64,000 bases of DNA from Eledone cirrhosa (Eukaryota), in NCBI GenBank assembly GCA_964016885.1, contig OZ024751.1, positions 186,001 through 250,000 of the forward strand. Reading direction: 5' to 3'. The translations under genes were made by a program, and so were the position numbers. Below are positions 1 to 64,000 of the stretch, piece after piece. The notes below the pieces were generated by a model. It worked only from the letters and a program-made list of their open reading frames with translations, did no database searches and was not told the DNA's origin. How positions within the stretch are numbered: position 1 is the first letter of the stretch; every line of letters begins with the position of its first letter.

Positions 1-559
1 GAACAGGTCTAAAACTTTTAACGTGCCATTCCTCATAAAACTACCTGATGTTAGTGAAAAAATTATAATATCTACTATTTTTTTCTGAATTTCCTCGCCC
101 TCCAGGGACCCAAATATTATGTCTTCAAAAATATAGCAATACAGAGGCAGTTTTATATAAGGGTCTTGAACATAGGTAGTTTTTTTAACACTATAAGGGA
201 CAGGGAAGCAATTGACCATGAAAGATGTGAGCACACTGTATTTAAATATATCATTTCTGGTCAGAGTTGGCCATATGTCATACCTTGCTCCGGTGAGGAC
301 TGTAAATTTGGCAAGGTATTTTACAGCCGGATGCCCTTCCTAGCACCAACCATATTTACAGTGTGGAACTGGATGGCTCCGTTATGAGGAGGGACAGGTC
401 AGTTGGGCCTGCCGAACCCATCTCACAATGGTACCATATTTTTGAAGCCCGACCCATCACACAGTGGGAGCCATAGTTTTGGAGCTTGGGACTGGATGAC
501 ACTGATACGAGGAGCCTAACTCATCTCACAGCATAGCCACAGTTTTGGGGCCAGGTACT

Positions 560-937
560 GGGTGGCGGCCATTCTGGTATGCGATATATATATATATTAA
601 GGGCAAAATGAAAACACACACACACACGTGCACGCGCACACGCACAGAACAAACAACCAACCAGTAACATGTAAATAAACAAATATAAACACACACTTGG
701 ATGTAACACATGTGCAAACTAAGCACACAACACACACAAAAACAAGATGGCGTAGGACAGAACAAAGGAGAGGCACAAAAACAAAGAAAAGAATCCCAGT
801 CACTGAAGAAGTCACAGAATGTGTGACAAAAGAACTTTGACAATATATGAACAATTGTCTGGTTGTGGAACCAACCAACCAACTGGAAATTTATAAATTT
901 AATTTATAATAAATTGAAGTGAAAGCAACTGGTGCGT
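560..937 (+). promoter_or_regulatory. Possible promoter / first non-coding exon of the kinase gene
   Basis: Largely non-repetitive segment with YY1-like motifs (GCGGCCATT ~565, CAAGATGGCG 743-752) and a candidate donor CTG|GTGCGT at 931/932. Inference only. Confidence 0.3.
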
Positions 938-1889
938 GTGTTTCTTATTGGCAACATGACCCTCCCAAAGCATAACAATATCGGTTTCAACACACGTTTT
1001 CAGATAAAGAATCTTGCTAAACAAATTCAGAAACGATATCTATATATATATATATATATATATGAGAAAAACCACAGATCCTCCATCTCAACTCTACTTT
1101 CGAAAAGCAGAAGAACTGCGAAACCGGTAAAGGAACCAAATAAATATATATTTTTTTTTTTAAATAAGACTCCAGTTGCATTTTCGATTTCATCTTTTTT
1201 TCTTTATACGTTCACTCGTGTAGGACACCTCGGTTATTTTTCATTTTGTAAAAAAAACCCACTTTCTAATATATATATAAACTTCTATCATAATTTTATG
1301 TTAAGAATCTTTTTATGTGTTAGAGGAATTTCGCGAGGCAGAACATGATTGCTTTTGGGCCCTACCATTGGGAATGAGAGCCTCTTACCAAATTCAACAG
1401 GACTGAGAGGTTAAGGAAGGTTCTTTAGCTCTCCAGACCCCAGATTGATGTACCAGCTGAACTTTCCCACCACCCTGCCCTACCTACGCTTGTATATGCT
1501 CTGACTTCAAGGATAAAAAATACCTTCAACTGCAAACAACTGCTGCTGTGGTATGGGAAACTGCAGTCTACAGTAGCACACACATGTAGTATGGCATGCC
1601 AACAGAGAGAAAATAAACCATCCATTTCCAATATAAAGCTTTACTCACAACACAACAACCTTTTGCTCACCACCACCATAGCACATTTGTGGAGCAGGGT
1701 TTTACTTACTGTTCCTTCGACACCCTAACTACAATAGTTTCTTCTGTTCCTGTGAAATTATTTACACCAGTATAACACACCTTAACATATTTTAGACATC
1801 ACCCAACCTGAAACTGCCTTTTTTTCTACGATACAATATTGTCACTTATAAAAGTATTCATATCTTTATATTAAAACCTGTCTCATCTA

Positions 1890-2210
1890 TCTCTCTACTG
1901 TAACCTCAACACTGTCTCAACACCACCTTTACTCTAACCTCAACACTGCCTCTACTGTAACCTCAACACTGTCTTAACACCACCTCTACTGTAACCTCAA
2001 CACTGCTTCAACTCCACCTCTACTGTAACCTCAACACTGTCTCAACCCCACCTCTACTGTAACCTCAACACTGTCTCAACCCCACCTCTACTGTAACCTT
2101 AACACTGTCTCAACACCACCTCTACTGTAACCTCAACACTGTCTCAACACCACCTCTACTGTAACCTACACTCTCAACACCACCTCTACTGTAACCTACA
2201 CTGTCTCACC
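1890..2210. repeat. ~34-bp minisatellite (CTCTACTGTAACCTCAACACTGTCTCAACACCAC)
   Basis: About 9 tandem units visible. Confidence 0.9.
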
Positions 2211-5200
2211 TATAGCTCTCCTGTTACCCCTAAACTGCCTCTTATAGCCCCACCCAAGGCTCCAGTATTCACCACCAAGATTTGAACTCAGAATGCTTTT
2301 AGCCTCATAACGAAAAACACAAGTCAGTATTTTGTCCACTTGTTCATATTCTCCTTGTCCTTTTTATATAGTAGTATGGGTTGGATGAGGCAGTGAGCCA
2401 GATGCCCTTCCTGCTGCCAATTCACAGTACTATAGCTGGTTTGTGCTAGGTTGATATCAAAAGGGTTAATAGGAATCCTTTAAAATGGGTGGTTTTATTT
2501 CACAGTACCAGAGCTGGGAAGGAATAACATAAGTAACAAGGTTTCAAATTTATGTGAAAGAGGAGGAAAATGAGTGTATGAAACTCAGGCCTGTCTTAGA
2601 CTGTTCACAGTTCATTGTTTGAGAAGAATCAATGAAATGAAACACCGGCCAAGTACTGGAGTCGATTTAATTGATGTTACCCATGCACCAAATGTGTGAA
2701 CTCATGTTGCCAATATTTCCAATCAATATCTCCAGACTGTTTAGCTTATTTAATCACCACAGTTGGTTGTATATGGGTTAACTGAGAAGAGATTACAATT
2801 TCTCAGTACAAACCTTCATTGATCAACAATGGAAAACATTCACAAATGACATTGATATTTTAAATAAAATATATTTACATCAACACCATTTGCTGATTGG
2901 CATAATTGACAGAGCGTCGGGCAAAATGCTTTGCACCATTTAGTTACAGCCCTTTACTTTCGGTGTTCAAATCCCGCCGAGGTCAACATTGCCTTTCAAC
3001 CTCCTTGGGTCGATTTAACCAGTTAGCATTTAAACTGACCATATCTGGCCGGAAATCTCTCACCTCTTTCTGTCTAAACCAGCCATAACTGGCCACTCAT
3101 ACCAACATTAAGATATTGTTCTCAAAATAAATATCAAAATCTCATAGATTTGATATTATGAGATAAAGTCTTTACAGTGAAAATACAATAGTAAATATAG
3201 AGTAACATAAATGCTAAAGGGTTAATTGACATCCCTCTCCCCTCAAAATCGCTGGCTTGGTACTTTATTCTCTAAGTTCAAATCCTACCATGATGATCTT
3301 TGCCATCTGGGGTTGATAAAATAAAGTACCAGTAAATACTTGTCAATATAATCAACTTTTGCCTCCCCTAAATTATTATTAAAACCAATTGTTGCATATT
3401 GTTCTGACCAGTGTTATATTAACTTAGTAAGAATTATTGGGGCCAGCTTTACCTTTCATTCTTACAAGGGTCAATAAAACAGCAACTAAGTTCTGTAATC
3501 AAGGAATTTCATTGATTATTTCATCCCCTAAATGTGAGGTGCTCATGTCAGACATTTTTAGGGTGGTATATTGGCATATTAACCCTTTCATGATAATATT
3601 TCTAATGACATATACTCTGTTTTAATCCATTAATGAAGAATTTTGAGGGATTTACTAAAATTATTAATTATTTCATTTCTATAATAGTAAGTAATGTAAG
3701 GTTCTTATATAAAATTATATTGGAAGATTTTAAATTAGAAATCTTTAAAAGGGTGGTTTGGGGCCAGGTTGGTAACTAAAATGTTAAATTTGGACTGTTG
3801 TGCTCATGTCAAACATTATTAGGGTGGCAGGTTGGCATATTAACCCTTTCATGATCATATTTCTAAGGAAATATACTCTATTTTAATTAATTAATGGAGA
3901 TTTTAGGTTTTTCTCAAATTATTAATTATTTCATTACTCAGGTAGTAACTTAACATATGGTTCTTATATAAAATTATGTTGGAAGATTTTAATTTATATA
4001 GGGACCCTTTGAAATGGGTGGTTTTGTTTCAAAGAACCAATGCTGGTTTTGGTCTGGTTGACATAGTAAATTAACATATGATTTATGTATAAAATTATGT
4101 TGGAAGATTTTTATTTAAATAGGGACCTTTTAAAATGGATAGTTTTGTTTCAAGTGAACTTTTTAACCATTTGGTCACACCACATCCACTTTTCATGGCA
4201 AGATAAAAATTGCATGTTTATTGAAAAGGGTGTTACTTACATTTTAAACTACTACGATTTGTCTTGGGTGGGTGGGGGTTGCATTTAAAACTAAGAATCT
4301 ATACTAGTGATTCCCAGACTTATTTTGTCACAGATCTCTTATATGAAACCATACCTGTATTTTACAGGTAATCCACACCAACCTAATTTTAATAAAACAT
4401 TAAATGAAACTAGAATTTGTTTCAGAGAGAGGATTGATTTATTTATTTATATATATATAAACTACGTAGTATATCTTTATTGAATTTATTTTTAAAAAAA
4501 ACAACAGATGGTAGCTTAATGTTTAGGGTGTTGCAATTCATGATCATAAGATCATTGGTTTAATTCCTCGGCTGGATAACGTGTTGTGTCCTTGAGCAAG
4601 GAGCTTCATTTCACTTTGCTTTTTTTTCATTGTATGACTAGAGCCTCTATCATTAACCCTTTAGCATTTAAACCAGCCATATCCAGCCAGAATTCTCTCA
4701 CCTCTTTCTTTTCAAACCGGCCATAACCAGCCACTAATACTGATGTTAAGGTATTGTTCTCAAAATGAATTACAAAATCTCATAGATAAAATATTATGTG
4801 AGATAAAGCCTTTACTGTGAAAATAAAATAGTAAATATAGAGTAATGTAAATGATGAGATGCAACCTTGTAGGAGGCTAGCTAACCCTGCATAGGTGTGA
4901 GCTGTAGTAACAAAGAACAGACAGACACCTTACATTGCAGGAGGACATCCCCCACTTCTGCCCAAAATGTTTTCATTGAGCCCACTTTGGGAAACCCTGC
5001 TCTACAGCATTGAGCCAAGTTTAATTATATAATTTATTTCTCCTGTATTGTGGTCAGTGTTAGGAAGGGCATCCAACTGTAGAAAGCAAGCCAGAAACTG
5101 TTCTGTATGAGCTAGACATGATCACCTAACCCATGGTTTCCTAAACTCTTTCAAACACAGAAGCTTTTTTGGTTCAGAAGTGTTTTAGGAGGAACCCCAA

Positions 5201-5954
5201 AATCTAATACTGTTATATGGTCATAATATAAATATACTCCACTACCTTTTTTTTTGCGGAACCCATTTTGAGAACCACTGACTTGTCTCATAACATGACA
5301 ACCCATCTAACCCATGCAAGCATGAAAAATAGATATTAAATGATGATGATGATTCTAAGAACATCCTAGAGATTTCTTTCTGGAAGCTCTTAATCTTTTG
5401 TTTTGGGAGATTTTTTTTAATAATTCTTTTGTTTTGTTTGTGTTTTCTCCATAAGAATCAGATGTTGTGAAGATGAAGAGAAAGTAAGAGGCAGTCTGTT
5501 GAGTTAAGAGGAATCTTTTAAATGTCTGCTGTTTTTATCTTGTTTGATATATTGGCTGTATTTTTAGATATTGTTGAGAGAAAGGAAAGAGACAGCCTGA
5601 CATTAATGTCAATTATGTTGACATTAATGTCAGACAATACTACAAACCTCCTGAAATAAACAGAATTGACACTTTAAACAAAATATAGTCTGTAAAGCGT
5701 TAATGCCAGCAAAAGTTTGTCTGTCAATGAAATTAAAGAAGCCATTTAAAGTTTAGGTTTAATACTGCAGAACAATAGCATTCTTAGTATCATAGGTGAA
5801 GTGTTAAACTGCACTAGTCTACCTACTTGTTGGTTGTGAGTTCAATCTCTAGGTTAGTTTGTGTGTGTGTGTAAAAGATAAACAGAAATAACAAAAATAA
5901 TGGCACAGTCATGGAAGGAATATATTAGTTTAATGCTTGAAATAGCAGGAAGAG

Positions 5955-5990
5955 TCTTAACGTTTCGGACGCTAGTCCTTCATCAGAAGA
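5955..5990 (-). ncRNA. Minimal type I hammerhead ribozyme (Penelope-like)
   Basis: Minus strand reads UCUU-CUGAUGA-A-GGAC(UAGC)GUCC-GAAACGUU-AAGA. Palindromic AACGUU stands in for helix III; 4-bp stem I. Confidence 0.72.
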
Positions 5991-6344
5991 AAGAATGAGA
6001 AATTAGAGAAGAAATCAAAAGATCGAGGAGTCAGGCAGTGGCAGAAATGAATTTTTTTTTTTTTCTTCTTTTTGAGAAAAATAACAGGTCCATGCATGTG
6101 GCCATTTCTTGGAAAACTGTTGACGCTGGCGTTTTTTGTATGATATACCTTTTTTGAAAAGTTGATGATGGAGCACGTCTATCTGAAAGAGAATATATAA
6201 ATTATATATATATATAATTAGTTACAACAGTGACATATGCAGTTACTTAAGTTTCATTAGGTTATCCCAGTTCATTCAACCTGTCATAATTATCTTATCA
6301 TGACCGGTTGAATGAATTGGGGTAAACAACCCAATGAAACTTAA

Positions 6345-6552
6345 CCCTTTAGCATTTAAACCGGTGGTATCCGGCCAGAATTTGCTCGCCTCTTTCTGTT
6401 CAAACTGGCTATAACTGGCCATTCATTATGATGTTATGGTATTTTTCTCAAAATAAATAACATCAAAATCTCGTAGATTTGGAATTATGTGAGGTAAAGC
6501 CTTTACCACAAAAATACAATAGTATATATAGAGTAATCCAAACATTAAAGGG
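6345..6552 (+). mobile_element. piggyBac-type MITE (TTAA TSD)
   Basis: TTAA|CCCTTTAGCATTT...TAAAGGG|TTAA. Related copies at ~3020-3224, 4657-4855, 9150-9486, 48349-48535, 54763-54934 and 60735-60907. Confidence 0.75.
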
Positions 6553-6687
6553 TTAAGTACCTGTATATGTCACTGTTATAACTAATTATACTAAAATTGT
6601 CCAACAGACTGAGTGCTCTAAACCCTTGGATATTTATATCAAGTTTGTACGCAGGGAAAAGCGGATGTAAAATGATGATGATGACAT

Positions 6688-7468
6688 GCTTGTATACGAA
6701 CAGCAATGTTACATGGCAGTGAGACATGGGCATTGTGTGCAGAGGAGCGGCACAGATTGGAAAGGATTGAAGCATGTATGCTCCGTTGGATGTGTAATAG
6801 TAATATACACAAACTAAGTGAGAAATTAAGAATAAGAGGGATCAGATGCAGTTTACTTGAGAGGAGATTACGTTGGTATGGTCATGTGATGCTCATGAAA
6901 GATGACAGCTGTATAAAAAAGTGCAGGGCGATCAAAATTGATGGAAGCTACAGAGTAAGTAGACTCTGAAAAACCTGGGACAATATGATAAAATCTGACC
7001 TTGCACACTTACACCTCTCTAAGACAATGTCACTGGATCGAGGCCTTTGGCGCTACACAGTAATACAGAGGACCCGCCTTCCCTTACATACAAAGTTAAA
7101 GCTACAGTCAGTAGGCCCCTCCTAACCAAATATACACCCCTACTCCATCCTCCCACTCCCACCCACACCACCCTTTTTCTGAAAAGTTATGTTGGTACCA
7201 CAGAATATCCAGTCTACACTAAAGAGGTTGTGGAGGTGTCACAACAAAAAGCACCCAGTGCTCGCTGTAAAGTGGTCGTGTAAGAGACACGATAAAAAGG
7301 CTCCCAGTCCATACTGTAAATGTGGTTGGTGTTAGGAAGGGCATCCAGCCATAGAAAACCTGCCAGATACAGTCCTATATGAGTGAGATACAGGCACCCG
7401 ATCAAGTGGGACAATTCCCATCTAACCCATGCTAGCGTGGAAGATAGACATTAAACGATGATGATGAT
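6688..7468 (+). mobile_element. 5'-truncated RTE family A fragment
   Basis: MLHGSETWALC..LRWYGH ORF piece plus 3' UTR and (GAT)n. Confidence 0.85.
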
Positions 7469-7533
7469 ATATATGTATATATATATATGGGAAAAGTAAA
7501 CAAGATAAAAAAAATATCTTTTCCTACTTTAAT

Positions 7534-7607
7534 GTCCTGACTGCAGTTTCACTGAGTAATAACAATAGTATGAGTATTGTTAGAAACCCAGCTCCTCCTC
7601 AGGGAAC
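7534..7607 (-). ncRNA. Hammerhead-like motif with extended stem II
   Basis: Minus strand reads GUUCC-CUGAGGA-GGAGCUGGGU..UAACAAUA(loop)UAUUGUUA..ACUCAGU-GAA-ACUGCAGU-C-AGGAC. Palindromic helix III, GUC triplet, C.A mismatch at the base of stem I. Confidence 0.55.
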
Positions 7608-9764
7608 TTCTCAGAGAGAGAGATTTAAAAGAGTGTTGCAGTATATGTACAAATTTTATTTGCATATTACAATTGTTGCAATATCAATCAGCTCAGGTTA
7701 CAATCAAGGTGACAGGGTTCCGACTATTTTTTAACATCTCATCAGATATGCGAACTTATATGTGCAAAAACAGCATTGAGTCCTTCGAACAGCGTGCTGC
7801 CTGTAACTGTTATTAAACACCTAACATCTTCATCGTTTTAAATTCCACTTCTCCTGCTAGCAAGGGTTAGACAGGTCTACATAGACCAAGTCAGTACTGA
7901 AGTGGAGCCACTGATCTCCCAGGGATCAGTGTCTCACTTTATGTGCAGTCGACACTCCACCGAGTGCACAGGAGAGGTTGTCTTTGACACAACTGAGAGT
8001 CCTATTCCTCAGACATAAAATAAGGTTAAATTAGAATTTCTTCTATTCCACTCCTTTATTCCACTCCTTTACGGCCAAATATTAATATTACTGGTATTCC
8101 ATCTTCTGAATTAACTGAAACAGGTTAGAAAATAGGCAGGGTAAGAATTGGGAAGTGTCAAAACAAAACAAGTTATTGCACTTAAACAACTGCACAGGTG
8201 ACATTGTGTGAGGTGACATCTTGTGTTGCCTTTGTGGTCTTTAGAAACCTGTATTACTAGTTACTCTGTGTGTGTGTCTGTCTCTGTGTGTGTGTAATTT
8301 CTGTTGGGGAGGGTGTACTCTCTCTGTCTCTCTCTCTCTCTCTCATTTACATATGTCTGTGTGAGTGATGCATGTATGTATGCGTGTGTATATATATATA
8401 TATATGCATGAATGTGTGTTTGTATATATGCATGCAAGTGTATGTATATATATAATCATGCAAATTCATACATGTATGTGTGTGTGAATATACACACTAT
8501 GGCAGTGTTGAAAAACTGCACTGAGGTGCTGTGGAAGGGGTGGTAGTGTATATAAAGGTGGGGGTGTAGAATAGATTAGAGAAGTGTCAGTAGTGTCTCT
8601 GTGTCCACCTATAAAGTCAATATTACCAGAAAAGGTGGTGATTCTATAGCACTGCATACACAACACTTGAGGTGTAGATGTTAGCGGTGAGGATAGAGTG
8701 GTGGTGGTGGTGCATTGTTTGTTTAGTGTGTGTGTACATGCAATGGAGGGAGTGGAAAATACTTGGATAGCTTGTAGATGGATACACAGATAGTTAGATA
8801 GGTACAGACACATATAAACAGATAATTAGATGATAAGTAGATAAAGACAGAAATATATAGATAAAAAGATGATTGATAGAAAAGGTATGGATGAGAGATA
8901 GACAGACATATAGATAGATAAGTGAGATGCCACCAACATCTATATCTACCTATCTAATAGTGAATGGGGGGGGGGGGGGGTTTATCAGCTGAAACTTTTC
9001 AAGCAGTTTGTAGGCAAAATGGTTGGGGTGGGGAGGCATTCTCTACAATCTAAGAAATATACAAGGAAGATAACTGTAATAAAATTAGTCAACCAAAATT
9101 TGAGGGGACACTAGAAAATGCAAATTAGAATGGATCTTACTATTATAGTTTCATGGTAAGGCTTTACCTCACATAATTATCTCATATAATATTGAATCTA
9201 TGAGATTTTGAGAACAATACCTTAACATCAGTATGAGTGGCCAGTTACAGCCAGTTTCAACAGAATGGGGTAGAGAATTCTGGGCGGTTTGAACATTAAA
9301 GGGTTAAACCAGCTGTATCCGGCCAGAATTCTCTCACCTCTTTCTGTTCAAACTGGCTGTAACTGGCCGTTCATACTGATTTTAAGGTATTATTCTCAAA
9401 ATAACTATCAGAATCTCATAGATTTGATATTAAAGGCCTTACCGTGAAAATATAATAGTAAATACAGAGTAATGTAAAAGGGTTAAAGTAAATGTAAACA
9501 TCTTCAATGTAGTCAGGATAACGTTATCTTGACTATATTGTGTGACTATATTTTTGAATTTGGAGATATTCAGACATGCGGTTAGTAAATATCTTTTTTG
9601 TATTATTTAATGATTCTGAGGAATTCTGTACAGAGGAATAAAATGGTACTTCCTTCTGTATTTGCAATTTAACCCTGCTTATTTGTTAATTCATCCCACT
9701 CTCAAGAGCGTGAACCTAATAAACTTTTGTTTGTACTGCCTCTGTTTTTGTTCTCGTCCCAGTT

Positions 9765-9909
<145 letters not shown>

Positions 9910-10656
9910 GCGAAGCAAAAATTAGTAAATGTTGTTAGAGGTGAAATAACACAAAATAGGAAGGGTATCTAGTTGTAGAAAATTAAATTTTGTATTTAAA
10001 CGAAACCATCTAGCGCCAACCACATTTACAGTGTGGGCTGGGTACTTTTTGTGGAGACACCTACACGATTACTTTACAGTGTAGGCTGGATGTTTTGTTG
10101 TACCAGCAATTGCACCTCTCAAAGGCGATGACACACGACCGTGACCTCTGGCGTCACACAGTAATACAGAAGATCCGACTTCCCACGGGTACAAGCCGAA
10201 GCTGAAGCATATAGACAATATGCCCCATCCCCTCCCACTGCAAAATGGTCGTGGAGATGCCACACCAAAAAAGCACCCAGCCCACACTGTAAAGTGATCA
10301 TGTAGGCGCCACGGGAAAAAAGCATCTAACACTCACTGTAAATGAGGTTGGTGTTAGGAAGAACATCCAGCTGTAGAAATCAAACCAGAATCAGTTCCCG
10401 TATCAGCAAGACAAGGTCAGCCAACCAGGCAATACCCACAACAGGACAACCCGTCTAACCCATGCTAGCATAGAAGAATGGACGTAAAACAGTGATGATA
10501 TATATATATAGGGAATGTAACGTCCAGTTACTGTATGTTCACCAGAGTGACCACTCAATACGTAGTTTCCAGTTGGTATAGCAGTGTAATTATAATAATA
10601 ATAAAAAGAGCGATTTGTTGTGTCTTCAATAAACGTAAGGAAGACATAACAAATCG

Positions 10657-10699
<43 letters not shown>

Positions 10700-11305
10700 C
10701 ATCATCATCATCATTTTAAGTCCGTTTTTCCCTGCATGTAAGGGTGGGACGGGTCCTATTCAGCACAGCATCTTGTCACGGTCCTTCGCCATCTCTACCG
10801 TGAGTTTCAGCGATCTGAGGTCTGCTCTCAGCACCTCTGCCCATGTTTTTCATGGTCTTCCTCTAATACATCTTCCTTCAACTGGCATTTCCTGGCACTT
10901 CTTCACCCATCAGTCATCCTCCATGCGCATCACATGTCCATACCATCGCAGTCTCCTCTCTCGCACACTACATTCTATCCCTCTCAGACACAGTTTCTTT
11001 CACAACTTGTCTATGCTTGGTCATTCACGCACATTGACATTGCACATCCAACGGAGCATGTTTGCCTCATTTCTCTCCAGCCGTCGCATATCCTCTGCAG
11101 TTGCTGCCCATGTCTCACTACCATGCAGCATCGTGCACCTCACACAGGCATCATATAACCGGCCTTTCGTACGCAGGGAGAAACTCTTCTTTGTCAGCAG
11201 AGGAATCAGCTCCCTAAACTTCTTCCAACCCGTCCTTATTCTAGATACTAATGCCTCTGAACACACCCCTCCCATGCTAATCTGATCACCTAGGTACCGG
11301 AAGTT
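10700..11305 (-). mobile_element. 5'-truncated RTE family B fragment
   Basis: FRYLGDQISMGG..RTGWKKFRE on the minus strand; (CAT)n tail. Confidence 0.85.
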
Positions 11306-11392
11306 ATATACATATAGGCAAAAAATATCATTATTATATATATTTGGAGGCACATGGCTTAGTGGTTAGAAATATCATTATTATATATATAT

Positions 11393-11713
11393 GGAGGCAC
11401 ATGGCTTAGTGGTTAGAGCATTGGCCTTGCAATCGAAAGGTTGTGAGTTCAATTCTCAGACCGGGTGATGTGTTGTTTCCTTGAGCAAGACACTTTATTT
11501 CACATTGCTCCAGTTTACTCAGCTGTAGAAATGAGATGATAGGGACTGGGGTCCCTATCATTCCACGGCAAAAAAGCACCCAGCACTCACTGTAAATGAG
11601 GTTGGTGTTAGGAAGGGCATCCAGCTGTAGAAATCAAGCCAGAATCAGTTCCCGTCCCACCCTTGCAAGCAGGGAAAAGCGGACGTAAAATGAAATGATG
11701 ATGATGATGATGA
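11393..11713 (+). mobile_element. tRNA-derived CORE-like SINE with RTE-derived 3' tail
   Basis: Box A TGGCTTAGTGG, box B GTTCAATTC, CORE-like TCCTTGAGCAAGACACTT, RTE 3' end plus (GAT)n. Copies at ~41085-41462, 42229-42535, 45000-45310 (-) and 63336-63648. Confidence 0.8.
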
Positions 11714-11762
11714 TTTATATTATTTTTTTCTTTTATTTCCAGCTGCTTGAAAGTGTAAATTT

Positions 11763-11816
11763 ATGATGTCTGCTAGCTTCTTCTTCTCCTTACCATTGCA
11801 TTGGTTACCAAGATGA
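11763..11816 (+). other. 17-codon uORF whose stop overlaps the kinase start codons
   Basis: ATG ATG TCT...CCA AGA TGA (MMSASFFFSLPLHWLPR*). TGA at 11814-11816 overlaps ATG 11813-11815 and ATG 11816-11818. Confidence 0.6.
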
Positions 11817-11936
11817 TGAAAAAAATCAAAAGAAGACTTTCTTTAACCATCAGAGGAAGGCATCCTATTGATGAAAGTTTATCGGAACTTGCAGAGACTC
11901 TTTCCTATGAAGATAACGGAAGCATAAAAGAAAATG
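11813..11936 (+). CDS. CDK17: PCTAIRE kinase (CDK17-like) coding exon 1 (exon starts at 11743 with 5' UTR)
   Basis: Translates MMKKIKRRLSLTIRGRHPIDESLSELAETLSYEDNGSIKEN(G), matching the CDK17 N-terminus MKKFKRRLSLTLRG..IDESLSELAE. Acceptor tttccAG at 11741-11742, donor GTGAAT at 11937, phase 1. Confidence 0.93.
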
Positions 11937-12140
11937 GTGAATATATACTTTAAATAATTCATTTTCTATCTAACATTTCTCACAGAGTGTCTAGATTGGC
12001 TAGAGTCTCTGGGAGAGGGACTCTATCACTAGTTTGGTGAGTGGGTCTATCTTTAGGTTGGCTAGGGTCTCTGGTGAGGGGGGGGGGGGTCTGTCACTAG
12101 GTTGGCTAGGGTCTCTGATGGGGGGGGTGTCACTAGGTTT

Positions 12141-15100
12141 GTCACTAGCTAGGGTCTCTCGGGGGTGTCTGTCAAATGATTGGCTAGGGTCTGCTAGAGT
12201 CCGTCCCTCTATTGGTGTCTAGTGCTAGGTCAGTATCGCCAAAGCTGGACAACTAGGGTGGTGGGATGGATTGAACTCCTGCTGCTCTAGAAAGTTGTTC
12301 TATATGGTGGGTGTGTAACATGATAACTTCAGCAGAACAAACTCCACTCCTTGCATCCTCATCATGGTACTAGCACCACTAAATAGGGGTTAAGTAACAA
12401 AACAGGAGTACAACACTGTAACCCTTCAAACGGCTTGTCAAAAAATTCATGTATGCTTCAGCTCCACAGCTCCATTATTGGGCAGCTACTAGTGACGCTG
12501 ACCTCTTCATCTGCATTTATTTTACTGCAAGTCTCTAGTTATTGTTAGGTCAGGTCAGGTCAACTTGACCCTGTTGTTTATACAGGTGGTCAACCCTAAT
12601 TAATCGGACCTAAGATGAAAGGTTTTCCAGCCATAAAAATTTTGTAATTTTTTTTTTTGTGTTTCTGGAACTATTCAATATTCATGCCAGCCCTTACCTA
12701 TGTTCATGAATCTTGGATAATGACTGTAAGAATATGATCACGAATACAAGCAGCCCAAATGGAGTTCCTCTGAAGGGTCTTTGGAATAACGTTACTCAAT
12801 AAAATGCATAGCTCGGAGATCAGAGAGTCACTCCAGGTAGAGCAGCTATTTCTCCGAAATGAGAGATCACAGCTCCAATACTATGGCATGTGGTTAGAAT
12901 GTCTCGGGAAAGAATCACTGGACAGATTTTATGGGCAAAACCAACCAGCAGGAGACCCTGTGGTTGACCCCAAGCAAGATGGTTGGATAACATCCATGGG
13001 CTTGGCTGGTCTCTCTTGGAGATGCAGCCGGATCAGTTCTTCTGACAGGACCTACTGGAATGTTTGAAGACTCTGTCCCCACGACATTCTCAGGAATACA
13101 TGGGCGAAGAAGTATCTGGAATTACGTTGTCAAGTCTATTCTTGTCTTTTTCAGATGTTAGAATGTGATTTGAGAGAGATTTGACTGCTATTGCTAGTGG
13201 GTCAAACAGCTATGTAGATGCTCTCTCTCTCTTTTTTTTTTTTTTTTGCACATTCTATTTAACCTTGCAATGGCTGGAGGAAACCGCCATGTTGAGGTCA
13301 TCACAATCACTAACACCACTGTATAAACAGTGGACAGGGGGGGAATTAGATTTAGCTAGCTGTTGCAATAATTAGTGAACTAATGCATTTGCTGCACAAT
13401 TGCACAAGGCTGCACCAGTGTTATATGGTGCTTGGAGTCGTATGAAATACTTTTATAACCAAATGGCGGTGCCCCAGTATGGCCTCAGCCTGTTAGCTGG
13501 GTAATAAAGTAATATGGTTAAAGCATTTTCTACGTAATCACATGGCCCTCATAGAAGGCTGGCTAGACTTAAACAGGGGTGAGCCATAATGTCAACAAGA
13601 GGTGTCAAACAATATGCTGGGGAAGAAGGATTGGCTGACAGCCATTGTTTGGGAGATGGTGGGACTCAGTGTGGTGATGGTTGTAGTGAGAGGGAGGGAC
13701 AGAAGTAGGAAGGTGTTGTGTAAGTTGGAAGTGTTTTGGATTATGTTAATGTACAATCAACTAGTTCTGAGGAGCAGAGACTTTCGTAGTAGTGGCAGAA
13801 GAGACAATGAGAGAACACAGCTTCATTGTTAGATTGGAGTAAAATAATGTTCAGTGAAGGTTTGTATATTCAGTTCCTATCATTGTTTTTTTTTTTAGCA
13901 TGCAGTCTAGAATATGTATATTATATGTAGACATGTGTGTATACGAGTGAGTGTTGTGTTGTGAATCTGTAGTAGGTGCGCCATCCTGTTTGATGTGGAT
14001 AAGTAGGTGTGCACCATGTGTGTATGTAGGAGCAGTTTGTGTATATAGGTGCACTGTGTGTGTGTGTAGATGCACCATGTGTGTGGGGTGCCTGTCTAAA
14101 CGTGTATATCTAAATACATATGTCACTAGCTAGGGTCTCTCGGGGGTGTCTGTCAAATGATTGGCTAGGGTCTGCTCGAGTCCGTCCCTCTATTGGTGTC
14201 TAGTGCTAGGTCAGTATCGCCAAAGCTGGACAACTGGAGTGGTGGGATGGATTGAACTGCTGCTGCTCTAGAAAGTTGTTCTATATGGTGGGTGTGTAAC
14301 ATGATAACTTCAGCAGAACAAACTCCCCTCCTTGCATCCTCATCATGGTACTAGCACCACTAAATAGGGGTTAAGTAACAAAACAGGAGTACAGCACTGT
14401 AACCCTTCAAACTGCTTGTCAAAAAATTCATGTATGCTTCAGCTCCACAGCTCCATTATTGGGCAGCTACTAGTGACGCTGACCTCTTCATCTGCATTTA
14501 TTTTACTGCAAGTCTCTAGTTATTGTTAGGTCAGGTCAGGTCAACTTGACCCTGTTGTTTATACAGGTGGTCAACCCTAATTAATCGGACCTAAGATGAA
14601 AGGTTTTCCAGCCATAAAAATGTTGTAATTTTTTTTTTTGTGTGTTTCTGGAACTATTCAATATTCATGCCAGCCCTTACCTATGTTCATGAATCTTGGA
14701 TAATGACTGTAAGAATATGATCACGAATACAAGCAGCCCAAATGGAGTTCCTCTGAAGGGTCTTTGGAATAACGTTACTCGATAAAATGCATAGCTCGGA
14801 GATCAGAGAGTCACTCCAGGTAGAGCAGCTATTTCTCCGAAATGAGAGATCACAGCTCCAATACTATGGCATGTGGTTAGAATGTCTCGGGAAAGAATCA
14901 CTGGACAGATTTTATGGGCAAAACCAACCAGCAGGAGACCCTGTGGTTGACCCCAAGCAAGATGGTTGGATAACATCCATGGGCTTGGCTAGTCTCTCTT
15001 GGAGATGCAGCCGGATCAGTTCTTCTGACAGGACCTACTGGAATGTTTGAAGACTCTGTCCCCACGACATTCTCAGGAATACATGGGCGAAGAAGTATCT

Positions 15101-16105
15101 GGAATTACGTTGTCAAGTCTATTCTTGTCTTTTTCAGATGTTAGAATGTGATTTGAGAGAGATTTGACTGCTATTGCTAGTGGGTCAAACAGCTATGTAG
15201 ATGCTCTCTCTCTCTTTTTTTTTTTTTTTGCATATTCTGTTTAACCTTGCAATGGCTGGAGGAAACCACCATGTTGAGGTCATCACAATCACTAACACCA
15301 CTGTATAAACAGTGGACAGGGGGGAATTAGATTTAGCTGGCTGTTGCAATAATTAGTGAACTAATGCATTTGCTGCACAATTGCACAAGGCTGCACCAGT
15401 GTTATATGGTGCTTGGAGTCGTATGAAATACTTTATAACCAAATGGCGGTGCCCCAGTATGGCCTCAGCCTGTTAGCTGGGTAATAAAGTAATATGGTTA
15501 AAGCATTTTCTACGTAATCACATGGCCCTCATAGAAGGCTGGCTAGACTTAAACAGGGGTGAGCCATAATGTCAACAAGAGGTGTCAAACAATATGCTGG
15601 GGAAGAAGGATTGGCTGACAGCCATTGTTTGGGAGATGGTGGGACTCAGTGTGGTGATGGTTGTAGTGAGAGGGAGGGACAGAAGTAGGAAGGTGTTGTG
15701 TAAGTTGGAAGTGTTTTGGATTATGTTAATGTACAATCAACTAGTTCTGAGGAGCAGAGACTTTCGTAGTAGTGGCAGAAGAGACAATGAGAGAACACAG
15801 CTTCATTGTTAGATTGGAGTAAAATAATGTTCAGTGAAGGTTTGTATATTCAGTTCCTATCAGTTTTTTTTTTAGCATGCAGTCTAGAATATGTGTATTA
15901 TATGTAGACATGTGTGTATACGAGTGAATGTTGTGTTGTGAATCTGTAGTAGGTGCTCCATCCTGTTTGAGGTGGATAAGTAGGTGTGCACCATGTGTGT
16001 ATGTAGGTGCACTGTGTGTGTGTATATGTAAATACATGTGTGTATGTGTAGATGCACCATGTGTGTGGGGTGCCTGTCTAAACGTGTACATCTAAATACA
16101 TATGT
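12141..16105. repeat. ~1.98-kb direct tandem duplication (12141-14121 / 14122-16105)
   Basis: Near-identical copies; the ORF track shows the same 87-aa and 76-aa ORFs ~1980 bp apart. TGT microhomology at the junction. Confidence 0.95.
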
Positions 16106-16212
16106 GTGGGTGTCTCTGAACATGTGAGTGCATGTGGTAGAATGGACAGTGTTTGGTAAAACCTAGCAACTTGTATTTCCGTTTGAATTTCTGTGTTTCT
16201 CACTGTGTTCAG

Positions 16213-16334
16213 GTATTGTCCATGAAAATCGTCGGATAGGTTCAGATGGTGAGAGTGAAGACATATCAGGGACATCTGATGAAAAAGATGAAATATCTCC
16301 TGTGAAATTACGGGGACGGCCTCGATATAATGAG
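16213..16334 (+). CDS. CDK17: CDK17-like coding exon 2
   Basis: ttcAG|GT ATT GTC CAT... gives (G)IVHENRRIGSDGESEDISGTSDEKDEISPVKLRGRPRYNE, like CDK16/17 IVHEN.KMGSDGESDQASGTS. Donor GTAAGT, phase 1 to 0. Confidence 0.93.
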
Positions 16335-16414
16335 GTAAGTTGTCAAACTATCCAGTTTACCTACATGTTCACATACAGTTAGTGTCAATCTTTCTGTTGT
16401 TCCTATATTTGGTT

Positions 16415-17065
16415 CACTCCACTGCGACATGTGGTCCACACCACTGCAACATTTGGTCCACACTCACACCACTGCAACATGTGGTCCACACTCACACCAC
16501 TGCAACATGTGGTCCACACCCACACCACTTCAACATGTGGCCCACACCACTGCATCATGTGGTCCACACCACTGCATCATGTGGTCCACACCACTGCAAC
16601 ATGTGGCTCAATATCACCTCAACTGTTTTCTCAATCCTGTTTACTTCAATCCTCAGCTCAATATCACTTCAACTCTCAGCTCAGTACCACCTCAAACCTC
16701 GGCTCAATATCACTTCAACTCTCAGCTCAGTACCACCTCAAACCTCGGCTCAATATCACTTCAACTCTCAGCTCAGTACCACCTCAAACCTCGGCTCAGT
16801 ACCACCTCAAACCTCGGCTCAATATCACTTCAACTCTCAGCTCAGTACCACCTCAAACCTCGGCTCAATATCACTTCAACTCTCAGCTCAGTACCACCTC
16901 AAACCGTTACTCAATATCACTTCAACTTTCAGCTCAGTACCACCTCAAACCTCGACTCAATATCACTTCAACTCTCAGCTCAGTACCACCTTAAACCTCG
17001 GCTCAATATCACTTCAACTCTCAGCTCAGTATCACCTCAAACCTCGACTCAATATCACCTCAATA
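16415..17065. repeat. Two adjacent minisatellites: ~21-27-bp (ACTGCAACATGTGGTCCACACC) and 46-bp (two 23-bp subunits)
   Basis: Visible tandem arrays; they explain the repetitive ORFs at 16340-17104. Confidence 0.92.
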
Positions 17066-17537
17066 TTTAGATCACTTTCTTATCCATCCCCAGTTTTTCC
17101 CTAAATTTGATAAAATGCCTCACACAAACATATCTTTCAATAGAAAGCACAGCAACTGATCTTTGTTAACTCCATGGAATAAATATGTCGCTCAGTGTCT
17201 GTGTATAACATTGTCACTGCTCTAAAACATATTACTGATCTCAAGCATAATTTTAATGTTGCAACAACTTCATATCTTTAATCATTTTGGTACCATATTT
17301 ATAATAAGAGACATTGCATATGATTTTCAAATAATGTTTAAAATAATCTAGAATTTGGGGAAATTTAGGAATATTTCTTTCTCATTATTTTACTGCTGTT
17401 TGAAGCAAAACGTAAACAATGGCTCTTACATAAAATTGTAATTGAAGGTTTTTTGGGGGAAACCTATAAACACTTTAAAACAAAGTTTTATATTGTAAAA
17501 CCAAAGGCAGTTTCAGGAAGGGCTGGTATAAAAAGTA

Positions 17538-17573
<36 letters not shown>

Positions 17574-18041
17574 CCCACACTCTATGTGGTTGGCGTTAGG
17601 AAGAGCATCCAGCCATAGAAAACAACCCAGAAACACCCTATATGAGCGAGACATGGTCACCCGACCCAACTTGCCTCTAAATGGGACCTGTCTAACCCAT
17701 GCTAGCATGGAAGATGGACATTAATCAATGATGATGATGATGTTATATATAAATACACACACACACACAGAGAACCAGTTTAAAACTAGTTAGACCATTA
17801 CTCAACAGAGTACTCAATACTAGGGATAGAGTATAGCTTATATTAGAGAAACTTGGGGACTGGCGACTGAGTTCTTTCCATTTCAACAGCCAATTCCAGG
17901 CTGGAGTCTGAAACTAACTGTTGAACCAGCAAGAGCTCAACTGTCGGGCCCTGACTCTTTATTGTCAGTAATTTAGAATAAATGAGATATAACCTGACAA
18001 TGTTGGATTTTTATTCTTGTTTCTATTTTTCCTCATTTCAG

Positions 18042-18113
18042 GCATTTAACAAGGGCTTCCCTTATTTACCAAGCCGGCAGCTAGACTTGGGGCTTGAATC
18101 AATCCGAAGAAAG
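18042..18113 (+). CDS. CDK17: Candidate symmetric 72-nt (cassette) exon of the CDK17-like gene
   Basis: Long pyrimidine tract plus ttcAG, open frame AFNKGFPYLPSRQLDLGLESIRRK, donor AAG|GTAATT. Phase 0-0 fits between exons 2 and 4. No homology that I recognise. Confidence 0.6.
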
Positions 18114-18716
18114 GTAATTTTTGTTGTTGTTTGTTGTTTCAATAATTCTTATTGAATTCTATTGATGATGATGATATCTAGAGCTTCACTGTTGGTTTTC
18201 TTACTGTTCTTTTCCTTTTAAAAACAAAAAAAAAACATTCTAAACTTTATATAAAAAGAGTTTAGAATAGATACACCACATCCCTGAATGCAGTAGGAAT
18301 TGATGAGTTGGTGCTAAGAAGGGGCTTCTGGCTATAAAATATTCCCTCAGAAAGGATCCTATGATGAGTATGAAGGTTGTTGAGGGAGCTCAGTGAGAAA
18401 AACCTTAAAACACTTGTTTACATGTCCACTGCCAGTCACAACTGGACACTAACAACACCAAGTAATCAATTAACAGATTAATATCATTTAATATAAATGA
18501 TGATGATGATAGTGGTGGTTCTTTTTATATTTATCTCTTGGAACCACAAACAGACAACAGACCTTCTAAAAAGTTTCACTGCGCCACTGAAATACAGCCA
18601 CTTCCATAGTTTCCTTGCTCATATAGACATGCAATAGATGTAGCATGGCCAGTAACAGTCATGATTCTTTGGTCACTTGATGTTGTCTAAGTAGTTGTTA
18701 TATAAGGACACTAACT

Positions 18717-19282
18717 CAGAGGTTCTCAAAGTGGGAGCTATGTAGTATATATCATTATTTAATATATATATATATATAAAGTACAAAGCGAAACCTACAG
18801 TCAGTAGGCACCTCTAACAAAATACACCCCCGTCCCACTACCCCCACCCCATCCACACCACCCCCTTAAATGGGAAGTTATGTTGGTACCACAACATCCA
18901 GTCCGAAACAAATGAGGTCGTGTAGGTGTCACGACAAAAAAACACAGTCCACGCTGTAATGTGGCCGTGTAGGTAACACGATAAAAACCTCCCAGTCCAC
19001 ACTGTAAACGTGGTTGGTGTTAGGAAGGGCATCCAGCCGTAGAAAACCCGCCAGGCAGTCCTATACGAGCAGGACAACCAATCTTGCCTCAAGTGGGAAA
19101 ACTCCCGTCCAAACCCATGCAAGCATGGAAGATGGACGTTAAACGATGATGATGATGATGATATAAATTAACGATTTTATATATTATATATTATTTACAA
19201 TTTCCATGTAGGCAGGTCTCTCTGGAAATAGAGTTGGGGGCGCTGAGAGTATTACATGGCCCAAAAAGTTTGAGAACCTCTG
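18717..19282. mobile_element. hAT-type MITE with a nested RTE 3' fragment (~18775-19162)
   Basis: TIR CAGAGGTTCTCAAA/TTTGAGAACCTCTG; 8-bp flanks CACTAACT/GTCTAACT (6/8 match). Confidence 0.65.
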
Positions 19283-19418
19283 GTCTAACTGGTCACCTGG
19301 AGTTATCTAAGTAGTGGTTATACTAGGACTCTGGCTAACTGGTCACCTGTTGTAGCTGTTTGAGTGTTGTTGTACTGTGACTATTTAATGATGCTAGTAT
19401 TGTTTCTATTTCTCTCAG

Positions 19419-19535
19419 GAGGCATTGAAGCGTCTCTCTTTACCTGCTGATATGCGTCTTCCAGAAAATTATCTTGCTCAACAAGGCATCAGTCCTGAAG
19501 GCCAGTTGAGTCGGAGATCGCGAAGAAAGTCCCTG
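19419..19535 (+). CDS. CDK17: CDK17-like coding exon 4
   Basis: EALKRLSLPADMRLPENYLAQQGISPEGQLSRRSRRKSL, with the PCTAIRE KRLSLPAD and RRxSL motifs. ctcAG / GTAAGT. Confidence 0.95.
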
Positions 19536-19994
19536 GTAAGTTCCGTAGTTAATTTTGTTGCTGTTGTTGAACCCAGCGTGACTGTGAACCAGCAAACCTA
19601 AAACCAGAGCCATTACCATGCCACATTTTATTCATGCAGTCTATCTAGAACAGAGGCAATAAATTCGCAAAGTTGTTAGACCTTCGTATGTGTGTGTATG
19701 TATATGTCTTATATTCATGTGTGCGTATGTATTATATTCAGATGTGTGTGTGTATGTATGTATATGTCGGGTCACTCTTGAGTGCAACTGGTAACATGTA
19801 ACCCAGTACAATCTGTCGCATGGTCAGGTCGTCGGCGACTAAATCGACAACCCCATAAAGTTTACTTGGTGAGGAGGGTGATTTTGGACACCCTGCGCAA
19901 CAAAAAACAAAACCTGACAAAGGTCAGGAGAACTTGTCAACGGCCATCCGAAAATGTGTAAATATGTGTATGTGTGTATATATATATATATATA

Positions 19995-20600
19995 TCAAAA
20001 GCATGTATTGAGTTAGAAACTCAAAATAGTCTCATTACAGTAAAGCTCTAGGAAAAAGGTTTTTCTGAGCTGTATAGTATAATTGAACAAAAAAGAAAAA
20101 CGAACACAGGCATATATATGTATACGTTCAAATCGTAATGGACCAGAAACGCTAAGGTTGAAAAAAATACTAGCTACAGACAATAGGGTTTGTTAGACTC
20201 AATTTAAGAATAAATCAAGAAAAATAAATACAAACCAGTATTGTGGTAACTACCCATCACCCGAACGGTTTTTGATGGAACCGTTTCGCAGTATTATTTG
20301 TGAAGAGTTATACCAAATTCTTGGCTCATCAGCAGGTGAAGAATTAGTATCCTGATCACTTCTAAATAAAATAAAGAACTGGATAGTGTGTGTATATGTA
20401 ACGCACATGGTTTCCAAACTTAGCGCGTCGCGCAAACTCACGTCACTAAAAATAGCAGCCGGGTCTACACGACAATTGAAATAGCTCTACAAATTAACGG
20501 ATAGTATTTTTTTCACCTTAGCGTTTCTGGTCCATTACGATTTGAACGCATACATGCATATGTCTGTGTTCGTTTTTCTTTTTTGTTCAGTTATACTATA
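19995..20600 (-). mobile_element. Inverted-repeat non-autonomous element carrying a hammerhead, in (TA)n
   Basis: ~100-bp inverted repeats (~20073-20172 / ~20502-20600) enclose the 20257-20339 hammerhead. (TA)n flanks. Confidence 0.55.
20257..20339 (-). ncRNA. Type I hammerhead ribozyme (complete three-stem fold)
   Basis: Minus strand reads UCACCUG-CUGAUGA-GC..AUUUG/CAAAU..GC-GAA-ACGGUU(CCAUCAAA)AACCGU-U-CGGGUGA. Stem I 7 bp, stem III 6 bp, cleavage triplet GUU. Confidence 0.8.
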
Positions 20601-20634
20601 CATATATATATATATGTGTGTGTGTATACATGTA

Positions 20635-20915
20635 TGCATGGGGACATAGAAATAATCGGGTTGGATACCCAATCGTGCGGTTAAACCACTGGGAGTGAAG
20701 GACCCCTAGATTTTGTCAGGGCATTCTTCTAGGAGAAGGAAACTGGGATAACTCCGACATAAATCCTGGGGCTGAGTAGTTACCGATGATGTTGATCTTT
20801 TCTTCTTTTCAGGTTATAGCTACTGTCGCTCAGAGAGTGGGATTGGCTCAGTGCACGGTTTTTCCTCACTTTTAAAAAAATCTTCATGCACAAGCATTGC
20901 ACGATAGAATTAATT
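20635..20915 (+). mobile_element. Short non-autonomous interspersed repeat; inverted copy at ~40450-40737
   Basis: Two ~280-bp similar copies in opposite orientation; contains TCTAGGAGAAGGAAACT, reminiscent of RTE 5' UTRs. Confidence 0.55.
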
Positions 20916-21461
20916 GATGATTATTGATAATGTTATATTGTGCAATGGCCAAACTTGATAACGAGGGGTCATCCATCATATGTATTATATACATGTGTGT
21001 ATGTATATATATAGAGAGAGAGAGAGAGATATACATATGCGATTTTCAGACCGAGCGATGTGTTGTGTTCTTGAGCAAGACACTTTATTTCACGTTGCTC
21101 CAGTTTACTCAGCTGTAGAAATGAGTTGCAACATCACCGGTGCCAATGTGTATCAATCAATGCCTTTTTCTTGCCCAACATCAGTGGTGTTGAGAGGAGA
21201 GACTTGTATGCAAGGGCGAATGCTGGTCTTTCACAATAACATGTCTAATCTTGAGTCTTGGCGGGGAAACTTTCTAAGTACAAAACCCATGGCCATCCAT
21301 GACTGAAAGGGGTTATTTATATATATGTGCATGTGTGTATATACATACATATTAACAGTGTATATTGTATTATTATCTATGTGTTTGTATGTTCCCCTGT
21401 TAATCCTAAAATCCCTATAAAGGAGCATCCCAGTAACAGTCTAAAATGTCTTGTATTCCAG

Positions 21462-21518
21462 TCTGAAATTGGATTTGGTAAAATGGAATCATATTTAAAA
21501 TTGGACAAATTAGGAGAG
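21462..21518 (+). CDS. CDK17: CDK17-like coding exon 5
   Basis: SEIGFGKMESYLKLDKLGE, start of the kinase domain. ccAG / GTTTGT. Confidence 0.95.
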
Positions 21519-22889
21519 GTTTGTGACTTTTCTTCATTTTAAAGAAATATATTTTTATTTTCTGACTTATATTTTTATAACTTAGTCAAGGGAGGATTGG
21601 CTCCATGACCCTTTGTGAGGCCTTCAAGACCGAAGGGAGGAAGGACTATGCCTATGACCCTTTTTCTGTGCTTTCAAAACAAAAGAGAGGAGGTGCAGGG
21701 TCTGTCACCCTTTTATGGGCTTTCAAGACCAGAGGAAGGGCAGTGTCTATGACCCTTTTTAGTGCAAGGACTCTAAGACTTCTGGGAAGAATGGAGGATA
21801 AACAATCCTTATAACCCATATCAGGGTCTCCAAAGACGAGCAGTGCCCATAACTCTGAAAAGGACTATGGGCATTCAGGTTTAAGACCAGGGGGAAACAG
21901 TTATCTTGTATCTCTCTTTCTCCTTCTCTTAAAGAAATCAGCCATGTTCAGACTTGGAGGGGATGCGCTATGTGATAATTCTGTCAGACATTCAAAACAA
22001 TCTTCTTGTATTTTAAATTCCCATAATTCTGTCAGACCCTCGAAAACAATCTTCCTGTATTTAAACTCTGATTACTGTGATCTGCTCATTTAATTATGGC
22101 CGAATTTCTAGGACTATATTATAAAATAACCTTCTCGCTTCTACTCCTTTTGCGAAACTTCTTCCTACTCCTTTCTCTGTCCCCCTCATATATCGTATAT
22201 ATGCCTGCAGGTTCTCTCACCCCCTCCCTCTCTCCGCAAATATAAAATAAACATGTTGTGAGTTGCGGATCTCAAAGTTTGTCGATCCCTTATCTTGGCC
22301 GAACGCTTGCTTTTGAGAAATGTAATGTATTTCACCCTATTTTCTTCTCTCTCCATGTTCCTAGTCCATTCACCTATCAGTATTATATCGTCTGCTTAAC
22401 TTAGAATCCAATCTTTTCAATGTTATTCGATAATTCTGTCTGATTGTTCAAAATAATCTTCTTGTATTTAAAATCCCATAATTCTGTCAGACCCTCGAAA
22501 ATAATCTTCTACTTGTATTTAAACTCTTATTACTGTTATATGCTCGTTTAATTATGGCCGAATTTCTAGGATAGAAATTTTTATATTATAAAATAACCTT
22601 CTCGCTAACTTCCTCAGATACCTCCCCCTCACCCCACCATTATTATTTGGTCCAATCATAATTCAGCAGCTTATAATATGTTTCTCTTACCAATCTCTTA
22701 TCACAAAACCACCGCCTCGGCTATCACTCCTTAAGTTCAAACCTGGTTGCTTTTGATATGCTAGATGGACTATGGAATTCTGGAGAGTCTGAAGAATCTG
22801 GACACAAAATGACAATGTCAAAGATAAAGATAAATTCACCTCATATTGCCGGATGAGAATGCAAGGACTCCTCTTTATTTCGGCCGCGG

Positions 22890-25800
22890 ATGGCTAACAT
22901 AACCCCATCTCCCTCACCCCTCCCTGCGCCTCATCCTTCCCACCCACCAAACGCAATCCAAAACTTCAGAGTTGGTTCCATGAACGTAGGCACCTTAAAA
23001 GGTCGCTCTAACGAGGTTGTAGAGATGCTTGAACGTAAGGAAGTTGATATTTGCTGTGTTCAAGAGATCAGGTGGAGGGGTGAGTCTGCTAGATTCATTG
23101 TGGGTAAAAAACGATGCTATAAACTTTTCTGGGTGGGAAATGACAATGGGCTGGGTGGAGTAGGAATCATGCTAGCAGAAAAATGGGTAGATAAGATAAT
23201 AGACGTAAATAGAGTGAATGACAGAATAATTAAAATAAGTCTTGTCCTAAATAGAACTACTGTGACAATAATATCCGCGTATGCACCCAATCCGGACTGC
23301 TTGGCGTTATAAAAGACAGATTCTATGAGTCGCTAATGCTCACTACCTCCCAAATAACTGACAGTGACTGCATAATTATTGCTGGTGACCTAAATGGTCA
23401 CGTTGGACAACACTGTGACGGCTATGACGGAATCCACGGAGGCTATGGGTTTGGTACCAGAAATGAGGAAGGCTCCAGAATTCTGGAATTCTGTGACGCT
23501 AATAACCTAACTATCTGTAACACAAACTTCAAACAACGAGACAATCACTTGATCACCTATTGATCAGGGGAACACGCCAGTCAGATAGATTATATCCTTA
23601 CCAGAAGACGTGACAGTGTCTGTTGTAAACACTAAATCCCTCCCCCATGAAGAATGCACCTCCCAACATAGCCTCATAGTCAGGACGAGACGTACTCAAC
23701 AACAAAGCAGGACTACCCTAAGGAGAAGAATATGGAAGTTAAAGGACCCCACAGCTAGTAACAAATTTAAAAGCATATTACTTGATGCTTTTGACAGTAA
23801 GGAAGAGCAATTAGAGACGTACAATATAGAGGAACAGTGGGAATTCCTGAAAGTTAACCTGCTGAAGGCGACAGATGAAATCTGTGGCTGGAACAGACCT
23901 ATAGGCAGGAGGAGAGTAACGTGGTGGTGGAATAGTAAGGTGGAGGAGTCAATCAAGGCAAAAAAGCAGGCTTGGAAAGTATGGCGGGATGGAGCAAGTA
24001 GAGAACACTATCAAGTGGCCAGCAGAGAAGCTAGGAGACATGTGTACTTTGCAAGAAGGGAAGCAGAGGAAAGAAAGTTCAAGCATGTTCTACAACGCGA
24101 GGACCAAAAACGTGAGGTGTTCAGGATTGCTAGGCAATGTGTCAAGGAAAACCGTGATATTGTCGGGGAGAAGTGTGTCCGTAATGATGATGGTGTACTT
24201 GCCATCACTGATGCTGATAAGAAGGTAGCTTGGAAGTGTCACTACGAGAGACTACTAAATGAGAATAAATGGGAAAAAGATAGTCTGGCCCACATCGATC
24301 CAATAGAGGGACCAGCAGTGCAAGTTGAAGGTAGTATAATAAGTAAGGCAAGGCAGCTGGGCCTTCGGAGATAGTTGCTGAAATGCTGAAAGCATCTGGA
24401 ACGGTGGGACACACTATGGTCACCCGGATAGTAAAACAAGCCATACTAGCTCTTTCAATTGTGCAGAGAGTTCTATAGAAATAGTGGACAGCTTCCGTTA
24501 CCTGGGTGACAAAATCAGCAGTGGGGGAGGGTGCTCTGAAAGTACAGTAGCTAGAGTCAGAACTGGATGGAAAAAGTTCAGAGAGCTTATACCACTATTA
24601 GCCGCTAAAGGGTTCTCCCTAAAAATGAAAGGCAGGCTGTATGATGCCTGCATACGAACAGCAATATTGCATGGCAGTGAGTCCTGGGCATTGTGTGCAG
24701 AGGATATACGCAGACTAGAGAGGAACGAAGCTTGCCTGCTCCGCTGGATGTGTAATAGTAATATACGCGAACGGCAAAGCATAAATGAACTAAGGGAAAA
24801 ATTAGAAATAAGAGGGATCAGATGTTGTTTACTCGAGAGAAGGATACGTTGGTATGGTCACGTAATGCGCATGAAAGACGACAGCTGTATAAAAAAGTGC
24901 AGGGCAATAAAGATAGACGGTAGCCACGGAGTAGGCAGACCCAGAAAAACCTGGGACGACCTGATAAACTCCGACCTCACACACTTACACCTCTCCAAGA
25001 CAATGTCACTGGACCGAGATCTTTGGCGGCACTCAGTAATAGAGAAGACCCGCCTTACCTAAATACAAAGTAAAACCTACTACAGTCAGTAGGCATCTCT
25101 AACAAAATACACCACCCCCACCCCATCCACACCGCCCCTTTCAATGTAAAGTTATGTTGGTGCCACAACATCCAGGCCGAAACAAATGAGATCGTGTAGG
25201 TGTCACGACAAAAAAACACACAGTCCACGCTGTAATGTGGCCGTGTAGGCAACACGGTAAAAACCTCCCAGTCCCACACTGTAAATGTGGTTGGTGTTAG
25301 GAAGGGCATCCAGCTGTAGAAAACCCGCCAGACAGTCCTATGCGAGCAAGACAACCAATCTTGCCTCAAGTGGGAAAACTCCCGTCCAAACCCATGCAAG
25401 CGTGGAACATGGACGTTAAACGATGATGATGATGATGATACAGAATGGGGTCATACCAAATGACTGGCGTAGCAGCAGCATCATTAACTGCTACAAGGGT
25501 AAAGGAGGTGCCCTAGATAGGGGAAACTATAGAGGCATTAAATTAATTGACCAGGTCATGAAGGTCACAGAAAAAGTTATAGCGCAACTAATCAGAGAGA
25601 AAATTGATCTAGACGAAATGCAGTTCGGGTTTGTGTCAAGTAAAAGTACCACAGACGCCCTTTTCCTTGTACAGGAGAAGTACCTAGCTAAAAGTAAACC
25701 CCTATACTTAGCTTTTGTTGACTTGGAGAAAGCATTTGACAGAGTCCCCCGCGCCATTATCTGGTGGGCCCTTAGAAAACTAAGGGTTGATGAATGGCTG

Positions 25801-27286
25801 GTGAGAGCTATACAAGCCATGTATAAAGAAACAGCCAGCAAGGTTAGAATTAACAACGAATATAGTGAAGAATTTAGCGTAAAAGTTGGTGTTCATCAAG
25901 GCTCTGTCCTTAGCCCCCTCCTATTTATTATTGCCCTTTAGGCTATAACAGAGGAGTTCAAGACTTGCTGCCCATGGGAACTTCCATATGCAGATGATCT
26001 AAAGCTCATAGCTGAACTAGAGAAGAAATTCCAAACTTGGAAGCATGGCCTAGAATCAAAAGGCCTTAAAATTAACTTGTCTAAGACTAAAGTTCTAGTA
26101 TGTAGGAAGAAAAATAGAGCACCCTCTGGGAAATGACCATGCTCAGTGTGTAGGAAAGGAGTAGGCAGAAATTCCATTTTATGTCCCAAATGCAAAGTAT
26201 GGGTGCATAAAAGATGTAGTGGGATCACAGGTAAGCTATCTAAGAACGTAGATTTTATATGTGGCCGGTGCTCAGGTGCAATAACTAGCAAGTGCCCACA
26301 AGATACTAGCTCCTTCCATTGCCCAGATGACTCTATAGAAATAGTGGACACCTTCCGTTACATGGCTGACAAAATCAGCAGTGGTGGAGGGTGCTCAGAA
26401 AGTACAGTAGCCAGAAATCAGAACGGGATGGAAAAAGTTCGGAGAGCTTATACCACTATTGGCCACTAAAGGTTCTCTCTAAAAATGGAAGGCAGACTGT
26501 ATGATGCCTGCATATGAACAGCTATGTTACATGGCAGTGAGACATGGCTTTGTGTGCAGAGGATCTGCGCAGACTGGAGAGGAACGAAGCATGCATGCTC
26601 CGTTGGATGTGTAATAGTAATATACATGAATGGCAAAGCATAAATGAACTAAGTGAGAAATTAGGTATAAGAGGGATCAGATGCTGTTTACTCGAGAGAA
26701 GGCTACGTTGGTATGGTCACATGATGCGCATGAAAGACGACAGCTGTATGAAAAAGTGCAGGGCGATCAAAATAGATGGAAGTTATGGAGTAGGTAGACC
26801 CAGAAAAACCTGGGACGATTTGATAAATTCCAACCTTACACCTCTCTAAGACAATGTCACTGGACCAAGATCGTTAGCGCTACGCAGTAATACAGAATGC
26901 CTGCCTTGTCTAAGTACAAAGCGAAACCTACAGTCAGTAGGCACCTCTTAATCAAATATACACCTCCAATCCACTGCCCCAACTCCCCCACCTCTTTCTC
27001 TGTAAAATTATGTTGGTACCACAACATCCAGTCCTAAATAAATGAGGTCGTGTAGATGTCACGACATAAAAACACACAGTCCACGCTGTAATGTGACTGT
27101 GTAGGTAACACGGTAAAAACCTCCCAGTCCACACTGTAAACGTGGATGGTGTTAGGAAGGGCATCCAGCCATAGAAAACCTGCCAGATAGTCCTAAATGA
27201 GCAAGACGACCAATCTTGCCTCAAGTGGGACAATTCCCGTCTAAACCCATGCTAGCGTGGAAGATAGACATTAAACGATGATGATT
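22890..27286 (+). mobile_element. Near full-length degenerate RTE-clade LINE (family A): APE endonuclease, RT, PHD-like finger, (GAT)n tail
   Basis: ORF pieces with APE motifs (SMNVGTL, CVQEIRW, AGDLNGH), RT motifs (FVDLEKAFDRVP, GVHQGSVLSP, YADDL) and a C-terminal LRWYGH..RPRKTW. Stops and frameshifts present. Confidence 0.92.
24447..25437 (+). mobile_element. 5'-truncated RTE family A copy nested inside the 22890-27286 element
   Basis: Host frame ...KQAI|QNGVIPNDW is interrupted by a C-terminal ORF, 3' UTR and (GAT)n tail. ATAC occurs at both junctions. Confidence 0.8.
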
Positions 27287-27446
27287 AGACATGCTATGTA
27301 TTGGGGCTGTGCCCTTACAACTTCATGAAGAGTTAAGGGCCTTTCCTGTCCTTTTTGCAATGAAAGGGTGAAAGACAGTCAGAATATGAACCATAAACCC
27401 CCTTATTTGAAGGAGTTCTCTACTTTCTCTGTATCTCATCTTTCAG

Positions 27447-27561
27447 GGAACTTATGCAACAGTCTTCAAAGGTAAAAGTAGACTAACAGATAACTTGGTT
27501 GCACTTAAAGAAATTCGTCTTGAACATGAAGAAGGAGCTCCGTGTACGGCCATCAGAGAAG
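27447..27561 (+). CDS. CDK17: CDK17-like coding exon 6 (Gly-loop, VALK, PCTAIRE helix)
   Basis: [38 protein letters not shown](V), containing the diagnostic PCTAIRE motif. ttcAG / GTATGT. Confidence 0.98.
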
Positions 27562-27847
27562 GTATGTTGTATATCTTTTATTGTGGAGGGGTCAGTTGAC
27601 TCTCTGTCTCTGGTGTGTGTGGTCGTTGCTTAACACTGTGGGTGTTTTGTGGTTGGTCAACACTGGGTGTGTGTGGTGGTGTCGACACTGTATGTTTGGT
27701 CTGTCAACGCTATGTAGAGGTCAGTAGACTGAGTTTCATCTGTCAACACTGTGTGTGTAATCGTTAGTAGACAGTAGGTGGGTGTGTGTATGTAGTGGTC
27801 AGTCTCTGCTTCTAACATAATGTCCTCTCTCTTTTTCTGTTTTTCAG

Positions 27848-27942
27848 TCTCACTCTTACGAGAATTGAAACATTCAAACATTGTAACATTACATGATATA
27901 ATTCACACCGATAAATCGCTAACTCTAGTCTTTGAATATTTG
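27848..27942 (+). CDS. CDK17: CDK17-like coding exon 7
   Basis: (V)[31 protein letters not shown]. ttcAG / GTAAGT. Confidence 0.97.
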
Positions 27943-29164
27943 GTAAGTATTTAATTCCATGAGAATTTAGCTTGACTTTCTTTTACCTTCAGTTTTCTAA
28001 CATTTTGATGTTTTTTTTGTTAGTTCATTTTAAAAATCTCTGTAGTAACATTTGATATGTATAAGACATCAAAAAGGTCCGTTTTGGTCTTAGACTTGTG
28101 TAAAGTCCCCTACATGTCTATGATAGTTACAATGTGAATCTATAAGATACTCTGTGAGTCTAAGAGATTCACTGTTGTATCTGTGAAGCCCCCTATGAGG
28201 TCCCCTGTTGTATCTATGAGACCCTCAGTATGTATATGAGGTCACCTGTTGGATCTCTGGGTGGCCCCTTGTTCTATCTATGTGGACACGTATATTGTGT
28301 GAGGTTGCCTGTTGGATCTGTGAGGCCCTCTGTTGGTTCTAAGACTTCTATGAGGATATTATATGTTCTCTTGAATGAAATGTAGAATTTAAAAGATAAA
28401 GAGAAAAAAAAGTAAAATAAAAACAAAACAAGATTGACAGAAATGAGAATATGTAAAATAATTGTTTCTACTTTTGGCACAAGGCCAACAATTATTCCAG
28501 TGTATTACTGGTACTTTATTTTATCGACCCAGTAAGGATGAAAGGCAAAGTTAACCTCAACGGGATTTATACTCGGACCATAAAGGGCCGTAACTCTTGC
28601 TGCAAAGCATGGCGTCAGACCCTCTACCTATACTGTCAATCCACTGCGGAATATGATAGTATTTGGTGCTTCCTATCATTAAAACACAAGAACCTTCCTA
28701 CAAGATATCTCATAGGAGACTAGCTAAGCCTGCACAGCTGTGAGCTGTAACTATAGCAATGCAGTGTGAAAGAAATCTCAATTATCTGAAGTAGATGAAC
28801 TTCCACCATACAGGTAAATTCTGTTATAACGAATTTTTTCAGTATAACGAAATTTTTTTCAATCCCTGAGGTAATAAACAAACACTTGATTTGTTTTGGA
28901 CTATCTCGTTATAAAGGATTTTTCGCTATAATGGAATTTCACTATATTTCTTATTACTTCCCTTGTTACCTCCCTTGAATTATTCTATTTACAAACACTC
29001 GATGTGTTTTGGACTATCTCGTTATAATGGAATTTCACTGTATATTTCTTATTACTTCCCTTGTTACCTCCCTTGAATTACTCTATTTACTAGTTCCATC
29101 GTCACACACCACCCTTACATGGCTACAGTTCGGCCTTTCATTAGCGTTTGTGTTTCTCTTGCAG

Positions 29165-29227
29165 GAAAAAGATCTCAAACAATACATGGATGACTGTGGT
29201 AACATAATGAGTATGACTAATGTAACA
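29165..29227 (+). CDS. CDK17: CDK17-like coding exon 8
   Basis: EKDLKQYMDDCGNIMSMTNVT. tgcAG / GTAAGT. Confidence 0.96.
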
Positions 29228-29239
29228 GTAAGTGGTACA

Positions 29240-29412
29240 CTTTATGACAGGTCTTATATTGAAACTTGTGGCTGGTCTTTCAATGAAACTTATGACCGGT
29301 CTTACATTGAAACATACAACTGATCTTACACTGAAACATATGACTGGTCTTACATTGAAACATACAACTGATCTTACATTGAAACATATGACTGGTTTTA
29401 CATTGAAATACA
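29240..29412. repeat. 24-bp minisatellite (TGACTGGTCTTACATTGAAACATA)
   Basis: About 7 tandem units starting just after the exon 8 donor. Confidence 0.9.
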
Positions 29413-29945
29413 CACATGTGACTTACCTTTCTGATTTATAGTTATTGTTTTACATTCATTTTTCCATGCTTGTAAAGACTTGCTGAAACTGGAGCTTACC
29501 CCAGTTTCTTGGGAGTTACATGACTGACTCCTGGGTAGGATGCCAATCTATTACAGGACTAAACTCTCCTTCCTTCCCCCATCATCCATCTGCCTATCTA
29601 TCTCCACTATTGTAATGGAATCATAGGGGTGTTGTAGTGACATACTTGTTTTGAACATTTTAAAATCTGGCAGAGCCTGTCCCATCTTCAGGTCTGGGCA
29701 CAGCTGATTTTTCCAGAGAAGGGGGAGAGAGAGAGTGATAGAAAGGAAGTGAAAAGGATATATAAAGGAAGAATTGAACACTACTTAACTGGTATTATTT
29801 TGTCAAGCTAGATAGGATGAAAGGCAAAGTTAACCTCGACTGGTTTTAAACTCAGAATGCAGAGAACTACAACAAATACTGCAAATAGATTCTATTTGAT
29901 ATTCTAACGACTCTGCCAATTCCAACACCACCTCTCCATCTTTAG

Positions 29946-30125
<180 letters not shown>

Positions 30126-30159
30126 TGAATTTTCTTTGGTCATTTTAATGTCCACTTTC

Positions 30160-30442
30160 CCTGCTACCTTAACCAACCCCTTGACCTCTACCTTAACCAA
30201 CCCCTTGACCACTACCTTAACCAACCCCTTGACCACTACCTTAACAAACCCCTTGACCACTACCTTAAACCCCTTGACCACTATCTTAACAAACCCCTTG
30301 ACCACTACCTTAACAAACCCCTTGACCACTATCTTAACAAACCCCTTGACCACTACCTTAAACCCCTTGACCACTACCTTAACAAACTCCTTGACCACTA
30401 CCTTAAACCCCTTGACCACTATCTTAACAAACCCCTTGACCA
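30160..30442. repeat. 21/24-bp minisatellite (ACCTTAACAAACCCCTTGACCACT)
   Basis: About 12 tandem units. Confidence 0.93.
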
Positions 30443-30526
30443 ATATGTTCTGGTTACTCCAGTAGAATGTAATATCTTTGTGTTGTAGTTAATATATATC
30501 TCTGTTTTTCCATGTTATCTGTGCAG

Positions 30527-30587
30527 GACTAGCGCGAGCCAAATCTATACCCACTAAAACCTATTCAAATGAAGTAGTTACACTATG
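30527..30587 (+). CDS. CDK17: CDK17-like coding exon 10 (activation loop)
   Basis: (G)[19 protein letters not shown](W). tgcAG / GTAAGT, ends phase 2. Confidence 0.97.
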
Positions 30588-30949
30588 GTAAGTTAACACT
30601 ACCTTATCTTGTTGTGAGACTGCAGGTTTGGAGGGAAGTCATCACCATCATTACTATCATCATCACCATCATCACCACCACCATCATCATTACTATCATC
30701 ACCTTCATCAACATCATCATCATCATTACTATTACCATCACTGTCATCACCACCACTATCATTACTATCATCAACATCATCATCATCACTATTATCATCA
30801 CCATCATCATTACTATCACTATCATCATCGCCACCACCATCATTACTTTCATCATTACTATTATCATCACTATTACTATCATCATTATCACTATCATCCT
30901 CACTATCGCCATCATCATTGTCATTATCGCTATCATCAATACTATCACT

Positions 30950-33602
30950 ATCTTAGTCTTAGATTCTTCCGCGCTGTTCGGCGCATCGATCAGTAAGTAG
31001 TCGCCAACGGTCACGATCAGCGGCAACTTTTTCGAGACCGTGCCAGGTGATGTTGGCTGCCATCAGGTCCTTCCGGGACGTTCGTCGCCAGGTGATCCTT
31101 GGGCAACTCCGCCTCCGTTTACCACCAGACGGAGTCTAGTTCATCGCTGTTTTCGAATGCCATTCATTTGGCAGACGCAGAATATGGCCAGCCAGACGGC
31201 ACCGACGCTCCGTGACCACTCTCTGTAGCGTCCACGACTCGGCTCTCCGCAGGATCTCCTCGTTTCGTTCTCGATCGCGCCAGGACACACGAAGGATCTT
31301 TCGCAGGCACCGCTGGTGGAAAGCGTTCAGCCGTCTCTTTATTTTTTCCGTACTCTTCCAGGTCTTGCTCTCATAAAGCACTGTCGGCAGCATGATGCTC
31401 TTGTACAGGCGGAGCTTGGTCTTGGTGCTAATACATGAAGACGACCAGACTTGGCACAGCCGCTGGAAAACTGCGGCTCCTTTGCTGATCCGACAGTTGA
31501 TGTCGAGCTCCACGTCGCCGCTGCTTGTGAGAATGCTGCACAGATAGGTGAAGTGATCAACTTCCTCAAGGTCCTGTTGGTTGACTCTGATCACTGGACC
31601 TGTGTTGCTGGCCATTCTTATGACCTTGGTCTTTTTGGTGTTGATTCTCAGGCCGATCTTTTCAGCACTCTCTTGTAGGGATGTTGTTAAGGCCTGCAGA
31701 TCTGCACTGTTTTCAGCAATCAAAGCGGTCATCAGCAAATGCCAGGTCCCTCAGCCTCAACTACCCTCTCCATGGGATTCCTTGACTGGGTCCTTCATCC
31801 ATTCGCCTTAGTACAAAATCGGCTGCCAGCAGGAACAACAGTGGAGAGAGAATGCAACCCTGTCTGACTCCGGAGACAATGTCAAAGAACTCCGTCACAC
31901 CGGACTCAGTCCGCACGCAGCAGCTGGAGTTTTCATACAGGGCCTTAAAAATGGCGATCAATCTTGCAGGAATGCCATACCGTTGCGCAACATTCCACAG
32001 CGACTCCCGGTGTACACTATCGAATGCCTTCTGGAAATCAATAAAATTGACCGCCAAAGGCTGCTGTAGCTCAACGCATTGTTCGAGAATGTTGCATAGT
32101 TTAAAGATCTATCTGTTCCGTGCAAGATCGATTTTTTTTTCGGAAGCCGGCTTGTTGCTCCCGGAGCACAGAGTCGACAGCCTGCGGGAGTCAATGCAGC
32201 AGCACAGTGCAGAACGCCTTGCCTGGGACTGACAGCAATGTAATACCATGCCAGTTGTTGCGGTCTGCCAGGTTTCCCTACTTCGGCAGTTTGACGATGA
32301 CACCGCGCTGCCACTCAAGGGGAACCCGACCAACTCTCCAGCAGTGGTTCATCAAGTCTGTCAACGCCGTTATCGTGTTCTCCTCACCGAATTTGAGCAG
32401 CTCAGCAGAGATCTCATCCAGTCAGCCTGCTTTGCCGTTCCTCAAGTGGCTAATCGTCTCTTGCTTGGTGATATGGCCCTCGCAGACTTTGAGTACCTCA
32501 GTGGTTGCTGGAGCCTCTGCGGTCAAGTCTATCAGGGCGACTGGATTTGGTTGGTTCAGCGTCTCCCGGAAGTGCTCCATCCATCTCTGCTCCTGTTCCG
32601 CTCCAGTGGTCAATATCTTGCCATTTTTGTCCTCTACTGGCATGCTGGCACCGCTCGACATTCCTGTCAACTCCCTCACGATGCGGAACAGTGCTTTTGT
32701 GTCGTTTCGACCAGCAGCTTCCTCTGCCTCAGCACCCTTTTTCTCCAGCCAGTCACGTTTGTGCCACCTGCAGCTTCGCTTTACCAGTCGGTCGATTTGG
32801 CAGTATACAGCATCTCTTTTCTTTTGGTCTTCCTCCGATCTAGCAGAATCTCGCTCGACTTTTGCCTTTTTTCGTCTGTCAATCAGGTCCCACGTTGGTT
32901 CTTGGATCCATTTTTGCCTCCTCGATCCTCGTCTTCGGCCAATAGTTTCTTGTGCTGCCTCAGTCACCGCTGTCGTGAACATCGTCCATTGATCTTCCAG
33001 ATCTGCAGCCTCACTCAACTGCTGGGATCGGTTGTGTAGCGCCAGTTGGTAGAGTCACGCTTGACCGGGATACTTCAGCTTCTCCACTGAATATGGCTTT
33101 GGTCTTTCCTGACGTGTCCGTTTCTTCAGGTGCAGCTAAAGTTCCGCACACAGTAGGTGTTGGTCTGAGCCCACGTCCGCATCTCGGTACACTGACGTCA
33201 CGTACCGAGGACCACCAACGCTGGTTGATGCAGATGTAGTCGATCTCGTTTCAGCTTTTCTGGTCCGGAGACTGCCAAGTAGCCTTGTGAATCGCCTTGT
33301 GTTTGAAATAGGTGTTGCTAATGCACAAGCTGTTGATGGTACAAAATAGCTGCAGTCTCTCACCGTTGTCCGTGGTGACCACAGCAGAACCGTATGGCCT
33401 AGTGACCACAGCCGAACCGTATGGCCTGTTCCAGTCCCTGTCTGTTGCAGCTAATCTGAGTGTTGAAATCACCGATCAGTAGTTTGATGTCATGGCTGGG
33501 CAAGTTATTAAATGTGTCCTGCAGCTGTACGTAGAAGGTGTCCTTGTCGATGTTGGTTGCGTCATCAATCGGTGCGTAGCCCTGAACAACAGTGATTTTC
33601 GC
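30950..33602 (-). mobile_element. GC-rich RTE-like LINE, 5'-truncated and degenerate, with (GAT)n-rich tail region 30640-30950
   Basis: Minus-strand ORFs with FIDFQKAFDSVHRE, GVRQGCILSP, endonuclease remnants (DVGSDQHLL) and C-terminal LAGHILR. Confidence 0.9.
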
Positions 33603-33603
33603 A

Positions 33604-34045
33604 TCTAAACTATAATAAAGTAAGGAGTGCGGGACTGCGTCCAGAATATATTTTTTTACTCCGTTTGTAAAATTACTTTGAATAAATAATGAATGAATAT
33701 TACATAATTTATCTACTAAATTTCGTAACTCTTGATTAAATATATTTTATTGCTTATTTAAAGATTCACTTATAAAAACATTGCATATATTTCCGTCACT
33801 AATTTTCTCCTAATGCAGTTTATATATAATATCGTCTTTTTTAATCATGGATTACTTTACTGATTGCATAAGAGAGTGTAACACAGTCTCTCTTCAATTT
33901 CTGTGTATATTGTCAATTACAATTTTATTTGACATATCATATCTACATGCATATATTCTTGCATATAATATCAATATGTACACTACACATGCTAGCAGAA
34001 AACTTTATGTACACTACACATGCTAGCAGAAAACTTTTCTGCTAG
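33604..34045 (+). mobile_element. Non-autonomous Helitron
   Basis: A|TCTAAACTATAATAAAG...hairpin (CTAGCAGAAAA/TTTTCTGCTAG) ending CTAG|T. Inserted at an AT site with no TSD. Confidence 0.7.
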
Positions 34046-34268
34046 TCATCATTAAAGCAGGGATTAGCCTAGTGGACTCTATGATCCACTTGTGACCTTT
34101 GCCCTGTCATCTGCATTGCCTTGCCCCTTCTTCCCATCATCTTTGGCTACATCTTTGTTGGTCTTCCCCTTCCTCTACTTCCTTTCACATCTCTTTGCAA
34201 TCATCCTCTCACAGTCACTTTCATCGTTAGATGAGGTTTATCTAAATTGTCTTCTTGCTATTTTCCAG

Positions 34269-34328
34269 GTATCGACCTCCAGATGTCTTACTTGGATCCA
34301 CAGAGTACTCAACACCCATCGATATGTG
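34269..34328 (+). CDS. CDK17: CDK17-like coding exon 11
   Basis: (W)[19 protein letters not shown](W). tccAG / GTCAGT, phase 2-2. Confidence 0.97.
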
Positions 34329-34974
34329 GTCAGTACATATTTGTTATTTTTCTGTTTCGAGGGGGAGGGGTAGGTAGCAACTATGACATGTTTCACGACC
34401 TATTAATAATAATGAAAATGATTGTGTACAGTGCTCAGGTGCACTACAAGTCACCAAAGGTTCATGTAAAGTATAGAATTAGGTACAAATGTCAGGAAAG
34501 TGATCAGTGTATGAGTTATGATATATACACAGACACACACATAAGCATGCGTGTGTATGGAGGGGGATTATCAGATAGGGAGGGAAAAGAGCACCACTAA
34601 ACTAGGGACTTGGCCTAAAATGCTTATAACAGAGTGGACTGTGTTGAAGGTACCCAAAGGCCGGGTGGTAGTGATAAATCTTGTATGAGGGGTTAAGTAT
34701 AACACTTAAGCGAGGTAAGCTACGGTGGGATTTCAGCTCAGAGATACAAGAGGTCATTTGTGAGAAAGGGAAGGGCAGTGTGTCTGATACTTTTCAGACC
34801 CCTTTAGAACTGATGGGAGGGTGCTAGTGAGGGAAGTAGGTATCCTCAAGCTAGAAGTTTGGCCTGAAATACTGGCAACAGTGTGGTTTTTACTAAAGGT
34901 ACTCTTGGGCCAGGTTGTAGTGTTGGTTGATGGAATATGTCTACCACTGAATCTAAGTAGGTTTTGGGAGATGT

Positions 34975-35335
34975 AGAAGATTGACCAGTGGTGTGGATGG
35001 AAGATGTAGGAGATTGAACAGCAGTATGGCTTGGAGACAAGGTTGACCAGTGGTGTGGATAGATGGAGATTGACCAGTGGTATTGATAGGAGACAAGATT
35101 GACCAGTGGTGTGGATCGGAGATGTAGGAGGTTGACCAGCGGTGTGGATGAGAGGCTCAAGGTTGACTAGTGGTGTGGATGAGAAACAAGGTTGACCAGT
35201 GGTGTGGCTGGGAGACATGAGATTGACCGGTGGTGTGACTGGGAGACATGAGATTGACCAGTGGTGTGGCTGGGAGACATGAGGTTGACCAGTGGTATGG
35301 CTGGGAGACATGAGGTTGACCAGTGGTGTGGATGT
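34975..35335. repeat. ~31-bp minisatellite (GTTGACCAGTGGTGTGGCTGGGAGACATGAG)
   Basis: About 11 diverged tandem units upstream of exon 12. Confidence 0.9.
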
Positions 35336-35424
35336 GATGTATTTCCTGCCGGTTTAACCCTCAAGTCTCTTTTCCACTCTTTCGCTCTCTCCCACCTTCT
35401 CTAATCTGTGACCTTCTATTACAG

Positions 35425-35628
35425 GGGTGTTGGCTGTATATTCTACGAAATGGCATGTGGACGCCCGCTGTTCCCAGGGACCGCAGTTGAGGATGAACTT
35501 CATCAAATTTTCAAAATCCTAGGTACTCCAACTGAAGCAACCTTTCCCGGTATAACTGCCCATCAAGACTTTCACTCAAATAATTTCCCATTTTATGAGG
35601 CGGAGTCTTTACTAAATATTGCTCCAAG
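35425..35628 (+). CDS. CDK17: CDK17-like coding exon 12
   Basis: (W)[67 protein letters not shown](R). tacAG / GTAAGA. Confidence 0.97.
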
Positions 35629-35812
35629 GTAAGAACTAACATCACTATCATCATTTAATGTCCATCTATCCCTGCTGGATGGGTTGTAGGGGTCATCATA
35701 GACCATGTCAGTATTTAATCAGAGTTGCTGACCTGTTGGGCGGGCCAGGAGACCCACATTTCACTTACTACATACGATCCTGTGCACTTGGTGTGTTGTA
35801 TCATGTCTAAGC

Positions 35813-35843
<31 letters not shown>

Positions 35844-35846
35844 TAT

Positions 35847-38800
35847 ATCATCATCATCATTTTACATCCGCTTTTCCCTGCTTGCAAGGGTGGGACGGGT
35901 CCTATTCAGTACAGCATCTCTCCACTTGTCACGGTCCTTCGTCATCTCCTCCGTGAGCTTCAGCAATCTGAGGTCTGCTCTCACCACCTTCGCCCATGTT
36001 TTTCGTGGTCTTCCTCTACTGGGATTTCTTGGCACTTCTTTTATTCCTCTTATACAGTTTCTCTCTCAACTCATCTATGCTTGGTCGTTCATGCACATTG
36101 ACATTGCACATCCAACGGAGCATGCTTGCTTCATTTCTCTCCAGCCGTCGCATATCCTCTGCAGTTGCTGCCCGTGTCTCACTACCATGCAGCATCACGC
36201 ACCTCACACAGGCATCATATAACCGGCCTTCCGTACGTAGGGAAAAACCCTTCTTTGTCAACAGAGAAAGCAGCTCCCTAAACTTCTTCCAACCTGTCCT
36301 TATTGTAGATACTAATGCCTCTGAACACCTCCCTCCCATGCTAATCTGATCACCTAGGTACCAGAAGCTATCAACCACTTCCATAGAACCCACCTGCATT
36401 TGAAAAATGTGTCTATCAATGCGACTTCTACTGTCAAATTTACCTGTACATCTACTGCATACGTATTTCTCCCTACCTGTTAGTTTGCCTGCTATCCCAC
36501 TACATCTCTTGTGTACCCAAGATCTGCATTGTGCACATTTTAAAGAATTTATGCCAGTTCCTTTTCTGCATATCGAACATGGCTATTTCCCTGACGGAAT
36601 CAGAGTTTTGTCCTTTTTTTACTCATCAACACTTTTATTTTAGCTAGGTTCACTCTCAGTCCTCTTGATTCCAACTGCTGTTTCCATAGCCAGAATTTAT
36701 TCTCTGGCTCCTCTACTGATTCTGCTATAAGAACCAGATCGTCACCATAGAGAAGTTCCTATGGACAGCCAATCTTAAACTCCTCTGTTATGGCTTGGGG
36801 GACTATAATGAACAAGAGCAGGCTGAGGACTGAACCCTGATGTACTCCTACTTGTATCTGGAATTCCTCACTAAACTCCATTCCTACCCTCACTTACTGA
36901 CAGTACCTATGTACAAAGTTTGCACTGTCCTCACAAGCCATTCCTCAACACTTAGTTTCCTTAGGGACCACCAGATGACAGATCGAGGTACCCTATCAAA
37001 GGTCTTCTCTAGGTCAACAAAAGCTAAATATAGTGGCTTATTCTTCTCTAAGAACTTCTCTTGTAATTGCCTCACTAAGAAGAGGGCATCTGTTGTACTT
37101 TTCCCAGGCACAAAATCAAACTGCATCTCATCTAGTTTGACCCTTTCTCTAATTAGTTGTGCTAATATTCTCTCTGCCACTTTCATAACTTGATCCATCA
37201 GTTTTATGCCCCTATAATTGCTCCTCTCCAGAGCATCCCCTTTACCTTTGTAGCAATTTATGAGAATACTGCTGCACCAGTTTTTAGGTATGACACCGCC
37301 ATATATAGCCTGATTGATGATGCGTGCAACCAGTTTAGTGTCTATGTCCCCTGATGCCTTCAGCATCTCAGCAACTATGCTCGACAGTCCAGCGGCCTTA
37401 CCATTTTTCATTTTCTTATTCGCCTTTTGGACCCTATATTCGTCAATCACAATAGCTGGTCCCTCCGTCGGATCTGCTGAGGTAATTTCTCTCTCTTTCA
37501 TTCGTTCTCCACATTCATCAGTCTCTCATAATGACTTCCAGGCCTCCTTTTTCTGATCATTTGTGACACTAAGTACACCGGCTCAATTCCGGACACATTT
37601 ATCTCCAACAACATCCTGATTTGCATTGACACACTGCCTTGCAATGTGGAACAACGACGTCTCTGATTTTCCCGTCGCAGAATATTGGCAAATGTCCTAC
37701 TTTCAGCTTCCCTGCGTGCTAAGTACACCTGACGTCTAGCTTCTCTCTTAGCGGCTGTATATCCTTCTCTACTCCCACCCTTTTTCCAAGCATTCCATGC
37801 TAGTCTTTTGTCTCGAATAGCCCTATCTACCATGCTGTTCCACCACCAGGTCACTCTCTGTCTGGTTGGAGCTCTGCTCTAGCCACAAGTTTTATCAGTA
37901 GCCTGCAGTAAGTTGTCACGTAAGAAATTCCAGTTATCATCTACGAGGGGGGGATCAAAAAGTTTGCGGAATTTTATCGTAGTAAGAAAAAAATAGGTTA
38001 AAACAATATTAAATATATCAGAACATTGTCACTGGGTGTTTACCTTGCTTTTAGTCACCTGTAGTTAGTTATGCGTGGACTATTGTACAGTACTGACACA
38101 CTTTTAAAAACCTCTTTTTGGAACAATGGAAAATAGTTATTTTGAGATAAGATCGAATATCAAGTTTCTGGTGAAACTCAAATGGAAAGGGACACAGATT
38201 ATGGAGGCTTTAGTTAAAGTTTACGGTACTACTGCTCCAAAGAAAACTGCTGTCTACAAGTGGATTCAGCGATTTAAACAATGGAGAGACGACTTTGAAA
38301 ACGACCATCGCAGTGGAAGACTAGGAACATCAAAAAATGACCAAACGTTGAGGCTGCTCAGACTTTAATTGAAGAAGATCGAAGAATAACAGCTAATCAG
38401 TTAGCTAAGTCCCTAGACATTTCATATGGTTCAGCAAATTCAATTCTGCACGATAATTTGGGACTAAGCAAGCTTTCAGTGTGATGGGTCCCAAAAGAGT
38501 TGCGCCCTGATCAGCTGATTCTTTGAAGTGATCTGTCTTTGGCAATATTAAACAAAATTGAAGTTGATGAAGAGCATTTCCTGACCAGAATCATCACCGG
38601 AGATGAAACCTGGATCTACCAGTCTGATCCTGAATCCAAACAGCAGTCAAAACAGTGGCTTCCACGTGGATCATCGGGGCCAATCAAGTTCAAATCTCAA
38701 AAGTCGGATAAAAAAGTGATGGCCACCATTTTCTGGGATTCAGATGGGGTAATACTAATAGATTATCTTGAAGGTCAAAGAACTGTGACAGGAGCTTACT

Positions 38801-40160
38801 ATGCAAATGTTTTAAGGAAACTGAAAGAGGCATTAGTCAAGAAACGAAAAGGGTGGGATCTTGTTTTACCATGACAATGCACCAGCGCATTCTGCACGGG
38901 TTGCAAAAGAAGTTCTTCGAGAATTTCGATGGGAAGAGCTTCCTCACCCCCCTTATAGTCCAGATGTAGCCCCATCAGACTTTTTCCTCTTTCCAAAACT
39001 CAAAGAAATGCTAAAAAGAACCCGTTTTAGTGGTGTTGAAGAAGCTAAAAACACTGCCAACACATGGCTTCGAACAAGGCCTCCAACTTTCTTTAGAGAT
39101 GGCTTACGAAGCTGGAAGCATCGCCTTGTGAAGTGTATTGACCTGGATGGCAACTATGTAGAAAAATAAATTGAAGGTAAATCATATTTTTTGAAAAATA
39201 GAATATTTTCTGAAAAATTCTGCGAACTTTTTGATCCCCCCTCATATGTCATACGACTCAAAATCGTCTTCTTTTTCATCATACACATCTTGAAGGGCTT
39301 TGCTAAATTTGTATTTTAGTGAAAGGTCTTTTCCTTCCTGTATGTCTCATTCTGTCTCTTGCTTACTGAGATATCACTAACAACTAACCTATGCTGTGGG
39401 GTACATTCTTCCCCGGGGTATGCCTTGGTATTTTACACCATCTGCCTGTCCCGCTGCCTAACTCGTAAGAAGTCAATCTGGCTTATGTGCTCTCCTGATT
39501 TTTAGGTGTTTAGGTGGTTGGCAGGTTTCTGGAAGTTAGTGTTGCAAATAGTCAGTGTACTTGCATTACAAAATTCTAGAAGTCTCACTCCTTCTTCATT
39601 TCTTGAGCCATAACCGTGCCACCATGTACCCCAGTGTATCCATCCTGGAGCTGACCAACATGACCATTGAAGTCCCCTGCTAGCATAATGATTTCTCCGT
39701 CCTCTGTCATTGCGGCTGTTTGTAAAAGTTGCTCGTAAAAGCAGTCTTTCTCTTCTTTACCTAGGCCTGCCTGGGGAGCATAGGCAGAGATGATTGTCAG
39801 TAGTCTCCTACCTACAGCTAATCTAAGCTTAATTATTCTATTATTAACTCGAACTACCTCTATTGTCTTATCGATCCATCTCTCAGCCAGGAAAATGCCT
39901 ACTCATCCTTACCTACCCAGAAAAGCTTATAACTAAGATGTTTGCCTGCGATTAGTCTCGCAGAGGCACCTCTCCATCTCTGCCCTTGCATGCAGCACAC
40001 ATCTACTTGCCTTCTCTCCAGCATCTCCGCTATTTCACCAGATCTACCTGTGAGAGTGCCAACATTAAGTGTTGCAACTCTGAGATGCGACGTCTTCATA
40101 TTCTTGTTCCTTTCCTGTAGTGTGATTGCTTGAAGACGCTCGGTGGGTTTTCGCACATGG
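35847..40160 (-). mobile_element. Near full-length degenerate RTE LINE (family B), interrupted by a mariner
   Basis: Minus-strand APE (ATLNVGTL), RT (FVDLEKTFDRVP) and C-terminal (RTGWKKFRE) pieces; (CAT)n tail at ~35847. Confidence 0.9.
37944..39244 (+). mobile_element. Mariner transposon (Hsmar2/irritans-like), transposase pseudogene
   Basis: TIRs CGAGGGGGGGATCAAAAAGTTTGCGGAATTTT / AAAATTCTGCGAACTTTTTGATCCCCCCTCA with TA TSDs (37942-43, 39245-46). TGDETW, HDNAPAH and YSPDVAPSDF (D,D34D) motifs split by frameshifts and stops. Confidence 0.95.
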
Positions 40161-41594
40161 CCTCACCAGCCACCCCACTACCGTGCGCAGCCCTAACATG
40201 GTTAGTGTTGTTGCTGTTGATGCAGTTGTTGCAATTCTCATTTGTTGTGCTCATAGTTTTTGGCAGTAGTATATACACTGGTTGGATGCCTTTCCTAACA
40301 CCAGCACCACTTTACAACATGGACTGGGTGCTTTTGTTTGTGCCACCAGCACTAGAGACAATGTCTTACTGGACTCATGGGCCCTCTCTACCTTTCCATT
40401 TTACAGCATGATCATAACAATAATAATAACACTATTAATAATTATTAATTAATTCTATTGTGCAATGCCTGTGCATGAAGAATATTTTTAAAGTGAGGAA
40501 AGACTGTGCACAGAGCCAATCCCACACTCTGAGTGACAGTAGCTATAACCCGAAAAGAAGAAAAGATCAACATCATCGGTAACTACTGAGCCGCAGGTTT
40601 TATGTCGGAGTTATCTCAGTTTCCTGAGATGCCTTCTCCTAGAAGAATGCCCTGACAAGAGCTAGGGGTCCTTCACTCCCAGTGGTTTAACTGCGCGACT
40701 GGATATCCAGCCTGATTATTTCTATGTCCCCATGCATAAAAAAAAAAAATCACTTACTTATATACACACACACACACACACACTCACCAACACTCATGCA
40801 TACAAACACACACACACACATATATTGCCATCATTACTGATACAAGATCATGTCAACTGTTGACTTTCGAAAGAGTTTGTATAATTGAAGCCGTGTGTTA
40901 CTGTGCAGTATTATTATAATAATTGTTTTACAGCATAGAGCTATGGCCCTCCACGCTCCGGGTTCAAATCCCACCTTGGTCAACCCTGTTCTTCATCCCC
41001 ACGGAGTCGACAAAGCAAGGCACCAGCAATGCGCTGGGACAATTGCTGCTCCGTGCCAGCAGCAGAATATATATATATATATATAATGAAGGCAAATGGC
41101 TTAGTGGTTAGAGCATTGGGCTTGCAATTGAAAGGTTGTGAGTTCAATTCTTAGACCGGGTGATGTTGTTTCCCTGAGCAAGACACTTCATTTCACATTG
41201 CTCCAGTTTACTCAGCTGTATAAATGAGGTGATAGGACTGGGGACCCTATCATTCCACTGCAAAGTAGTCGTCGAGGTGCCACGACAAAAAAGCACCCAG
41301 CCCACACTGTAAAGTGGACCTGTAGGCGCCACGGAAAAAAAGCACCCAGCACTCACTGTAAATGAGGTTGGTGTTAGGAGGGGCATCCAGCTGTAGAAAT
41401 CAAGCCAGAATCAGTTCCCATCCCACCCTTGCAAGCAGGGAAAAGCGGATGTAAAATGATGTTATATATATATATGTTGTCCCCAAAAAATGTATACACA
41501 CTTTGATTACCTGTACAGACAATATTTATTAGAATGCTGTTAAAATGTGTATACATTTTGGGGGGGGGGGGGGGGGGGCAACCCTTTATATATA

Positions 41595-42674
41595 CTAGCA
41601 GAAAAACCACCATTCGGGTGGTTTTCTGCTTGCATGTGTAGTGTGTATATTGATATTATATGCATGTAGATATGATACATCAAATGAAATCGTAATTGAC
41701 AAAATACACAGAAATTTAACGAAGACTGTGTTACACTCTCTTATGTAATCAGTACGTAATCCATGATACATTAAAAAAAGACAATATATATCTGCTAGCA
41801 TGTGTAGTGTGTATATTGATATTATACGCAAGTATATATACATGTAGATATGATCAAATATAATCGTAATTGACAATATACACAGAAATTGAACGAAGGC
41901 TGTGTTACACTGTCTTATGTAATCAGTAGCGTAATCCATGATACATTAAAAAAAGACGATATTATATATAAACTGCATTAGGTGGAAATTAGTGACAGAA
42001 ATATATGAATATTTATTTAAACGATCACTAACCGGAAGTGTTGACATTTGAAAATTTTAAAGAAGTGATTCTTTAAATAAGTAATAAAATATCAACACTT
42101 CTGGTTAGTGACCATTTAAATAAATATTCATATATTTCTGTCACTAATTTCCACCTAATGCAGTTTATATATAATATCGTCTTTTTTTAATGTATCATGG
42201 ATTACACTAGTGATTACATAAGACAGTTGACCAGGTGATGTGTTGTTTCCTTGAGCAAGACACTTTATTTCACATTGCTCCAGTTTACTCAGCTGTAGAA
42301 ATGAGATGATAGGGACTGGGGTCTATATCATTCCACTGTAGAGTGGTCGTGGAGGTGCCACGGCAAAAAAGCACCCAGCCCACACTGTAAAATGGACGTG
42401 TAGGCGCCACGGAAAAAAAGCACCCAGTAAATGAGGTTGGTGTTAGGAAGGGCATTCAGCTGTAGAAATCAAGCCAGAATCAGTTCCCGTCCCACCCTTG
42501 CAAGCAGGGAAAAGCGGCCGTAAAATGAATGAATGAACAGCCACAAAATTTAGTAGATAAATTATGTAATATTCATTCATTATTTATTCAAAGTAATCCA
42601 ACTTATTTTACTAAGGGGATAAAAAATTATAAACTGTATGCAGTCCCGCACTTCTTACTTTATTATAGTTTAGA
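41595..42674 (-). mobile_element. Same Helitron family, with internal duplication, fold-back and SINE insertion (~42229-42535)
   Basis: Reverse-complement termini of the 33604 element (CTAG at 41595, GA at 42673-74). A partial third copy lies at ~63140-63330. Confidence 0.7.
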
Positions 42675-43162
42675 TATATACAAGGTTTGACATCAGGAAT
42701 GGCATCCAGCCATTCTGCTACAAAATCTCATTCAATCCAGGCCAGCCATGAAACTAATAATGATAATAATATTTATTTATTATGGTAAATATATCTTTAT
42801 AGCCCTAGGATCATAATCTTGGTTTCTGTCTATTTTATACAAGACTAGCAGAGGTACCTGGCAATGCTCAGGTATTAAATAGCATTTATGTTAATACTTC
42901 AGTGCTTCTTCGCAAACTATACTTGTACAAAATCATTTTTTTTTCTACTCAATATGTGCCAATTCTGAGTGTTCAAATTCATTTGTAGAACATACATAGT
43001 CCATGTGCCAATTTTGGTGAAAATCGGTTGCGAACTCCAGAAGTTAGATGCTCAGATCAAGAGTGTGTTGTTAGTCCTCTAAGGAACTGAAAGCATATGA
43101 TATATATATATATATATATACAAAGTGTTAAAACGATCAAATTTTAGTTTAGAACATTTATT

Positions 43163-43209
43163 TGCTGACAATTGTTTCTTCCAGAGGGAAGTCTGGAATC
43201 ATCGGAGCA
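43163..43209 (-). ncRNA. Identical hammerhead copy in the left arm of the palindrome
   Basis: Exact reverse complement of 43364-43410. Confidence 0.65.
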
Positions 43210-43363
43210 TAGGGAATGTCGAAACATGTGACTAAAATCCTAGTCATTTAGAACATTTAGGGTACATAATTGTTGTTAGTGTTATGCCTATGACACTAAC
43301 AACAATTATGTACCCTAAATGTTCTAAATGACTAGGATTTTAGTCACGTTTCGACATTCCCTA

Positions 43364-43410
43364 TGCTCCGATGATTCCAGACTTCCCTCTGGAAGAAACA
43401 ATTGTCAGCA
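43364..43410 (+). ncRNA. Type I hammerhead ribozyme (U4C core variant), right arm of palindrome
   Basis: UGCU-CCGAUGA-UUCCAG(ACUUCCCU)CUGGAA-GAA-ACAAUUGU-C-AGCA. Palindromic helix III, GUC triplet, AATAAA immediately downstream (43411-43416). Confidence 0.68.
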
Positions 43411-44044
43411 AATAAATGTTCTAAACTAAAATTTGATCGTTTTAACACTTTGCATTGAGCCTTTTGTCATACCGGTAACCGGCTAGTACTTAGTACTACC
43501 CTCCATATTTATAGTTGTATTATATATATATAACGCAGGAAGTGTGGTAAGGGACCACATGGACCATAACGCACCGTCGAAACGGTTTGAGCTCTGCCGT
43601 CGGGGTTAAACTTTTTCCTATATATATATATATTATAAGATCAGATTAAAGTTTAAGCAAAGAATCGCTGCTTTCACCCTTAACAGGATCTTCTGAAACT
43701 AAAAAAATCAATCTGTGGACGCAGAAGTAAATATTTCGAAAAACGTTGCAACCGAATGAAAACAGGAAGACAATACTTTGGTTCATGAAGACGTTCCTTG
43801 GCAATGAACGGAAAAAAGCGAAGATAATACGTCATTATGTGGAGTGATGAGAACAATTACACGCAAAGACAAAACCACCTTTATGGTATAAATGAAGTCG
43901 TAGACTAATATTCTATTTAGAATAGCCCGATGATTCTTGGCTCCGGAGTATAAAAATAATGTAAATAAAGTTGTTAAATGGACATGACAGAGGTTATTAA
44001 AATAGTACATATATACACATACATATACGTGTATACACACACCA

Positions 44045-44106
<62 letters not shown>

Positions 44107-44899
44107 GACATTGTAACTTCCCCGAACACACACAGTCACAGTACATCTTGTGTGAAAGAGAAAGTGACGTATGGTTGAAGAAGAGGGAGAGTTAAACTTT
44201 GTAAAGAATAAATAAATGAAAGTTAAAGTTATCTAATGCTGCTATCATTTTCTCCCCTCCCCAACCCCTTCACTCTCTTTCTTTCTCATACCCTCTCTCT
44301 CTTTTTCTCTACAGAATGGAGAACAATCAAGAACGCGCAGATCTCTCTCTCTCTGTCTTTATATATATATATAAATGAAAGGTATAGAAAGTATTGTAGC
44401 AAGAAGCCAACAGTATTCCATAATATGTATGTGTGTGTGTGTGTAAACCAGCATTCGTCGCCATTCTCTCTATCTGAATATCCTGTACCTCTCTCTGTAT
44501 AATGGTATATCTCACTCTCTCTCTACTTCTCCCTCTCTCTCTTTAGATGTATATGTCTGTGTGTGTGTGTGTGTGTGTGTGTAGTTTTCATACAACCAAC
44601 CAATATTTATCTAGGGGCCACATTAGACAAAAACTTGAAAATTTTATGACTCCAAAACACTCCTGGGACCATAACGCATGTTTGTTCCAAATTTGAAGCA
44701 AATTGGTTGTAAACTGTAGAAGTTTTAACTGTGGGTATGAACATACAACACACATCCTCAGTTTTATATATATAGATAAGTAAAGTGACTTGTTCAAGGT
44801 CCCAGCCTAGTATCCTGTATGTTTGAAATTCTCCTTAGGTAATCTATCTTTCTATAATAAATGTAGAACTGTATTTCTTGTCTTCTTTGTGTTTTCCAG

Positions 44900-44942
44900 G
44901 TTAGATGGAGATGGTTTAGACCTGCTTGAGAAATTTCTAGTG
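44900..44942 (+). CDS. CDK17: CDK17-like coding exon 13
   Basis: (R)LDGDGLDLLEKFLV. tccAG / GTAAGT. Confidence 0.95.
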
Positions 44943-45631
44943 GTAAGTGTTCCTTTATATATACTTTATATATATATATATCTCATTCATTTTCATTTCA
45001 TTTTTACGTCCGCTTTTTCCATGCTTGCAAGGATGGGACAGGAACTCATGCTGGCTTGATTTCTACAGCTGAATGCCCTTCCTAACACCAACCTCATTTA
45101 CAGTGAGTGCTGGGTGCTTTTTTGCCATGGCACCTCCACGACCACTTTGCAGTGAAATGATATGGACCCCAGTCCCTATCATCTCATTTCTACAGCTGAG
45201 TAAACTGGAGCAATGTGAAATAAAGTTTCTTGCTCAAAGAAACAACACATCACCCGGTCTGAGAATTGAACTCACAACCTTTCAATTGCAAGGCCAATGC
45301 TCTAACCACATATATATTAAAATAACAAATTAAAGTTTTAGCAAAGAATCGCTGCTTTCACCCTTAACGGGATCTTCTGAAACTAAAAAAAATCAATCCG
45401 TGAACAGATTGATTTTTTTTTTTTAGGGTGAAAGCAGCGATTCTTTGCTTAAACTTTAATCTGTTATTTTAATAAATATTTGCTTTAGGGTTCTTATATA
45501 TTTGAAATATATTTATCCTTATCCTACCGTCCCACCCTTGCAAGCAGGGAAAAAAGCGGACTTAAAACGAAATGATGATGATGATGATTATCGAACCCTC
45601 TTTGGATTTTAGTCTTCACATTTATTATTAT

Positions 45632-45670
<39 letters not shown>

Positions 45671-46597
45671 CACACTTGTGTATGTGCATACATATGTGTG
45701 TGTGTATATATATATGCGGGTGTATGGAAGCCGCGGAGTGGGGAGACCCAAGAAGACCTGAGCAATGACACACGACCGTGACCTCTGGCGTCACGCAGTA
45801 ATACAGAAGACCCGACCCCCCCACAGGAACAAGCCGAAGCTGAAGCATATAGATAATATGGCCCCACATCCTCCCACTGCAAAGTGGTCGTGGAGGTGCC
45901 ACGGCAAAAAAGCACCCAGCCCACACTGTAAAGTGGACATGTAGGCGCCACGAAAAAGCACCCAGCACTCACTGTAAATGAGGTTGGTGTTAGGAAGGTC
46001 ATCCAGCTGTAGAAATCAAGCCAGAATCAGTTCCTGTATGAGCAAGACAAGGTCAGCCGACCAGACACTGCTCACAACAGGACAACCCGTCTAACCCATG
46101 CTAGCATGGAAGAACGGACGTAAAACGATGATGATGATGATGTATATATATATATATAGAGAGAGAGTGAGAGCAAACAATATGTAGGAAAATGTGGTAC
46201 TAATTTTAGTGATCTCCCTTAATTATGTATATTTTCCTACATATTGTTTGCTGTATATCTGTACAAAATGGTGGGTTTCTCAAAAGATATGTGCCACTCT
46301 CTCCTCTCTGTAGCAAACAAGCTCTGCTTTCACCCAAAATGGGATCATCTGAAACTTGTTTTATCAAGTCCTCTTTGTATTTTGGTCTTCGTATTTATTA
46401 TTACTGTGTGTGTATTACTGCGCCAACATAGCGATATACAATACCGACATACACACACGTGTATGTAGGTATTGTATATTGTATATATGTATGTATATAT
46501 GTGTGTGTGTATGTAGGTATTGTATATATATGTATATATATATATATGTGTGTTTTTTATATACTAAACCATTTAGTATATGTATTTACCATTTTAG

Positions 46598-46688
46598 TAT
46601 GAAGCTAGGAAAAGAATGAGCGCAGCTGAAGCATTGAAGCATCCATTCTTTAGGTGTCTTGGTCCAAGTGTTCACAAGATCCCTGACA
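46598..46688 (+). CDS. CDK17: CDK17-like coding exon 14
   Basis: YEARKRMSAAEALKHPFFRCLGPSVHKIPD(T). tttAG / GTAAGT. Confidence 0.95.
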
Positions 46689-48603
46689 GTAAGTTATTGA
46701 GGCTTTTATTGAATAAACTCTACTATTTTATGTAGTTTTGTTTTATACCACTGTTTGTTTAGAATTAGCTACACCATATTGTCTAGCCCATGCTAGTTTG
46801 GAAAAATTGACGTTAAACGGTGATGATGATAACTTTGTGAGTCTTATGAGGCGGCTAAAAGGGATCATTGATCCAAGGAAGGACATCTGGCTGTAAAACA
46901 GGGCCTGAAATAGGAGTCTGTGATGAATATGAAGTCTGTCTTGAGACCTTTAGCAAGGTATTGACAAGATCTGTCCTTATTCGCTTACTGAGTGAGGCGG
47001 AACTCATCAAATCAAACCAAGGAAACAATGTTTCTGTTATTCTTTCTATTGCTGTTACTATCTACTGATCACAACTCCTGGCAGAAAGAGCAACTCTCAA
47101 ATCAGACCAAGAAAACAATGTTTCCACTGATCTTTCCATTGCTGATACTATCTACTGGTCACAACTCCTGAAATAAAGGACATAATGCATCGTCCAGTCC
47201 AGGAATTGAACTCACAACCTCATGATTAGCAAGGAAAGTGGCCTTAAAATGCTTGTTGTATGTTGTTCTGTATATTATATTACATTATGTGTATCCAGTT
47301 TAGAATATATACACTGGTGTGTTTATTGCAAGAGGTGACTAAAAGAGCTTCTGTAAGGTATGGTATTTGGCTGTAAAACATTGCCACAAAAACGACCCTA
47401 TGATGAAGCCTGCATGGTTAACCCAACTTTAGCAAGGAAAACAGCCTTCACCTTTTCATTACCCTATTTCTAATGAAAGCCAGTTTATTATTTTGAAAAT
47501 AATGAAGAATTTGGAAAGATTTAATAAAATAACTTTCTCATTATTTAGCTGGTTTTTGTAACATAGGTTATCAAAGGTTCTTACATAAAATTATGCTGGA
47601 ATGTTTTTAAATAAATATAATATATATTCCACACTGTAAATGTGGTTGGTGTTAGGAAGGGCATCCAGCCGTAGAAAGCCTGCCAGATAGTCCTATACGA
47701 GCGAGACACTGTCACCCGACCAACCTTGCCTCAAGTGGCACAACTCCAGTCTAACCCATGCTAGCATGGAAGATGGACATTAAACGATGACGATGATGAT
47801 GATAAACATTATAAAATAAACAGCTTAGATTGTAGAACCAGGGGTGATTTCATGTAGTTTTTTATCAAATGGGTTAAAATGTTTGTTGTTGTTTTGAATC
47901 ACAATTAATAAGCAACAGTGTTGTTGGGTATTACAGGTTTCCAATGCATCACTAATTGATTTACTACATTTCTGACAATGAAAGTATCAAGGGAGTCTTT
48001 GTAACTTGATGCAGAATAAATATTGCGAGGGATTTTGTTTTCCTTTCTCTCTAACTAGTGCTAATATCCTTTGCCAATATACAACAGTGAAAGGGTATTC
48101 ACACAGATATAGCAGAGAGCAGTAGCTCAGAGTAAAAACTGACTCAGACCATGAAAGCCCATTTAAACCATGGAAAATAAGCATAAAAAGGATGAAAAAG
48201 TTAATTGTTACTAAACAAATCCCTCCAGCTTTTCAGTTATTTTCAATATAGTTTGAAAATTATAGGCATTCCCTTTCATTAGAAATATGGTAATGAAAGA
48301 GTTAATAAAACTGATTTAAAAAAAAAAAATTACTCTCATCATCATTAACCCTCTAGCATTTAAACCGGCTGTAGCCGCCCAGAATTCTCTCACCACATTC
48401 TATTCAAACTGGCTATAACCAGTTGCTCATACTTATGTTACGGTATTGTTCTCAAAATAAATATCAAAATCTCATAGGTTTGATATTATGTGAGGTAAAG
48501 CCTTTACCGTGAAAATACAAAAGTAAATATAGAGTACCCTCTCTCTCTTTATATATATATATTACTCTCATCATCATTAACCACTCTCTCTCTCTACTTT
48601 TAG

Positions 48604-48681
48604 CTACGTCAATATTTGCAGTTCCGGGTATAGTTCTACATCGAGATCCTGGTATCCGTTCTTCCTCAGTGGCAACTTCAG
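48604..48681 (+). CDS. CDK17: CDK17-like coding exon 15
   Basis: (T)TSIFAVPGIVLHRDPGIRSSSVATS(G), like CDK17 SIFSLKEIQLQKDPG. tttAG / GTAAAT. Confidence 0.92.
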
Positions 48682-49047
48682 GTAAATAATGAATTGTCCT
48701 CAAATAAGTTATATTTCATGGTAATTATCCTGCTAATTAAGGTCAGAGAAAGACATGTAGTGTGATGTAGGAAATACCTGGATGTTAAGTTCTTTCCAAA
48801 GTTCTATTTCTCATGAAGGGCACTTAGATTTTAAGTCCATTTTTATGGACAAGATTTTTAAAAGATTATTATTTGCGGTAAAAATACAATAGTAAATATA
48901 AAGTAATGTAAATGTTAAAGGAAACACAAGCTGTGTATTTTATTAGGAATATGATGGAATATATTCTCTAAAAGCAGGTAGTAAAGCTGCAAAAATATTT
49001 AGGATTAGGAAATTCTTGTCTCTAATTTTTCCAATTCATTATTTCAT

Positions 49048-49235
49048 GGGCGGTGGATTGGCAGTATCGGTAGAGGGTCGGACGCCATGCTTTACAGCAT
49101 AGTTACGGCCCTTTAAGGTCTGCGTTCAAATCCTGCCGAGGTTAACTTTGCCTTTCATCCTTATGGGGTCGATAAAATAAAGTACCAGTAATGAACTGGG
49201 TAATTGCTGGCCTTGTGCCAAAAGTAGAAACAATT
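49048..49235 (+). mobile_element. tRNA-derived SINE with Nin/Deu-like domain
   Basis: Box B GTTCAAATCC followed by GCCTTTCATCCTTATGGGGTCGATAAAATAAAGTACC. Copies at ~28465-28650 (-), 29790-29925 (-), 50718-50885, 52610-52825 and 63750-63925 (-). Confidence 0.75.
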
Positions 49236-49277
49236 ATTTCATGGTTTCAGCCTGATAAGATATTCTTTCCATTCCAG

Positions 49278-49309
49278 GGAACCGAAGACGTCAGAGTATG
49301 CTCTTTTGA
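49278..49309 (+). CDS. CDK17: CDK17-like last coding exon (stop TGA 49307-49309), 3' UTR follows
   Basis: (G)NRRRQSMLF*, matching the CDK17 C-terminus KNRRQSMLF. Acceptor ttccAG. Confidence 0.94.
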
Positions 49310-49576
49310 AAATTTGCTGACAACACTGCTACAAACTGTGATTAATTAACCTTTTTTTTTTTTTTTTTTTGGGTTAGTAACCAAAGATTGACTTAGTCAA
49401 CTTGTACTGTACTTAGTAAAAAAGAAAAGAAAAAAAAACAGTTTTGTGACCACAGATATGAAGCAAAAAAACAACAACCAGTGAAAGCAAGGCAGAGCAT
49501 ATCCATTATATTTCAACCATGATACTACTACTACTACTACTACTGTGCCAATCACCAACCTTTGGGCCTCTCTCTT

Positions 49577-49607
<31 letters not shown>

Positions 49608-49739
49608 TTCTCTCTGTTTCTCTCTTTCTACCTCTCTCTCCCACTTCATGGGTACACTATATTCTGGATTTGATCTCCAACTACTGCCACACTTAAATAC
49701 TTAAGCTCACATCACTGAACATTGTGTTGGGTTGGACCG

Positions 49740-50325
49740 TTCACTATCTGTGGAGAGAAGGTGGTGTTTTCACTAACTGTAGAGGGCAGTGCAGGGTGAT
49801 ACGTTCACTGGAGGTTGATATGTTCACTAATCTGTAGAGGACAGGGTAAGGTGAGGAGGTGACGGTGTGTTCACTATGGAGGGAGGAGGTGTGATGGTGT
49901 TCACTATAGGGGGGAGGTGTGATGGTGTTCGCTATAGGGGGGAGGAGGTGTGATGGTGTTCGCTATAGGGGGAGGAGGTGTGATGGTGTTCACTATGGAG
50001 GTAGGGGGTATGTTCACTGAGTGAGACTGTTCACTATCTTTAGACAGTGTGGCAGGGTGATGAGCTGATGGTGTGATCATTATCTGTGGAGGGACAACGG
50101 GGCAGGGTGAGGGGATGTGTTCACCGTCTATGGAGGGGTGTTCACTGTCTGTGGGAGGGTGAAAGGGTCATGATGTGTTCACCGTCTGTGAGAGGGTGAA
50201 AGGGTCACGATGTGTTCACCGTCTGTGGAAGAGTGAGGGGGTGATAATGTGTTCACTGTCTGTGGGAAGGTGATGATGTGTCCACCATCTGTGGCGGGGT
50301 GATGTGTTCACCATCTGTAGGGAGT
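49740..50325. repeat. G-rich degenerate minisatellite (GTGTTCACT/C core) in the putative 3' UTR
   Basis: Repeated GTGTTCAC..GGAGG units. Confidence 0.8.
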
Positions 50326-53300
50326 AAACCAAATTTTTTTTTTTTATTTATGTATTTATTTGTCATTTCTCTCAAAAATATTACATATTAAAATAGCTCT
50401 CTGTTAAAAACTGAGAACAATAACAACAACGACTAATGTCATGTTTAAATGTACGGTGTGCTGCGGAGAATGTGACATCAAAAGGAAATAATCTGCTGAT
50501 GGTATTATTTAGGTCTGTAGAACACTTTCAGTTCCATTTCTTCTTCTTGTCACATGTCAACTTCTAGCTGAATGTCAAATGCAAAGCAAAAACAAAAGAT
50601 AGAGAAAAAAATGTTAAAATTTACATTTAATTCAGTTCCTTCCTTTAAAGAAGATTATTATTGTTTCTTCCATCTTTAAAATAGTATTTAGAATTTATAT
50701 ATTCCTCATTGCCATTAATGGCAGTTGCAGTAGAGCATCAGACACCATACTTTGCAGCATAGAGTTATGGCTCTTTACGTTCTAATTTCAAATCCCGCCG
50801 CGGTTAGCTTACAGGGTCGATAAAATAAAGCACCAGTAATGCACTGGGGTAATTGCTGGCCTTGTGCCAAAAGTAGAAACAATTGTTGTCTAGAAACTTC
50901 TCATATCCATAGAATGGTGTGTAGTGTTTAGAAAGTTGTCACTGCCATAATGGACATGTCATTTAATTATAGGATTTATATGTAACTATAATAAACAGGT
51001 TGCTCAAAATATTTTTAGATCTCCTTGGAACTCCTTCCAGCTGTCATTTCTGTGTTCTTAAATGGTCCAAACTTGTCATTTATGCATTCAGCTAGGCCAG
51101 TTTATAGTTATACATTGATGTGACTATTTTCATAGAAACATGTGATAGTTAGTTTCACTAAGGTTCTGGGGTTGCATTAAAATCTGAATATTATGAAATG
51201 TGGTGTGTTTTACCTGAAAATTCAGACCTGTCTGGTCTAAAGTTGACATTGTTCTTAGTAAGAAACCTGACATGATCCTTGGTCACAAAACCGAGTTACT
51301 CCTTAATGATGATGGTAACATGGTATGGTCCTTGATGACTAGATCCGATGCATTCCTAGCTGACAAAAAGGTTGACATGGTCTTTGGGGATGAAAACTGA
51401 TGCATTCCTGGCTGGCAAAAGTTGATATGGTCTTTGCTGATAGAAGCTGGCACATCCCTTGGTGGCAAAAGTTGACATGGTCCTTAATGGTGGAATCTAT
51501 TGCATTCCTGGATAACAAAAGTTGACATGGTATAGTCCTTGGTGACGCTGACATTGAAGTATGTTCTTCTGTGATGGAGACATTAACATTAGAATGGTGT
51601 TTCATTGCTGTTACTGGGTTTCACTGTGAAAAGACCAACACCAGATCACTGTCAGAAAATCAACACCTGAGCCACTGTCATGATCAACACCTGAATCAAT
51701 GTCAGATGACCAACACCTGAGCCACTGTCAGAGAATCAACACCAGAACATTGTGCTAAAGCAGGGGTGGAGAACTGTTTCAATTTAAAAAGGCCATTTTT
51801 AACTTAAGAAATAGAATTAAGACTATCAAAGCTGCATATTATTAGTAGCAAAAATAAATATAAGGAAACCTGAATTTAGCTAACTTTTTTTCTTACTGAA
51901 TGTGATTTTTTGCTTTGAATCTTATTTGAAACTGCTTCAGTGTCCGAGTTATAAGTTGAGACTTCTATTTCAATACAAGATTACAGATTTAATACATTAT
52001 AATAACAATTTTAGAGTGTGTAAAAGCCAAGATAGGCTAAAGAGACTCGTGTAGCTCCAGAGCTGCGTGTTTCCACCTCATCCTTGGATAAATTCTCTCT
52101 CTCTCTCTCTCTCAGAATTAAAGATAAACAATGAAGAATTTACACCACATGTACAACTATGCAATAATTCTCTAACCTCTCACTCCATTAACACACTGTA
52201 TTAAGGGGAGGCTACTCTATTGGCAACATAAGGCACCTAGAGCATGCTGAAAGCTAAGAACATCAGACAAAATAGTTTGCAGCATGTAGTTGTGACCTTT
52301 TGCATTCTCAGTTCAAATTCCATTGAGGTCAGCTTTGCATTTCATCCTTCTAGGAGGATGTTTAATAAAATAAAGTACCAGTCGTGTACTGGAGTTGATA
52401 GATTTTCTCTCCCCATTCCCCCTGAAAAAAAATTGCTATCCTACTGTCTAAATTTGAAATAATTGTTCTTTGATTTTTCAATTAAACCTACATCATCATC
52501 ATCATCATAATATGCACGCACACACACATGCAAAAGCCTACACACAAATTATTTGTAACTGGAACTAAATATGGTCTTTATGTAGCAGAACCTATTATTA
52601 TTATTATGAGGTTTGGCAGTATTGGTAGAACATCAGACACCATGCTTTGCAGCATAGAGTTATGGCCATTTACGTTCTGAGTTCAAATCTCGCCAAGGTT
52701 AACTTTGCCTTTCATCCTTACGGGTCGATAAAATAGAGTACCAGTAATGTACTGGGGTTGATTTAATCAAACTTTCACCTCCCCCAAAAATTGCTGGTCT
52801 TGTGTCTAAAGTAGAAACAATTATTTTCGGGCAGTGGATTGGTAGTAATCAATTGTGTCAGATAACATGAACAGTCATATGTTGAGACCGAAGGGACCAC
52901 TAATCATGGGAGTACTCGATGGGGAGATGCTTGGCGCCATCGACAGAATTTTACATATTTCTATATCTATATACACACACACACACCACCCAGCAGTATT
53001 CTCTCTCTCACTGCTAAATAATCCATATCTAATATCTTCATATCTCTCTTTCTCAATGCCTCTCCTAAACGGAACAGTTGTTGTTTTATTTTTCAGTAAT
53101 CCTCCTGTCACTTCCCCTCACCTCTCTCTCTAACTGAAACCTTCTCTCACTTCTTCTCCTTCTCCCCAACTGAAAGATTCTTTTTCTTTCCAATTATATT
53201 TACAATAGATATAGCAAATACAAAGTGTGACTTGTCTCTTTCTTTGCCAGAGTTGATCTTCTGGATGTCATGGATGATGTTGTTGTTGTTACACAGACCT

Positions 53301-56174
53301 TCCTCCTCTTCCCTCTCTCATATTTCCACCAAACCATTATTCTTTATGAGAGAAACTTTTGTTTCAGAAAAACAACCACCACCACCACTACCACCATGGC
53401 CACCACCCATGTTAACAAACATGGGGTTATTCTTCACTGTATGTTGGACATATCTATTAAAATACTCATTCTCACTCACAAACCATTATCATTTTAATAA
53501 TAATAGTATTAGCAGTAGTAGTAGTAATAATACAAATGTTTTAAGTCCCTTTTCTTCGCTAAATCGGAGATGTTACTCTAGCAGGCCCCATGACAAGCAT
53601 TATACAGATCATGGGGTTGTCTTTGAAGAAATGGTTTGCAGCCAAAGGTGCCAACCCTTTTAGTTTCCTTGTAAGACATGCATGGATGCATTGTACCTAT
53701 TGTAAATAATAATAATAATTTCTTGGGTTTTTCCTGAGATATTTTTTTGTTAAAGAAATGAATTAGTTGATCGATCCCTGGAAACTTGTCGGTTACCATG
53801 GTGGAGTTTGATCTCAGAAGTATGAGGGGGAGGGGTGGAGCACTGAAATAGATGTGGGGAATTATTTTTGTTGCTCTACTGATTGTCACTTATCCACCAT
53901 CAACAATATACCATGACTAAAGACTAAATTATTGTCATATATCATAAATACCTCTCTCTCTCTCTCCATGTAGCCCAGTGTGAGTGACAGCATTGGGAGG
54001 GATGGCTGTGTTGCATGGTAGTGTGATGACAGCTGTTACACTGTACTGTGAGGGATTGCTGTGTTACACTAGTGTGTGACTGGTATATGTTACACTACAG
54101 TGTGGGTGACAGCTGCGTCACTGTGATGGAAGGCTGTCACACTACTTGAGTGACTGCTGTGTCACATTCCACTGAGTGGTAACTGTCACACTGCACTGGG
54201 AGTGATGGCTATGTTGCACGGTAGTGTGACTGACGGCTGTGGCACACTACTGTGAGTGACTGCTGTGTCACACTGCACCTTTTAAACCATCTTACAGTTG
54301 CAAAAGTTTAAACCAATTAGTAATTTGATGGTTTTTCTCTCCTTAATTATCTAATTAGTATCAATTAGAAAAGTAAGATCTATAGTAGTTGATGTCACAT
54401 TATGCTGTGACTATCAAAATTACTTATCCATTTATATGGAAATATATTTCTTCTCTTCTCAAAACTATTTTCCTTTTTTTTTTTAAAAAACCTTTTGGGT
54501 TCCAACATACCTCCATCTCTGGTTCTATGAAACAAAACTACCCATTTTAAAGGGTTCCTATTTAAAATAAAATTTTCCAACATAATAACCTTTTTGTTAA
54601 GTTCTGTTACAAATGCCATCTCAATTATGAAATAGTTAATAAATTTTAGTAAACCCCTCCAAACTCTTCATTGATTAATTGAAATATAATATATTTCATT
54701 AGAAATATGATCACAAAAGAGGTTTTTTAAAATAATGTTTAAAAAAAGATTCTTTGTCTTAGCCCTTTAGCATTTACATTACTCTATATCTACTATTATA
54801 TTTTCACAGTAAAGGCTTTACCTCACATATCGAATCTATGAGATTTTTATATTATTTATTTTGAGAACAATACCTTAATGTCGGTATGAACAGAAAGTGG
54901 TGAGAGAATTATAGCCGGTTGAAATGCTAAAGGGTTAAATGTAAAACTTTTGAAATGGAGGTGTTTTCTTTATGTTGAACTTCAGTTTCATCAAATGTAA
55001 TGAGAATTGTTTGTTTTAGTAGATGTAAATATGGTATGGTATGGTCCCGTAACTCCTGATGGGGTCATAGGGACCCTGTATTAGCAGCCAGCATTTCTTG
55101 GGCATTTTAAGCCTGGCAGAGCCCAACCCTTTCAAGGCCTAGATGTAAATATGATGAGAAAACAATGATGATTTCCCCTCTTTAATTAATGACACCCACA
55201 CAGGCTGTGTAGAGGCTCATTCAGTGTTTGCAGGTGTGATGATGAAATTTAAATCTTCATCTTAACTCTGATCCAACAAACTGATGATCGAGGGTTTAAC
55301 ACCAACACCACCACCACCACTACCTTGGGTCTCTATTGCAAATATTGAGGTCAGATCTCTGGTTTGGAGGTTTACTTCCCTCTCCCATCAGTCATGAAAG
55401 CCCTATAAAGGGACATGGGTACTAATCTAACCTCTCTGATTAAATTAGAAACAATTTTTTTTAAATTTTATATATATATATATATATCCAGCCAGATCAG
55501 TTGGAGACAGTTGCTTCTGACAGGACCCACTGGAAGGAGTGGTTGAGGACTCTGCCTCCACACGACCCTCTCAGAAATAAGTGGGCAAAGAAAAGAAGAG
55601 ATATATATATCATGTTTAATATAGAAATGGTTTCTACTGGACAAGAACTGTTCCATTCAAATGATTTCTTTTGAATGAAACAGTTCAAGTCTTGTAGAAG
55701 CCATTTCTATATCAAACATGTTTACACTCTACTAATGTATTGAGTACTTTACTAACTGTGGTTACCACCCATTGAACTCGGAACTCACACACATACACAT
55801 ATATATATATACACACATAAGTGTGTGTGTGTATGCATCCATATTTAGGGAGGAATTGGAGGTGTTGATGCTCTCTTCAGATTTTACGTTGTTCCATCGA
55901 TTACACTCTACTAATGTATTGAGTGCCTTACTGTGATTACCCCCGATTGAACCCATATATATATATGTAGTTGACAGCTGAGAGAAAAGACTACTCAATA
56001 CTATTTATCACAGGGTCATCAGACAAGAAATAGGTAGTAACATAACCACTACCATGCTAGGCAATATATCGATCTTCCACGATCAATTGACCCTCTGAAA
56101 CGATTGTAAAACAATGAACTAATTATCTACCTATCTCTGACTTCTATTTTGTTTTCATTGTTCTATACACACAC

Positions 56175-57440
56175 CCATGGGAACTTCTATACGCAGATGA
56201 TCTAACGCTCATAGCTGAATCTATGGCTGAACTAGAGAAGAAATTCCAAACATGGAAGTATGGCCTAGAATCAAAAAGCCTTAAAGTTAACTTGTCTAAG
56301 ACTAAAGTTCTAGTATGTATAAAGGAAAATAAGGCACAGGTGCCCTCTGGGAAATGGCCATACTTAGTGTGTAGATAGAAATTCTATTCCATGCCCCAAA
56401 TGCAAACTATGGGTACATAAAAGATGTAGTTGGATCTCAGGTAAACTATCTAAGAATGTAGATTTTATATGTGGTCAATGCTCAGGTGCAATAAGTAGCG
56501 AGTGCCCACAGGATACTAGCTCCTTCTATTGCCCAGATGGTTCTATAGAAATAGCAGACACTTTCCGTTACCTGGGTGATGAAATCAGCAGTGGTGGAGG
56601 GTGTTCTGAAAGTACAGTAGCCAGAGTTAGAATGGGATGGAAAAAGTTCAGAGAGCTTATACCGCTGTTGACCACAAAAGGTTTCTCTCTAAAAATGAAA
56701 GGCAGATTGTATTATGCTTGTATACGAACAGCAATGTTATATGGGCATTCATTGTGTGCAAATTGGAAAGGAATGAAGCATGCATGCTCCGTTGGATGTG
56801 TAATAGTAATATACACGAATGGCAAAACATAAACGAACTGAGAAATTAGGAATAAGAGGGATCAAATGTTGTGTGCTGGAGAGGAGATTGCGTTGGTATG
56901 GACATGTCATGCATATGAAGGACGACAGCTGTATAAAAAAAGTGCAGAGCGATCAAAATTGATGGTAACTACGGAGTGGGTAGACCAAGAAAAACCTGGG
57001 ACAAGGTGATAAGAACTGAACTTGCTCACTAACACTTCTCACAGACAATGTCACTGGATCGAGATCTTTGGCGCTATGTAGTTATACAGAAGACTTCTCT
57101 TGCATACAAGCTTAAACCTACAGTCACTAGGCACCTCTTAACCCAATATACACCCCACACACCCTACTCCATCCTCCCATTTCCCTCCACTGTAAAGTGG
57201 TCATGTAGGAGACAACAAAAAGCACCCAATCCACACTGTAAAGCGGTCGTGTAGGAGACACGGTAAAAAGGCTCACAGACCACACTGTAAATGTGGTTGG
57301 TGTTGGGTAGGGCATCCAGCCGTAGAAAACCTACCAGAAACAGTTCTATATGAGCGAGACAGTCTCCTGACCAATCTTGCCAAGTGGGACAAAACCGTCT
57401 AACCCATGCTAGCATGGAAGATGGACATTAAACGATGATG

Positions 57441-57442
<2 letters not shown>
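56175..57442 (+). mobile_element. 5'-truncated RTE family A copy (a shorter one follows at ~57995-58470)
   Basis: PWELLYADDL, PHD-like region, C-terminal domain, 3' UTR and (GAT)n tail. Confidence 0.85.
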
Positions 57443-57471
<29 letters not shown>

Positions 57472-57514
57472 AGATTGGAGGCCATATTCAATTGATTGAG
57501 GTTTATTTGAAACT

Positions 57515-57572
57515 CTGTTATACATATTTCACCGAGGACTATCAGTTATGATAGCCTGAGCTCTTCAGACGG
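57515..57572 (-). ncRNA. Degenerate hammerhead ribozyme motif
   Basis: Minus strand reads CCGU-CUGAAGA-GCUCAGGCUAUCA(UAAC)UGAUAGUCCUCGGU-GAA-AUAUGUAU-A-ACAG. Stem I has one mismatch. Confidence 0.55.
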
Positions 57573-59774
57573 CAAAACCTAAAATAAACATTGAAAGTTC
57601 CTAAGAAACCTTTAAATTTGGAAAAATCCAATAATTTCCCCGAAAAAGATTTTCTTTTCATGATACAGGGGTCGGTTGAACGTGTTATGTTGTTTCTTCG
57701 ATAACCGGTCCCTGTATCTATCTCTATATATATAGAGAGATAGATACAGGGGCTGGCTGTCGAAGAAACAACACAACACGTTCAACCAGCCCTTTGCAAG
57801 CAGGGAAAAGCGGACGTAAAATGATGATGAGATATATATATGTATGTATGTCAGGACTAAGAGGAATAATTGGGTAAATTTTTGTCTATTTTTTCTTCAC
57901 ACTTATTTAGCTCAGATTAATTATTTATTTAGTTAATTCCTTCTGGTAAATTTTGTCTGTTTTTTCTTCAAACTTAGAATTTTATATATATATACTGACC
58001 TTGCACACTTACATCTCTCTAACACAATGTTACTGGATTAAGATCTTTGGCGCCACACAATAATACAGAAGACCTGTCTTCCCTACATGCAAAGTTAAAC
58101 CTACAGTCAGTAGGCCCCTCCTAACCAAATATACACCCCTACTCCATCCTCCCACTCCCACCAACACAACCCTTTCTCTGTAAAGTTATGTTGGTACCTC
58201 AACATCCAGTCTACACTAAAGAGGTTGTGTAGGTGTCACAACAAAAAGCATACAGTCCACACTGTAATGTGGCCGTGTAAGAAACATGGTAAAAAGGCTC
58301 CCAGCCCACACAGTAAATGTGGTTGGTGTTAGGAAGGGCATCCAGCCATAGAAAACCTGCCAGATACAGTCCTATACGAGCGAGACAGTCACCCGATCAA
58401 TCTTGCCTCAAGTGGGACAATTCCTGTCTAACACATGCTAGCGTGGAAGATAGATATTAAACGATGATGATATCCTCCACAGCCCAGAGATAGGGCCGAC
58501 AATTATTTCCGACCAGGGTTCATATATATATTTTTTAAAAGTATTTACCCTGTTAACATTTGTTTTAGATACCCCCCTCAATCGGCTAATACTTTTTTTG
58601 GTGAGGGGGGTTATTTTGTTGGTATTTTTTCTTTTGTTTTTCCCCATACCCCCAACTTTAAACCTCCACCCTCTCCATCATATTTAAAAAACATCATCTT
58701 GTTTGTTTGTTTTTCTTTTTGTGTTTTATCATTAACTGTTGAGGGGAGGGGAGAAGATATATATATATATATATATACACACCGCCACACTCCTCCATTT
58801 TCCAAGTGATAAGAAAACTGAAGCAAGGGAGGGGTGTGTGAATATCATCACCCTCTTCCCCCACTCCAAAATATTCCCTTCTTCCACACACACATACAGA
58901 AACTACCATTCACACTCTTCACTTGATAATAATAATTATTATATTATTATTGGAATACAATTGTTTTCAGAATGCACAAAAATTTATTTTCTCGTGTTTT
59001 TGCTATCTTTTTCACCCTGCATGAATATGTGTGTGTGTCTATATATATATACATATATGTGTGTGTGTGTATATATGTATAGTGTGTGTATTTATATACA
59101 TACACACCCACACACAGATGTATACATGGAAGTTCAGACATTGTATATTTAAAATAAATCACACATTTAAGACAAAGGAGGAAGAAAAGTTAGTCCTGTC
59201 TGGGGATTGAACCCTCATCTTTCTCCAGGAAATATTTTAATTCCACTCGCAGTAGATTTTCATTCTCTTCCACCCCACCCCCTCATTTCTATTTATTTAT
59301 TGATGTTTTTTGTTTTTCTTTTTAATTTTGATTGTGTATATATATATATTTATATATATGCACACAAACATGCATGTTTGTGTACATATATATACACACA
59401 GGCATTCATATATATATATATATACACATATGTGGTTGATGGCTGAGCGAAAAGAGTACTCAATACTTGAATAGTGAATTTTGTTACTCTGGAGTTTGTG
59501 ATAAACAGGCAAAATTCCAGGGTAACAAGACTCACTATTAGCCTTAATAAAATGAAATATATATATATAATAAATATAACACATCAGTAGAACTTACTGT
59601 ATCTCTCTGTTCCTATATATATATAAATGAGTATGTGTTGGTTGCTTACCGACACTTCGGTATGCAGGTTGGAGCACTCAATGAAATGCACAGGTGGGTC
59701 AGTCTACTCAGGAGTAATTTAAAAACAAGAAGTGTAAGTCAACAAGTTAAAAATAACTTTGTTTATTCATATTC

Positions 59775-59833
59775 GCTGCAATATATATTTCGGTAATAAC
59801 CATTATTCAACAGCTATGACATCATCAGGCAGC
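59775..59833 (-). ncRNA. Type I hammerhead ribozyme (minimal helix III)
   Basis: Minus strand reads GCUGC-CUGAUGA-UGUCAUAGCUGUU(GAAU)AAUGGUUAUUACC-GAA-AUAUAUAU-U-GCAGC. Perfect 5-bp stem I and palindromic helix III; U.C mismatch at the base of stem II. Confidence 0.65.
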
Positions 59834-61200
59834 TAAAACTTGAACAGGAAAACATTATGATGGAACAGAGTTTACCTTCTTAATTCGTTGATATGCCCAG
59901 ATCCGAAGCATGGTGTTATTTACTCAAAATATTGGTGGCTTAATCAAAGAGCTGGTTTTATTTATATATATATATAATGTGTGTGCTTATATATATATAT
60001 GTGTAAATATACATATATATATACACACACATAATGTGTATGCATGTATGTATGTGTGTAAATATACATAGGTGTATATATATATATATATATATGTGTA
60101 ATGTGTGTGTGTGTATATACATATGCCACTGTATCATATCAGATCCATCATTTCCCAGCTACCTTCGTTGACTCCTCTCTTTAAATATGGGACACACTAG
60201 TTTGTCCTATCCTTCATAAAGGGTTACAAGTATAAATGACTCCTACTCATCTCTATCTCCCACTTTTTTTTCTTGTGTGATTTAAGCAAGCTTTTTGTTT
60301 CTTTTATTTCATTTTGTTATTAAATCTGATAAAACAATTTTTTTACTAGTTTATTTTTTATTCTTAGTTTTGTTGTTTTTTTTTTTGTATTTTCCTTCCT
60401 CCTCCCCCTCCATACATTTACTTCTAACAACAATTTCTTTTTATTTTCATAAATGTATAATAATGAAAATTATTGTATACAGTGCTTGGGCGCACTACAA
60501 CTCACCAAAGGTGTATGGTTAGTACATAGGATAATGTAGAAATGTCAGGAAAGTGAAAAGTATGTGGCAGGTCTCTCTGACTTTGAGTGCTGAGAATATA
60601 AAGTTAATATCAAGAATGATGTGCTTATATATGGAGATGTTATAAAATAGGATGAAGACCCTTAAAAGATGGAAAAAGAAGTTGCCATCAGCCACTGAAG
60701 AATTGAACCGGCAACTTCTTTTTCTGACTTTCAACCCTTTAGCATTTAAACCGGTCGTATCCAGCCAGAATTATTCCACTTCTTTCTGTTCAAACCAACT
60801 GTAACCGGCCGCTCATACTGATGTTAAGGTATTGTTCTCAAAATCTCATAGAATCGATATTATGTGAGAAAACCCCTTACTGTGAAAATATAAAGAGTAA
60901 AGTGTTAAGAGTTCACTGGAGGAGTCGAAACACAACCAGTTTTTAAAGAACCCTAATTCCACAGTAGGCACAAAGTTTCAAATAGTATTTTAGATAAAAT
61001 ATATGAAAATTAGGTTATGTAATCCCCCGTACCCCTCCCCCTAATTAAATACCCTAATTTTCTATATTAATCATATAATCTCTAACACATATATACTAAA
61101 TTGCTTATGGATATGAAACATTTGATCATATTCCACTGTAGAAACCTTGTTAAAACATTGAGATATAAGACAATTGGTAGGTAGGTACCCTCTCAACATG

Positions 61201-61720
61201 GTAAATAAACCACTTCATTGGCTGATATGCCTGCTACATACAAATGAGCTTCCATTTCGAGATCAATAGATGGAAAAACACATGACCACGAACATCAAAA
61301 GGCTTAATTGGCAATAAAATTAAAGAAGATGTAACAAACTTAAAGATAATCAAATTTTCTCCAGTAACAACTAAAGTGAAAGAATTTCCATTAGAAGTTG
61401 TTGATACTTTAAGGTCAGATCAAAAAATATCTGTACGAAATGTCCCTCGGTATTTAGACAGGGTTTGTTTCTGAGCAGCAAGATCACCTGGTAAAATCCA
61501 TCATGCAAGGTGGTTAACACATGCAAACAGAATTCTTCGCTTATATATTTCGGAAAAAAATCCCCAAAATAATATGGATTAAATCTCACCCAAAGTTACA
61601 TGAAGGAGCAAGTAATTTTTGGTATATGGCAGATCATAAAGAAGTTATTAAGAAATCGTTAAAAACTAATTCATTTTTTGCCCATTCGGAGAATATTTTA
61701 CTGACATGCTGAATGATGGA
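61201..61720 (+). pseudogene. Degenerate DNA transposase fragment (CxxH type, possibly Sola2-like)
   Basis: Frameshifted pieces PLHWLICLLHTNELPFR, DQKYLYE, SPGKIHHARWLTHANRILRLYI and NSFFAHSENILL resemble a widespread invertebrate transposase family. Family name is from recall. Confidence 0.6.
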
Positions 61721-64000
61721 AGAAGACAAATTGCGAGGTGTAGGGTGATCGCATACTTTCTAAAATTTGTTAATTTATTTCTCACACCAAAGTGAACACC
61801 AAGCAATATGTGGAATCAGAATATAAAATGGTTCTGCTAAGCTTTAAAAGATGTCCAAGAAATTGGGGATCAAAGAGGAAAAGATAGTGGATTGGTAGGA
61901 ACAGTTCAGATGTCTTGTTTGGTTTCTTCTAGCTCTCGGTTCTTGGCTAGTAGACATCATAATCTCCCCCTCTCTTACATACACCCATAACTCTTCTTGG
62001 AGTTTTAGAGTATTAAATGGGCAGAGCCCATTTCCTCTCCAGATCTCGATTTCTTCCAGAGGAGGAGGGAAAAAGAGATATAGAGGAAGAATCGACCAGA
62101 TTATTGGACTGGACTGGTACTTTTTCAGCGACTTTGGAAAGATCAATGGCAAAGTTGACCTTGATGGGATTTGAACTCGGAGAACTTGAATAAATACAAC
62201 AAAGTATTTATCCAACTCTGCCAATTCACCACCTATAGACACCATGTATGCTTGTGTATACGTCACAGCTCCATTTTAAGTACAACATTTATGTTTTGAA
62301 TTGAGAGTTTGCATGTCCAGTAGATAAGTAGTATTGTCATTGAAAAGGTGCAACTTATACACTATATAATGTATATATATATTAAAAATTTTAAGAAAAC
62401 GAATGATAGAAAATTATTATTTATTCATACATCTCTACGAACGTTTCTACGTGGCTAGAGTATCACATCCATTTCCAGAGAAACTGGAGATTACCAGTTA
62501 ACAATTATCTCCATTATGTGTACTTTATCTCAAATGTATCTTTTCAGGAAATATACAGAACAAAATAACAATTAATACCATAAGACAATACCAAGAAAAT
62601 GAGACGATTCAAACAAGTTTATAAATTTATCTGTGCTTTTTTTTTTTTATACAGGAAACAGTATGTTATAACTAGGAATTGGTTACAGCAGGGGTTAAAG
62701 ATTTTCTTTATAAAATTAGGGTAGTTTGTTCAGTTATTTATAAGAGAAAAATTTGAAAATATTTTGTAGATTTTCTCGTTGGTTAATGTCCTATGCAAGT
62801 ATAGAAGAAATTGTATATATGGAGCTAAAAATATTCTCATATATATATATATATAGCAAATGTATATAATTACTTATTATTTTTCTAATCAGATTCTAAA
62901 AATAGAACCAGATTATTATTTATATATGAGAATATTTTTAGCTCCATATATACAATTTTTTCTATACTTACATAGGACATTAACTAACAAGAACATCTAC
63001 TAAATATTTTCAAATGCTCTGCTACCTGAACCACCCTTAATCATCCAGTTTTTTTTGCTCCTGAAGAACAGAGGATGGTAAAATGCATCGAGCTTATCTC
63101 ATCTTACCAATAGTGAAGTATTACACTAACTTCATTCAATGCACACTACACATACTAGCAGAAAAACCACCCTTCGGTGGTTTTTCTGCTAGTATGTGTA
63201 GTGTGCATATTGATATTATATGCATGTAGATATAGTACGTCAAATAAAATCGTAATTGAGAATATGCACAGAAATTGAAGAGAGACTGTGTTACAGTGTC
63301 TTCTGTGATCAGTAAAGTAATCCATGATACATTTAGAGCATTGGCCTTGCAATCAAAGGTTGTGAGTTCAATTCTCAGACCGGGTGATGTGTTGTTTCCT
63401 TGAGCAAGCCACTTTATTTCACATTGCTCCAGTTTACTCAGCTGTAGAAATGAAATGATAGGGACTGGGGTCCCTATCATTTCACTGCAAAGTGGTCGTG
63501 GAGGTGCCACGGCAAAAAAGCACCCAGCATTCACTGTAAATGAGGTTGGTGTTAGGAAGGGCATCCAGCTGTAGAAATCAAGCCAGAATCAGTTCCCGTC
63601 CCACTCTTGCAAGCAGGGAAAAGTGGACGTAAAATGATGATGATGATTTAAAAAAGATATAAACTGCATTACAGTGAAATGTTATGAAAACAAAAAAGGA
63701 GAAAATTAGCGACTAATATGAACCTTATATAACGATGCAAGTATATATAATTGTTTCTACTTTAGGCACAAGGCCAGCAATTACCCAGTACATTACTGGT
63801 ACTTTATTTTATCGACCCCGTAAGGATGAAAGGCAAAGTTAACCTCGGCGGGATTTGAACTCAGACTGTAAAGTGATGTAACTATGCTAGAAAGCATGGC
63901 ATCCAACCCTCTACCATTACTGCCAAGTAATAATATATAAGCGATGTGATATAGCGTCCATTATATTCAAACCGGAAATATTGACATTTGAAAATTTTAA

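What the first reader, a model, noticed from the sequence alone, without database searches (positions are those of the whole stretch)
20257..20339. Complete, possibly monomer-active hammerhead inside an inverted-repeat element
This is the best-formed copy: 7-bp stem I (UCACCUG/CGGGUGA), intact CUGAUGA and GAAA, G10.1-C11.1, and a true 6-bp stem III with an 8-nt loop. Predicted cleavage is after GUU, between 20264 and 20263 on the minus strand. It lies in the spacer between ~100-bp inverted repeats flanked by (TA)n. Stem II is only 2 bp before an internal loop, which may lower activity.
Basis: partly seen in the sequence, partly recalled or inferred. Interest (0 to 1): 0.75.

Follow-up and report, generated by a model that had tools for sequence, protein, structure and literature searches.

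The report
Decayed ribozyme retroelement with Penelope ends
This is a real hammerhead (self-cutting RNA) motif, but in a mutated copy of a 519-base repeat found at hundreds of places in this animal genome, whose mirror-image arms end at two fixed points 83 bases apart, likely the footprint of a Penelope-type jumping-gene enzyme copying one RNA onto both ends of a DNA break.

Summary
The hammerhead at 20257-20339 (-) is real (1 strict hit; 0 in 300 shuffled windows), with the helices and cut site described. It is not a good copy: 63 of 76 paralogous segments read GUC, this one reads GUU with a U·G in stem I, and with native flanks it is predicted to misfold (stem I probability 0.02 vs 0.88). 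It lies in a 519-nt, ORF-less, circularly permuted repeat (693 exact hits of one 22-mer), antisense in an intron of a PCTAIRE-type kinase gene. The inverted repeats are not terminal: they are two 5'-truncated copies joined head-to-head whose outer ends fall at two sites 83 nt apart, next to (TA)n, one site per arm in 33 of 35 and 27 of 29 scorable inserts. Both arms of an insert share variants (44 of 44). Three sister families conserve the ribozyme by compensatory change and a hairpin between the two end sites. RT+GIY-YIG Penelope-like ORFs occur in the genome. Verdict: a non-LTR retrozyme likely mobilised by Penelope machinery, with an atypical ribozyme. Earlier scan notes report the same insertion pattern for other families in this genome. 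No RNA data.

The parts
19977..19994 (.). (TA)n target tract at the 3' end of the main arm
   Evidence: sequence
19994..20501 (-). main arm: nearly one full 519-nt monomer (monomer positions 9-519), 96% to the family majority, 3' end at end-site S2
19994..20072 (-). 'tail' between end-sites S1 and S2 (83 nt in the family; 4-nt deletion here)
20045..20071 (-). tail hairpin GCTC...GAGC conserved with changed inner stem in five related sequences; two G>A changes in this copy; likely cis element for the reverse transcriptase (inferred)
20073..20082 (-). end-site S1 (TA-like TTATACTATA) as it lies inside the main arm
20257..20339 (-). type I hammerhead: stem I 7 bp (one U·G), CUGAUGA, stem II 2 bp + internal loop + distal helix, GAAA, stem III 6 bp, GUU; predicted cut 20264/20263
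20316..20345 (-). complementary 7-mers AAUUCUU (20345-20339, 5' of stem I) and AAGAAUU (20322-20316, stem II internal loop): candidate stem I-stem II pseudoknot or off-state hairpin (untested)
20502..20601 (+). inverted second arm: 100 nt, monomer positions 338-437, 3' end at end-site S1
20600..20615 (.). (TA)n target tract at the 3' end of the second arm
   Evidence: sequence
19536..21461 (+). host intron of a PCTAIRE (CDK16-18)-type kinase gene, between exons 19419-19535 and 21462-21518; the ribozyme is antisense to it
   Evidence: (six-frame motifs incl. [11 protein letters not shown] at ~27531), splice dinucleotides read

Best explanation
The locus is a mutated, probably inactive genomic copy of a 519-nt non-coding hammerhead repeat (a non-LTR retrozyme) that was likely inserted into a (TA)n tract by the reverse transcriptase-endonuclease of a Penelope-like element acting in trans. 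Shown: the motif, the circularly permuted monomer, two fixed arm ends (S1, S2) next to (TA)n, one end of each kind per two-armed insert, ragged inner junctions, shared variants between arms, covariation of the ribozyme and of the tail hairpin, and RT+GIY-YIG ORFs in the same genome. Inferred: tandem source copies are transcribed; the hammerhead cuts out unit-length RNA that is ligated to a circle; the Penelope protein binds the tail hairpin, cuts both strands of a (TA)n tract and primes one cDNA at S1 and one at S2, where the RNA is AU-rich; both cDNAs run towards the RNA 5' side, stop at variable points and are joined head-to-head, giving the inverted repeat. This copy then gathered about 17 substitutions, including C17>U and a C>U in stem I.
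For: 120 of 138 arms end at S1 or S2, and 99 of those 120 are followed by (TA)n. One S1 plus one S2 end in 33 of 35 scorable head-to-head inserts (12 more had one unassigned end, P=2e-8) and 27 of 29 in a sample taken in genome order (12 unassigned); 12 of 12 abutting inserts in sister family B by eye. Arms of one insert differ by 4.1%, arms of different inserts by 8.5%, lower within in 44 of 44. 38 of 120 arms exceed one unit, up to 918 nt; 66 of 85 arms read through the cut site. Compensatory pairs in family A: G-C 53/A-U 11 in stem I, G-C 40/A-U 27 in stem III; stem I is fully exchanged between families A-D, with a U3-A8 core in C. Circular monomers fold at z -3.4 to -8.1 (25 shuffles each). 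ORFs with RVT_1 and C-terminal GIY-YIG (7 of 11 scanned show both), a Cys-rich linker, minimal hammerheads and (TA)n ends. Tail at one end, inverted 5'-truncated copy and microsatellite bias are Penelope traits (PMC8557442, passages); two internal RT start sites and extension of both strands were shown in vitro (PMC11167929, parts 1-2).
Against: No expression, cleavage or circle data for this family. No autonomous partner was linked by sequence: the monomer and tail profile hit only sister repeats nested beside Penelope ends, not the Penelope termini, in 45 loci; the family A tail does not match the one autonomous tail tested. The strict hammerhead fold is a minor state even for the family majority in a pseudoknot-free model (3e-4). 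In the in vitro Penelope study the start site did not differ between strands and was not homologous to the cut DNA, unlike the one-site-per-arm, TA-like ends here. Arm similarity could also come from conversion between palindrome arms. 32 loci in the genome-order sample showed no abutting second arm.
Confidence: 0.85

Rival explanations
1. Same element and same enzyme, but the template is an uncut multimeric linear transcript; the hammerhead is kept for another step (or only rarely fires), and no circle is involved.
For: 66 of 85 arms cross the cut site, which an uncut precursor explains as well as a circle. In vitro, hammerhead mutants of a Poseidon element inserted normally and unprocessed RNA was the main substrate (PMC11167929, part 2). 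Weak stem II, low predicted population of the fold.
Against: Strong covariation of the ribozyme across subfamilies means cleavage was selected. No family A array longer than 918 nt was seen among the fetched loci, so 5' truncation would erode linear masters. Slight excess of 5' ends at the cut site, 6 vs 2.4 expected (P=0.04, one of 8 bins). Monomers fold well as circles.
Confidence: 0.35
2. A MITE-like DNA transposon with ~100-bp terminal inverted repeats that targets TA and happens to carry a hammerhead in its interior (closest to the first reader's framing).
For: 93% inverted repeat and TA-rich flanks at this locus.
Against: The left repeat is ~78 nt inside the element; second arms among copies run from about 60 to over 800 nt and inner junctions vary throughout the monomer; copies are tandem, circularly permuted and 5'-truncated.
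Confidence: 0.02
3. The repeat is the truncated pseudo-LTR end of an autonomous Penelope-like element rather than an independent non-autonomous family.
For: Same layout as autonomous ends here: hammerhead about 140-200 nt before a fixed (TA)n end. Most such inserts would be 5'-truncated.
Against: Arms longer than one unit run into another copy of the monomer, not into an ORF; longest ORF in the tripled monomer is 57 codons. Autonomous families seen here carry minimal, palindromic-loop hammerheads instead.
Confidence: 0.07
4. This particular copy has been kept as an active ribozyme that affects the host kinase transcript.
For: It lies in an intron and keeps all invariant core bases; GUU fits the NUH rule (recalled).
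Against: It is antisense to the pre-mRNA; it carries about 17 substitutions of the neutral kind, several in the ribozyme and tail hairpin; predicted misfolding with native flanks; it has a single hammerhead, so it cannot release a monomer.
Confidence: 0.04

Closest known systems
Metazoan non-LTR retrozymes (Cervera & de la Pena 2020, PMC7229834; Li, Clavereau & Pollet 2026, bioRxiv 10.64898/2026.07.22.740005)
   Same: Non-coding repeat with one type I hammerhead per unit, low GC (37%), partial tandem copies, well-folded circular monomer, co-occurrence with Penelope-like elements.
   Different: 519-560 nt unit (170-400 nt in the 2020 paper; within the 51-972 bp of the 2026 preprint); 6-bp or longer stem III and 2-bp stem II instead of a 1-2 bp helix III and 4-bp helix II; mostly 0.2-1.8 units in head-to-head inserts rather than long arrays; circular RNA not shown here.
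EN+ Penelope-like elements (Neptune/Nematis-type linker; Craig et al. 2021 PMC8557442; Poseidon PAc, Frangieh et al. 2024 PMC11167929)
   Same: Partial tandems, inverted 5'-truncated copy, tail at one end only, microsatellite targets, two internal 3' end sites, hammerhead upstream of the ends.
   Different: No ORF; tail 81-83 nt instead of 30-40; ends are TA-like and paired one per arm, whereas PAc showed no strand difference and no homology to the cut DNA.
Penelope-associated hammerheads (Cervera & de la Pena 2014, PMC4209133)
   Same: Type I topology, G10.1-C11.1, U3-A8 core variant in a sister family and in autonomous elements here.
   Different: Metazoan ones are minimal or have a small palindromic helix III and need dimers; a large helix III was reported there for fungal and protist elements only.
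Pseudoknotted hammerheads (Perreault et al. 2011, PMC3088659)
   Same: Two-base-pair stem II is common and can be fast when a stem I-stem II pseudoknot forms; a candidate 6-7 bp pairing sits at that place here.
   Different: The pairing here is only suggested by modest covariation and may instead be an inhibitory hairpin.

Membership tests
Type I hammerhead ribozyme | Core CUGANGA, GAAA, UH with three helices, helix I open | tested here: met
Type I hammerhead ribozyme | Helices kept by compensatory change among homologues | tested here: met
   (counts are of related copies, not independent events; one search filtered for >=6 bp stem I)
Type I hammerhead ribozyme | Stem I-stem II tertiary contact | tested here: inconclusive
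   cognate flank/stem II duplex ranks first in 5 of 8 groups (two of them one family), sixth in one; 2.7% and 5.7% of monomer 11-mers pair as well
Type I hammerhead ribozyme | Mg-dependent site-specific self-cleavage | not testable with these tools
   bench assay needed
Non-LTR retrozyme | Non-coding unit of a few hundred nt, low GC, one type I hammerhead per unit, no LTR | tested here: met
Non-LTR retrozyme | Tandem copies with two consecutive hammerheads | tested here: met
   family level: L119, L146, L055, families B, C, D; the window copy itself has only one
Non-LTR retrozyme | Expressed as unit-length linear and circular RNA | not testable with these tools
   no RNA run available
Non-autonomous Penelope-like element | Partial tandem plus inverted 5'-truncated copy | tested here: met
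Non-autonomous Penelope-like element | Two alternative 3' ends, tail on one end only | tested here: met
   33 of 35 and 27 of 29; tail longer than described
Non-autonomous Penelope-like element | Microsatellite (TA)n target bias | tested here: met
   99 of 120 ends
Non-autonomous Penelope-like element | 3' end similar in sequence to an autonomous family | tested here: inconclusive
   none found in 45 loci drawn from 150 listed of 10596 GIY-YIG candidates; sampling far from complete
MITE / DNA transposon | Terminal inverted repeats of fixed length with fixed ends | tested here: not met

The most novel reading that the evidence does not exclude
A superfamily of ~520-560 nt circular ribozyme RNAs has evolved a dedicated docking module for a Penelope enzyme: a conserved hairpin bracketed by two AU-rich priming sites, so that a dimeric enzyme primes both broken DNA ends on one RNA circle, one on each side of the hairpin; and its hammerhead is a monomer-active animal type with a long stem III, a 2-bp stem II and a Watson-Crick stem I-stem II pairing that doubles as an off switch.
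Probability: 0.3. Interest if true: 0.7.

Novelty: new variant of a known kind. Interest (0 to 1): 0.42.

Why it matters
How animal retrozymes are copied into genomes is proposed but not shown: the 2020 paper names Penelope elements as a candidate and the 2026 preprint rests on co-occurrence and pLTR similarity. These families give nucleotide-level predictions (two start sites, one per strand, and a conserved hairpin between them) that fit the existing in vitro Penelope assay, and they bear on the unexplained one-sided tail and inverted arms of Penelope inserts. The atypical ribozyme widens the known animal hammerhead forms. The window copy itself is a decayed passenger and the wrong one to assay first.

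Tried and rejected
Rfam scan at gathering threshold: no hit, uninformative for this long-stem variant. Other hammerheads in the window: two weak loose matches only. RNA evidence: no RNA holder listed; three contig runs of unknown type, one sample, were laid and showed only that other copies read C17; their 25-fold depth drop at the ribozyme is explained mainly by subfamily divergence, not by truncation at the cut site. Pile-up of 5' ends at the cut site: 19 vs 11.7 expected in a 40-nt bin (P=0.03), 11 vs 7.1 in the less biased subset (P=0.11), 6 vs 2.4 in the genome-order set (P=0.04): weak, not corrected for bins, treated as a hint. Monomer-like hits beside GIY-YIG ORFs (L093, L111, L129, L143) proved to be sister repeats in shared (TA)n tracts, not Penelope termini. 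Tail match to an autonomous family: A and C no, B 5 of 300 and D 11 of 300 shuffles as good: not accepted. PDB search with one ORF: nothing useful. In one search I mis-registered the outer helix (37.5% paired); it is ignored but dilutes the whole-structure figures; 74 of the 76 segments were aligned. Search of earlier scan notes by sequence and nearby place: nothing. No paper giving a GUU vs GUC rate was found; that GUU is slower is recalled. Literature searches for a description of this family or pattern: searches found none in the held library; supplements were not read and repeat databases could not be searched.

Full report
Observation. On the minus strand, 20339-20257 reads as a type I hammerhead exactly as described: 7-bp stem I, CUGAUGA, a 38-nt stem II region closed by two pairs, GAAA, 6-bp stem III with an 8-nt loop, and GUU with the cut between 20264 and 20263. 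A strict descriptor finds it once in the window and never in 300 shuffled windows. Rfam has no hit at its thresholds. The inverted repeat is real, but its left arm lies about 78 nt inside the element, which ends at the (TA)n tract at 19994.

The family. The region is a dispersed repeat in a 3-Gb animal genome (1127-1741 first-look candidates; 693 exact matches of one 22-mer, 181 of a 20-mer in the ribozyme, 15 of a 33-mer of the closest subfamily). Copies define a 519-nt circularly permuted monomer with no ORF over 57 codons. The window holds monomer positions 9-519 on the minus strand, joined head-to-head to positions 338-437 on the plus strand. It sits in an intron of a PCTAIRE-type kinase gene, with the ribozyme antisense to that gene.

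This copy is degraded. Of 76 ribozyme segments, 63 have GUC and 3 GUU; 52 keep the core; 22 have core, GUC and perfect stems I and II. The window copy differs from the majority at 17 positions, including C17>U and C>U in stem I. With native flanks its predicted stem I probability is 0.02 against 0.88 for the majority, because an alternative hairpin takes in the core; as a bare 83-mer it is 0.79. The full hammerhead fold is a minor state for the majority too (3e-4) in a model without pseudoknots, so these numbers rank copies and do not give rates.

The ribozyme was selected. In family A (74 segments aligned) the pair next to the cut is G-C in 53 and A-U in 11 distinct rows, and a stem III pair is G-C in 40 and A-U in 27 (related copies, few independent events). 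Three sister families of 547, 560 and 531 nt, 54-61% identical to A, have wholly different stem I sequences that still pair, long stems III, and in one case the U3-A8 core, a variant reported for Penelope hammerheads (PMC4209133, parts 1-2 of 4 read). All keep only two pairs at the base of stem II. A 6-7 nt stretch just 5' of stem I is complementary to the stem II internal loop in most groups (cognate pair best in 5 of 8). Pseudoknots at this place rescue two-pair stems II in other hammerheads (PMC3088659, passages), so the weak stem II need not mean low activity; the same pairing could be an off state. This is untested.

The inverted repeat is an insertion scar. 120 of 138 arms end at one of two sites, S1 (position 436) and S2 (519), both TA-like, and 99 of the 120 run into (TA)n; inner ends are ragged. 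Head-to-head inserts carry one S1 and one S2 end in 33 of 35 scorable cases (47 in all; P=2e-8) and in 27 of 29 (41 in all) in a sample taken in genome order, which overlaps the first in a few loci. Family B does the same with sites 81 nt apart (12 of 12). The two arms of an insert are closer to each other than to other inserts in 44 of 44 (4.1% vs 8.5%), as expected from one template. Between S1 and S2 lies a hairpin whose outer stem is conserved and inner stem varies across five related sequences.

The likely motor. The genome holds thousands of GIY-YIG candidates; 7 of 11 ORFs scanned show RT plus C-terminal GIY-YIG, up to about 1000 codons, with a Cys-rich linker of the Neptune/Nematis kind (clade not tested by tree). 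They carry minimal palindromic hammerheads and end in (TA)n. Partial tandems, an inverted truncated copy, a one-sided tail and microsatellite bias are Penelope traits (PMC8557442, passages); a Penelope protein cuts and extends both strands and starts at two internal RNA sites that match the tail (PMC11167929, parts 1-2 of 4). That study saw no strand difference and no homology with the target, so the pairing seen here goes beyond it. I found no autonomous family sharing the tail in 45 loci.

Circle or linear. 66 of 85 arms read through the cut site and 38 of 120 exceed one unit, so templates were religated or uncut. Good circular folding, selection on the ribozyme and the known retrozyme cycle (PMC7229834, passages and Discussion) favour a circle, about 60:40. 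A slight excess of 5' ends at the cut site is only a hint. No RNA run was available.

Comparison and score. It works like, and meets the sequence-level features of, a non-LTR retrozyme and a non-autonomous Penelope-like element (bioRxiv 10.64898/2026.07.22.740005, parts 1-3 of 5 read); it is not a MITE. It differs in ribozyme build, unit size and tail length. Earlier notes of this scan describe the same two-armed, two-site pattern for 310-, 422- and 478-nt families in this genome and call the host a cephalopod (seen after my own counts, their families not checked); none matched this sequence. I found no paper on this family in five searches; supplements unread may bear on this. The locus is a decayed passenger; the family adds a testable docking hairpin and an atypical ribozyme. 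Interest 0.42.

Noticed in passing
window 19419-35500 (+): Exons of a PCTAIRE/CDK16-18-type kinase (e.g. 19419-19535, 21462-21518, ~27447-27560) with repeat-filled introns.
   Followed up: partly
L143:3447-4091, L183, L203, L219: Three sister retrozyme families (547, 560, 531 nt), two of them young (97-99% identity among top hits), with ~65-nt stem III inserts; family C has the U3-A8 core, family D cuts after GUA/AUA-type triplets.
   Followed up: yes
monomer positions 356-381 (window ~20128-20153): Hotspot of arm 5' ends (16 vs 7.3 expected in the less biased set) that coincides with the 3' side of a predicted long-range helix; possible RT stall.
   Followed up: partly
L144:6890-7560: Head-to-head insert whose two arms come from two different hammerhead families, each ending in (TA)n: a possible two-template insertion.
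   Followed up: no
L126:2775-6062, L127:3809-6622, L128:2988-5519: Long open Penelope-like RT+GIY-YIG frames; the L127/L138 family shows two ends about 71 nt apart and a U3-A8 minimal hammerhead.
   Followed up: partly
L136:8568-9562, L035:1127, L115:2936: Another hammerhead repeat with palindromic CTAG loop III in tandem at ~500-nt spacing.
   Followed up: no
monomer positions 1-155 (window ~20350-20501): Blocks conserved across all four families upstream of the ribozyme (e.g. GAGCT, G.TGCGT, AGTGA); could be an internal promoter.
   Followed up: no
window 21588-21822 and 21970-22600: A diverged ~50-nt tandem repeat and a ~430-nt duplicated segment, followed by a LINE endonuclease-like frame from ~22980.
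   Followed up: no
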